Below are positions 1 through 64,000 of a DNA stretch of 64,000 nucleotides, piece by piece. The notes beneath the pieces were generated by a model. The model ran no database searches, was not told the DNA's origin, and worked only from the letters and a program-made list of their open reading frames with translations. This DNA comes from the human T2T-CHM13v2.0 reference genome, Homo sapiens: positions 32,480,001 to 32,544,000 of the forward strand of contig CP068257.2 of the NCBI GenBank assembly GCA_009914755.4, read 5' to 3'. How positions within the stretch are numbered: position 1 is the first letter of the stretch; each line of letters starts with the position of its first letter. Position numbers and translations under genes: made by a program.

Positions 1-3000
1 TTTCCTGTAGGTATTTTTGTACCACCAGTATATGGAATGTTAGGGAAAAACTTTGTTCCAGTTCCTTTTTTTTTTTCTTTCTACTTTCAAGTTTAAGTGA
101 ACCATACTGAAATGACCAACAAGTCTGCCTGTAAAGTTACATGTCATGATTGTGTTGTTAAATGATTATGGGGGAGAAAATGAAGTAAATGTTGCTGATG
201 ATCCCCATATTTATTGATCATATTAAGGTTGTTTATATAGTTTGGAAATGACCAGCCCCCTAAGCAGTGTTTGATTAACTTATGCTAATCAGATGATTAC
301 TCATATATTCTGCTAATTTTCTAGCTTTATTCTTGTTATTTGGAAAAATTATTAGCCAAATGCCTTCCTAGGTGGATCCAGTTGGAAGATATGTCCAGAA
401 ACCTGAAGAAAAATTGACGCTGCCTTTGTGTGCTGGATTGCTCTACTTGATTAGATCATGATATATCAAGGTTGAATTTTTAGAGGGAAAATTTAATTCT
501 GATATCTTATTGCATCCTTGATAAGTTTTTCCCTGATTTTTTTTTTCCTCAAAAGACTTTCCATCTGTACACAGCCTCTACATTTTTGTTGTAGTGACTT
601 AGAGCATAAGGATGTTTCAGTGCAAACTGGCCGTCGGTAACAGAAAACTCAGTGCATACTTTGCTGTTGTTAGGTTGTCAATATAGTCTTTCTGTAGGAT
701 GGATAGCATGTTTGAGAGGTGCCAAACAAGAACTTTTGGGGTTAGTAGTGTGTCTTGTGGAGGGTATTACAGGACTGTGTAATTATAGGACTCTAACTTG
801 ACATGGCTTGGCACCCACTTGCAGCTAGTGGGTACAGGGTACAAAAGATGTTAGAGAAAAGCTCTACAGATTACGTACTTCTGTGTCTTCGTATGCTCAA
901 CACTGTCCTTTGTCCTCCATGAAAGATGAAGGAAGCAAATTATGTATGTACTTTCTTTGACCTTCTTTAATCTCTGATACTTTTTAGATTGCATGATTTT
1001 ACTAGGCTTGTATTTAGGGAAATTACTTTCATAAATACTTTTGTAGATTTTGAATCAAAACTCAGTCTTTTTAATTTTTTTGTAGTCTATAAACTAGTTT
1101 CATTATGATGGACTTGATTAGTCCAAAGTTAATTTTAGAAATTGTCAGGTAGCATAGTGTCTTCCCATGATCAGGAGGCTTTCTGAAGGACTGAGTCTGT
1201 AAATGAAAAAATAATTTATGTATGAATAGCATGTATTTCTGAAGAGCTTAGAGTGCCTTGTAGAATTTTTTTCTCAATTTTATTCTTGAGGTTTATAATT
1301 TGGGGGCCAAATAGATAGAGCTCATCATTTTCTTGTTTGGAAGTTGAGGCTGCGACATGTCCAAGGTTATGAAGTCTCTTTTGGGAAGAACAGAAACCAG
1401 GTCTCCAAATCTGGACTCATGGTTTGTTCAGATGTGTCTGGACAAATGGTTGTCAATGTTTTGTCCTGTTTTTTCAAAGGAACTGTTCTTCCTTTGGGAC
1501 AACCTTTTGGTGTTTGGGAAAGTAATAAGATCTTGGATTTTTCAAATTAACATTAAGTTGTAAGAACTAAAATTTTCTTTGAACCACATTACTGTGTAAT
1601 TCACTGATAATTGACATATTGGCTGGGCAGCCTATCTCTTCCATATCCAGCGTAAATGAATAGGAGGTGTTTGTGATTTTTTTTTTCTCCCTTTATTTAA
1701 CATTGAGTCCTAGTAGTTTGGAGAATTAGGGTCCCTCTACCTTCTTTCTGCTCTTGTCTTAGTAAGATACATAAGGTACATCATCTTGTGTCTGTGTGTA
1801 TATAGCAGTAGGTCAAGTTTAGAGTACTAAAGTCTGTAAATAAGGAATGACTATTAGCATATTCATTAGAATTGTTTATTCTTGCCAGTATAAACATCAT
1901 TTTATTTAGACTAAAGTCCCTGAAGCTTGTCTTTCTTATTGCTTCCCAGTAATAGATAATGTGCTCGAGTAAGTTTGTGAATTGCTGATTGCAACTTAAT
2001 TCAGGGACCAGTCTTCAATCTATATTTCATTAGAATGATTGTTCCTGGAATGATCATACATGGACTGTCTTAAGCTAGCAAAATGTTCATACTTTACACT
2101 GACTAAATGGGTCCTAAATGATGACATTGGTCTTTAGACATTAACATGTGTATATTTTTATATTAGCTCAAGCTAAGGTTCAGAATTGAAGCTTGATATT
2201 GACTAGAATAGCTAAAAGTCAAAATGAGGTGAGGACACTGGTCTTGGAAGGTAGAGAAAAATAAATGTCTTACCAGGTGTTAATGGTATCCCCAGTTCTT
2301 AGACTTTTGTCTTCTCAGGCAATTTTCATCTCAAGATCTGATGAGAAGGGCATATTACATTGGTATGCAGGATGATTATTGCATATTTTGTGGGACCTCT
2401 AATTTCCCTGGTCATCTTTCAGAATATTCTGTTCTGCCACCCCCAGAGAGTAAACACTTGAGCCGATTTCTTCTTCCCCAGCTATTCTTTCCTGGGGGTA
2501 ATTATGCTTTGTCTTTAGATTAGAGAAGCATCAAGCAATAGCAATGGTGCTGTGTCCTTCGGCCTAAATTCAATAGATCTCATCTCCTAGGGCTTCCTTT
2601 TCACTTGGCTCAAAGGATCCATTGTATTTTGGCACAAAGAGCCTGGCCAGGGTCATGTAGCCATAGCTCTTAGGGATGATACCTCAAGAAATTAGCTGGG
2701 ACCCATCACTCTGTGAAACTTCACATTTTAAGAACTGAGTTGAGGGGGTTGTTATGCACTTCTGTAACTTGAGGCTAAGCAAGGGGTTAACTCTTGTGAG
2801 AGCCAATAGAGTGTGTCTGTATTCGCAGTCCATGGCTCATTTTCTTTATAGTAGGCATATGGATCTTCCCCTCTGACTTTGAATATCATTTGGTGTGGCC
2901 TGTGGGTTATTTTCATTCTTTACCACCAAATAAAGCGGCTTATTAGCTACTCAGTTACTTGCTACTCAAAGGTTAGGTCTTCCCTGTTCCTGCTTGGCAG

Positions 3001-6000
3001 TGTTAAAGCTTACAGGGTTAACTTATGATGATTCTCCTGGCTCATTTTCATCAGAGGCATGATGACTGGAAAGGGATCACATGGGTCGTTGGTGGTGACA
3101 CCTCACTGTTTCCTAGGTTTGGATAGAGAGATGTATACAAGACCTTTCCTGTTAAATTACGTGACTACAGAGACTTGCCAGGACAAAATTTTCCTAAGAA
3201 ATCAGAAAAATGATTAAGTGAGATAAGTACCTGGGTGACACAGATATTAGCCCGTTGGTAAAAGACAACAAATATTAGCTTAAAATCTGCATATGTAGAA
3301 TCATTTTCATTAGATTTAGAGCTTGAAGCACCTTGGCTCTCAGCTACTTTAAACTCCTCCCCATATAAATCAGGGCACCAATAAATAAGTTTCAGCTTTT
3401 TAAACCCTGGTTTGATGTTAAGCATTATAAAGTACGAAGTTTGTTACCACAGTAGAGATAATTTAGTAGAAAAATGCTTTGAGGCTTCAGTATTTGTAAG
3501 ATTTTGCATTAGCCAGATGCTAGGTTGTTGAAGGCATTTCAGTGTTGATAATAGCCTGAGCAGACTTCTTTACAAATGGGATCTGTTTCTATATGTGTAT
3601 ATGCCCACTTACCATTCAGAGAGACTGGTCTTTCTCTTTGTCTTCCTTCACATTGCTGTGTCAGTTCTACACCTAGTCTTTTCAGCACTTAGCAAATTCA
3701 AATTTTGATTTTTTTGTCAGCTTAGTTCACTTTAAGGCATATTGGCATGGTGTGTGAAAGTGATGTTTTGCCCCAGTATTGAGGACTTTTAGATCCAAAT
3801 AATGACTCATTAAATATAATTATGTTTTAAGTATACTGAATTTCTGTTAGCTTAAAATGTTAATTCTCAGGAATGATTTTCTCACACTTTGTGTTGGCTA
3901 ATAATAAAAGCACTGTTTTATTCTCAAAACTCCTTTTTCAAAAATTAGGGAGAGAGCAGTAGTGATCATTTATGTGAGCCCCTTTGAAATGATGGTGTCA
4001 GAGTGCAGAGAAACAATGGAGTTTTGATGCCAAAAAGGTTTTTTTGCAGTAAAAGTAAAAATTTGGAATTAGTTGGCATATAGAGGAACCCTTTTGTACT
4101 GGAACGTATGAGGCTGGATTGTGAAAAGGTAATCTTTCGATTGCTAGACTTGGTTAACTTAGGGCTGCAAATCTTTTTCTTCTGTCAAGGTCACTTAATA
4201 TGGAATGTTTTTGTCAGACTGTCCTTTGTTGGAATACTTTAGCTGTTCAGCTACTTTGACTCCTAGGAGAGAATTTAGTTAAGGTTCAAAGTAATTAACT
4301 GGCTTTGCCAGTGGTGAGTCCCACACCATTATTCACTTAGTAGTCATATAAATGTTTTTATTTAAACTTCTCTCTCTTCAATGCTGAGAATAAGGCTTTA
4401 AATTACTGATTCACCTTTAAAGGAATGTTGTGAGAATTGATGTAATTTCTGTTTCTGTTTCCATCTAAACTTCTTTATAAAAAGAGGGATTAGTTTTTTT
4501 GTTTTGGGGTAAGCACCTAATTTATCCAGTAACCAACAACCCTAACCATTGGCATATATAGTCTTTCACTCAGAAATAAACAAAAACTGTTTGGTATATC
4601 TGTATCATTGCTAATCTTGTGCACTTTACTTTTTGGGCAGTACCATACATAGTCTGAGGCTATTGACTTAAACCAATAACTGTACTTTATGTAATGACTC
4701 TTAAATTTGGTTACCTGGGTTCACAGCTTGCTTGAAGAGAAAGGATGCTAGAATAAAGTAAGCAGCTGAAGAGCGAGCAAATCAAGACAAAACACAGTGG
4801 TCTCAGATTTTTCGTAGTGTGGGAACAGTGGTTTTGCTCTATACCACTGAAAAGCACTATAACATAATTGTTGTCCATGATACTGAAGCTTTTCCCCTCA
4901 CTTCTAGGTTGTTTACATTCAGAGCTCTATCAATAAGAGGAATACATATTACAGTGAATTCGACAACCGCACAAGTTGGCAGTAGGTATCCCCAACCTAA
5001 TTTATCTTGGTAAATTCACCCTGTTTCCTAGTGCTGCTGGATAAAAGAGTGTTTACTTTTTATTGCTCTTAGACAGAGTAGTCTAGATAAGTTTTCAATT
5101 TATCAACATAGCCTAGACTTCTGTAAGTGGAATGTTCATTAGTAACTCATCTTTTTGTTGTTATAATTGGAAACAGAAACGAGGCTTATTGCTATTGCAG
5201 AAATCCCAAACTGGCAAAGGCCAGTATATATGGTATTCCATAATATAACCAGCTTTTGAAATTTATGTGTTTGGATTAGTGCCTTCTGGTTACCAGTATT
5301 GACTCTGCTAGTTTGCACCTTTCCGTTCTTAACAGAAAATTTGTATTTGTTATTCCTCTTAAATTTTGTCGTAACTAGTGAAGGAAGTAAAAAAAAAAAA
5401 AAAACATGCATTACATTGACATACTTTATGTGCAGCCTTTATTTAGGTTCAGTGAAACCAGGTAGTTCTGTATTTGTGTTGTAGCCTAAATGTTGTTTCT
5501 TTTATATCCATTAAAAACTTAAAGTTACTTATGTTCTGTGATCTTAATTTTGTTGTGTTTCCATTGTAGGTTGATAGGTATATCGAGAACAGGTACGTGA
5601 CAACAGTTTATATTCCATGATAGAAAGCTAAAGTCCATAGAAAGCACAAAATCGTGTTCACACATTAGTGTACCCACACATAGAAAGCACAAGACTAATA
5701 GTATTCTCTGTATCCCACAAGTGCCAGTCATAAAGGCCACCAGGTATTTGTCTCAGAGTTGCTATGAGCACTACAGTATTGATAAGCCCAAGACAATGCG
5801 GTATCTAAACTGGTCCTAATGGTAAGGGACCCAAAGGAATAATCTCAATAAGTTTGTACCACATTGATGGAGGGAGAGAATATAAATGTCAAGAATGCCA
5901 AAATTATATTTGGGGGTTACTAGCTAAAATGGGGTTTGAGGGCTTTTTACTGCAACTTGAAACTGGAGAAATAGGGACAGATGTCTAGGTTTTTGGTGGG

Positions 6001-9000
6001 TGGAACAGGTGACATATTTCTGTTTTAAGCTGTAGTGTGATTGGGGTTTTTTGTAAAAAATCTTAAATCTTTTAGGAAATATTACCTCTTAACAGTGCCC
6101 CCCCAAACATGCAGAAAGTCATACTTTAACAGGGCAAATACTACTTGTCTTTGATTTTTTTTGTGTACGTTTGTATGTGAGAGATGAAGTTACCTTTATT
6201 TTTTTCCTATACTTGACTGTGCTTCATTTTAATAAAGGATAATTTGATCTGAGTGTTCTGAGCATCAGACTAATTCTGAAGCATATTTGCTAGAGGAGCT
6301 ACTTTGCTTTTCACAATGGGGTGGAGAGGATTCTTTCACTTGTCCCATTAACCCTCTTCTAGTCTAGATGAGATGAAATCTGTTAATGTGTGTGTAGAAG
6401 AAAACGTATGTTCTTCTACTCAGCATTGCCCTTTTCCACCTCCTCACTTCACCTCCGAGTAGCTTGTTTATCAAGAATGAATGAATGTCTTTGTCTTAAA
6501 TTTTGCCCATGTGTTAAAAGATGTAATTCTCAGAATGGGAGAGAAATGACTACCTTTGTTCCTACTCTTTTATATAATTATCCTTTTAGGGAAAGACTTG
6601 GTCAACTCTAATATATCTAGAAGGAAGACTATATCTGGTGTAGACTAATATGAGATGTTTTAGAAGAGTTAACCTGAACACTTTGAGGGAGAGATTATTC
6701 TTGCCAGCAAAAAGCTAGCCAGGAATGAGCCTACCACATTATTTGAGAATATCAAACCTCAGGCCTGGGGGGATGAGGGGAAGAAGATTACCAGAAGTGC
6801 AGGAAAGAGAAGTTTGAGGAACACCCTTGGCTTAGCAACATGTGATAATGCAAAGCTGTTATAACCTGTTAATCCTACGTACTATGTGTTCTGTACCTTT
6901 ACATGTTTTTAAATTTAAGATAGTTTGTAAGAACTGTACAAAAAAATGCTTCTGGAGATTTCTTTGGCAGAAATGCCTTTCATCTATAATTTCATGGAGA
7001 ACTGCTTTAATTAGCCTAGGTGAAAAGTAGTCCTAGCAGTGTAAATATGTATAATTAGAGTTTTCTAATTTCACTGTGAGATCTCTAACTTTTGAGTGGC
7101 AAACAGATCAAGTCTTTTGCTCATAGACTTTTCTGTGGGGTTATTAAAATGCAAAAGCTTTATTTTTTTTAATAATGCCATACTCCATTAGTGTCAGATG
7201 ATGGTATGGAATTTGTTCCCTTGCTTTCCCCCACTGTTACTGCTTCAGTTTATAGATTGCCAGCAGAGTTCAGAAATAGAGCAGGGATTTACCCGTTCTT
7301 TGCTTGGACATCCCATTTTCTTTTGTCCAGACCCATGTTGGCAATCATGTATGAACTGTGTTATACTTCTCAGTGCTTTCTTTTTTCTTTTTGATAAGAT
7401 GGATATCAAAAATAGTTGCTGTGCAAAAGTTAGTAGTCTTCTTCAAGAAGAAAACCAATTCTTTTTCTAATAATATCCTGTGAAATTGCTTCATTCATTC
7501 ATTTATTTTTAAGCCAAATGTCAGCAGAGTGCTGCTGCTTTTATCTAGTAATTTTGATATGTAAGTATTAATGCATTTTTAAAAGATGTCTACATTGAAA
7601 CATGTTCTTCCCAGTGTCCTGCTTATGATGCTTTGTTCAGATTTTTTGTAAGAGACCAGTTAGTACACTGGGGGTGTATATTGTGTACATGTGTCATTTT
7701 AGTTAGGCATTGTAGGCCAAATGTGATTATAAATGAAGTTGATGAACATTAATTTTGTTATTAGTGAGTTTTTTGAATTGTAAATGGATTTCCAGTTTAC
7801 CTTCTGTTGTCTACAGCTTTTTTAATTTTAAGGTTTGACTAATTGTATCCATCTCATTGTACAGTGTTTTAGTTGCAAGCAGAAAGTAGAATTTGGTATA
7901 AAGCAGGTTATTTCTATATTGAAAGGAGTACAGTTGAAATTGTAGATTTAAGATTGTTAAAATCATGACAATTCTAACTTGTCTATTCTAACCTATTGTG
8001 TACAATCTGATTTTTTAAAATTGTAAACATGTATGATCTTGGTTTCATGTGTTTTTGAAAGTGTTATTGTTTAAAAAATGAAAAAAGCATATCTGCTAAA
8101 GAGCTGTCAGTTTTCATTACTGACTCTGTAAAATACACTGTTCTTTGTGTACTGTGTGTTATTTTGCCAGCTGCTGCATTAGCCTTCAAAAGTATTTGGA
8201 AACTTAAGATGAACTACATTTCTTGCAAAGTACATTCCTTTCTGTGGTATTTTGTCCTGTAACTGAAGTATAGTAATTATTTTATGGAAATGTTAGCAAT
8301 TCTGTACCAACTTTGAATAAAATGAAAAATTTATATTTCTGTGACTAAGTATTTTCAGTATGAACACTGCCACAATGTAGTGTTCTGGGTCTCAGAGTTG
8401 AAGAAGAGTTTGTACCTCAGTTTCTTTTGCCCTTGGCCCATGAATGGTTTCCAGTGAATTTCCCCCTACTAATTTTTGTCATTTTTAATCTTTGTAAACA
8501 CTGACTCACAGGTATTGACTGAGAATAGGATTATGTGTAAAACATAGAGTAAATTAAAATATTCTTAATTTTTTCACTTCCAATTTTGAAATTTCAAGTT
8601 ATAGGAAAGTTGTTAAGAATGGAATGAGGAATTTAGGACTTGACTTCATCCAGGCTCACCAGGGATTAACATACTGCCTGCCACATTGGCTTTGCCATTC
8701 TTCTGAAGCATAAATATTTTTTCTGAACCATTTGAGATACTATTTGCAGACATTGTTCCCCTTTACTCCCTGAGTACTTTGCGTGTATATTTCTTAAGAA
8801 CAGTCACTCATAGTTATCAAACTGGACAGAGAAACAGTGATTTTGAATCAAAAGACTATTCAGATATTCCTGGGTCCAGTAATGTCTTTATAGCAGCTTT
8901 TCCTCCCCTTTCAGAAGCCAGTTCATTGCATTTAGCTTTTATGTCTTTTGCCCCCTTTAATCTGGACTACTTCTTGGATTTTGTCTTTCACGGTATTGAC

Positions 9001-9323
<323 letters not shown>

Positions 9324-9849
9324 TAATACAGGCCAATCATTTTGTGACTGTCCCTTTTTAGTTTGGGTTTGTCTGTTCCCTCATGATTAGATTCACACTA
9401 TGCATTTTTGGCAGAAATACAAAAGTGATGCTACATCCCTAAAGCCTCACATTAGGAGGCATTGGATGTGTTGTCCCATTATCGATGATACTAACTTTGA
9501 TCTTGGTTAAGGTGGTGTCCACCAGGTTTCTCCAGTGTTAGTTACTATTTTTTCCCTTTGGTAATATGTAATTAGTGGGGGGATATTAAAAACCATGTAA
9601 ATAACCTATTTCTCATCAAACTTGAACCCCTAGTTTTAGCATTCATTTATCTATGAATCTTGCCTGAGTTGTTACTGTAATGGCTATTTTCTAGCCTTTT
9701 TTTGATGGGGAGGATACTGTACTCAAGAGCTTCCCCTTTTCCTGTTCATTTGTCAGTATGAACTCCTGGATTACTTTGTTCAGTGAGTTATTATTCATTA
9801 CTGTCATTATTTTGCTTAGATGTTTCCAGATTTAGCTGGTTTCTTTTAT

Positions 9850-10640
9850 CAATGGTTTCTTTGTCCTTTGTGACGTTTCCATCAATTCTTGAGTGCTTTG
9901 CATTTTCCAGCACAGTAAGATGTTCTGGATGCACTGTGTCATTTCCCTGCCTCAGTCTGGGGATTGGGCATTTAGTAGAGTGGCTTGGAGTACTCACTGC
10001 TGTAGGGGTATCATGACTTCTGGGCCCTTTCAGTGTACAGAACTAGGAAATACACATACAGTCACATGTCTTATAATGGTGTTTCAGTGAACAATGGACG
10101 ACGTATATGATGGTGGTCCTATAAAATAATGGAGCTGAAAAGTTTCTGTAGCCTAGTGATCTTGTAACGTACCGTAACACGTTACTCCTGTTGATGGTGG
10201 TGCTGGTGTAAACAAACTCTGCTGCCAGGGATATAAAAGTGGACAGTAATGTCTTAAGCTTTTACATTCACTAACCACTCACCCAAAGCAACTTCAGTCT
10301 TGCCAGCTCCATTCATGGTAAGTGCCCTTTATGGGTATACCGTTTTTTATCTTTTATACCATATTTTGACTGGACCTTTTCTATGTTTAGATGCTCAAGT
10401 ACTTGTCGTTGTGCGGTTACTTACAGTATTCCCTGCAGTAACTGCGTGGGTTTGTAGTCTAGGAACAGTAGGCTACACCACATAGCCTAGGTGTGTAGTA
10501 GGGTACGCCTTCTAGGTGTGCAGAAGTACACTTTATGATTGTACAAAGCAAAACTGCCTAACGACGCATTTCTCAGAACATGTTCCTGTTGCTAACTGTG
10601 CACATCTACAGATGCCTCCAGTTCTAAACCAACACCAGTG
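9850..10640. mobile_element. Probable DNA-transposon fossil (TcMar/Tigger-like). Family and orientation are uncertain.
   Basis: TATGATGGTGGTCCTATAAAATAATGG .. CCTAGGTGTGTAGTAGGGTACGCCTTCTAGGTGTGCAGAAGTACACTTTATGATTGTACAAAGCAAAACTGCCTAACGACGCATTTCTCAGAACATGTTCCTGTTGCTAACTGTGCACATCTACAG resembles the recurrent Tigger-end motif (..TAGCCTAGGTGTGTAGTAGGCTATACCATCTAGGTTTGTGTAAGTACACTCTATGATGTTCGCACAACGACGAAATCGCCTAACGACGCATTTCTCAGAACGTATCCCCGTCGTTAAGCGACGCATGACTGTA). Confidence 0.4.
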
Positions 10641-12253
10641 GTTTCTTTTTAGCCTTCCCTCGGTGTTTGTATTTCTCTTCTCCAGCAGTGAGAAATCTGA
10701 TAATACTGATGCAACTCATTTTGTTGAATCCTGTAACACCTTAGAATTAATTTTTGCATGGATAGAGTCTTTATTCTACCTCGTATTTGTTTGCAACTTT
10801 GGCTGAATGTAGAATTCTGGGTTAGAAAGCACTTTCCTTCAGAAATTTGAAATCATAAGACCATAGGAATTTTCTAGCCTCTAGCCTCTGTGCTCTAAAA
10901 TTTCAGTTAGGTACCTTGACAAAAGTTTTTCTTGGACAGTACTGGCCCTTGGTGGGTTCTTTCAGTATGGCAGCTCCGTGCTGGGACTGTGATTCTCCCT
11001 GCTCTCTCCTGCTTAGAGCCCCTTTTGTTTAGCTCTTGGACCTCCTGGACTGGTACACTTGGTTTCATGCCTTTGCTCTTAATTTTCATCTCTTTGCTCT
11101 TTCTAGGGCAGTTTCTAAACTTTATCTTCCAACCCTTCTGTTGAAAAAGAATAAAATTTCTGTTGAGTTTTTCAATTTTAAGAGCTCTTTTGTTCCTGAA
11201 ATCTTTTTTTATAGTCTCTTATTCTTGTCTTATATCTTGTATCTTCTCATCTCTGAAGGTACTGTCGTCTTCCACTCCCGCTTTATTTACTTCAAGATAG
11301 TTTTTTTTCTGTGTTAATCTTCCATGTTAAAGGCTTTTCTCCGATATATGCTGATCTGCTTATTTTTAATAGGGTGGAGCACGCTGGCATCACGATTGGG
11401 CCTGCAACGGCCTGGCTGTTTGTTGGGTTAAGTCCTGCGATATCTTTAGAATAAGTCAAGCTTTCCAAAGAAAGTTTTGAGTTTTAAACTGAAGGATAAA
11501 AGGCCTTTTGCCATGACTGTGAGAGCCAAGTGGGGAAAGAACACAGGGGCCCCATCATTCACAGCCTGCATTTTTTCCTTAATCTCTTTGGTACAGTACT
11601 ACCATTTAGAGCTGTGCCTGTGCCCTCCAATGCAGAGCCCTCTTTTTTATCTGCCGCAGAGTATAAACCTTCAAATATGCATCTCAGGATCCAACTAGTC
11701 CTTAAACTTTTGACCAATTGTATTTATTTTAGTGTCACTTCACCCCCACTTCCCAGAGGTGCCCAGTGTTGGTATGGTTGATTCTTAGTTTTTCCCATTG
11801 TTGATTTTCTGCTTCTACTTCCTTTCTTCCAGAATGTTATTGCTAATGTTTCTTCTCGTATTCTTGTAAGGTTGTACCTGAAAAAAAAAAATCCTGCACA
11901 ATATGTGCATCAAAACATCACATTGTTTACCTTGAATATATATCATTTTTATTTGACAATCATACCTCCATAAAGCTGAAAAAAATCTCTTTACAGTAGT
12001 TCTAGTAGGTTTTCAGGTGGGAGCATAATTAGGTGCTTGTGTTGAATCCTCTGGCTTGCCTGGAAATTCTGGTACTCACCCTTTAACCTTTTGAAGGTTG
12101 AAATTTCAGAGCCTATTGCCCATTTCTGCCCTTCCCTGAGATAACATGTTGCCTACCAGAAGCACAGTTGGAGTTTTAAAGTTCTGCTTATTTCTAAGTG
12201 CTAAGCGATGAAAATTGTTCACATTTCAAAGGGGCCTTAAAAGCTGCGTAGTT

Positions 12254-12574
12254 GGCTGGGCACAGTGGCTCATGCCTGTAATTCCAGCACTTTTGGGAGG
12301 CTGAGGCTGGTGGATCACTTGAGCCCAGGAGTTCGAGACCAGCTTGGGCAACATAACGAAACCCCATATCTACAAAATACACAAAAGTTAGCCACATGTG
12401 CAGATGCACACCTGTAGTCCCAGCTACTCAAGAGGCCAGCTACTCAAGAGGCCGAGGCAGAAGGATTGCTTGAGCCTGGGAGGTCGAGGCTACAGTGAGC
12501 TACTATTGTGCCACTGTACTCCAGCCTAGGCGGCAACAGAGTGAGATCCTGTCTCATTAAAAAGAAAAAAAAAA
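12254..12574 (+). mobile_element. Full-length Alu in plus orientation.
   Basis: GGCTGGGCACAGTGGCTCATGCCTGTAATTCCAGCACTTTTGGGAGGCTGAGGCTGGTGGATCACTTGAGCCCAGGAGTTCGAGACCAGC ... GCCACTGTACTCCAGCCTAGGCGGCAACAGAGTGAGATCCTGTCTCATTAAAAAGAAAAAAAAAA. Confidence 0.95.
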
Positions 12575-14494
12575 GGCTGTATAGGTGATTCTTTTATACA
12601 ATGTGTATTGAATACCACTCATCAAAGCTATTTTATTGTGAGTTTTAACATATTCCATAAAATGACACATGTATGGTGTAGTAAACAGTTATTTGTGGTA
12701 GTTATGTTTTGTAAATTTACCTCAAACACTGCATGAGTGAATTCTGAATCGTTGCCCCTTGCGTTAGATTCCTTCCAGTGTATGGTCATGTCATTTTTGT
12801 CAATACGTGTTTGTCAATCAATACATGACCTTGCCTCATGTGTGTTTCTGTTTAAAGACAACATAGTTACTAATTGTTGATAACATTGCTAACAGTGATA
12901 ACATTGTGCTCAAGACCGATAGCGCTAGAACTCATGCCTGCATTGTGCTAGATAAGCTTCAATTTTCTTCCTAAGGCACATCACATCCTTACGCTTAGGA
13001 ACACTAGACAGCCCTTCAGCACTGCACTTGGGAGCCATTTTAAACAACGAAATGACCCCCAGAAAGCACACATGCAAAAAAACATGGTACTAAATAGACA
13101 GCCAAAGGACCCTTGTTTATGATATGTGAGCTGAAACAAGGGCGAAACATTGCCTTTGTCTGCCTCAGCTGGGAATGTGTGCAATAGGGGACTGCAGTTT
13201 TCCACCATGCTGTGCATGTGTGCATATCTACAGATGACTGCAGTATTGTTGGGGGTATTGATTTGGGGGCTACAAATAAATTTTAGCAAGTAGGCAAATT
13301 GGCATATATGGATTCCATGATTAATGAGAATCACTTGGAATTGTGAAGCAAATACCTATGTAACCACCACCCATAAGAAATAGAACATTACCAGCACCAC
13401 CACCCGCTTCCTGCCAAGGAGGCTCATTCCACTTTCAGAAAGTTCTAAACTTTAAAGGATTTTCTGATTGACCTTAAATCTGTCTCTGGCTTTTACTCCC
13501 AAGTTCTACCTCTGAAGTGTTATCCCCTCCCCCACTTCTATTTGAAGAGAAATGTTGAAGATAAATGTATTCTGAAGTCTCAAAATCAGACATCATGTTC
13601 TTCACTCTCTGGGTGTATAGCACAGGGCATAGATTTCAGACCCTTCACCATCTTGCTCTTCTGTTTTTTCCTCTGGATAACTTTGAGGCAGTTGAGGTTC
13701 CTTTTCATATGTGGCCTCCATGTTTCAGTAATTGAGGAGAGACACTGCTAATAATGCAACAAAATGAGAGCCACCATTCCCTAGGGCTTGCCCCCTTCCA
13801 AGTCTAATTTGGGATCTCACTGGCATACCCTAAGGTAGGCCCCCTGTAAAGTCCTGTTGTCTCTTCATAGGAGTTTCTGACTCTCTTTCCAGCTTTCCAT
13901 GGCTTTTCAGAGTTGAGGTTTTTTTTTTTTTTTGTTGCTGTATTGTTCCCCATATGCTTCAGGAGTTGAACATCCATTTGGTTTTGTATTTTAATCCCAA
14001 GAATTTTTAGAAGTTTGGATGCACTGTTAAGTGTTTCTGCCTGTGCCTTAGATGTTGTTTCTGTCTTTTGTCTTATTTCTAGTTCTTTTACTCTGCATCT
14101 CTCCTTTTGACTAGTGGGATGTGCATTAACTTCATTATGCATCTCTGTCTTTCAAAAAATACTCTGTTTTCCTCTTTGCAGTGAAGATCTTTTAAATTTT
14201 ATGACTCAGTATAATCTTTTCTTCCTTTCTAGTTATATTAAGTACAGTTAGCAACTTTTATTTCTCAATTCTCCATTTATTCTTTGACTAGTCATCAAAC
14301 ATTTATTGAACGTGTATTGTAAGCCAAGTTCTTTGGACCTCCAGCATCTAATAACCATGAGTAAGAAGCAATTTGAAGAGGTTTAAGAATAGGGACAGAC
14401 TCCTATATAATTACACTTGCAAGATGTATGTGGAATGCGAGCGATACCTATGGGGTTACAGAAGAAAGACACGTTTATAGAAAGTAGCTGGATC

Positions 14495-14935
14495 TTTTCA
14501 AAAAAACAGTTTGAGATAAATTTCATGTATCTTACAATTCACCCATTTGAAGTGTACAATCCAGTGGTTTTTAAAGTTGTGCAACCATCACCACAGTCAG
14601 TTTTAGAACATTCATAATCATTAGTTGTCACTCCCCAATTCTCCCTCCCCACACCTATTCTCTCCCCACTATCCCCTGGCTCAGACAATTACTTACCTAC
14701 TTTCTGTCTGTATTTGTCTATTCTGGACACTTTAAAAAATATTCCTCTGTCTATGATTATATATCATTTGACTGGCAGCTCCCAATCCCCCCTCCCCATA
14801 ACCACCTAAGCCTCTGGTAACCACCATTCTACTCTCTATGAGATCAACTTTTTAAAATGTCATGAGTGAGATTATACAGTATTTGTCTTTCTTTGCCTGT
14901 CTTATTTCATTTAACATAATTCAGAGAAACACAAA
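14495..14935 (-). mobile_element. Old L1 3' end (ORF2 C-terminal codons plus 3'UTR) in antisense orientation.
   Basis: Plus-strand text carries antisense L1 3'UTR motifs (GAAGTGTACAATCCAGTGG..TGCAACCATCACCAC..CCCTCCCC..CTGGTAACCACCATTCTACTCTCT..GAGATTATACAGTATTTGTCTTTCTTTGCCTGTCTTATTTCATTTAACATAATTC). Confidence 0.7.
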
Positions 14936-14952
14936 ACCACTGAGGGTTTTGT

Positions 14953-15104
14953 GGGTGCGGTGGCTCATTCCTATAATCCAGCACTTTGGGAGGCTGAGGT
15001 GGGTGGATCGCTTGACGTCAGGAGTTTGAGACCAGGCTGGCCAACATGGTGAAACCCTGTCTCTATCAAAAACAAACAAATGAACAACAACAACAACAAA
15101 AAAC
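14953..15104 (+). mobile_element. Truncated Alu (left monomer only, FLAM-like) with an A-rich tail.
   Basis: GGGTGCGGTGGCTCATTCCTATAATCCAGCACTTTGGGAGGCTGAGGTGGGTGGATCGCTTGACGTCAGGAGTTTGAGACCAGGCTGGCCAACATGGTGAAACCCTGTCTCTATCAAAAACAAACAAATGAACAACAACAACAACAAAAAACC. There is no right arm. Confidence 0.75.
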
Positions 15105-15600
15105 CACATTGAGATATCACCTCATGTCTGTCAGGATGGCTATTATGAAAAAGACAAAATACAAATGTTGACGAGGATATGGAGAAAAGGAACTGTTGCA
15201 CACCGTTGGTGGGAATAAATTAGTACAGCCATTGTGGCAAACAGTATGGAGATTTCTCAAAATATTAAAAATAGGATGACCATATGATCCAGCAGTCTTA
15301 CTACTGGATAAATGGAATAAAATCAGCATCGAAGAGGTGTCTGTATTCCTGTGTTCGTTGCAACACTATTCACAATAGCTGAGATGTGGATCAACCTAAG
15401 TGTCCATCAGTGGATGAATGGATAAAGTATGGCATACATACACAATAGAATACTCTTCAGCCATAAAAAAGGAAATCCTGTGCAACAACATGGATGAGCC
15501 TAGAGGACATTATGTGAAGTGAAATAAGCCAGACACAGAAAGACAACATATGATTTCCCTCATATGTGGCATCTGAAAAAGTAGCTGAATCTTGATGCAT
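15105..15600 (+). mobile_element. Old L1 ORF2 C-terminal fragment in sense orientation. It ends at about the same L1 position where the antisense fragment at 14495-14935 begins.
   Basis: Plus-strand translation gives [77 protein letters not shown], homologous to L1 ORF2 ([54 protein letters not shown]..). Confidence 0.75.
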
Positions 15601-18094
15601 GTTTTTATTCCTATAATTCCTTTGTGTTTGTGTCCTTTCTCTTCCCTGCTCTACAGAATAGAGCAGTCCATCAGGTGCCTTCCTCCCACCACTTGAATTT
15701 AAGCATCACTGCAGTTGGCCTAGTTGATGGACATGCTTTTTGTCTGTTGTTGAGCAAATTATGCAAATCTGACTTTTTTGTCAAAGTCCATGTTTGTCAT
15801 TCTAGGAATGTATGATTTTAAGAACTTCTCTTAACCCAGTCCACCAGGTGATATTTTTGCTAAACCTTACATGGATATGTAGAAGATTCATTTTCTTATA
15901 AACCTTTTGTCTCTACCATCTAAATCTTTGGTTGACTGTTCCCTCCCCTGGTTTTCTTGTCACTCCAGTGCTGTCTCCCTTCTACCCTGTGAAGAGGTTG
16001 AAATATAAGGTGAAGGCAGGGAACTGAATTGTGCATGAAGGCATGCAATCAATAAGGCAGGTGGCTCAGTAATGCCTACCTGATTCCTGCTCCCACTATC
16101 CATTTCACAAGCTTAGGCATTTCCTTTACTTGCTGTCATAGTAACCAGGACTCCTGCCAGTCTTCCCGTTTATCTTTTATCTGTGAGTGCATCTGAAGGG
16201 GGATGGGGAGTATAGAAATGGAAACCTCTCAGCAAGAGGATCATGGACTTTAAAATGTCCTTAGAATAGCAAGTAGGGTACCTTCATTTTGGCATTGTTT
16301 CTAGCTGATGCAGTAGTATTTACCACAAATAGTCACCCACTGGGGTTGTCATTTTTCCATTTCACATTCAGACAAGACTCCAATATTATTGGTGAGAAAG
16401 AGTGAAACTTTTATGTTCCTTAAATTAGTGTTGGAGAAGATCATTGCTTAAAATCTTTTACAAACTGCAATTCAGCCAGAGTCATTCATCTTTGGGAGGA
16501 TGAGAAGCCAGCTAGCTTCCTACTAGAGTGCGGTTCTCACATTTGTTTGCACCTGGGGAGCTTTAAAAAAATCTTAGTGTCCAGGATTTTTGAATCCTTA
16601 AGCCAATTGAATTGAAATATCTGAGGGTAAGATGCAGACACCTTTATTTTTAAAGCTCCCAGGTGATTCAAGTGCTGAGAAATACCTTGGTGATTTCTGC
16701 CCTTTTCCTTTGACTTACCCAAATCATGAAAGGAATGATTGATTATATGCAAGTGAGCCCCCAAATTTGTCCTTAAATGAATGACATCTGAATGATATTC
16801 TTTGATTTGAAACCTCAGAAATTAGTTGATTAAGGAACAAAGGTACATTATTATTGAACTAGAGATTAATGTTAACCAAGGCACATGACTAACTAATATA
16901 TAGCTGACAACTAGTAAGTTCACACAAGGTTGGATCTCCTATAATTATGTCTTCCCTTCTGCTCAGTGGGTTCATTTTTTAAATTTATTCGCTCATAGCC
17001 TTTTGATTCCAATGCTGGTATTGATGGCTTAGCAGGCACTTGGTGCAGGGGCCCCTTGGATGGGTAAGTGTAGTTTATGACTTAAAGGCATTTTGCCTAC
17101 CTTGCAGCTCAAGTTGCTTTACTCCTCAGTCATCTGCTTTTTACGTTTGCAAATTCAGCCATGCATTATCTCACTGAGAAGATAACAATGCCTCTGCCTT
17201 GTTCTTGGGTCCTTCGTTTTGGCCCAGGATTAATGTGTGCTGAACTCAGATCAGTTACTGGACCAGTCATTGGCTTCTTGCTCCTGTTTTCTTTTTAACC
17301 TCCATTCTTCTCTGAGTTCTTTTTGTTTTCATCACATTGCCCAAAGAGTACTTCTTAATGTTGGATTTCCCAGGTCTCAAGAGTCTTATTCCTGGCTGCA
17401 TGGCCATAGAATGGGCAGGCTCCTGTTTCCACATCCCTTGGCTTCATTGACCACTGTGGTGTCAGGGCCAGACTTGGTCTTGTCCTATCACGTCTTTTTG
17501 GTGCACTCTGATTCTGGGACCAGTACTTCTGGATTCCAGTTTTTCCTCTCATTCCCCAAGAGACAGAGTAACCAGTTGTAATAATTAATGATGCTGGAAG
17601 TACCAGCTTGCAAGACTCTTTCAGTAACCTCTGGAAGCCACCTGTTTATACCTCTCTGATTATTACTATATTGTTAAAAGCCTGGATGGACACGGAGTCA
17701 GTGAATGAGTTTTCAGTGTCCAAGTGTAGATCTGGGACTTGAAGACAGAATTTACAAATTATGGTATCTGTGGCAAGATAGCGGTTGGGATAGACTTGGG
17801 AGAAGAAATTCTTTAAAGGAAAAATTGAATTTGTTGCAAAAGAAGTTTGTCACTGAAACACGTTTTAATTGCTCATCGTAAATCAGAGTGTAAAAGAAAA
17901 AAAAATGGAATACTCCACTTGTTTTGCTACCTAGGGAAGACTAATACCTTGCATAGTCATCCGTTCTTTTTTCCATGTTTGTCTACATAGTCCTTTTTTT
18001 TTTTTTGGAAGATACATGGATGTACTCTCCATGCTGATTTTATTTTATTATTAAAATGTTTTTATGCCAGTATGTAAGGATCATACCCCATCCC

Positions 18095-18247
18095 AACCCC
18101 GACAGGGTTTCACTCTGTTACCCAGGATGGAGTGTGGTGCCACAGTCATGGCTCACTGCAGCCTCATCTTCCCTAGCCTCAAGCAATCCTCCTATCTTAG
18201 CTTCCTGAGTAGCTGGGTCTACAGGTGTGTCCCACCATGCCCAGCTA

Positions 18248-18299
<52 letters not shown>

Positions 18300-18380
18300 T
18301 TTTGTAGAGATGGGATTTAACCATGTTGCTCAGGCTGGTCTCGAACTCCTGGGCTCAAGCGATCTGCCTGCTTCAGCCTC
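18095..18380 (-). mobile_element. Alu in minus orientation carrying an expanded (GT)n microsatellite in its linker region and truncated at its (Alu-sense) 5' end.
   Basis: GACAGGGTTTCACTCTGTTACCCAGGATGGAGTGTGGTGCCACAGTCATGGCTCACTGCAGCC...CCCAGCTAATTTT(GT)n..TTTGTAGAGATGGGATTTAACCATGTTGCTCAGGCTGGTCTCGAACTCCTGGGCTCAAGCGATCTGCCTGCTTCAGCCTCTCAA. Confidence 0.85.
18253..18300. repeat. (GT)20 AT (GT)3 dinucleotide microsatellite embedded in the Alu.
   Basis: Direct read of 18253-18300. Confidence 0.95.
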
Positions 18381-20621
18381 TCAATCATCCATGTTTTTTT
18401 TTTTTTTTTTAATTTCTATAGGTGTTTTTGGGAACAGGTGGTGTTTGGTTACATTAATAAGTTCTTTAGTGGTGATTTCTGAAATCTTGGTGGATTTTTA
18501 AATGGTTGTATCGTACTTATTCAATCAGTGGAAATCGTTTATTGAACCAGTCTCCATTGGGCAATAAGATTTCCATTCATTCACTATCCTAATAACTTTA
18601 TGATGAGCATTTTTCATAGCTAAGTCTGGTACATGGGTATGGTAGTTTGCTTAAATTCCTAGAATGCTGGGTGTGTCCTGCAGACCCTGGCCTACGGATG
18701 AAATGAGTACTCAGACACAGGTATGCAGTGTAAGAGCAGCTAGTTGACTGCCTGGCTCTAGTGGCCAGAGCAGCCCCAAGAAGCTGGAGCTGCTTGGTTT
18801 TATTCAGTGCCGGCACAATGCTGAAAACATGGAGCAAACACAACCTGTAGGTAATTAACATTTATTGCCCCCCTTTCAGAGAACCTCATGCGAGAGGATG
18901 ATCAAAGATCAGTTCCTGGTCAGCATAAGTAAACAAGCCTCTTTAAGATAAATTCCCCTACACTCCCTTGTACCTACTCCTTGGCCTCTGCCTCAGGGTT
19001 ATAGAACAGCTGCCTTCAGCTCTTCTCCCCTGGGGCTCTGCAGAACCTTCCGACCTTTCAGAAGGTTTAGGTCCTTTCCCTGTAGTTTTTCCCACCACTC
19101 TGACTGATTCCCCACACTAGAAGTAGCTGTGGAGTTAAAGGTGTACACATTTTAAATTAATATACATTGCCAAATTGTCTTCCAGAAAGTTTACATTTTT
19201 ACCAATAGTGTAGGTGAGTGTTTGAAGAAACTGAAATCTTAATGTTCTAGGCAAAATAGTGCCATAGGTGGAAGAAAACAAAGGCTTCTACCTATACTAA
19301 ATTCAGTACCCATGTTGATTCTACCCCAAATATAAATTTCATAAGAATTTTCTCCCTTCCTTTCGTCTGCTGTTAGTTCAGACCCACTCTGAGAGCACCC
19401 AAAGTGGCCCTCTTTCCCTCCTGACGGGGTATTCATTTTTCAGGGTCTGGCTGAAATCTGCTTTCTTCAACCAACCAGTTAGTAGTAGTAATTCCTTCTT
19501 TTGAGTTCTTGTGGCATCATTGCTTTTCACATCAGTATTGCCTGTGTTTGAATCTGCCTTTATTAGTAACTTACAAGTGTCTGTCTTCCTATCTGTATCG
19601 CAGACTTTTTAGGGACAGGGACTTGGTGTTCCATTTCCCTGCGGCTACCCTTTTGGAGATGGGCTTCCTAGCGAGCAGCTTGGACATACTTGTCTTGAGG
19701 AAGACACTTTGAGAAGAATGTTTCCAGATAAATGTTAAGTTGAACCAAAATGGCAATTTCCTAAGTTTCAGCTTACATTTCTGATACCCGCAGAATTTGG
19801 TCTGCCCATAAGAGATCATTCACTTTGCCCTTTCACTCCACATGCAGGTGTCAGGATGTATGTATCTCCTGTGTATGTATGTATCTCCTTAAATGACTTG
19901 TGCCATTTAAGTTATTTTAAAATGGCTTCCCCATAAAGATGCGTGATGTTTTCCCGCATGTAACTGTTTCTCAGAAAGATGATTATATAAATACCATATT
20001 CACGAGTGCTTTTTAGTTAATATATTAACTTAAGCAATTCTTAAGATTCTACACTATAGCCTGACAATTAAATGACCACTTGAAAAGCCTGACCTGTGAA
20101 TCTGCAGTATTTTTTTCAACATTATTTTAAAAATTTTAAAATTTGGGGTATTTTTGTTTTTGCAGAGCACACAGCATTGGTTTATTCAAAGAGTTTTTCT
20201 CTGCATTACACTATTATTTTCTTACTACACTTTATGTACAGTTAGACCCTTGAACAGTGTAGGGGTATGCATAATTGAAAATCTGTGTGTAAACTTTGGA
20301 CTCCCCAGAAACTTTACCAATAGCCTACTGTTGACCTGGAAGCCTTACCAATGTTATTTTGTATGTTATGTGTATTATATACTGTATTACAATAAAGTAA
20401 GCTAGAGAAAAAGCAAGTTTTTTTTTCCAAAATGTTGTGACTCTTCAAAAATTTTTCCAATATATTTATTGAATAAAATTCGCTTGTAAGTGGACCTACA
20501 CAGTTTCAACCTGTATTGCTCCAGGGTCACTGTATTTTGGTTCCTGTCTCTTCTTTCCCCTCCCATTTACCTACTGTTTTAAAGCCTGTTAAGTCTTTAT
20601 TCATTAGTTACTCCACATTTC

Positions 20622-20890
20622 TTTCTTTCTTTCTTTTTTTTTTTTTTTTTGAGACAGAGTCTCAGCTCACTACAACCTCCTTCTGGCTCAAGTAATTTTT
20701 GAGCCTCAGCCACCCGAGTAGTTGGGACTACAGGCATACACCACCACGCCTGGCTAATTTTTATATTTTCAGTAGAGATGGGGTTTCGCCATGTTGGCCA
20801 GGCTGGTCTCAAACTCCTGGCCTCAAGTGATCTGCCCGCCTTGGCATCCCAAAGTGCTGGGATTACAGGAAAGAACCACTGTGCCCAGCC
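20622..20890 (-). mobile_element. Alu in minus orientation with an internal deletion in the right-arm region.
   Basis: CTTTCTTTCTTTCTTTTTTTTTTTTTTTGAGACAGAGTCTCAGCTCACTACAACCTCCTTCTGGCTCAAGTAATTTTTGAGCCTCAGCCACCCGAGTAGTTGGGACTACAGGC ... GGATTACAGGAAAGAACCACTGTGCCCAGCC. It lacks about 35 nt (GCTCTGTCGCCCAGGCTGGAGTGCAGTGGCGCGATC). Confidence 0.85.
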
Positions 20891-23800
20891 TACTCCATGT
20901 TTCTTAAAAATGGCCTATATAATATGATTCATAAGCAAAGGAGTACAGCATTTAAATTTTAATAAGTGTTTTCTATCTTTGACCTTTACAAAGCCTATAA
21001 AGGTTACTTTTCTAGTCACTTCAAGTTATAACTTCAGGTTCAGGCCTGTAGAGGTAAGTAATCACATTTGAACATGTACTTAGGCATCTTTATGTTTCTT
21101 AGTGTTCTAGACTTGTCCTTATTGAATTTTATTCTAATTTAAAAAGTAGTTTCTGTGTTCGATAATTTTTATTCCTTAATTACCTAGAGGACTGAAACTC
21201 CTGATTCAATAAATTGTTGGGCAAAAGAGGTTCTCTACAATGAAGAATATTTGATCAAACAGTTCCTGTGGAATCAATTTCATAGTTGGGCTTTGCTTAT
21301 GTCATTAGGCAAGGCTGGCACTTCACATATTTTTATGTAGATGGTTCTCCCAAGGTCTGCTAGAACTTCAGCCACTTTCCATGACACCCATTTGACTGTT
21401 GAAAAGTTAGGGCTCACAGATTTTCAGATTGCTGTGAGAATGTCAATGCAGAATTCACAGGGACAGCCTTTCTATTTGAAAATTTAAATTGCAAGGAAAT
21501 TTTTTAAAGGAAGTAAGATTTGGAATTAAGATTCAGCAAAGAATGGGAAAGACTTTTACATGTACATTTTCACAGGTTTTGACAGTTCTGTGTCTTGGCT
21601 CTACCTTCCCTGAGTCCTGCCTGCTCTTGAGTGTTGTATAACTCTTTGTAACGTGAGGCGGGCAGGGTGTAGGTAGATGCTGCATGCTGTTGAATGTTGT
21701 GGATTCTATGTGTGCTTTATTTTCTGGGGAACTAGGGTGTGGTAGTGCTAGCTGGGTATATTGGAGGCCACTGGCTTAAAACTGTCTTTCCCATAGAGTC
21801 TAATTTCTAAGATAATTTTGTTGACAAGTTTCTCTTCTGGGATGAAAATATGTTTAATTAGGTTAAACGTTGGTCATTGACTAGTGGTGGTGGTTATGAT
21901 ACTTCCATGAATTCTTAGCTTCAGTAACCTTCCTGAGTGGGGATTTTATTTGGGGGACAAGGAGAGATTCCTTTCTTCCTTTCATTCTTCCCACCTTTTT
22001 GCTCTCATCTTTTACTACAGCAACTTTTCCCATTAGCATCTCTAGAACTGTGGTTTTCAAAATATGGTTTGAGGACTCTTGGGCTTTACGGGGGACCCTT
22101 TTAGAAGATCATTGTGAAAACAGTAGTGAGTAGAACAGCTGGTACGTTAGCATGAATCTAGTCAGCAGCATTAACTTTTCCTAGCAGTACGTGTATTCTT
22201 CATTGCTATGCAGTTGCAGTTTTCAAAACTGGCTTCACTGCAGAATGTCCTTCAGAATGATGAGTGGTACCAGAGTAGTATTTAGTCTTGGTAGGGGCTT
22301 TAAGAAGTTGTTGAGTTCAACCTCCCACCCATGCAGATATTAATCCAACAGCCATCCTGTATCTATTTATGTACTTCAAGTGATGGGAAGGTCACTACTT
22401 CACAAGGCAGCCCACTGCATTTTCATACAGCTGTATATTTTTGGAAATATGTTCTTGTTTACAAAATACAGCTTGATTTCTCTAATTTTTACCCTTTGAT
22501 TCTAGTCCACTCTTGGAATCCAATCAAAATAAAACAAATCTACCTTTTGCATAATAGCCCTGCAAATATTTGAAGTTAGCTCTTGGGTTTTCCCTAAGTC
22601 TTTTGTAGGCTAAACATTAGTTTTGGTAATTAATATAAAAAATTAGCTTTAATTTCTTCTAGGATTAATTACCTTTTTTATAAGTATTATACTATTTCGT
22701 TAAATTTTTGGATAGTACTTTATCTTACCTAATCAGCAAATAATTATAATGTAATTTTAACATTTATATTTATATGTGTATTGGAATTTGATATTTGAAA
22801 TGTATAAAATATTTAATTAATTTCACTTCTAGATGAATTGTAGGTATTTTTGAAATACAGTATTGGTGTGAACAGCATTTTGGTACTGCGTGAAGTAAAT
22901 GGGAAAACATTAGTATTGTAATTTTGCCTCAGTGTTACAGTTACCACCTTGATAGTGAGCTTTGTTGTATATGAAAAGTGGCTTCAAGTTATGTTAGAGA
23001 TAGAAGGAAACTTAGAGTTCCTTGAGGAAAGATAGGAGTAAGTAAGCAAGAGACCCTCTTAAAGGAGGTACAATTAGCACAGCTATTTCTAGCACCTGTT
23101 CGATGAGTGTGGCCCATTTTAGACGTTGGGAATACAGTCATGTACAAGATAGACAAAGGTCCTTGCTCCTCTGTAGCTTACATTCTGGTTAGTGAAAGAA
23201 TATTTTTAGATTGCTGTAGTGCTGTTAGAAGTAAAAAAAGAATGACATCAGGAGAACTGGGGGATGGAGGTGCATTTTGGTGATGAAGATATCAGAATTG
23301 GGGGGCATAAAAAGACTTTCATCAAACTTTGTTGTGCCTCCAGCAGATGTTGAGAATTGCAGTATGAATGTTGTTTATTCATGTGAAGCTTGTAGCAACA
23401 GGAAAATCGAGAACTACTAATTTAGCAGATGAGGAAACTGAGGTACAAGTTTAAAATTGATAAATTTTAATAACATATTCAGGTTTGTATAACTCATTAG
23501 TGAATGAGCTAGGACTAGAATCATAGTCCTAGTTTTTCTAGTTTCCATTCCCATTCATTCATTCCTTTCTTTCTGTATTTTTTTTTCAAATGAATGTTTT
23601 CAGCCCTCAGTCTGTGCCTTGCCAAAGTGTGTTTCATTGATGCATTTGGTAGGTAGAAGGAAAGAGTTGAAGGAGTTGCTTTCAGATGGGGTGAGAGAAG
23701 CCTCTCAGAAGCCTGCACAACTTCTCTTAGAATAGTTGGAATTGAGTGGTTCAGAGACTTTATAAATGAGAATTATGGCAGCAAGATCATTTGTTTCCTG

Positions 23801-26800
23801 TAAACTATATGCTTTTGTAAGTTGAACATTGTGCTGGATTGAGCAGAACTTTTTCCCCTCTAAGCGTAAGAATTTTATTTTAATAGATCTATAGGTTTCA
23901 CCAAATGAGGAACATTGAAGTTGGCAACCTGGGTTGATAAAGACATTATTAGGAGCTTGGCAGATGGAATAGTGGATTAGTGGAATCAGTTCTGAGCCCT
24001 GCAGTGAGTTGAACAGCTCAACTGATGGTATTCGTTAGATGGTACCCGATGTGTCTACCTGATGACACATCCAGTGAGGAATACACCCTCTATACGTCAG
24101 TCAGTGGCCCAGGCTCATGGTTTTATTTGTGGTGCATTTTAGGGTACATGGATTAAGGACCTGCCAGCTTCCCTCAGCCCATCACAATATAGAACCAGGG
24201 GTTGGCCAGATAGTAAATAGTTTAGGCTCTGGGGCCATGTGGTCTCTTGTAATTACAGATCTACCTTTAGCACAGAAGTAGCCATAGACACTATGCAGAT
24301 GTGTGAGTTGGCTGTGTTCCAGTTCAACTTTATTTGCAAATACAGGTAGCAAGCCAGATTTGGCCCAAGAGCCCTGGTTTGCCAACCCTGCTTTATGGTG
24401 AGGTAAGGTCTATGGGGCGTTATTTTTGCTCCTCCTTCCACCTTTCGTTTTATACTTCTGGGTGTTTTGAAATTAAAGTGAGATGAATGTGGCCATTCCA
24501 GTAGTCTACAGTTTGACCTTGACATACTGAAGTCAAACAATTTTTTTTTTTATATTTTCCTAAGTTACATTCTTGTTAGGTAGCCTTTCCCCTTTTTGAG
24601 ACAGATGTAAGAAGAAAATGTTTTTTACTTTATAAGCTCTTACTTCAGAAGAGGGTAATGAGTTTTATACTGTAAACACTTCAGTTGGAACTTAAAAGAT
24701 ATTGAGATATATTCCTTTTTAATCAGGCAAAACTGGAATTGAAATTTATTTGGGTAGCTAATCAGAAAACTAATCAATCAAATGTTTTTTTCCTTTTTTT
24801 TTTTGAGTGCAAAGCTGAGACCCGACTCTTTATTTGGATGGGCTGTTCCTTTACCTTATCATACGTTAATTGATGTAATGCCAGGTCAAGAAACAGCATT
24901 TTCAGTTAAATGAAATACTGTGCTGCTGTTAATAATGAGTCCTCTGCAGATGTATGGCGATGTCTTTGTGAACTATAATGAAATGTGAGAAGAATGTAGT
25001 CTTCATATGATTAGAACTGTCTAGGAATGTGTTTGATACAATCATAAGGATAAATTGCCTTAGACTTTTTACCTACTGTTAATGGGAAGAGATTTTGGCC
25101 TGAATTTTTATTGTCTTCAGGAAATTTCTGTTTTATCTTAAGGTTGGTTAAATATATAAACAACGATTCAGTAGGAATTTTTAAAATCCCTAATGGACTT
25201 CAATATGAAAAGAAAGTAAAGAATGTTTTTTTCTAAGCCTTAAGCCAATACTTAGCACATTTCATACCATTTTAGCAGCACTTGTCAGAAAGAAAATTTT
25301 AAAAATATAGTGGATTTTGTTTGGTTGCCAGAATGCACACTTAAACTTGTTCTGCAATTTTCTCTTCATTTGATCCCCAAATGAACCTCTGGAAGGTAGC
25401 CTATTCTTAAGTTTCCTCCTGCACTTTAAAATCACCCTGCTTGCACCTCTTCACGTAGGTCTTTGAGGAGATGTGCACCTTGTCTTTGCCAAGGTGTGCC
25501 TCTGGCTTCCTCCCCGATGGTTTCCACAGCTTTCCTTCTCCTTGCAGCAGGCGTTTCCACTTAATAGCTGCCCTGTCAGCATCTCTCTAGAGATCCCATC
25601 CCAAATCTGTAAACCTTCTTGGCTTTTTTTTTTTATGAAGATAAAATATGTAACAATAAGACACTAGACCATATAGTAGTTATCCAGTAAATCATAGCTG
25701 TCATCGTTGTTGCTATTTTAGAAATCCTACATTTTATCGTCTTGCATGGTCCGCTCCTTTTTGACTACCAACTTGCCCATGTGTTTTCTCCTAAAACACG
25801 TTGCTCAAGTTGCTTGTCCCTGGAGCCCTGGCATTTTCTCCTCCTCACCATTGTTCTCATACCTCTACCATGGGAACCTTGGCAGCCTGCTTTCTGGCCC
25901 CATCTTGCCAAATGCCCATGTAGCTACCACACCGCGGCTTTTTCTTGATCTCTGTCCTCTACCCCATTGTCATTCTGGACAAGGCAGTCTCCCGATTTTC
26001 CTTGTCCTATTTGATGATACGTTTTATATTTGCTTCTCTGACTTTGAGTCCTCTTGTTAGCCCCTAAATGTTTGTACTCCCCAAGGTTCTGCTGGTGATC
26101 TCCTTTCCTCTCCCCCTCCACCCTTTCTATTGATCTCACCTCCTTCTCAGGCTTCAGAGAGCCGTCTGTGCAGGTGACTATGAAATGTGTATTTCTCATC
26201 CACCTGCTTTGAGCTTAAGATTTACATCTGGAGAGGTCAACCTAGGGGAGCCATGGCATCTGAGACTCAGCGTGTCTTAAACCAGATTCATCTCTTACTG
26301 TCCTCACCAGCTTCTCCAGCTCTCCTTTTAGCTGTAGTGACAGTTGCACTCTCTCAGCCACCAGATTGTGGTGCCCTTCTTCGCCACATCTTGCCTTCAT
26401 TCTCCACATTGCATTCGTTGCAGTTTTCAGGCTTATCCTTATAAAGTATCTTTTCTTCCAAAAATTGCTTGTGTATACATATGCATAGAGAGATATCTGG
26501 AAAGAAATTCACCAGAAAGTTTAATTCACCATCCAGTCTATCTCTGGGTAATGGGATTCTATATTGTTCAAGCTTTTTTTTTTTTTTTTTTAAATAACAG
26601 GCCTTGATTACTCATGGACTTGTGCCCAGTGTATACCCGTCTATCTCCTCAGCACTCCCTTGCCCTGAACCCCATCACTGGGGCTCAGTTGCTGGTTCAT
26701 TCATTCTTTGTACCTCCGGTCATCATTTTCCGGGTGCCTTTCAAGTAAACTTTCCTTAGTGAAACCCTTCTTCCAGCTGAATGTTTCTTCCTTTCGTGAG

Positions 26801-27398
26801 CCCTCTGGTCTCTATGCTATTTCCTGTATTCTGCCCTCTGCTCTCCATACATGTGTATTTTGTGTTCTGTCCTTTATTAGATTGTAAGCTCCATGAGGGC
26901 AGAGTTTGGGTCTGATTACCCATCCTTTCCCCCTTTTGGTTACAGTCTCCCAGTTTTTCTTTGGGAGACAACACCTTTTCCCCCTGGCTACAGTTTTGGT
27001 GGGATGGGCAGTTCAGGTGTCCTGCCAACGAGATACTCTTCTCCTGGAATTTGAATTTTGAGTCATGGGATACAAGGACTGACAGTGATTGGCACTGATT
27101 CAGCCTGGCCGAGGTGCTCTGAAGAAGCCACTCATTAGTTCCTGCCTCCCAGATCCCTGGAGCTGCCCTGGTCCCTGAACTCTCCGAAGCCTGGTTCTTC
27201 AGATATTCCTCGTATCTGTGAGCTATCTCATATCCTTACAATAAATTCTCTCTCTCTTTTATTTTAAGTTAACCAAAACCAGCTTCTGTTGCTTTTACCC
27301 AGCGATTCCTACCAGTAGAGCTGTTATGATTGGAACTGAGCAGACTTAATCATTCTAGCTCTTATATTAATTCTGATGCTTTTTTTTCTTTTCTTTAA

Positions 27399-27557
<159 letters not shown>

Positions 27558-30500
27558 TAAGTTTCTTCATGAAGTCTTGAAAGACGTTTTTGATAGGCTC
27601 AGTAAAGAGTACTGTTCAATTACTATTAGAAGTTCTTAAAATTTCACATTGAGACCCCTGTTGCGCCTAGGTGTCCTTTGGGTACACACTCTGGCAGTCT
27701 TGTGTTGCAGATGGGATGTGATATGCTGGCCCTTCGTGGACTATGATCTGAGTTCAAAACTAGGCCATCCTAGGAGCAAAGGGCTTACCAAGTCTAGCTT
27801 GTGGAACCTTTTCCTGTCAACCTTAGCACTGTTTTCCCTGACATTTCTTTAACTTTTGCCTTTAAAATACCTTAGTGAACAGTGCTGTCCACAAACATAG
27901 TGTATCAGTTTTAAACATATGCGTTGCAAATAACAGAACATGCTGCTTTTGACTGATGTATGTAACCTAAGCCTAATCAACAAAAGAAAAATGGTAATAC
28001 CTACTCCAAGTAATGATCACAGTTTGGAATTTTGTCTCCTACTGTGTACAGCAGCTTCCTCAAATACATGTCACAGATTTGATTCTGTAGTAATAACTAT
28101 CTTTGTAGAAGTTCTTGGAGAACAATTTGTAGAATAGATTTGAATCTTCTCATGTTGTAGGATTTCCTAGGAGTGGGTGTTAGAGAAGATGGGAATCAGG
28201 TTTTAGCGCGGTAGGAAAAGTCCAAGAGTAGAAGAGTCAGCTCTCTCTGGCACTCAGCAACTCTGTGGCCTCCCCTTCTGTTTCTGGCTTCTTTGGGCAC
28301 AGAACTCAGGTTATGGGTCTCCCATCTGCATTGCCACAAGGACCCAGCAAGACAGTCTCTGCAGATGTGCTCTGCGACGAGAATGCTGCTTGTAGTTATG
28401 TGAGTCGAGCTGTCTTGTGCAGGTACAGTACGTGTGATAGGGCCTGAGTGGAGTCGCGTCTCACATCGAGGCTTTCTTACTGCATTTAAACCTTCTGCCG
28501 TGCTGCAAATTTCATCTTTTGATTGCTTCACCTTGTTTTGTGCTAGTGTTCAGCTTCTTGAGAACACCTCTGAAGAGAATGCCTGAGGCGTTGCTAGGCA
28601 ACAGGAAATGCACAGTGGCTAGGCTTCTTCCACAGTCATAATAACAATGAGGGATGGAGAGCATGTGTGTCTGTCTGTCTGTTTCTTTTAAACTTAATCA
28701 CAAATGGGTGTGGTTTTAACAGCGCAGTTATGGATCCTTTTGCCTTTTTTGTTGAAAGAGGAGCATATAAAAACTGTCCGAGAGTCATTAGCGCAGTTCT
28801 TGGATGGAAGGCAGTGAAGAAGTCAGTTTCTCCACTCATGTAGTACTTCCAGGGGTTTCTGCCCTTTTTTCAAGTAGAGGATTTGACTTTGTTGAGAGTT
28901 GGCATGACCAGCATCCTAGGATCTGCACTAACACGTAGCCTGAGTAATGCTGACGTCACTTGTCTGAGGACCAGGCTCAAGAACTGCTGTGTTCACTCAG
29001 TTCATTTTCAGACCTCTGTGTGCAGTGGTGGGGGTTGGGGGTGGGTAGCCGTTTCTCTTTATGGGTGGAATAAATTCAGGTCCTGGAGGAGCCCACTGGG
29101 ACCAAGCCAGAACTGCTGAGAACACTAGCCCTACTTCTGGGTTCCCCCCTGGCAAAGGTGCATGTGCCTCGCTGAGGAATATGTTGCAGTCACTTAGTTC
29201 ATTGACTTTTAAAGATTTTATTGCTGGTTCTTTTACTTTCAGACTCCTCAACAAACAGAAGCAGTGTTCTGTATTACATATGTGTATTATATATAGACAC
29301 AGAAAGGTAGTGCCCAGCTGCAGTGGGGGAGGTTCATGCTTTAAGCCTATTTTCTGGGATAAATCAGTGTCTGGTATTTATTTGTTAAAGGTAATGTTTT
29401 TTAAAGTGTGGTCTCTGAAACGCTAATTCCGTAGAGATGCTCCATCAAAAAAGGAGAAGTAGGGTGTGTGTGATCAATTAGATGTGGGAAGCCTTACATG
29501 ATCGAATTCCTTCTAGAGGTTCACAGTGCACATTGGCACATAAATGATGAGAAGCCCTTCAGTAAGATCCGTTCATTAATTCACTGTATTTGATTATGCT
29601 ACATTTTATTTCTATAATACTCGTGAACATTCTCCACAGTGACTTTTGGGAAATGAGGATGTGAGAGGCAAGTGTAGTTTGAAGTTACCCGAATAAAGAT
29701 TTGGAATTGGGCGATAACGTTTATGTGTCTGCAGTGTGGAGCTTAAGGTTAGTCTGATATTCTCTTGGCTTCAGGCAGTGGCCCCATAATCACTAACCCT
29801 AACCATGGCAGTACCAGGTATTTTGTTCATTTGGCAAATTCTTTATGTGCATTAATCCATAGCCACAGAAAGTGTTAGAAACATGTAATAAGTGGATTAT
29901 GTACTGGGAGACTTGCTTTTCTGAAGTGGTTGAGAAGAAACAGTGGTTTTATTGGTTACACGTTTAGCATTCAAAGTTTTGGCTCTTTTTGAACAGCCCT
30001 AGAGGCTATGACACGTATCCGAAATTACGGCAAGGCGCTGATTTGAAACCTGACAGTGGTGTGCGAGAGCCAGCTTTTGGCTGGCTAATGGAGTGAGCCT
30101 AGATGTTTCTGAGAGTCCACATTCTATCATGGTACTGTTGGTATCGTGTGTTTGTTGCTTTTACGTTTTGTGGGGAGAAATGGTATGTCCTAGTGGTGTC
30201 CACAGGTCTCAGGTTGATTCTCACAATTGTCGTGGTTCCTGGTCTCAAGGAGTTTTCAGTCTAATCAGAGAGTTGGCTGCATAATGCTAACCTAGGCACC
30301 GGCTGAGGGAGTGTGTGTGAAAGTGCCCAGCACAGCAGGAGTAAAGCTAAGCCTGGGGCTGACGGGTAGGTATCTCTGTTCCAATGACTTCACTGTGTAT
30401 TGGGCAATTGCCTCTACTGTTCTCCCATGCCCAGCCCCCTCCGCCCCCCAAATCAACCGCCTTATCACGTACATGCCCAGTAGGCTGGAAGAAAAGAGTA

Positions 30501-33500
30501 GGTAAGGGAGAGCCTGTTGCTTTAGGGTTATCTGGGAAATCTGCCCAGAGGAGGAGGAGAGTATACTTTGGAAATGATACCTGATGTTTATTATTATATC
30601 AAGACTGTTTCCAGTTTATGCCAAAAATAAAAATATAGTCATTATATTTCAAATATTAGTTTGGTCAGACTCCACTTTAGAAACAGGTTGTGTTCCAGAA
30701 ATTTGCCTGTAAGTCTGTTGTTTATAACTGAGAACTTATTTTCCCAGTGGAACAACTTGATGGTTAAGTTCCCAGACTAGTCCACAGAGATTTTCTTAAT
30801 TCATAATCTCTGAAGGTCAGTAGAACTGGGGGAGTCATGCGTGTTCAGCTGAGGACCATTTTAAACCTGTTTTTGAAAATGCAATTCAGTGTTCCCCTTG
30901 GCAGCAGAATGGGGCCTGGATTGGGCCACCCTTATCAGGGATTGGGACAATATCTCAGCCCTCTAACTTGTTAACACTAAATAAATCATTGGTGCATGAC
31001 CTGGAGCTGGGTGGCTCAGAGGCCTGGGAGTCACTCCCAGCTCTGGATTTGCTGGGGTCTCTTTCAGGTCCCCGAGATTACCTCCCCTTTGTGTCTGCAC
31101 GTGCTCACCCTGACACCCTCATCTGCTCTGCGGGACAGACAAGGTGTTGGTGTGGAAAATTCTTACTGTATTCCTGGGCGTTTGGAAGGGGAAGATGTCA
31201 TTTATGTTAGAGGGAGCAATGACAGGAGAGGCTCATTTAGACCCGTGCTATAAAGGGGCAGGCATCTTACTGAATGATAGTAACAGTCACCCTTTGCCAG
31301 AACCACGTCACTCACTCCAGGGCTGCACGGAGCTTATGGTTCTCGGTTCTCTTTCCACTAGATGGGGCTGAGCTGAGACTGAGAGGAAACTATACAAAAA
31401 GTGCGGTCGTATTTCAGCGTTGGGCTTGTGCTGCTTTGTAAAAGGATGCCTCTGCTCTGTTTCTACCGGGTCTGATTTTATGGCAGTGAGATTGGGCTGG
31501 CTTCCAAATGCCTGTGTATAAGAACTCTTAAGTAGAAGGTGTTTTTCTTGCCTGTTTTGCCCGTTCTTTGCCTGTTCTCATCTGCTTTAAAATTTGGATA
31601 GGTGCTTATAGCAGAGATCTGCTGGCCTACATATAAGATGCCCTTCTATTTACGGGTAAGCAGAATGATAAAAATAACCAGCTCCATGGTGAATCAGTGG
31701 AATTTTACTGACTCGCTTCCCAAATGTGTCTGCAGCTTACTCCATGAGCACTGGCACCCTCTCTAGAGGAGATTGATTCTCCTCTGTAGTTTTCCCGTTA
31801 GCTAACATTTCCATGTTCTCGTGCCTTTCTGCCAGTGTTCTGACCCCGTTCTCGTGTGTAGGTACTCCACACCAGGTTTTCAGACAGGGCTGCTGTGGCC
31901 TTGGAGGTTTCTTTTTAGTGGCAGTGCCCCAAGATTTGTAAGGATTCTGCAGCAGGTTTAGTGTTAGTGGTTTTGAAAATGTATGAGACCCAACAGATAT
32001 AAAAAGAAATGGGGCTTTTCCATGCAGAGGGTACCTCAGTTTGAAGGTGAATAATTCACTGCCTCGGTGAAGCCTGAATGCAACAAGGTTTAACTGAGAC
32101 GGTCTAGGAACTGGCATTTAGACAGATCTGTTTCCTATCTTCAAAAAGGCTCAAGGATGCTTCAGGGCTGCAAAGCCCTCCCATCCCCCTCCCCCATCCC
32201 CCCACCCACTGTGAGCCACTGAGTGCTTCAGTGGAAATTTCCACTTGTCTGCTAGGGAGAAGGGGAGGGTGAGAGAGAGACAAAGAATGTAACTCAAATT
32301 CAAGCAAGCTCTTTTTATGGAAAACTTGTAAATACAGGGTTAAGACAAAAGTGAATAAAGAAAATACAACCTTTACATTTAAGGGCACTGTCAGAAAATA
32401 CAGTTTTCCCCCTGGACAACTAGGGGAGTCGGGGAAGGGCTGGCAGCACCGGGCAGTCTGCATGGTGACTGAATGGTGGAGGGGCTAGGCCTCTCCAGGG
32501 GAGGGGCAGAAGGGACATGAGAGCTGCTGGCTCTCTTACAACCATGCTGCTGTGAATGGAGTGTTTTTGGTGGCATTGTTTTCCAGTATTGGGGCACAGT
32601 CTGTCTTGGGGAAGCCATTTCTCTGAGTGTTTTCAGATCTCTAGAGGGTTTGGGCCATGTAGTAGAGAGTTTTGTAGCATGTGAGTGTCTTAAGAAATAT
32701 AAAGGAGGGCACATTATCACCTGGAAGATCACGTGGGCAAGTTCTACCTAGGAAGAAGTTCACTATTGCTCCAGCTTTCAAACACTGTTATCTGCAGTGA
32801 GAAATGCATTAGTGTCCTGAACCTTTCTTGGTTACTTCTTGCCTGGCATCAGTCATCTCCTCACTTCCACTTCTGCAGAGTTAGTGTGGGTCAAAGTTAC
32901 GTGCTTTTCTATAGAAAAGAGAGATGCTTTTGTGAAGCTGATAGCAACTTCATAGAAGTGGTGATTCTATAATTAGCACCACACATGTAAAAACAAACCT
33001 TTAAAATGTAAACACTGCTCGGCTTTGTGTTCAAGGCAATGTTGGTGCTTGCATGGACCCTGGCTACCTGGTAGGCGGAACCATGTCACTTGTGCCATGT
33101 AGCACATGGTCGAAGGTGCTGGGAATGTGTAACGTAATTAGATTTTAGACTGTTTTCCCAAAATGAGCTGTGTACTTATTGATTCAATCACCAAGAGTAG
33201 AAGTGGAAAATGGAAAACTAGCTATTTGGAGAGCTTTTGTTAAGTAAGAATGTCAGCTTTGGGGCATGTCTAGTCAGTTGCAATGTAGTCAAATCCAGAC
33301 GTTTGTGCCTTGAGTGAGGAGTTGATCGTGAGTCCACGTGCGTTAGGACTTCTGGTCTTGTGTTTTGATTCTGCCTAGTTTGGCTGGGGAAGAAGCAGAC
33401 ACTGATAGCTCATTGTGGTTGTGGAGTCCTCTTGATTCTCTCTTTTCCCAGGGTCAGGAGGAAGTTGGGGCAGAGGGCTCTAACTCCCCTGGAGACACTG

Positions 33501-34749
33501 AGCCCCTTTTCTGGTCACCTTCCCTTGAACAGCAGCTCCTCTGATTGTTAGAATGGTTTCTCCATGGCAACCTTCATGAGGATGCAGGGAGCGGGCATCA
33601 AGGGAGTTAGTTCCAAGGCCATTTTTTCAGCCTAACTCCCATTTTTGTAGGTCTCTTGTGGACCTGTGCTGTCATGAGAAAGGGATCCTCGCAGGCATCA
33701 AAAGCCACCCAGCCCCACCACCCCACACAGGTTGTTTCTAGGCCTGACTTTCTTCATGTGTAAAAATAGAAATGCGGGACTGTACTTGGTGTTGTCATAG
33801 CTGTAAAAAGTCTCATTCTCAGTCCTTAGGTCATCTGTAGTTAGCAAAGCCCAGCAGTGAGTCAGGGGTCCTTGCCTGTCATGGACAGTCTCCCACAGGA
33901 CTGCGGTGGAAGCCTGGGTTTCTGCTCATGCAGCAGCTCGTACAGCCTCTCTGCCCAGCTGGGCTGCATATTCCAGGAGGATGAGACCATGTGTGCCTCA
34001 TCCATTTAACCTCCTGAGGTTTGTCTGTAGTAGATGCTCATTAACAAGTTAAGTTTGCCCAGATGAATAGGTAAGAAGAAAAGGATATGTACTGGAAGCA
34101 ACCAGGAATTGGTGAAGGTCATTCCTGTGTGGGAAAACCATAATGGACCATTTATCTGTGTACTTGGGTCACTGAAGCAGGCAGAGATTGACTTTATCCT
34201 GGACTTCTGGTCAGTTCTCTTGTGGCCTGGGAGAGACATCTTGGTTCCCTGGGAGAAGAGGTCGGGAGGGGGTTGGTAAGAGGTTCAACTTCGGAGAGTG
34301 GCGAATACAGTAAGGTCTGCCTGTCTCGGAGTCACTTCTCACCTTCGCTGTTTTGGTAGCGTTTTCTTTCTGTGGAAACTTCCACGGTGTAATAGGGAGC
34401 CATGGGAGTGGAAGCAGTCTTTGCCCACATCAGCCCCGGGCGCATAGCAGCAGGACGACAAGCATGAGATGCCAGTCACCAGCTGTGCATGCCGGCTTGT
34501 GCTCGTTTAGTTGGTTGCTGAAGGAGCGTTGTCATGCCTGGTGGCAGGAAGTCAGAGCAGTTAGGAGGGTGAAGGCAAGAGAGGGGTTTTGGTAGCAACA
34601 GGGAGCCTCCCGAAGCTAGGAAAGCCCAGTGTTAGGATTTCCAGGTCTTTAACTAGGTTTTCTCTTTATCCTTGAGAATCCTCCAACATGTGGGTACTAG
34701 GTAGCAAGAGATACAGTATACAGAGTGGGGAGCTGTGGGGTCTGGAGTC

Positions 34750-34880
34750 CGGAGCTTGACTCTCACTTTGTGACCTGGGGCCTATCAGTTCCCCTCTGGG
34801 CTTCAGTTTGCTCATGTGAAAGGTTTAGGCTGCGTTGTCTTTATGGTCCTTTCCAGCACTTCCAGTCTATGATTCTGTAA
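34750..34880 (+). mobile_element. MIR-family SINE fragment.
   Basis: TTGTGACCTGGGGCCTATCAGTTCCCCTCTGGGCTTCAGTTTGCTCATGTGAAAGG...GTCCTTTCCAGCACTTCCAGTCTATGATTCTG resembles the MIR core (..GTGACCTTGGGCAAGTCACTTAACCTCTCTGGGCCTCAGTTTCCTCATCTGTAAAATGGG..). Confidence 0.55.
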
Positions 34881-34924
34881 CCCATTTGGTCCCAAAGCTA
34901 TCTGTGGTTTCTTGTGTCCTGGAG

Positions 34925-35080
34925 TCAAAAGACCTGCTCTGTTTGAATCCTGGCAGTGACCACTTCATAGCTGAGTGACCTTGGGCTAATGACTTAACCT
35001 TTTTGAGTCTCTCTTCTTAACTACATTAAATTGTACGACTCAAAGGAGGCAACGTGTAGGAAACCACTTTGAAGACTCCT
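34925..35080 (+). mobile_element. MIR-family SINE fragment.
   Basis: CTGCTCTGTTTGAATCCTGGCAGTGACCACTTCATAGCTGAGTGACCTTGGGCTAATGACTTAACCTTTTTGAGTCTCTCTTCTTAACTACATTAAATTGTACGACTCAAAGGAGGCAACGTGTAGGAAACCACTTTGAAGACTCC matches the MIR consensus (..AATCCTGGCTCTGCCACTTACTAGCTGTGTGACCTTGGGCAAGTTACTTAACCTCTCTGAGCCTCAGTTTCCTCATCTGTAAAATGGGGATAATAATAGTACC..). Confidence 0.65.
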
Positions 35081-36778
35081 AGAGGAGTATTGTTGCTGGG
35101 GAGAGGGCTGCTGGACCCCAACCAACACTCGGCACCACTTTCTCTTCTTCCCTTTCCTCAATTGCCACACGGAGTGGAGCTGCCACTTCTCTTTCATCCT
35201 CTTCCTCAAAAGTTGTCTGAAAGCTGTGAAAGTACTTTGAAAATTAGAGTCTTATGAAAGACACTTCTTTTTTAAGTTCAGAAATATGAGGTTTCTGATA
35301 TATCTGGCTTCCTGTTTCCATCCTTGGGTATTCTTTTTACCCTTATCACATCATAGAATCCAAAAGCTTTGGGTGTATTTCTTAGGATTATTGAGTGAGT
35401 GCTGAGTATATGGAGAACACTTTCAGGAGGGCTGGATGAGAATTGATTAGTGGGCAGTTGAGTTGGTTGTTGGCATCTGTAAACACACTTTCTCTTAGAA
35501 CATGTTGAGACTCCTAGGCTAGCTCACAAGCTTCTAACCCTGTGAAGCAGTTGAATGGAAAATGGAAGAAAGCAGTGCTTGCTATGAACAATATCATAAG
35601 TAAGACCAAGACAGCCCCAGAGGTGCTATTTGAATAAGTTGAATACTTGACTGTAAGGAAGGGCAGGCTTGGACTTCCTGTGGACTCTCTGGAGGGAGGG
35701 GCATGGAGCACTCGGCAGTGGTGGTGTCTGGGTTACTTGATGGCCAGAGCATGTCATGCTCTTGCTAGAGCCTCCCTCCTGATGCATGGCATTTCAGCAG
35801 CACATTACTCTAAGCACAGGGCTTCAAATGGAATGAAGCAAGAGAGGAAGGCTTCTAGGGAAACTGGACAAGGCCAAGGAAGAGGCGGGAGCTCAGAGAA
35901 AAACTACCTGCTATAGACTTCAGTGTGTTGGGAATGTTGGCAGACAGGGTGAGGTCATAACTTGTCCGTGGTAGATTGGAAGGACATTTTGATGAATAGT
36001 GAGTGAAAGAGCAAATGGATAAATGGGAAGGAAAAAAGCATTGGGCCCCTGTTGGGTGAGAGTTCCCTGTACTGCCCACCAGGTGGCCAAATGGAATTAT
36101 TGTGGGGCAAGGGGAGTGACTGGGTAAAAGGCTGAGGGTTGCAAGGAGGTGGTGATTTGAGGTTGATCACACTATTTTAAGCTCTGTTCCAGAGCCTAAC
36201 TCAAAGTAAGTAATCAATAATTAAATCTTGAATAAATGAGTAATTCATAAGTTGGGTCATTGCAACCCTATTACCTGCTATATGGAGTAGAAATAAGCAA
36301 GTGGAATTAAACCTTGGAAAATGTGGCCAGGATTATGTGTAGTTTTCAGAGTGAGCCCAAGTGGCAGTCTTGTCAGTGAGCAAATGTGCAAGTCACTGCT
36401 TCAAGAAGTTTGTGGAATAGTGGATTCGTTTGTACCGTTTTTATTTCGTTGCTTAAGGAACCCTGGGAGTCTTCATCAGCTGTAATTGCTCCCTGTTGCC
36501 TCCATCCCACATCAGCTCATTGACCAAGTCCTGCCCATTCAGCTTCTAAACTGCCATTTTAAAATCATCAGCTTTATAGCGATGATTAGCATGTAATAAA
36601 CTGCATATATTTAAAGTGTATAATTTAATAAGGTTTGACATATGTATACACTCACAGAATCACCACGGTCAAGATAATAAACATATTTGTCACCCCTAAA
36701 ATTTCCTCCTCCTCCTTCGATTCCTTCCTCTACTTGTCCTTCATCCCAAGCAACCACTGATCTTTTTTCTTTCACTGT

Positions 36779-37078
36779 CGATTTTTTTCGACTTTATGAT
36801 GGTGCAGAAGTGATTGCAGATGCAGTAGAAGCCGTACTCAAATACCCAAACAACCAGTCTGTTTTTCACTCTCAGTAAAGTATTCCGTAAAATTACATGA
36901 GCTATTCAACACTTAATGTAAAATAGGGTTTGTGTTAGATGATTTTACACAACTGTAGGCTAAGCGTTCTGGGCATTTGGCTAAGTGATGTTAGGTTAGG
37001 TGGTGTATTAAATGCGTTTTCAACATAAAATATTTTCAATTTACGGGTTTATCGAAATGCGTATATTGTAAGTTGAGG
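36779..37078. mobile_element. DNA-transposon fossil (TcMar/Tigger-like terminal region) interrupting the ancient L1 3'UTR. Family is tentative.
   Basis: The sequence GTAGGCTAAGCGTTCTGGGCATTTGGCTAAGTGATGTTAGGTTAGGTGGTGTATTAAATGCGTTTTCAACATAAAATATTTTCAATTTACGGGTTTATCGAAATGCGTATATTGTAAGTTGAGGAACATC resembles the Tigger-family end motif (..TTAGGTTAGGTGTATTAAATGCATTTTCGACTTACGATATTTTCAACTTACGATGGGTTTATCGGGACGTAACCCCATCGTAAGTCGAGGAGCATCTGTA). CpGs are retained at TpG-equivalent positions. Confidence 0.45.
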
Positions 37079-37357
37079 AACATCTTTTTTTTTAGACTTA
37101 CATAGAATTGGATGGTATTGGACCCCTTTTACTCTAGTTTCTTTCACTCAGCATAATTATTTTGAGATCAATAGTGTGTATCAATAGTTCACTCCTTTTC
37201 ATTGCTGAGTAGTATGGCATTGTATGTAGTGAATATTTGTTTTTTTCCAGTTTGGGGTTGTTATAGGTACAGCTGCTGTGAACATTTGTGTACAAGTTGT
37301 TGTGTGGACACATGCTTTAATTTCTTTGGGGTAAATACCTAGCAGTGGAATGGCTAG

Positions 37358-38590
<1,233 letters not shown>

Positions 38591-40175
38591 TAGTAGGTAT
38601 CTCTTTGTGGTTTTAATTTGCATTTCTCTCATGACTAATGGCTTTAGGCATCTTTTCATGTGCTGCTTTGCCATCGTATGTCTTCTGTGAAATGTCTGTT
38701 CAAATCTTATGACCATTGTTTAAAAGTTTTTTTAAATTAAGTTTTGAGAGTTATTTGTATTCTAGATACAAGTCCTTTATCAGACTTCTAATTCGCAAAT
38801 CTTAGTGGCTTTTTATTCAAAGAGCAGTTTTTAATTTTGATGAAATCTAATTTATCAATTTTTTCTATTATGGATTTTGGTTTTGGTGTTGTGTCTAAGG
38901 AAACTTTGCTTAATCCAAATTTACAAAAGCTTCTAAGTTTTATAGCTTTATATTTTACATTTAAATCTGTCCCATTTTGAGTTAATTTTTTAAATGGTAC
39001 AAGTAGGGAAGAAAGTTCGGTTTTTTTGCGTGTGGATACTGGATTATTTTAGCACCATTTGTTGTAAATCTCTATTTTTGTACTCCATTCTAGTCTTTTG
39101 ATCTCTCTGTGTATCTGTACATGAATATCATACTGTCTTGATGGCCATAGCTTTATAATAAGTCTTGAAATCAGGTGGTGTTAGTCCTTCAACTTACATT
39201 CTCTATCAGAGTTGTTTTGGCTGTTTTAGATCCATTATGAACTTTCTAATCAATATTCTAGGGTTTTGATTGAGGTTCTACTGAATGTCAATAGATTTTA
39301 TTTCAGTAAAATAAATAATAGATCTCAATTTTTGTTTAACTTGGAGAGGGTTGACATCTAAATTTTGAGTCTTCTTACCCGTGAACAAGATATACCTGAT
39401 AGATTTTGTTTCTTTCAGCAGCGTTTTGTAGTTTTGCATACCTTTTGTCTGATTTCTCTGCAAGTATTGAATGTTTAATTCAAGGTCTGATTATTTGTTA
39501 CTAGTATATAGAAATAACATTGATTTTTGTATCTTGCAATCCTGCTAAACTCATTAGTTCTATTTTTTTTATAGATTTCTTAATACTTTCTCAAAACACA
39601 ATCATGTCATATGCAAATAAGACAGTCTCACTTTTTGCTTATCAGTCTAGGTACCTATTCTTTTTCTTGCCTTACTGCACTGGCTAGAACCTCCATTTCA
39701 GTGTTGAATAGAAGTGACAGTGGACTTTCTGGTTTGTTCCCAGTCTTAGGGGAAGAACATTTAGATATTCACCAGCTGGTGAAATGTCAGCTGTAGATTT
39801 TTCAAAGATGCTCTTTATAAGTTTGAGGGAGGTCACTTCTATCCCTAGTTTGCTGAGATTTTTTTTTTTTTAATCAGGAATGGCTATGGATTTTGTTAAA
39901 TGCTTTCATTTGTGTTTGTTGAAATGATCATATGGTGTTTCTTTTTTAGTTTGTTAATATGTTTTAATTTGAATTACATTTTTTTTCAAATGTTAAGCCA
40001 ATCTTGCATTCTTGGGATAAAGCCTGCTTGGTCATGGTATATTGTATTTTTTAATATATGATAGTAGTGAATTTGCTAAAATTTTGTTTAGAATTTTAAA
40101 GTGTGTATTCTTGAGGGACATTCATCTGATTTCTTGTAATGTCTTTGGTTTGGGTATAGGGTAATGCTGGCTTCA

Positions 40176-40520
<345 letters not shown>

Positions 40521-41421
40521 ACAAAGGGCTAATATCCAGAATCTACAATGAACTCAAACAAATTTACAAGAAAAAAACAACCCCATCAAAAAGTGGGCAA
40601 AGGACATGAACAGACACTTCTCAAAAGAAGACATTTATGCAGCCAAAAAACACATGAAAAAATGCTCACCATCACTGGCCATCAGAGAAATGCAAATCAA
40701 AACCACAATGACATACCATCTCACACCAGTTAGAATGGCAATCATTAAAAAGTCAGGAAACAACAGGTGCTGGAGAGGATGTGGAGGAATAGGAACACTT
40801 TTACACTGTTGGTTGGACTGTAAACTAGTTCAACCATTGTGGAAGTCAGTGTGGCGATTCCTCAGGGATCTAGAACTGGAAATACCATTTGACCCAGCCA
40901 TCCCATTACTGGGTATATACCCAAAGGACTATAAATCATGCTGCTATAAAGACACATGCATACATATGTTTATTGCGGCACTATTCACAATAGCAAAGAC
41001 TTGGAACCAACCCAAATGTCCAACAATGATAGACTGGATTAAGAAAATGTGGCACATATACACCATGGAATACTATGCAGCCATAAAAATGATGAGTTCA
41101 TGTCCTTTGTAGGGACACGGATGAAATTGGAAATCATCATTCTCAGTAAACTGTTGCAAGGACAAAAAACCAAACACCGCATGTTCTCACTCATAGGTGG
41201 GAATTGAACATTGAGAACACATGGACACTGGAAGGGGAACATCACACTCTGGGGACTGTTGTGGGGTGGGGGGAGGGGGGAGGGATAGCATTAGGAGATA
41301 TTCCTAATGCTAAATGACGAGTTAATGGGTACAGCACACCAGCATGGCACATGTATACATATGTAACTAACCTGCACATTGTGCACATGTACCCTAAAAC
41401 TTAAAGTATAATAAAAAAAAA
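40521..41421 (+). mobile_element. Young L1PA insertion, the direct 3' segment. It covers the ORF2 C-terminus from [19 protein letters not shown].. to the stop, the 3'UTR and a short poly-A tail.
   Basis: Very high identity to young L1PA consensus across ORF2 ([45 protein letters not shown]). The 3'UTR ends ..CCCTAAAACTTAAAGTATAATAAAAAAAAA at 41421. It starts with ACAAAGGGCTAATATCC, so ACAAA is shared with the inverted segment. Confidence 0.92.
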
Positions 41422-41435
41422 TTGGTATTTTTGCC
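41422..41435. repeat. Target-site duplication, copy 2 (AATTGGTATTTTTG), of the young L1PA insertion.
   Basis: Identical to 40222-40235 and directly 3' of the poly-A tail. Confidence 0.85.
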
Positions 41436-41663
41436 TTAAATGTTTGGTGTAATTCACCAGTGAAGTCATTTGGGCCTGTAATATTCTTTGTGGGAAGCTT
41501 TTAAACTTCTTTAATAAGATATAGGGCTTAAGGGTTTAAACTACACATATTTCGTTAATAAGATATAGGGCCATTCAAGTTATCTGTACTTCTTGAGTGA
41601 GGTTTGGTAGTCTGTGTTTTTCAAGGAATTTGATCATTTCATCTGAGTTGTTAAATTTAATGC

Positions 41664-41952
41664 TTTTTTTTGAGACAGAGTCTCGCTCTGTCACCCAGGC
41701 TGGAATGCAGTGATACAATCACGGCTCACTGCAGCGTGGACCTCCTGGGTTCAAGTCATCCTCACACTTCAGCCTCCCCAGTAGCTGGGACTACAGGCAC
41801 ACACCACCATGCCTGGCTAATTTTTGTAGTTTTTGTGGAGATGAGGCTTCACCATGTTGCCCAGGCTTTTCTCAGACTCCTGGTGTCAACTGATCTGCCT
41901 GTCTAGGCCTCCCAAAGTGCTGGTATTACAGGTGTGAGCCCCAGCGCCTGAC
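41664..41952 (-). mobile_element. Alu in minus orientation, nested in the ancient L1.
   Basis: TTTTTTTTGAGACAGAGTCTCGCTCTGTCACCCAGGCTGGAATGCAGTG ... GGTATTACAGGTGTGAGCCCCAGCGCCTGACC. Confidence 0.9.
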
Positions 41953-44433
41953 CTTGCAAAAATTTTTTATAATATTTCCTATTATTTTAATATTTATGAA
42001 ATCTGTAGTTGTTTCACCTTTCTCATTCCCAGTGCCTTTAATTTATACCTTACCTCTTTTTACTCAACAGTCTGGCTATAGAGGCCCTTACCTCTTTTTA
42101 CTCAACAGTCTGGCTATAGAGGCATATCAATTTTACGAATCTTCTCCATGAACTAGTGTTTGGTTTCATTGATGTTCTCTGTTTTTCTTTTTTCTGCTTT
42201 GGGGATTTCTCCTCTCTCTCTCTCTTCTCATCTTACTGGATTTAATTTGCTCTTTTCCTAGTTTCTTAAAGTAGAAGCTGAGACTATTGATTCGAGGCCT
42301 TTTTTTTTTTCTTACCTAGGTGTTCAGTAGATATGAATTTCCTGACAAGTATTGCTTTCATGGCATCCCCCAAATTTTGATTTGTAGCATTTTCTTTTTC
42401 ATTCAATTCAAAGTACTTTGTAATTGCCCTTTTGATTTCTCCTTCTACCTGTTTGTCCAGCTTATTTAGATATCTGTTTAGTTTCCAAGTGTTGAGGCAT
42501 TTTTCGAAGATTTTTGTGTATAACTTGAATCCCTTTATGTTATATGGCCCAGAATATGGTTGGCCTCGGTAAATGTTCTGTGTACACTTAGGAAGAATGT
42601 CTGTCTTGTGATTGTTGGGTAAAGGGTTCTATAAATGTCAGTTAACTCCACTTGGTTAATGTTGGTGTTCACTTTTTCTATATCCTTGGTGATTTTCTGT
42701 ATAAGTAGTTCTATCGATTACTGAAAGAGGAATGTTAAAAGACTTCAGCTGTGATTCTGGATGTGTCCATTTCTCTGTTCAGTTCTGCTGTTCTTATATG
42801 TTGAAGCTCGGTTATCTGGTGCATGTATATTTAAGATTGTTACATCTTGGTGGACCCATTATTATGTATTGTCTCTTTTTATTCCTGGTAATTTTCTTTG
42901 CTCTGAAGTCTGCTTTGTCTGATATTACTGTAGCCACTTGAGCTTGCTTTTGATTAGTGTTTTTGGTTGGTATATATTTTTCTGTCCTTTTATTTAATTA
43001 TATGTTTACTTGAATAATTATTCCACTAGGCTTGGCTTTAAGAGTAAATGGTCACTTGGTAAATTTACTTACAAGTTTTGAACCTCTTTGCCCTTTGTCT
43101 GGAATTACACAAAATGCCATCCCTTTTCTCATAAGTTCCTTCCTTGCTGAATTTGTTCCTTTTCAACTTGATCTTCCCAGCTTCCTGTGAGAGCTCCACA
43201 TTTCATGCTAACACCATCACGGTCAAAGATTTACTCTGGACCTGCTCCGTGTTCGTCTCTATTCGGAGTGCTAGGGTTAACACCAGAGCCTTTCTTCCTA
43301 TGGCAACTGTGCTTTAGTGGAGTGAGGCAGACAGTAAGCAAATGCATACTGTGCCAGTGGTGAGAACGTACTTTGTGGAACAAAACAAAGCCTTGAGTGA
43401 GGGCAATGGAGAGTGAGGGGCCTTGGTGGAGCTAGGAGGGTGCTGCTTTAGGAGAGTGGGCACAGAAGGTCTCTCTGAGAGGGTGACATTTGGACAGAGA
43501 CATGATAGAAGCAAGAGATGAGCTATGTGGAAGTTGGGCGGAGAACATTTCCAACAGAAGGACCAGCGAGTACAAAGGCCTGGGAGGGGAATGTGCTTGG
43601 GAGTCCTGAGAACCACATGTATGCCTAGAACAAGGCAAGCGATGACGAAAATTTCATAGTTTTAACCAGCTAGAACATTGCAGGATTTTGAAATACTGCC
43701 CTGAAAACTGACCTTTAGTCACATAATGGTCCAAATCAGACAGTACAAGGGAGGCTTAACCTTTTAGGTCTGAGAGGAGCCAGGAGTGGGTAGGGATGGG
43801 CTCTTTCCTTGCACTGTCAGCCAGCAGGCTGCTGAGGACCTTGTCAATCTTTGAAGACCAGTGAGCCGTGCGGGATGCCCGTCGACATTAGTCTGGTTTG
43901 AGTGATGAGTGGTAAATTCTTTTTCTTACTTAAGGTTCCAGTAATTTTCTTTTTGTTCCTTGTCCGTATTGAACATAGTTGTAGACCAGTCCCATGCCTT
44001 TCTTAATCTTTTCCCATGTTTGTGGGCTCATGGTTCTCTTAGGTGTGTTAGTTCACAGGGAAAATCCTTTGAAAAGTTAGAAGAGTATCTAATAGATGTT
44101 TTCACACACACACACAACATTAATGAATAGTTTGGAAAATTCAGTCTCGTCAATGGATTAGAAGTTTTCCCCCATGCTTTCTAGTACTTCACACCATCTG
44201 TAATGTCACAGTGTGTTTTTGCTGCCATAAAGCTGGTTTGGATTCATATTTTCACAAGAGTGTAATGGGAAAGACCATAGAAAAAGGGAGATTGGGCTTA
44301 ACACTGCAATTCTGTTTAGCTGGTCAGCTGGTAGTTTCTATTTTGACAAGGTTATGTGTGTGTATGTGTGTGTTTGTGTGTAGTTGATGTCTGTCTAGGA
44401 AGAGTAAAATGGAAACACTGACCAAAATAGTAG

Positions 44434-44676
<243 letters not shown>

Positions 44677-45110
44677 GAAGATTCGCCAGATTTTAGCCTT
44701 ATATGTAATTCCTTCACATTTGGGCAGCATGGACGAGAAGGAAGAATTTGCAAGTTTGGCCTTTATATAAGCATGTGTTGCAGGTGCTGTTTGATTTTTC
44801 TAAGGTATTTTTAGCCCTTGATCCCCTTTGCTTGCGAGAGGTGGGGAACTGCTCACTGACAGCTTCTCTGTAACCTGCAGTACCAGTGGATCGTTCTTGA
44901 TTTTGTTTTCATTAGTGTCATTTCTTTGTCATTGAGGACTTTTCCCCTTACAACAGTAACACCATTTTTTGAAGAGCAAAACTTATAATACCTCCTGGGA
45001 TTGTGAGCTAGTCATTCAGCCTGTGTAACCATGTGGAAATAAAAATTGACGACCAATGTATTATATGGACAACTTTTGCTTTGAGTAATAAACTTGATTG
45101 TAGGAATGTG
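44677..45110 (+). other. MRPS6: MRPS6 3'UTR with two candidate poly(A) signals (AATAAA at 45038-45043 and 45087-45092). The exact cleavage site is not determinable from sequence alone.
   Basis: Non-repeat sequence contiguous with the stop codon. Two canonical AATAAA hexamers lie about 360-415 nt downstream of the stop, and the second is followed by a GT/T-rich tract (TTGATTGTAGGAATGTGGGAGGTGTTTTGT). Confidence 0.55.
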
Positions 45111-48100
45111 GGAGGTGTTTTGTCCCTTTACTTACCCAGTGCAGTGCACTTCCAGGGCCCCGCAGCTCCAGTCTAGCTGGCAGTGCCTGGCAGTGTCGGG
45201 GAGGCATTACCCAGTACCCACTGAGGTCCAGAGCCGGGGTGGGGCAGGGGAGGAGGGGTGTCTGTCTGTTCCTTACTGGGCACGCCACAAAATCAGTGAC
45301 TTTTCCCTGCACACCTCACTTGTCATTGTGGTTTGTGCTGCTCTTTGTGGTGGGACGTGTGTTCTGGTGCAGTTAAGGTCTCATGCTGCTCCCTGTCATT
45401 CCTTTGCTACTAGCACCTGCCTCCTCCACTGTCCCTCATCCCAGGGCAGGCCTCTTGTAGGAAGTAGCCTCCTGGCAGTGGCATGGCTTCCAGGATGGGT
45501 GAGGATGAGGTCGTTTCCCAAAACAGTCACCTGCATCTCTTCCTCGGTCTCCTCGGGGCTGATTGGAAAGACTTGACTAGCCCTTCCCCCTTCCCAGGGG
45601 GTGCCCTGCACAAGGTGTCTGTCACCATCACAGATGACGGAACTTCTGCACATAAAATGTTGGGGGAAGTGCCGGTTCTGGGAATCTCTGAAAAGCAGGA
45701 AGGAGCCGAGAGTTCTGGCCTCTGCTTTGTTTTTAACCATGGCAAGACCGGAGGATGGAGAGATGTGCAAGAGATGCCCAAAGCGCCAGGAGGGCCTGGT
45801 CTCCCAGCTCTGGCCCAGCGCCTCCTCCCTCTGTAGCAGCTGCCTGTGTCTGCACTGGGTCATCAGTGTTGTCGCCTTGCTTATTAAGAACTCAGGCGGT
45901 ATCCAGCTTAACTTCCTCCAGAGGCAAAAAGCTATAAAAAGTCTCTCTGAAGAGCAATAATTCAGTGAAGAGGCTCATTAAGAACTGTAGACTGGAAATA
46001 AAAGGGGTAAAGATTATCTGGGAAAATATGCTACTTCCTGTTTTATTCGGAATTTCCTGAAAGCGCAGGCTCTCGGTCAGGGCTCGCGAGAGCACCAACT
46101 CTCTAGCAGACACTTTGTGTCCTGATGTTCTTTGACTCGGTGCGATCTGAGGTCCATTTTGCTTGGAGTTTATTAAACGCACGCCATGTGCCATGCTGCA
46201 CACTTATGTCCATTCCCTCAGTTACTCCTTTCAGCAGCCCCAGGAAAGGCAGCATTGCTATACCTGTTGCTTGGACTAGGAAACCCCCACTCAGATTTGC
46301 CCTTGACCCCACAACTGCCAGTGATAGCTGGAATCTTGAACTAGGGACCCTGATGCCATCTGTTTTTTCCTTCTTGTAACAGTAAGGTTGTCTTTGCCCT
46401 CTCAGGTTAAACAAGGCACTTGGGTGTCTGGAGTGAATTGTCACCACTCAGTTAGTGGCATTTGGCCGCATGGCCCGAGTGTAGCACTGGCACTTTCTTT
46501 TCCTGCACTTGCCGGTCCCTGACAAGACGCCATTGGGTATTCCAGGTCATGCAATCCTGTGGCACAATTTAGAGAGCATTAGGAAGGAGGCTGGCAAAGT
46601 AGGGCAGCCGTGCAGTATGCCAGTTCCCCTCCTTGGAAGCTCCAAAACGAAGCCACTGTCTTTCCCCTGTGAGTGGTTGGTGCATAGCTGGATCCTCAGC
46701 AACTGAGGGGTCCTCATCCCCTGGCAGCTGCTGGCCCGTCGGGATGTCTAGTGTTGGAGCAGGGCGTGCAGGTGGGTGGTTTCCAGGCCACTTATTTGTC
46801 AGAGTAGAGCATCCGGTCTCCCTGCCCAGGCTGGTGGTGGTCCGAGGCTCTGGTCTCCTCCTTCAGGGGATGATAATGGCAAAGTGCTGGCAGTAGAGCC
46901 ATAGACAAAGACAGGCCCTGGCCTCGTGGAGCTGAGAATTGGCATGGAGGCAGACAAAGTATGTACAGTGTAGGAGCTGCTGGGGGGAGTACAGAGGATG
47001 GAGTGGGGAGGGCACGTGCAAGCTGAGCTCTGAAGGGCGAGGAGCCAGTCGTGTGATGTCACAAGGAACTGAGGGGCCAGATCTGGGAGACTGGAGACCT
47101 GTGAGGAGTTAAGCGCAAAGGGATAGGAGGTTGCCAATGGGAAATGACGCATGGAAGGCAGAAGGCTGGCATCGGGTGAGGCATCAGCTTCAGGATGCTC
47201 CCTGGGGGGCTCATGTCCTTGGAAAGGGCATCTTCCTGGGATTTGCAGCCTTGACTATTCGTGGGCCTCTTTGGACAGGCTCAGTCTTCCAGAAGTACTT
47301 GGTTTGATCTCGCCAATACTCGGCTTGACTGGCTGCATTTTAGGATACGAAACTTGGACTTCTGAAAGGAATTTAAGAGGAACATCGGCATTTAAGATAT
47401 GGTGCTCAGGATTGATGACATAGGTGATATTTATCCTCATGATCCTGTCAGCACTCAGAGTCACCCCTTTCCTCTTCCAGCATGTCTGGAAGGGCTTATT
47501 TTTGCCAGTGGGCCCTGCCCCCTGGCTGGAGGAAAGTATGCTGGCTCCAGTCTACGAGAGTGGAGGTCCTGAGAGTCTGCAGTCCCAAGTCCAAAGTAGT
47601 GGCCACAGTTCAGGCCTGTGACAAGCCAGGGGGTTGTTTTTTGAAGGTGGCCCAGGGAGGTTGAAAATGAGAGCCTGGGGGCCCAAGAAGCTAGTCTACC
47701 GAGCTGGTCTTGATAGGGGAGACCCTAACCCAGTGGCGCTAGAGGAATTAAAGACACACACACAGAAATATAGAGGTGTGAAGTGGGAAATCAGGGGTCT
47801 CACAGCCTCCAGAGCTGAGAGCCCCGAACAGAGATTTACCCACGTATTTATTAACAGCAAGGCAGTCATTAGCATTGTTTCTATAGATATTAAATTAACT
47901 AAAATTAACTAACTAAATTAACTAAAAGTTTCTATAGATATTAAATTAACTAAAAGTATCCCTTATGGGAAACGAAGGGATGGGCCGAATTAAGGGAATA
48001 GTTTGGGTTAGTTAACTGCAGCAGGAGCATGTCCTTAAGGCACAGATCGCTCATGCTATTGTTTGTGGCTTAAGAATGCCTTTAAGCAGTTTCCCCGCCC

Positions 48101-48834
48101 TGGGCAGGCCAGGTGTTCCTTTCCCTCATTCCTGTAAACCCACAACTTTCCAGCTTGGGCATTAGGGCCATTATGAACATGTTACAGTGCTGCAGATATT
48201 TTGTTTATGGCCAGTTTTGGGGCCAGTTTATGGCCAGATTTTGGGGGGGGCCTGCTCCCAACAGAAGCTGCTCCATGACATTCACAATGGTGGATCCATT
48301 CACATGGATTGTTCATGAAGCATCTGAAGGGAGACAGGCGCTGTACCATGGAGTGTCAACAAAGGACCATGGAGCCCAGTAGATTTTTGCTGAAAGACCA
48401 AATGTATGTTGATTGAGATGAAGTATTCGGTTAAAAGATTAGAGAGTACGGAAAACATGAGCCGCTTTTCCAAGCTTTTAGTTGAGTCTGGAAGAGCCCT
48501 GGTGTACCCCCACCCACTTGAGGGATCCCACAGTGCTTTCAGCAGGAGTTCAATGTGGGTATTCCTTTACCCTCCCGACAGCCCCCTAAGCCAAATATTC
48601 TTTTGTTTTATGACTTAAGACACCTGAGGCTTACAGGATAATAGATAACATCCCCAAGGCCGCAAAAGGAGGAGGAGTTGGAGTTGGGAGTCATGTCTCT
48701 CTTTCCAGAGCCCATTTTGGCCTGCTTACAGGCTCCTGGAGGTAGATGTTGCCAATCCCTGCAGTCCTGATTATGCCACGAGGGGCTGGCTCTGGATGAC
48801 CTGCTCCTCTGGGCCCTTCCGACGCTGCACCTAG

Positions 48835-49216
<382 letters not shown>

Positions 49217-52200
49217 GAGTGTTTTAAATCTCAGGTCTTCAAACAGAAATCCTGAGAACATCAGAAAATGTTGGTGTCTCCTGGAGACCAGGTATTTTTT
49301 TCTCATGATTCTCCCTGCTCTGTAATTCCCACTGCTCATTTCTCTCCACATTGCTCCACGGGTGTCTTTTGAGAGTACACATATGGCAGGTGCTGCTCTG
49401 GGCAGGATACAAAGATCAGAGGGGCAGTGTTCTGGCCTCAGGGCTCTCACACGTGGGGGTTGGACTGTTCAGCTGTCTAAAACACAGCCCATAATAAATA
49501 TAATAACAAATGTTTAAACCAAGTGCTAGGAAACTGGGGCGGGGACGGGGGAGAACTAGATTGACTAGTGCCTGGAATGAGAGTGGGGCCAGGTGGGGAG
49601 GTGGTGAGACTGCATGGTGAGCTTTGGGAACCCCTGGGAGGGGGGCAAGTTACAGTGTGATGGTGAGAAGGATGGTGGAAATGTCAGAGTTGCAGGGCTT
49701 GTGGCTGGAGGTAAGATTGGGAAGTCAGGTTGCTCAGGGTTTCTTGAAAGATCTTTACAAAGAGCCAAGAATGAGTCTTGTGCATGTTAACTTGCTATAA
49801 AACATGCCTCCTAATTGAGTAACCCCATGCTGCCTGCATATTTGTGAGGAAGGAAATAATTCCACTGATTGGCCATGGAGAAGTACAAAGAGGGCTGAGG
49901 CAAGGGGTGCAGATGTCTACAAGAAGGTGGGCAGTGTGGACTAGAGAGGGCGAGTGCTCGCCAGGCAACCCCTTCCTGAACAGTGTGTGCTTTGAAATGT
50001 GCGTAGGAGCGTGTGAAAAGTACAAATTATTCTCTCTCTGCTGTGGTCTGGGCTACTGCCATTTGCGTTAGGAGGTCTCCGCAGAGAGATGACGGCACCT
50101 GTAATGGCCTTGTGATGCTACCTGCCAGTCCCTGGCCTGTTTTCTGCACCTGGAAACAGACAAGTATGGTGTTGATGGTGGGAAGTTTCCAAGGCGATTT
50201 GTGGGATTCTTGGTCACCTTGAAAAAATGCAGTAGTGGAATGATCATAGGACTTTGGGTTGGAGAACTGCTCAGAGAACTCTCCACCCACCAGCCTTGAC
50301 CATGTTCAGTTTCTTCTCCCGGTCTAAGTGTCCTCACATGGAAAATGTGGCCAGTGAAGCAGATGGTCTCAAAGAGCCTGTCCTGGTCTCTAATACCCTG
50401 GACCGAGTTACTGCCTGGTTTGCTGAAGAGTTATTCCATCAGTGATTAAAGAACTTGGTAGTTGGTAGGATATGGAGGTGGGGAAGGGTTAAAATAATTT
50501 CTTAGAGGCTTATTCTTTGCACACTTCTTTTCATGTTCTGATAAGCATAGCTGTTGTTTTCATAACCTGCCATTGGATTCTGTGGGGCTGACTAGTAATC
50601 TCATTCTAAACAGAATAGGCCTGTCTTTAATCACAAGAAAACAGCAAAGGAGTCCCAGAGGTCAGCACAGTCATTTGCTGGGCTCAGATTGCCAGCATTC
50701 TTTTTGTTCTCTGAAAATGAAGCTTTAAGGGACATGGGCTTACAGCCAAATACAGGCAAGACACATTCTGTTAGTCGCAGGAGGAAAACCATGTCGAAAC
50801 GAAAAGTCCATATTGGTGGTAGTTTTTTGAGAGCTACACCACAACCCCCAAAATTGACCTCTAAAGTGACAACAGTAAGACCTGGATAATCCTGCACATT
50901 CCTAGTGCCACCACAACCCAGTGAGATTAACAAAAGACTCATGGAACCAAACTTCATCCCCAAAGTATTCAGGTCCGCTGGGCTGCTGAAGGGGAGCAGC
51001 ACTGGTGTCTGGGTGTGGCATCTGAACCTTTGCTTCCAGAACACCAGCATCGTCACATTTCTCAGAGAAAGCAATTTGCCTTGAGACAGTTCCATTGTGA
51101 GTGGAAGAGACAAGGGTGCATTGTTCACCAGACAATGCCTGAAGTAAGGATTATGCAAAATGGACTCTTGACCTCTCTATTCCAAATAAGTGGGAGACTC
51201 TGTAGTTTCCATAAAGCTTGTATTGAGCTAAATGATGTGACTTGGATGTAGCATCCTTTGTCTAATCGGATACCAAAATGTTAAGCACCTATTTGTGAAA
51301 GACTGGATATTACACTTTGACAGAGGTGTCAGGCTCTGTTAATTGGTATCGTGGATGCTCATTATTGGCAGATTCCATATTTGCGAGTCTGCTTACTTGC
51401 TAAAATTTATGTCCTCAAAATGAATACCCATGATACTTTTGTAGTCATTCAACGGGTATGTGTAGAGTAGCAAAGAATTTGAGTCACTTGACAAGTCTGT
51501 TCCCTGTCGAACAAAGCAACACTCTGCCTTCTTGTTCCAGCTCTCATACTGTAAACAAGTGTCTTTTTCACTATTTAGTGCCATTTTTTTTTTTTGCATT
51601 TGTGTGCTTTTTCATGGTGCTTTTGCTGTTTCAAATGGCCCCCAAGTGTAGTGCTGCAGGACTGTGTTCTAAGCGCAAGAAGGCTGTGATGTGCCTTTTG
51701 GAGAAGATACCTGTTAGACAAACTTGTTCAGCCATGAGTTCTAGTGCCATTGGCCTTGAGTTCAATGTTAATCAACAGTATGTAGTAAACGTCTTTAAAA
51801 CGAAACACACATAAAACAAGCTCACGGATTGATGGGTTGACATAAGCGTTGTGACCAAAGGCTAACCTAACCCTGTATTTCCCCTAGGAGCGATAATTCA
51901 GGGTTCTCTAAGTCAGTGTTGATGGCAACTTTAAAGAACACAACTACTGCAGATAACAAGAATAGGCTCTATTTGATGCAGGAATTTTGCTTAGTTTTCT
52001 GCTGAGGGTCTTTTTGACATCTTTCTGTAAATCTCCAACTTTTACCTGCAAAAAAGGGGAGTTTGATTCCCACCATTTTTCTTACTCTGCTTGTCTTGTC
52101 TGTCTCCCACCATCCTGCCTCCTCTTCTCATGCACACAAACTTTCATCCTCCACCATCTCCCGTCCACTAGGCAACTATGACATCTGCATGAGCAAGGGG

Positions 52201-53002
52201 CCTTCTCTTTGAAAGGAGCCCTTAGAAAAGTACCTTGGCAGAGAATTTGGTGATGTGGCCAGAAAGAGCCAGACTGTACTAGGAGAGCCTGGATGCAGTA
52301 CTCCTGTTACCTTCCAGCCTCAGGAACAGGCAGATTGGATGGGGTTTAGTGAGGCCAAGGAAAGGGATAATTAGTAAGTATAGCAACTCTCCTCTGCAGG
52401 CACCATGACAGCTCAGGAGTTTTCAAATACTCTCCAAATACATTTTAATTACTTTTAAAACACCAGCAAAGGGTCATTCACAAAGCAAAATCACAGGGGA
52501 TTTTAAAGGCGCTGATTTTATAAAGTTAGCAGTTAAATGTTTTAAAAGCTTGTTCCTCTTCCATATATCTTACCAGATCTAAAAATAATATGAAGAAGTT
52601 ATTTATAAATGTGGCTAAGTAAAATGCTAAAGAAATCTCTGTTAACCGCTCTGTTAACCCAAATGGTTTTGGGGTTAAATCTCTGTTCTGGCAAGCATGA
52701 CGCTGTAACAGTGAGTGTCCTCACCTTGTAGCGCTATTCGTACTCCCTTTCCTTTCCTAAAACTGGCACATGGATTGAGAAACTAGAAACCTATGTTTGT
52801 AAAAAATCCAAACATACCTAAAAATAACAAGTTAATGTAACAAATTTGAGGAACTTACCACTCAGATTTAATAGATACTGTATTTTTGCTATATATCTTT
52901 CAGAGCTTTTATTTTAAAGAAAATATTAGGTATAGTTGAAATCCTTTGTACCCCCTCTTATCCTATTCCTTCCCTCAAGAGGTAGCCATATCTAAAGTCA
53001 GT

Positions 53003-53425
53003 GTAATAGTCTGTTCTTGCACTGCCATGAAGAAATACCCAAGACTGGGTAATTTATAAAGAAAAGAAGTTTAATTGGCTTATGGTTCTGCAGGCTGTAT
53101 GGGAAGTGTGGTGCCGGCATTTGCTCGGCTTTTGGGGGAGGCCTCAGGAAACTTACAATCATGGCAGAAGGTGAAGTGGAAGGAGGTGTGTCTTACATGG
53201 CTGGAGCAGAAGGAAGAGAGAAAGTGGGGAGGGGCTATACATTTTTAAACAACCAGATCTCACAGTAACACTCACTATTGCCATGACAACAATTAGGGGG
53301 ATGATCTTAAACCACCAGAAACTGCCCCCATGATCCAGTCACCTCCCACCAGGCCCCTTCTCCAACACTGGAGATTACAATTCAGCATGAGATTTGGGCA
53401 GGGACACAGACCCAAACCATTATCA
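53003..53425 (-). mobile_element. Solo LTR of the MaLR (THE1/MST) family in minus orientation.
   Basis: The reverse complement ends with the THE1 3' motif (..CCTCTTTCCTTTATAAATTACCCAGTCTTGGGTATTTCTTCATGGCAGTGCAAGAACAGACTATTACA) and begins with the THE1 5' motif (TGATAATGGTTTGGGTCTGTGTCCCTGCCCAAATCTCATGCTGAATTGTAATCTCCAGTGTTGGAGAAGGGGCCTGGTGGGAGGTGACTGGATCATGGGGG..). Confidence 0.7.
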
Positions 53426-54190
53426 GTCAGTGTGTATCATTTATATCCATATTTTATATTTTTGATACATATATATGCAGCTACAACTCATTGTTTTGTG
53501 GATTCTTATTCGTGGTATGCAAGCTTCAGTGATAGGCTTTTGTTTTTCATTTCTTCAGCACTCATTTTGAGATCTATCAGGTGGATGCTTGTTGACGTAG
53601 TTCACTGATTTCTCCTGTCATATAGTATGCCATGTGTGACTGTATCCCAGTTTGTCCACTTGCCTATTCATGGGCATTTCCAATTTGACAGTTTCAAGCA
53701 ATGCTGCCATGGACTTACTGCTAGTTAGCTATCTCCTGGCGCATATATGTGAGTGTGCAAACTGAGAAGAACTGCTGGCTAGAGAAGGGAAGAACTGGTT
53801 TGTTCAGTATTTTCATCTCCGTTATTAACAAATTTCTCTCCAAAGTCATTGCATCAGTTTACACACCCATCAGCAAGGTTTAAGATTTCTGTTTTCAAGT
53901 ACCTCCCACTATGTGGTATTACGTTTTTTAAAGCCTTGCCAGTCTAATAAGTGTCAACAAGTGTCTCTTAAAGTTATATTTTCTCTATTATTAATAAGCA
54001 TGAACTTTCATGGGAACGGTCATTCTGAGTTTTTCTCCCTGTTAATTGCCTGTTTATAATATTTTATAAACATAATAATTTGCTGATTTCCTTCCTGGAT
54101 TGTTTGTCATTTTTCTGACCTAAGAAAACAGAAAAGCAATGCTTGCTATACAAAGTGCAGTTCGGAGAGGGTTTAAGACCACTACCATGA

Positions 54191-54614
<424 letters not shown>

Positions 54615-55953
54615 CTAATATTACGATGCCCTTTATTCTTGATGACAGTCACCATGAGAATCCCAGGCCCTCCAGAAGATCCCTCACCCTTGGCGACCCA
54701 ATCTCCACTCAGCTTCATACCTTCCTTCCTTTGACTCAACTTCCTGTCCAATCGTGAAACCTGTTCTCAGGGCCCCTGGAACTCACAGTCATCAGTGGTC
54801 TCTGATCACCTCCACCTCTTCTGTAAACATTTCCTGCTTGTTGCTCCAGTGGAAGCTGGGGCCCCTTGAAGCCTCTGCTTCCCCTGTAGCCCTCTCAGGA
54901 GTGGGTCTTTTCTCTACCACGAGGCCTAGAGGTAAAGCAGGCGTCTTCAGTCCTCTTTGTCCCATCCAGACCATTGCCCAATCTCATGCCATTGGGCTAA
55001 ACCATCGGGGGTTCAGTCATCTGTGGTTCCCCAGGCCACCTCCTGTGTTCCTTGAAGGCTTCAGCTCCCAGCCACTGTTACTCTCTCCAATCCAATCTCA
55101 CGTGACCCTAGGCGACTTAGGTGATCCTTTCCAAAAGCCTGGCCTCCTGGCTACCCAGTCTCCTCCCCACCACCCTGCCATCCATCTAACATTAGTCACC
55201 CACTCCCGGGTTACACCTCAGGCCCTGTCATTGCCAAAAACGACATTATTCAGAGTCCTAATTTCAAACATCCCGCTCTTCCCTCCTAGCTCACTCCCTC
55301 TTATACCCTGGCTCCAATCCCATTCCCTCAACCCTACAGGGCCCCACTTATCCTACTGGCTATCCATTGTCTCTCCTCATGCCCTCACTGCCCTCCTCAC
55401 CCTCCTTAAATTTCAAGTCTACTGCTGCAACCAACTCTCCAGGCCTCTCTTGATGATACTCAGACTCTACCACAGCCTGCACCTATGGGCTGGATGTGCC
55501 TGGGGAAAAGCATATCTCTGCTGACTGGTCTCATGACCACAACCACACAGGGGCCTGTGGTGCTCCTGGGGGCAGCATGGCTCCCCAGACCTCTACCTTC
55601 CCAGGAAACTAGGTCCTTCTTTCCCTTCTCAACCTTCCAGTACCTTTGGGCCCTCATTTTACCTCTGCTAATTGGCTTTGTTCCCTATTTTACTGAAAAA
55701 ATGGAGGAATCAGAAGAAATATTCCACAAATGTTTGAACCACTTCCGCTGTTCTGTGTCTGTGACTGCACCCTCCAGCCCCGCTCCGGGGAATGTTCCTG
55801 ATGCTGCGTCTCATTGAGGTGGGGGTCAGGGGAGGGGTGCTCCCATCTCCTGTGCCCAAGGTCCGGTCCCCTCGGACCTGCTTGGGGGCTTCGCTCCGCA
55901 AACTTCCCCTCACCCTGCTGCATCATCAAAATGGTCATGCAGTTTGATGGTCA

Positions 55954-56316
<363 letters not shown>

Positions 56317-57307
56317 TCATTTCCTCTCAGTCTCTTTAATGAAATAATGGTTTAACGAAGAGAAGCCAAGCTTTGTCCCGAAAGTGCCCCAACGTCCCCG
56401 GGACTCGCCTGCCTCGCGCTTTGCCCCGCAAAGGGACCTTCCTTGGGGTGCTGTGTGCCCCACAGTGGGTTGACCAAGCTGCCTATGGCAGGGCCCTAAT
56501 GTGAGCACCAGTGTGGTAACTGAAGGAGCAGTTTGGTGGCCTGGAATGGCGTGCTTAGGGCCAACCCAGTCCTTCCTTGCAGATGACCCTCACGCTGGCT
56601 GGTTTTCTTCCAAATTGGTGCCAATCTAATGATATTTCCATGCTCAAAATTATGTCAATGGGGAGAATGGGGAGACATTGGTCAAAGTACACAAAACTTT
56701 AGTTAGACAGAAGGAGGAAGCTCAAGAGACCTGTCATACAGCATGGTGACTAGAGTCAATATATTGTATATTGAAAATTGCAAAGAGAGTAGATGTTAAG
56801 TGTTCTCACCATAAAAAGTATGGGGAGTTATGTATGTGTTAAATAGCTTGATTTAGCCATTCCACGATATACACATGTATCAGAACATCAGGTTGTATAC
56901 CATACATATATACAATTTGTACTTGTCAATTGAGAAATTAAAATGTATATATACATCTCAACCCAAGCCTTCCTGTCTGAGCACTGTTGCGTGCTTGTGG
57001 CTGTGTTGTTCTCCCACTTCCTGAGCTGATTCTCTTCAGGTAAATGAATCAGTGTGGGTAGATCCATTTCATTTTGCCTCCTAGGCCTATCTGAACTGCT
57101 GCGAGGACTGGTTCTGACGTAGGAGCTGCTTTTGTGTTGAATTGGGTTTGTGGCAATGGTGACAGTCAGATGCTGTGGGGGGTGAGGCCACCCTGAGCTG
57201 GGGGAGGGTGTGGGGCACTAGTTGTCCACCCGTGTTCCATGTTACCATATGAAAAAAGTAGCTTACAGAGCATGTCAGTACAGCCTGTTCTCTTCTTAAA
57301 AGAAAAC

Positions 57308-57605
57308 TGGCAGGGCATATTGGCTCACGCCTCTAATTCCAGCATTTTGGGAGGCTGAGGCGGGTGGATCACCTGAGATCAGGAGTCTGTGACCAGCCTG
57401 GCCAACATGGTGAAGCCCTGTCTCTACTAAAAATACAAAAATTAGCTGGGCGTGGTGGCACACGCCTGTAATCCCAGCTACTCAGGAGGCGGAGGCATGA
57501 GAATTGCTCGAACCCAGAGAGGCGGAGGTTGCAGTGAGCCGAGATCACGCCACTGCACTCCAGCCTGGGCAGCAAGAGCAAAACTCTATCTCAAAAGAAA
57601 AGAAA
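57308..57605 (+). mobile_element. Full-length Alu in plus orientation.
   Basis: GGCAGGGCATATTGGCTCACGCCTCTAATTCCAGCATTTTGGGAGGCTGAGGCGGGTGGATCACCTGAGATCAGGAGTCTGTGACCAGCC ... AAAACTCTATCTCAAAAGAAAAGAAAA. Confidence 0.95.
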
Positions 57606-58557
57606 ATTATCTGGGAAAAAAGACTTAAATGCTGAGCACCAACATATGAGCTGTTGTTATCTCTGAGTGTGATGACGAGGACTTTATTTTCTTCTTTTTA
57701 ACTCCAATTCCTAATTTTTAAAACCAAGGATGCTGTGTTAAAAAACCCGTTAGAAAAATTACCAGTAACAATCAAGAAAGACAGGACTAGCAAAATAATA
57801 TAAGAAACAACCTAAAGGGTAATCACAGCAAACTTCCCTAGGTTGTTAAACATGAGAGAAATGCCAGGCTTTTATTTAGAGAAAGCCAATTTGATTTGGA
57901 AGATCATCAACCTGGTTTGCGAAGTCATTGTCCCTGGGGCCTTATTATGTTCTTTCTGTTCTTAGAAGAGACCTGACCTGAGAGATTCTCAGCAAAGCAC
58001 AACTAATAATAGAATTAAAATGATAACAGTTTGGATTATTTAGCCTAACAGAAAATGATGGCTTAAAAATGGTCTTTAAGTTAGTCAAGAGGTTTTAGGT
58101 GAAGACACTGATCAATTGTTAGCCATTTTCATAGGGGACAGAACAAGAAGAAATGGCCCTAAATTCATAAAGAGAGAGCTTAAGAGTGATCCCTGCCAGG
58201 GAGGCTGATGAAACACTGGCTATTGATGAACACTGGGCTCCCTCAGTCTAGGAGGACTCAAAAGAGGAAACACCATCTGTCATAGAAGATCTAGGGGATA
58301 TTTTCCTGAGGCAGGCTGGCCAGAAGCTTCCTTCAAGTTCCAATCCTATGATATCTTCATGAAGGTGTAAACATACCTAATCCATTCCTGAATGACCTGT
58401 CCTGGAACTCAGTGTCTGTTTTTGGCCAGGCCCAGTCCTAGGAGAGCTGGTGGCCATCTGTGTAATTGGAGGGCTGCCAAAATACCATTTCTACTGCCGG
58501 GCCATGTCTGAGATCCTACCGGGCAACAGTCACTTTTTGGTCATCAAGTACCTGATG

Positions 58558-58879
<322 letters not shown>

Positions 58880-59248
58880 TCCCGATGAGGTGTGAGTAAT
58901 GCACTTATGGTTTTCTTTTTTTTTTTTTATGTTCAGAGAGGAATGTTTGGGGATTTTGAGATAACTAGTTTAGAATTTTGTCTCTTGAGGAATTATTAAG
59001 AAAAATTATCCAAAACTTAGAACTAAGGCAAAGTGGAAAGGGGCATGTCCTCTCAATGTTGTGCTGGGACACTGTGTGACAGGCTGAGCCAGGAGTTGTT
59101 TTGAGGGAGAATATACCTGTGTTTAACTTTACCGTTTACTAGGTGATAAGCCCAAACACAGTGAAGTCACACGTAACTTGTCAATTTCTGTTTCCAAGAA
59201 AAGATAACCAGAAAGGTTGTAGTCTTATTCCTGTGTAGGACATTAACC

Positions 59249-59252
<4 letters not shown>

Positions 59253-59286
<34 letters not shown>
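59253..59286. repeat. (TG)17 dinucleotide microsatellite abutting the A-tail side of the minus-oriented Alu.
   Basis: Direct read of TTTGTGTGTG..TGTGCACG. Confidence 0.95.
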
Positions 59287-59287
<1 letters not shown>

Positions 59288-59614
59288 ACGCCTGTTTGAA
59301 TCATGGCTTTGCTCTATCACCCAGGCTGGAGTGCAGTGGTGCAATCATAGTTCACTCCAGCCTTGACCTCCCAGGCTCAAGTGATTGTCACCACTCAGCA
59401 TCCCAAGTAGTTAGGGCCCAAGGCTGCTTGCCACCTACACCCAGCTAATTTTTGTTGTTGTTGTTGTTTTTTTTTGTTTTTGTTTTTGTTTTCGGTAGAG
59501 ACGGGGTTTTCCCATGCTTCCCAGGCTGGTCTTGAACTCCCAGGCTTAAGTGATCCACCCACGTCAGCCTCCCAAAGTGCTGGGATTACAGATGTGAGCC
59601 ACCGTGCCTGGCCC
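59287..59614 (-). mobile_element. Alu in minus orientation. Its tail has been replaced or extended by (TG)n, and it has a T/G-rich internal linker.
   Basis: CACGCCTGTTTGAATCATGGCTTTGCTCTATCACCCAGGCTGGAGTGCAGTGGTGCAATCATAGTTCACTCCAGCC ... CCCAAAGTGCTGGGATTACAGATGTGAGCCACCGTGCCTGGCC. Confidence 0.88.
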
Positions 59615-60052
59615 GGTTTTGTATCTAACCTAGCAGTCCTTCTCGCATTCTGTTTTGTTCTTAAATGCTGATGAATTCCACAAATGCTCTTTGATTCCTC
59701 TTTACTATCCTCTTGGCTTGCTCATTAATGAGTTCAATGTTCATTTTATATTTGTGTGAGAGTCATGTGTTTAGATTTTGAAACTCAGTACTTTGACAGG
59801 AAGGAGAGGAGACATTAGGGCAATAACTTTAAGAGTGTGACATTGATTCTCCTCTGCCTAAGATGAATATATGGTCATTCCTTGAAGCAGGAAGATGAAT
59901 CAGTTCTCAGGTGACCCATGAATAGTTAATCCCTTGGTGAGCAAGAGCTAATTGGATTTTTTTTCCAACCTTAACAGCTAACTAAGCAAGGTCTGCCTGG
60001 TGGGTTGTGGGTGAAGCCACCCTGGGAAGCCAGGGTGGGAAAGAGGGAATTC

Positions 60053-60380
<328 letters not shown>

Positions 60381-60830
60381 TGACTGGGGTTCTGAAACAA
60401 GAGCCCTGGTGGATGCCAGGGTCGAACTGGAGAATCAGATTTCAGAGGGGAAGGAATTCAGGGAGAGACAAGTTCTGGTGTGGTTGCGGGAGAAGGTGGC
60501 TGAAGTGGGACGGGAAGCTCATTGGAGCAGAGGAGTTAAGGCAGAGAGTGGCTGGGAGTCAAAGGAGCCGCCTGTGGCGGTGCTGAGCTCCTCCCTGATG
60601 GTGACAGGCCCTGGGGTGGCAACGATAGCACCTGCTCTGGGCTGTCTGGAGGGAAGTGGAGTGCCTGGGGGAGACCCAGACCCCAGGCATGGCCACAGGG
60701 TGGAGGGGCCCTGGGAGGGAAAAGGGTGGCAGCGAAAGTCTCTTTTAAACGGAATGGGGGGAAGGAGTGCAGGATAGCGGGGGTTCATGTTGCAGATCTA
60801 TACAGGGAATGAGGGTCTAGGAGAGAGCTG

Positions 60831-61142
60831 TTTTTTTGTTTTGTTTTGTTTTTTGTTTTCTTGAGACAAGGACTCTGTTGCCCAGGCTGGAGTACAGTGG
60901 CAGGTTCACAGCTCACTGCAGCCTCAACCTCCTGGGTTCAAGTGATCCTCCCACCTCAGCCTCCCAAGCAGCTGGGACTACAGGCACCCGCCATCACGCC
61001 TGGCTGATTTTAAAATTTTTTTGTAGAAACGGGGTTTCACCACGTTGCCCAAGTTGGTCTTGAACTCCTGGGATCAAGCCATCCCGCCCACCTCGGCCTT
61101 CCAAAGTGCTGGGAGTACAGGCGTGAGGCACCGCGCCAGGCC
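60831..61142 (-). mobile_element. Full-length Alu in minus orientation.
   Basis: TTTTTTTGTTTTGTTTTGTTTTTTGTTTTCTTGAGACAAGGACTCTGTTGCCCAGGCTGGAGTACAGTGGCAGGTTCACAGCTCACTGCAGCC ... GGAGTACAGGCGTGAGGCACCGCGCCAGGCC. Confidence 0.93.
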
Positions 61143-61269
61143 AGGGCCAATATTTTGGACCAAGCCAAACGATTTCTAGGATGAGAGGCATGAATGGAGG
61201 AGGCCGTGAGAGACCCATCCATCCACCGTGAAAATTATCTGGTGACATCACCAGAGGGTCTGGGTGCCT

Positions 61270-62420
61270 GAGTGAGGTCGCAGCCTACGCCGCCCAAGCC
61301 CAAAGGCACAGGGAGGGCAACCTCAGACACCCGCTTGTAGGGCAGGGACATCTCCTGTTAGGCTTTCCTCGGGAAGAAAAAAGGGAGGAAGTGGCCTCCC
61401 CTGCCTCACCCGCCCGCCGCTGGTGAAAGCTCGGGGCAGCTGACCCACCTGCCCAAGCCATAGAATGCAACAGCGGTGCCTGCAGCTTCTGTGCCTGCGG
61501 GGCTTATCTTGCTGGTGGTCGACGATCTGCAGATGGTTTAACTCCACTCCTGTCTCCCGCCCTGGGGCTGCCAATCTGTCCAAAACTCAGCTGCCTGCTG
61601 GTCTGCACTGCGGAGGGCTTGGGGCCCCCACTCGAGGGGCCTGAGCTTCTCAGAGGCGTCTCCTGAATAAAACAAAACGCCGTGTGCTGCGCGCTTTGTG
61701 TGGGGGCTGCTTCACTCTGTGTCTCTCGATCACAGCTGCAAATTCCAGTTTTATCTGTTGTGTTTTTGAGCCTGTTTGCTTTTGATTACAGTTTGGTTTT
61801 GAAAGAGAAGAGGCACACACTATCCAGCTCCCTTTCTTCTCTCTCAGATGGAGCAATAGAGCTTTTTTATAGTGGAATCGGTTTTTTCCATTATTGCGCA
61901 TTTAATTTTATTATTCTACCGCCTTGCATTTTGAATTGCATAGGGGAAGAAACACATAAAAGAATACTCCCCCGCCCTGCCCCCCTAGTTGATTGTCGAA
62001 AAAAAAAAGATGTAGCATGATGATTTTTTGCCTGTGACCAACAGAATTACATTTTACGTTTGAAAGAACTCTCCGTGTGAACGCTGTCAACACAACAGAT
62101 ACGGATACAAGATTCAAAGTACGGTCAACCCCTCACATCACACGCGAAGTCCATTTCCTCCATTGCTGATGGTTCTCTCCAAGGCCGCAGTGTGCCGCAG
62201 AGCACGGTCGCTTGGGCTTCCGAAAAGAAGCTGAGTACAGTATTCATTTTGCGCATCTGCCTTTCTATTCAAACCAACTGAAAACATCGTTTAATTCCAG
62301 GTGCTCTGGTCTAGCTTTCGTTACAGCCACTGTGGCTCCCAGTTACTTCTTCATCACCCTGGTCTTTGTTTTCTTGCTCTGGAAAGAGGACAAGGAAAAC
62401 CTCGGTCTTTGGAATGAAGT
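61270..62420. promoter_or_regulatory. CpG-retaining, repeat-free block. It is a candidate germline-unmethylated promoter/first exon or terminal exon of an unannotated (probably noncoding) transcript. It contains an AATAAA (61667-61672) followed by a GT-rich element.
   Basis: About 17 CpGs lie in 61279-61700 (e.g. CCCGCCCGCCGCTGG, GGTCGACGATC, AACGCCGTGTGCTGCGCGC), and about 20 more are scattered through 61950-62420 in otherwise AT-moderate unique sequence (TACGGATACAAG, GTACGGTCAAC, CACGCGAAGTCC, GGCCGCAGTGTGCCGCAGAGCACGGTCGCTTGGGCTTCCG). The other unique parts of the window are strongly CpG-depleted. Confidence 0.4.
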
Positions 62421-62516
62421 GTGTCCCTTACTTGCTCAAACAGGCTTGCAAAAGATCTGGTTGCATTTTACATGAAGCCTTGTTACATGTTGTAAAGTTT
62501 TCGTTCTTAGGTCTGA

Positions 62517-62849
<333 letters not shown>

Positions 62850-63124
62850 ACCATTTTCTACTGTGTTTTCTTACCACAGAGCTGGGCTGAGTAGGTATTT
62901 AAATAAGGGGCTAATGCCTCTATTGTTATTTCTAGTAAGGAAAATGGAATCACAGGAGAGGGCACGTGCCTTGCCCGAAATCCCCAGAATTTAGGGGAAG
63001 GGCTTTGATGACATCCTGTTGCTTCTGTTTCAATTTGTACAAATAAAAGAGAAGCAACCGTATCTAATCTGTAAGATAGTTTTTTTTATTTTTATTTTTT
63101 TATTTTTTAAAAAGGGAGGCAGAT

Positions 63125-63434
<310 letters not shown>

Positions 63435-64000
63435 TTAGATTTAGGATAAGAACGAAGACTGATCTGCTTCCTGCTGACAGAGGGTGCCATTTTGGGGAAA
63501 CGGCAATCAGAGCTCCCTCAGAGGCCTACGTAAGGGTCCCTGGCAGAAGGGGCTATTGTCAGAGGTTCTGGTTGCATGACCGCTTGGAGTTTGATGGCCT
63601 GAAGGCAAGAACAGACAAATGGGGTTATTAGAAAACATGTGTCAATACGAAACAAGTGCAGGGGTAAGGACAACTCAGAAATTCCGAGGCATTTTACCAG
63701 TTTGCACAGGGAGAGGGAGGCCAAAAGCCTAACTAACTGGTTAAAAAAACTTTACCCTTTTGCCGGCATGTTGGGCTTCTGGGTTTCCTTCCCCTGAACC
63801 CAGTCCTAAGCCAACCAGTTTAAGGTTTGGGAAATTAACTCTTTCCAGTTTGGAGGATGCATCTGAGGGGAGGGTCCCATAGTACAGAGACACAATTACC
63901 TATCAGTGAAGAGAGGACAGAGGAAAAGAAAGGAAAAAGAGAAGGCATTTTTTCAAAGGAGTCCCAGGGATTCAGGATGCATTCTAAAGGGGCACAGACT

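What the first reader, a model, noticed from the sequence alone, without database searches (positions are those of the whole stretch)
61270..62420. CpG-retaining unique island ~16 kb downstream of MRPS6, a candidate unmethylated promoter or terminal exon of an unannotated transcript
Unique DNA elsewhere in the window is strongly CpG-depleted. This 1.15-kb repeat-free block, wedged between Alus at 60831-61142 and 62540-62849, retains ~35-40 CpGs. A GC-rich core lies at 61279-61700 (CCCGCCCGCCGCTGG, GGTCGACGATCTGCAG, AACGCCGTGTGCTGCGCGC). The AT-moderate stretch 61950-62420 also keeps many CpGs (TACGGATACAAG, GTACGGTCAAC, CACGCGAAGTCC, GGCCGCAGTGTGCCGCAGAGCACGGTCGCTTGGGCTTCCGAAAAG). Methylated CpGs decay quickly, so retention implies germline hypomethylation and/or purifying selection, the hallmark of a promoter or CpG-island shore. 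An AATAAA at 61667-61672 followed by GTGTGCTG..TTTGTGTGG could equally mark a transcript 3' end. There is no convincing ORF on either strand (short overlapping ORFs only), so a lncRNA or regulatory element is more likely than a protein gene. By position downstream of MRPS6 on 21q22.11 this could correspond to the start of a long intergenic noncoding RNA reported there. That identification is inference only.
Basis: partly seen in the sequence, partly recalled or inferred. Interest (0 to 1): 0.55.

Follow-up and report, generated by a model that had tools for sequence, protein, structure and literature searches.

The report
Weak orphan CpG island downstream of MRPS6
A ~1.4-kb stretch 16 kb beyond the human MRPS6 gene has kept its CpG dinucleotides for tens of millions of years, most likely because it stays unmethylated in the germline as small promoter-like CpG islands do; this is an ordinary kind of element, and no transcript from it could be shown here.

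Summary
Window 61270-62420 has 43 CpGs, GC 0.50 and CpG o/e 0.59. Alu-free background is 0.22, and the best GC-matched window elsewhere is 0.35. It is the strongest CpG cluster in the 64 kb.

It is a weak island. No 500-bp window meets the Takai-Jones or high-CpG-promoter thresholds, and only 200-300-bp patches pass the Gardiner-Garden criteria.

The new evidence is an internal clock. The old Alu abutting the block keeps 8 of 12 consensus CpGs in the half next to the block and 0 of 10 in the far half, although the near half is the more diverged (15.6% vs 8.9%). Equally diverged Alu halves elsewhere keep 5 of 44. This argues for long-term regional protection from methylation-driven decay, starting near 60,990. 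It argues against a young insertion and against selection on the unique sequence alone.

Four of the window's eight non-Alu GC boxes lie in the block.

I found no protein, Rfam family, RNA structure, tandem repeat or retroelement hallmark.

Published LINC00310 primers and guide RNAs do not map to the window, so that identification is not supported.

Promoter versus distal regulatory element remains untested. The finding is ordinary and of low novelty.

The parts
60990..62330 (.). Domain of protected CpGs, inferred to be hypomethylated in the germline. It covers the block plus the near half of the left Alu.
   Evidence: The CpG map shows a continuous dense run. The left boundary comes from the per-site Alu clock. 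The right boundary is where unique-sequence CpG density falls. It may extend into the right Alu, but that is not significant.
61200..61700 (.). GC-rich lobe: GC about 0.6, 23 CpGs, o/e 0.4-0.58. It carries three of the GC boxes.
61700..61900 (.). T-rich, CpG-poor spacer between the two lobes.
61855..62354 (.). AT-moderate lobe with essentially undepleted CpG (o/e 0.88, GC 0.43, 20 CpGs). This is the highest 500-bp o/e in the window.
61290..61295 (-). GC box (GGGCGG on the - strand).
61410..61415 (-). GC box (GGGCGG on the - strand).
61557..61562 (-). GC box (GGGCGG on the - strand).
61972..61977 (-). GC box (GGGCGG on the - strand).
60831..61142 (-). Old Alu, about 13% non-CpG divergence. The half next to the block keeps 8 of 12 consensus CpGs. 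The far half keeps 0 of 10.
62540..62849 (-). AluS-like copy (4.7% divergence) with target-site duplication ACCATTTTCT. It keeps 13 of 24 CpGs, the highest fraction in the window but not significantly above its peers.
61666..61671 (+). AATAAA followed by a GT-rich tract. It is a motif match only, with no evidence that it is used.
61404..61451 (-). Two strong donor-like sites on the - strand: CAG|GTGGGT (last exon base 61449, 10.0 bits) and CGG|GTGAGG (61410, 9.0 bits). The + strand of the block has none at or above 6.5 bits.
   Evidence: PWM typed in from memory; suggestive only

Best explanation
The block is the core of a ~1.4-kb domain (about 60,990-62,330, possibly reaching 62,850) that has been kept largely free of cytosine methylation in the primate germline for tens of millions of years. 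Its CpGs have therefore escaped the usual CpG-to-TpG/CpA decay.

In kind it is a weak, intermediate-CpG 'orphan' CpG island. It lies outside any annotated protein-coding gene that I could detect.

The likely mechanism is occupancy by Sp1/KLF-type factors at a cluster of GC boxes, and probably other factors on the AT-moderate lobe, which excludes de novo methylation. This is the established behaviour of CpG islands. Such elements usually act as promoters of non-coding transcripts or as constitutive regulatory elements.

If it is a promoter, the weak strand cues favour the - strand: the GC boxes read GGGCGG on that strand, and strong donor-like sites lie at 61449 and 61410.

What is shown: the CpG excess, its boundary, and the protection of CpGs in a neighbouring neutral Alu.

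What is inferred: hypomethylation, factor binding and transcription.
For: (1) CpG o/e is 0.59 against a non-Alu background of 0.22. It is the top-ranked window of 859, and the GC-matched maximum elsewhere is 0.35. The core 500 bp reaches o/e 0.88.

(2) Neutral-marker test. The abutting old Alu keeps 8 of 12 consensus CpGs at coordinates >=60990 and 0 of 10 beyond that (Fisher p=0.0017). The protected half is the more diverged at non-CpG sites (15.6% vs 8.9%), so it is not a younger or gene-converted piece. Comparably diverged halves of four other Alus keep 5 of 44.

(3) Four of the eight non-Alu GGGCGG boxes in 59 kb fall in this 1.15 kb, all in one orientation.

(4) Nothing points to another identity.
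- No Pfam hit in the six frames.
- No hit in the 5.8-billion-protein database.
- No Rfam family.
- No excess RNA structure: z = +1.3 and +1.4.
- No repeats.

(5) By contrast, a genuine retrocopy in the same window, the RPS5-like pseudogene near 37.7-38.0 kb, sits in a 1-kb window (37501-38500, which also takes in most of an Alu) with GC 0.53 and o/e only 0.24. GC-rich inserted DNA here does lose its CpGs.
Against: The block fails the stricter island definitions. Overall o/e is just under 0.6. No 500-bp window has both GC>=0.55 and o/e>=0.65.

TpG+CpA o/e is 1.15-1.18, close to the background of 1.21. Some decay has therefore occurred, and protection may be partial or intermittent.

The right-hand Alu shows no gradient, and its retention (54%) is within the range of its peers.

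There is no canonical core-promoter or common CpG-island transcription-factor consensus apart from the GC boxes.

I obtained no methylation, transcription or conservation data. Two metagenome scans for orthologous or contaminant copies found nothing.

The Alu consensus and the donor PWM were typed in from memory.
Confidence: 0.6

Rival explanations
1. It is a distal regulatory element (enhancer or insulator-type low-methylated region) bound by factors in germ cells, with no stable transcript starting there.
For: The CpG-richest lobe has only 43% GC, which is atypical for promoter islands. There is partial decay (TpG+CpA o/e 1.15-1.18). There are two TTGCGCAT (C/EBP/PAR-bZIP-like) sites and several CAGCTG/CAGATG E-boxes. 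No core-promoter consensus was found, and the + strand has no donor-like site.
Against: Cell-type-specific low-methylated regions rarely keep CpG o/e near 0.9 over evolutionary time (established knowledge, not tested here). The GC-box cluster and a protected width of 1.4 kb are more island-like. No CTCF consensus was found.
Confidence: 0.22
2. The CpGs are kept by purifying selection on a functional sequence (an exon of a non-coding or small-protein gene, or a conserved element) that is methylated like its surroundings.
For: CpG o/e is near 1 at moderate GC in 61900-62300. On the - strand, an acceptor-like site at 62378 and AATAAA/ATTAAA at 61912-61901 could frame a ~470-nt terminal exon. The lncRNA AP000318.2 runs through this general interval.
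Against: Selection on the unique sequence cannot explain why the neighbouring Alu half keeps 8 of 12 CpGs while being 15.6% diverged elsewhere. No protein homologue was found in any frame. The 87-aa ORF has no ATG. No RNA family or excess structure was found.
Confidence: 0.07
3. The block is a recently inserted sequence (retrocopy, solo LTR or other young element) whose CpGs have not yet had time to decay.
For: AATAAA with a GT-rich tract at 61666-61700 resembles an LTR R/U5 region or an mRNA 3' end. An A10 run lies at 61999-62008. One TG...CA candidate with a 6-bp duplication was found (61207/62181).
Against: An old Alu (about 13% diverged) is inserted in or abuts the domain and shares its CpG protection, so the protection is regional and long-lived. 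The single duplication candidate is what chance predicts (my estimate is about 1.5 expected), and it cuts through the CpG core. No gag, pol, ORF1, ORF2 or host-gene protein similarity was found. No primer-binding-site-like sequence follows the putative U5. I could not run RepeatMasker or Dfam, so ancient repeat origin is not excluded.
Confidence: 0.05
4. It is a by-product of GC-biased gene conversion at a recombination hotspot, or a chance fluctuation.
For: One PRDM9-type 13-mer (CCNCCNTNNCCNC) lies at 61972. The surrounding 60.3-61.7 kb is GC-rich.
Against: The GC-rich DNA just to the left (60353-60830) is CpG-depleted. The highest o/e is in the 43%-GC lobe, which is not what gene conversion predicts. 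The block outranks all 853 Alu-free windows tested elsewhere in the window. The whole window has only three matches to the 13-mer per strand, and a single match is uninformative.
Confidence: 0.04

Closest known systems
Orphan (intergenic) CpG islands, weak/intermediate-CpG class (Illingworth et al. 2010; intermediate-CpG promoters of Weber et al. 2007; cited from my own knowledge)
   Same: A local CpG excess 1-2 kb wide, away from known protein-coding starts. It has GC boxes and sharp boundaries, and neighbouring repeat CpGs are protected. 500-bp windows fall between the low-CpG (o/e below 0.48) and high-CpG (o/e above 0.75 with GC above 0.55) classes.
   Different: It is weaker than textbook islands: GC 0.50 and o/e 0.59 overall. 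The CpG-richest part is only 43% GC. Neither an unmethylated state nor transcription initiation has been shown here.
CpG-island-associated Alus that escape germline methylation (Alu CpG decay used as a methylation clock; cited from my own knowledge)
   Same: The Alu half adjoining the block keeps two thirds of its CpGs despite about 15% divergence at other sites.
   Different: Only one Alu half shows the effect significantly. The other flanking Alu is not distinguishable from its peers.
LINC00310 / AP000318.2 lncRNA genes of the MRPS6-KCNE2 interval
   Same: Same chromosomal interval downstream of MRPS6. AP000318.2 spans at least to rs28451064.
   Different: Published LINC00310 primers, guide RNAs and cloning primers are absent from the window. 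I could not obtain the position or strand of the AP000318.2 start.

Membership tests
CpG island (Gardiner-Garden & Frommer 1987) | At least 200 bp with GC >= 0.50 and CpG o/e >= 0.60 | tested here: inconclusive
   The whole block has GC 0.504 and o/e 0.59, just short. 200-bp windows within 61496-61810 and 62055-62364 pass, but comparable 200-bp patches also pass inside ordinary Alus elsewhere.
CpG island (Takai & Jones 2002) | At least 500 bp with GC >= 0.55 and o/e >= 0.65 | tested here: not met
   No such window exists anywhere in the 64 kb.
High-CpG promoter class (Weber et al. 2007) | A 500-bp window with o/e > 0.75 and GC > 0.55 | tested here: not met
   None found. The block has many 500-bp windows with o/e >= 0.48, so it falls in the intermediate class.
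Germline-unmethylated region | CpGs of neutral neighbouring sequence are protected from decay | tested here: met
   The left Alu keeps 8 of 12 CpGs in the near half and 0 of 10 in the far half (p=0.0017). Controls keep 5 of 44. The right Alu is not significant.
Germline-unmethylated region | Low methylation in sperm, oocyte or embryo bisulfite data | not testable with these tools
Promoter / transcription start site | Capped 5' ends (CAGE/PRO-cap), H3K4me3, or a cDNA starting here | not testable with these tools
   Only sequence cues are available: four GC boxes, donor-like sites on the - strand, and no TATA, NRF1, ETS or CRE consensus.
LINC00310 (RefSeq gene as used in PMC6111859) | Published RT-PCR, full-length cloning, guide-RNA and flanking primers map to the locus | tested here: not met
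   0 of 12 oligonucleotides match the window with up to 2 mismatches.
Polyadenylation site / terminal exon | AATAAA 10-30 nt before a cleavage site with a GU-rich downstream element, plus evidence of transcript ends | tested here: inconclusive
   The motif arrangement is present at 61666-61705. Transcript ends are not testable. A single hexamer is weak evidence on its own.
Processed pseudogene / retroelement | Similarity to a host or retroelement protein, or flanking target-site duplication with poly(A) or LTR termini | tested here: not met
   No Pfam hit or protein-database hit in the six frames. The duplication search is at chance level. Origin from a non-coding repeat consensus could not be tested, because no Dfam or RepeatMasker was available.
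Known structured RNA (Rfam 15) | A covariance-model match at or near the gathering score | tested here: not met
   The only match is a chance-level mir-1238 hit (E=0.46) inside the block. Nothing in the window reaches gathering score.

The most novel reading that the evidence does not exclude
The block is a still-unannotated, evolutionarily long-lived promoter active in the germline or early embryo. It may fire on the - strand, convergent with MRPS6, and sits in the 21q22.11 MRPS6-KCNE2 interval that carries coronary-disease and migraine GWAS signals. Its transcript or its promoter activity might contribute to regulation of that locus.
Probability: 0.12. Interest if true: 0.4.

Novelty: new member of a known kind. 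Interest (0 to 1): 0.2.

Why it matters
If the inference holds, this is one more small orphan CpG island, a candidate promoter or regulatory element in a disease-associated interval (MRPS6-SLC5A3-KCNE2). That would be of modest local interest to people dissecting that locus. It would not be conceptually new.

The more reusable point is methodological. CpG retention in an adjacent old Alu, compared half against half and against other Alus in the same window, separates regional germline hypomethylation from young insertion and from selection. It needs nothing but the sequence.

Tried and rejected
Protein-coding, retrocopy or ERV reading:
- Six-frame Pfam scan found nothing.
- A six-frame concatenated search of the 5.8-billion-protein database gave no hit at E<=1e-3.
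- Exact look-ups of the 112-aa and 87-aa ORFs are not on record.
- The 87-aa ORF has a hydrophobic stretch but no ATG and no homologue, so I rejected it.

Structured RNA: Rfam found nothing relevant at gathering or at E<=1. Folding of the core on both strands gave z = +1.3 and +1.4.

Repeat origin:
- Alu and MIR consensus blastn (consensus sequences from memory), self-blast against the window, TRF, and direct/inverted repeat searches found nothing in the block.
- The search for an LTR-style TG...CA pair with a flanking target-site duplication was at chance level.
- Visual comparison with mitochondrial, L1 5'UTR, LTR5 and LTR7 sequences that I remember found no resemblance. This is not a tool result.

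Orthologues and conservation: two degenerate-pattern scans of metagenome contigs gave 0 hits. No vertebrate genome collection was available, so conservation could not be tested.

Annotation from the literature:
- LINC00310 primers do not map.
- Papers naming AP000318.2, AP000320.6 and AP000320.7 give no transcript coordinates.

Motifs:
- CTCF, NRF1, ETS, CRE and TATA consensus sites are absent.
- There is a single match to the PRDM9 13-mer.
- GC skew shows no promoter-like asymmetry.

Full report
**What the window is.** A tblastn of the human MRPS6 protein (typed in from memory) hits the + strand at 27411-27557 and, at 100% identity, at 44485-44673. The first AATAAA with a GT-rich tail after the stop codon is at 45087.

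**Checking the observation.** All quoted strings are present.
- The flanking Alus at 60831-61142 and 62540-62849, both on the - strand, are confirmed by blastn with an Alu consensus and by SRP/Alu-type Rfam hits. The right Alu carries a clean target-site duplication, ACCATTTTCT.
- The block holds 43 CpGs, GC 0.504, o/e 0.59.
- With 17 Alu intervals masked, the remaining 59.2 kb has o/e 0.22.
- Of 859 Alu-free 1151-bp windows, the top six all overlap this block. The best elsewhere is 0.44. The best of 169 GC-matched windows is 0.35.
- The highest 500-bp o/e in the window is 61855-62354: 0.88 at only 43% GC.
- The CpG map shows one continuous dense run from about 60,990 to 62,330. It has a GC-rich lobe (61,200-61,700) and an AT-moderate lobe (61,900-62,300), separated by a T-rich dip.

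**How strong an island is it?** It is weak. No 500-bp window meets Takai-Jones (GC>=0.55, o/e>=0.65) or the high-CpG-promoter thresholds. The whole block just misses the Gardiner-Garden o/e of 0.6. Only 200-300-bp patches pass, as do patches inside ordinary Alus. By the Weber scheme it is intermediate-CpG. TpG+CpA o/e is 1.15-1.18 against a background of 1.21, so some decay has taken place.

**What it is not.**
- Not protein-coding or a retrocopy. No Pfam domain was found in any of the six frames. No match at E<=1e-3 was found in a 5.8-billion-protein database for a six-frame concatenate. The two longest ORFs are not on record. The 87-aa ORF starts at TTG and has no ATG.
- Not a known or structured RNA. 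Rfam gave no match beyond a chance-level miRNA hit. Folding of the core on either strand gave z = +1.3 and +1.4.
- Not a detectable repeat. No tandem, internal or intra-window repeats and no MIR were found. A search for LTR-style TG...CA ends with flanking duplications found one 6-bp candidate, where I estimate about 1.5 by chance, and it cuts through the CpG core.

I could not run RepeatMasker or Dfam, so derivation from an old non-coding repeat remains open.

**The decisive internal test.** CpG decay in Alus is a local clock for germline methylation. I aligned 16 Alus in the window to a consensus.
- Copies with 12-17% non-CpG divergence keep 5-17% of their consensus CpGs. The equally old left-flank Alu keeps 35% (Fisher p=0.024).
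- Site by site, all eight retained CpGs in that Alu lie at coordinates >=60990, in the half that abuts the block (8 of 12). The far half keeps 0 of 10 (Fisher p=0.0017).
- The protected half is more diverged at non-CpG sites (15.6%) than the unprotected half (8.9%). It is therefore not a younger or gene-converted segment.
- Comparably diverged halves of four other Alus keep 5 of 44.
- The right-flank Alu keeps 13 of 24, the highest fraction in the window. It shows no gradient and is within the spread of similarly young copies (p=0.07).

An old, presumably neutral sequence that shares the block's CpG protection, with a sharp edge near 60,990, is what regional long-term germline hypomethylation predicts. 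A young insertion does not predict it, and neither does purifying selection on the unique sequence alone. As a contrast, the RPS5-like processed pseudogene on the - strand at 37733-38044 (Pfam Ribosomal_S7) sits in a 1-kb window (37501-38500, which also takes in most of an Alu) with GC 0.53 and o/e of only 0.24.

**Mechanistic cues.**
- Outside Alus the window has eight GGGCGG/CCGCCC boxes. Four lie in the block (61290, 61410, 61557, 61972), and all read GGGCGG on the - strand. From established knowledge, Sp1-type sites are known to protect islands from de novo methylation.
- No CTCF, NRF1, ETS, CRE, E-box CACGTG or TATA consensus was found in the block. Two TTGCGCAT sites are present.
- GC skew is flat.
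- A simple donor PWM, typed in from memory, finds no site at or above 6.5 bits on the + strand of the block. It finds five on the - strand, the best at 61449 (10.0 bits) and 61410 (9.0 bits). The window-wide density is about 1.8-2.0 per kb per strand. This mildly favours the - strand if the element is a promoter, but it is not significant.
- The AATAAA with a GT-rich tract on the + strand is a plausible poly(A) signal by form only. A 3'-end reading would not explain hypomethylation.

**Comparison with what is reported at the locus.**
- One paper on LINC00310 gives RT-PCR primers, two guide RNAs at the gene's 5' and 3' extremities, homology-arm primers, flanking primers and full-length cloning primers (PMC6111859 Table S1). 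None of the 12 matches the window with up to 2 mismatches on either strand. The RefSeq LINC00310 unit therefore lies outside this window, and the block is not its start.
- GWAS papers annotate rs28451064 (hg19 chr21:35,593,827) as intronic in AP000318.2 and AP000320.7 (PMC7858636; PMC9349177). A long lncRNA named after the clone nearest MRPS6 therefore exists. No paper I could reach gives its start or strand. Whether this block is its promoter is untested.

**Conclusion.** The best-supported reading (about 0.6) is a small, weak orphan CpG island. It is a domain of about 1.4 kb that has been kept hypomethylated in the germline over a long period, probably through GC-box and other factor binding, and that acts as a promoter-like or constitutive regulatory element.
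- Within that reading I put a real transcription start at roughly 0.4. A non-initiating regulatory element is the main rival (0.22).
- Selection on a methylated functional sequence (0.07), a young insertion (0.05), and biased gene conversion or chance (0.04) are disfavoured for the reasons above.

This is an ordinary kind of element in a heavily annotated genome. Public methylome, CAGE and conservation tracks would settle it in minutes. Interest is low.

Noticed in passing
window 37733-38044 (- strand), probably extending to about 37400-38100: Processed pseudogene of ribosomal protein S5 inside MRPS6 intron 2. A 103-aa ORF matches Pfam Ribosomal_S7/S5e (E=8e-8), and a T-run at about 37420-37435 is consistent with its poly(A) tail. 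The surrounding 1-kb window (37501-38500, which also takes in most of an Alu) has CpG o/e of only 0.24 at GC 0.53.
   Followed up: partly
window 55700-56600: A second, weaker CpG cluster. There are 8 CpGs in 55700-55899 and 10 in 56300-56599, on either side of an Alu (55996-56278) that keeps 10 of 23 consensus CpGs. 1-kb o/e is 0.39-0.43. It may be another partly protected region.
   Followed up: no
window 58562-58850: This Alu keeps 8 of 12 consensus CpGs in its left half despite 9.5% non-CpG divergence, although its unique flanks are CpG-poor. This is unexplained. It shows that the Alu clock has scatter.
   Followed up: no
window 36366-37464: An AT-rich stretch (GC about 0.37) with relatively high CpG o/e (0.42-0.44 in 1.15-kb windows), just 3' of the RPS5 pseudogene. 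Its origin was not examined.
   Followed up: no
window 27411-27557 and 44485-44676; 45087: MRPS6 coding exons 2 and 3 on the + strand, and the probable MRPS6 poly(A) signal (AATAAA at 45087 followed by a GT-rich tract). These fix the orientation of the locus and the distance to the block.
   Followed up: yes
window 34766-35011: MIR-like fragments on the - strand (74-75% identity to a MIR consensus typed in from memory). An ordinary ancient repeat.
   Followed up: no
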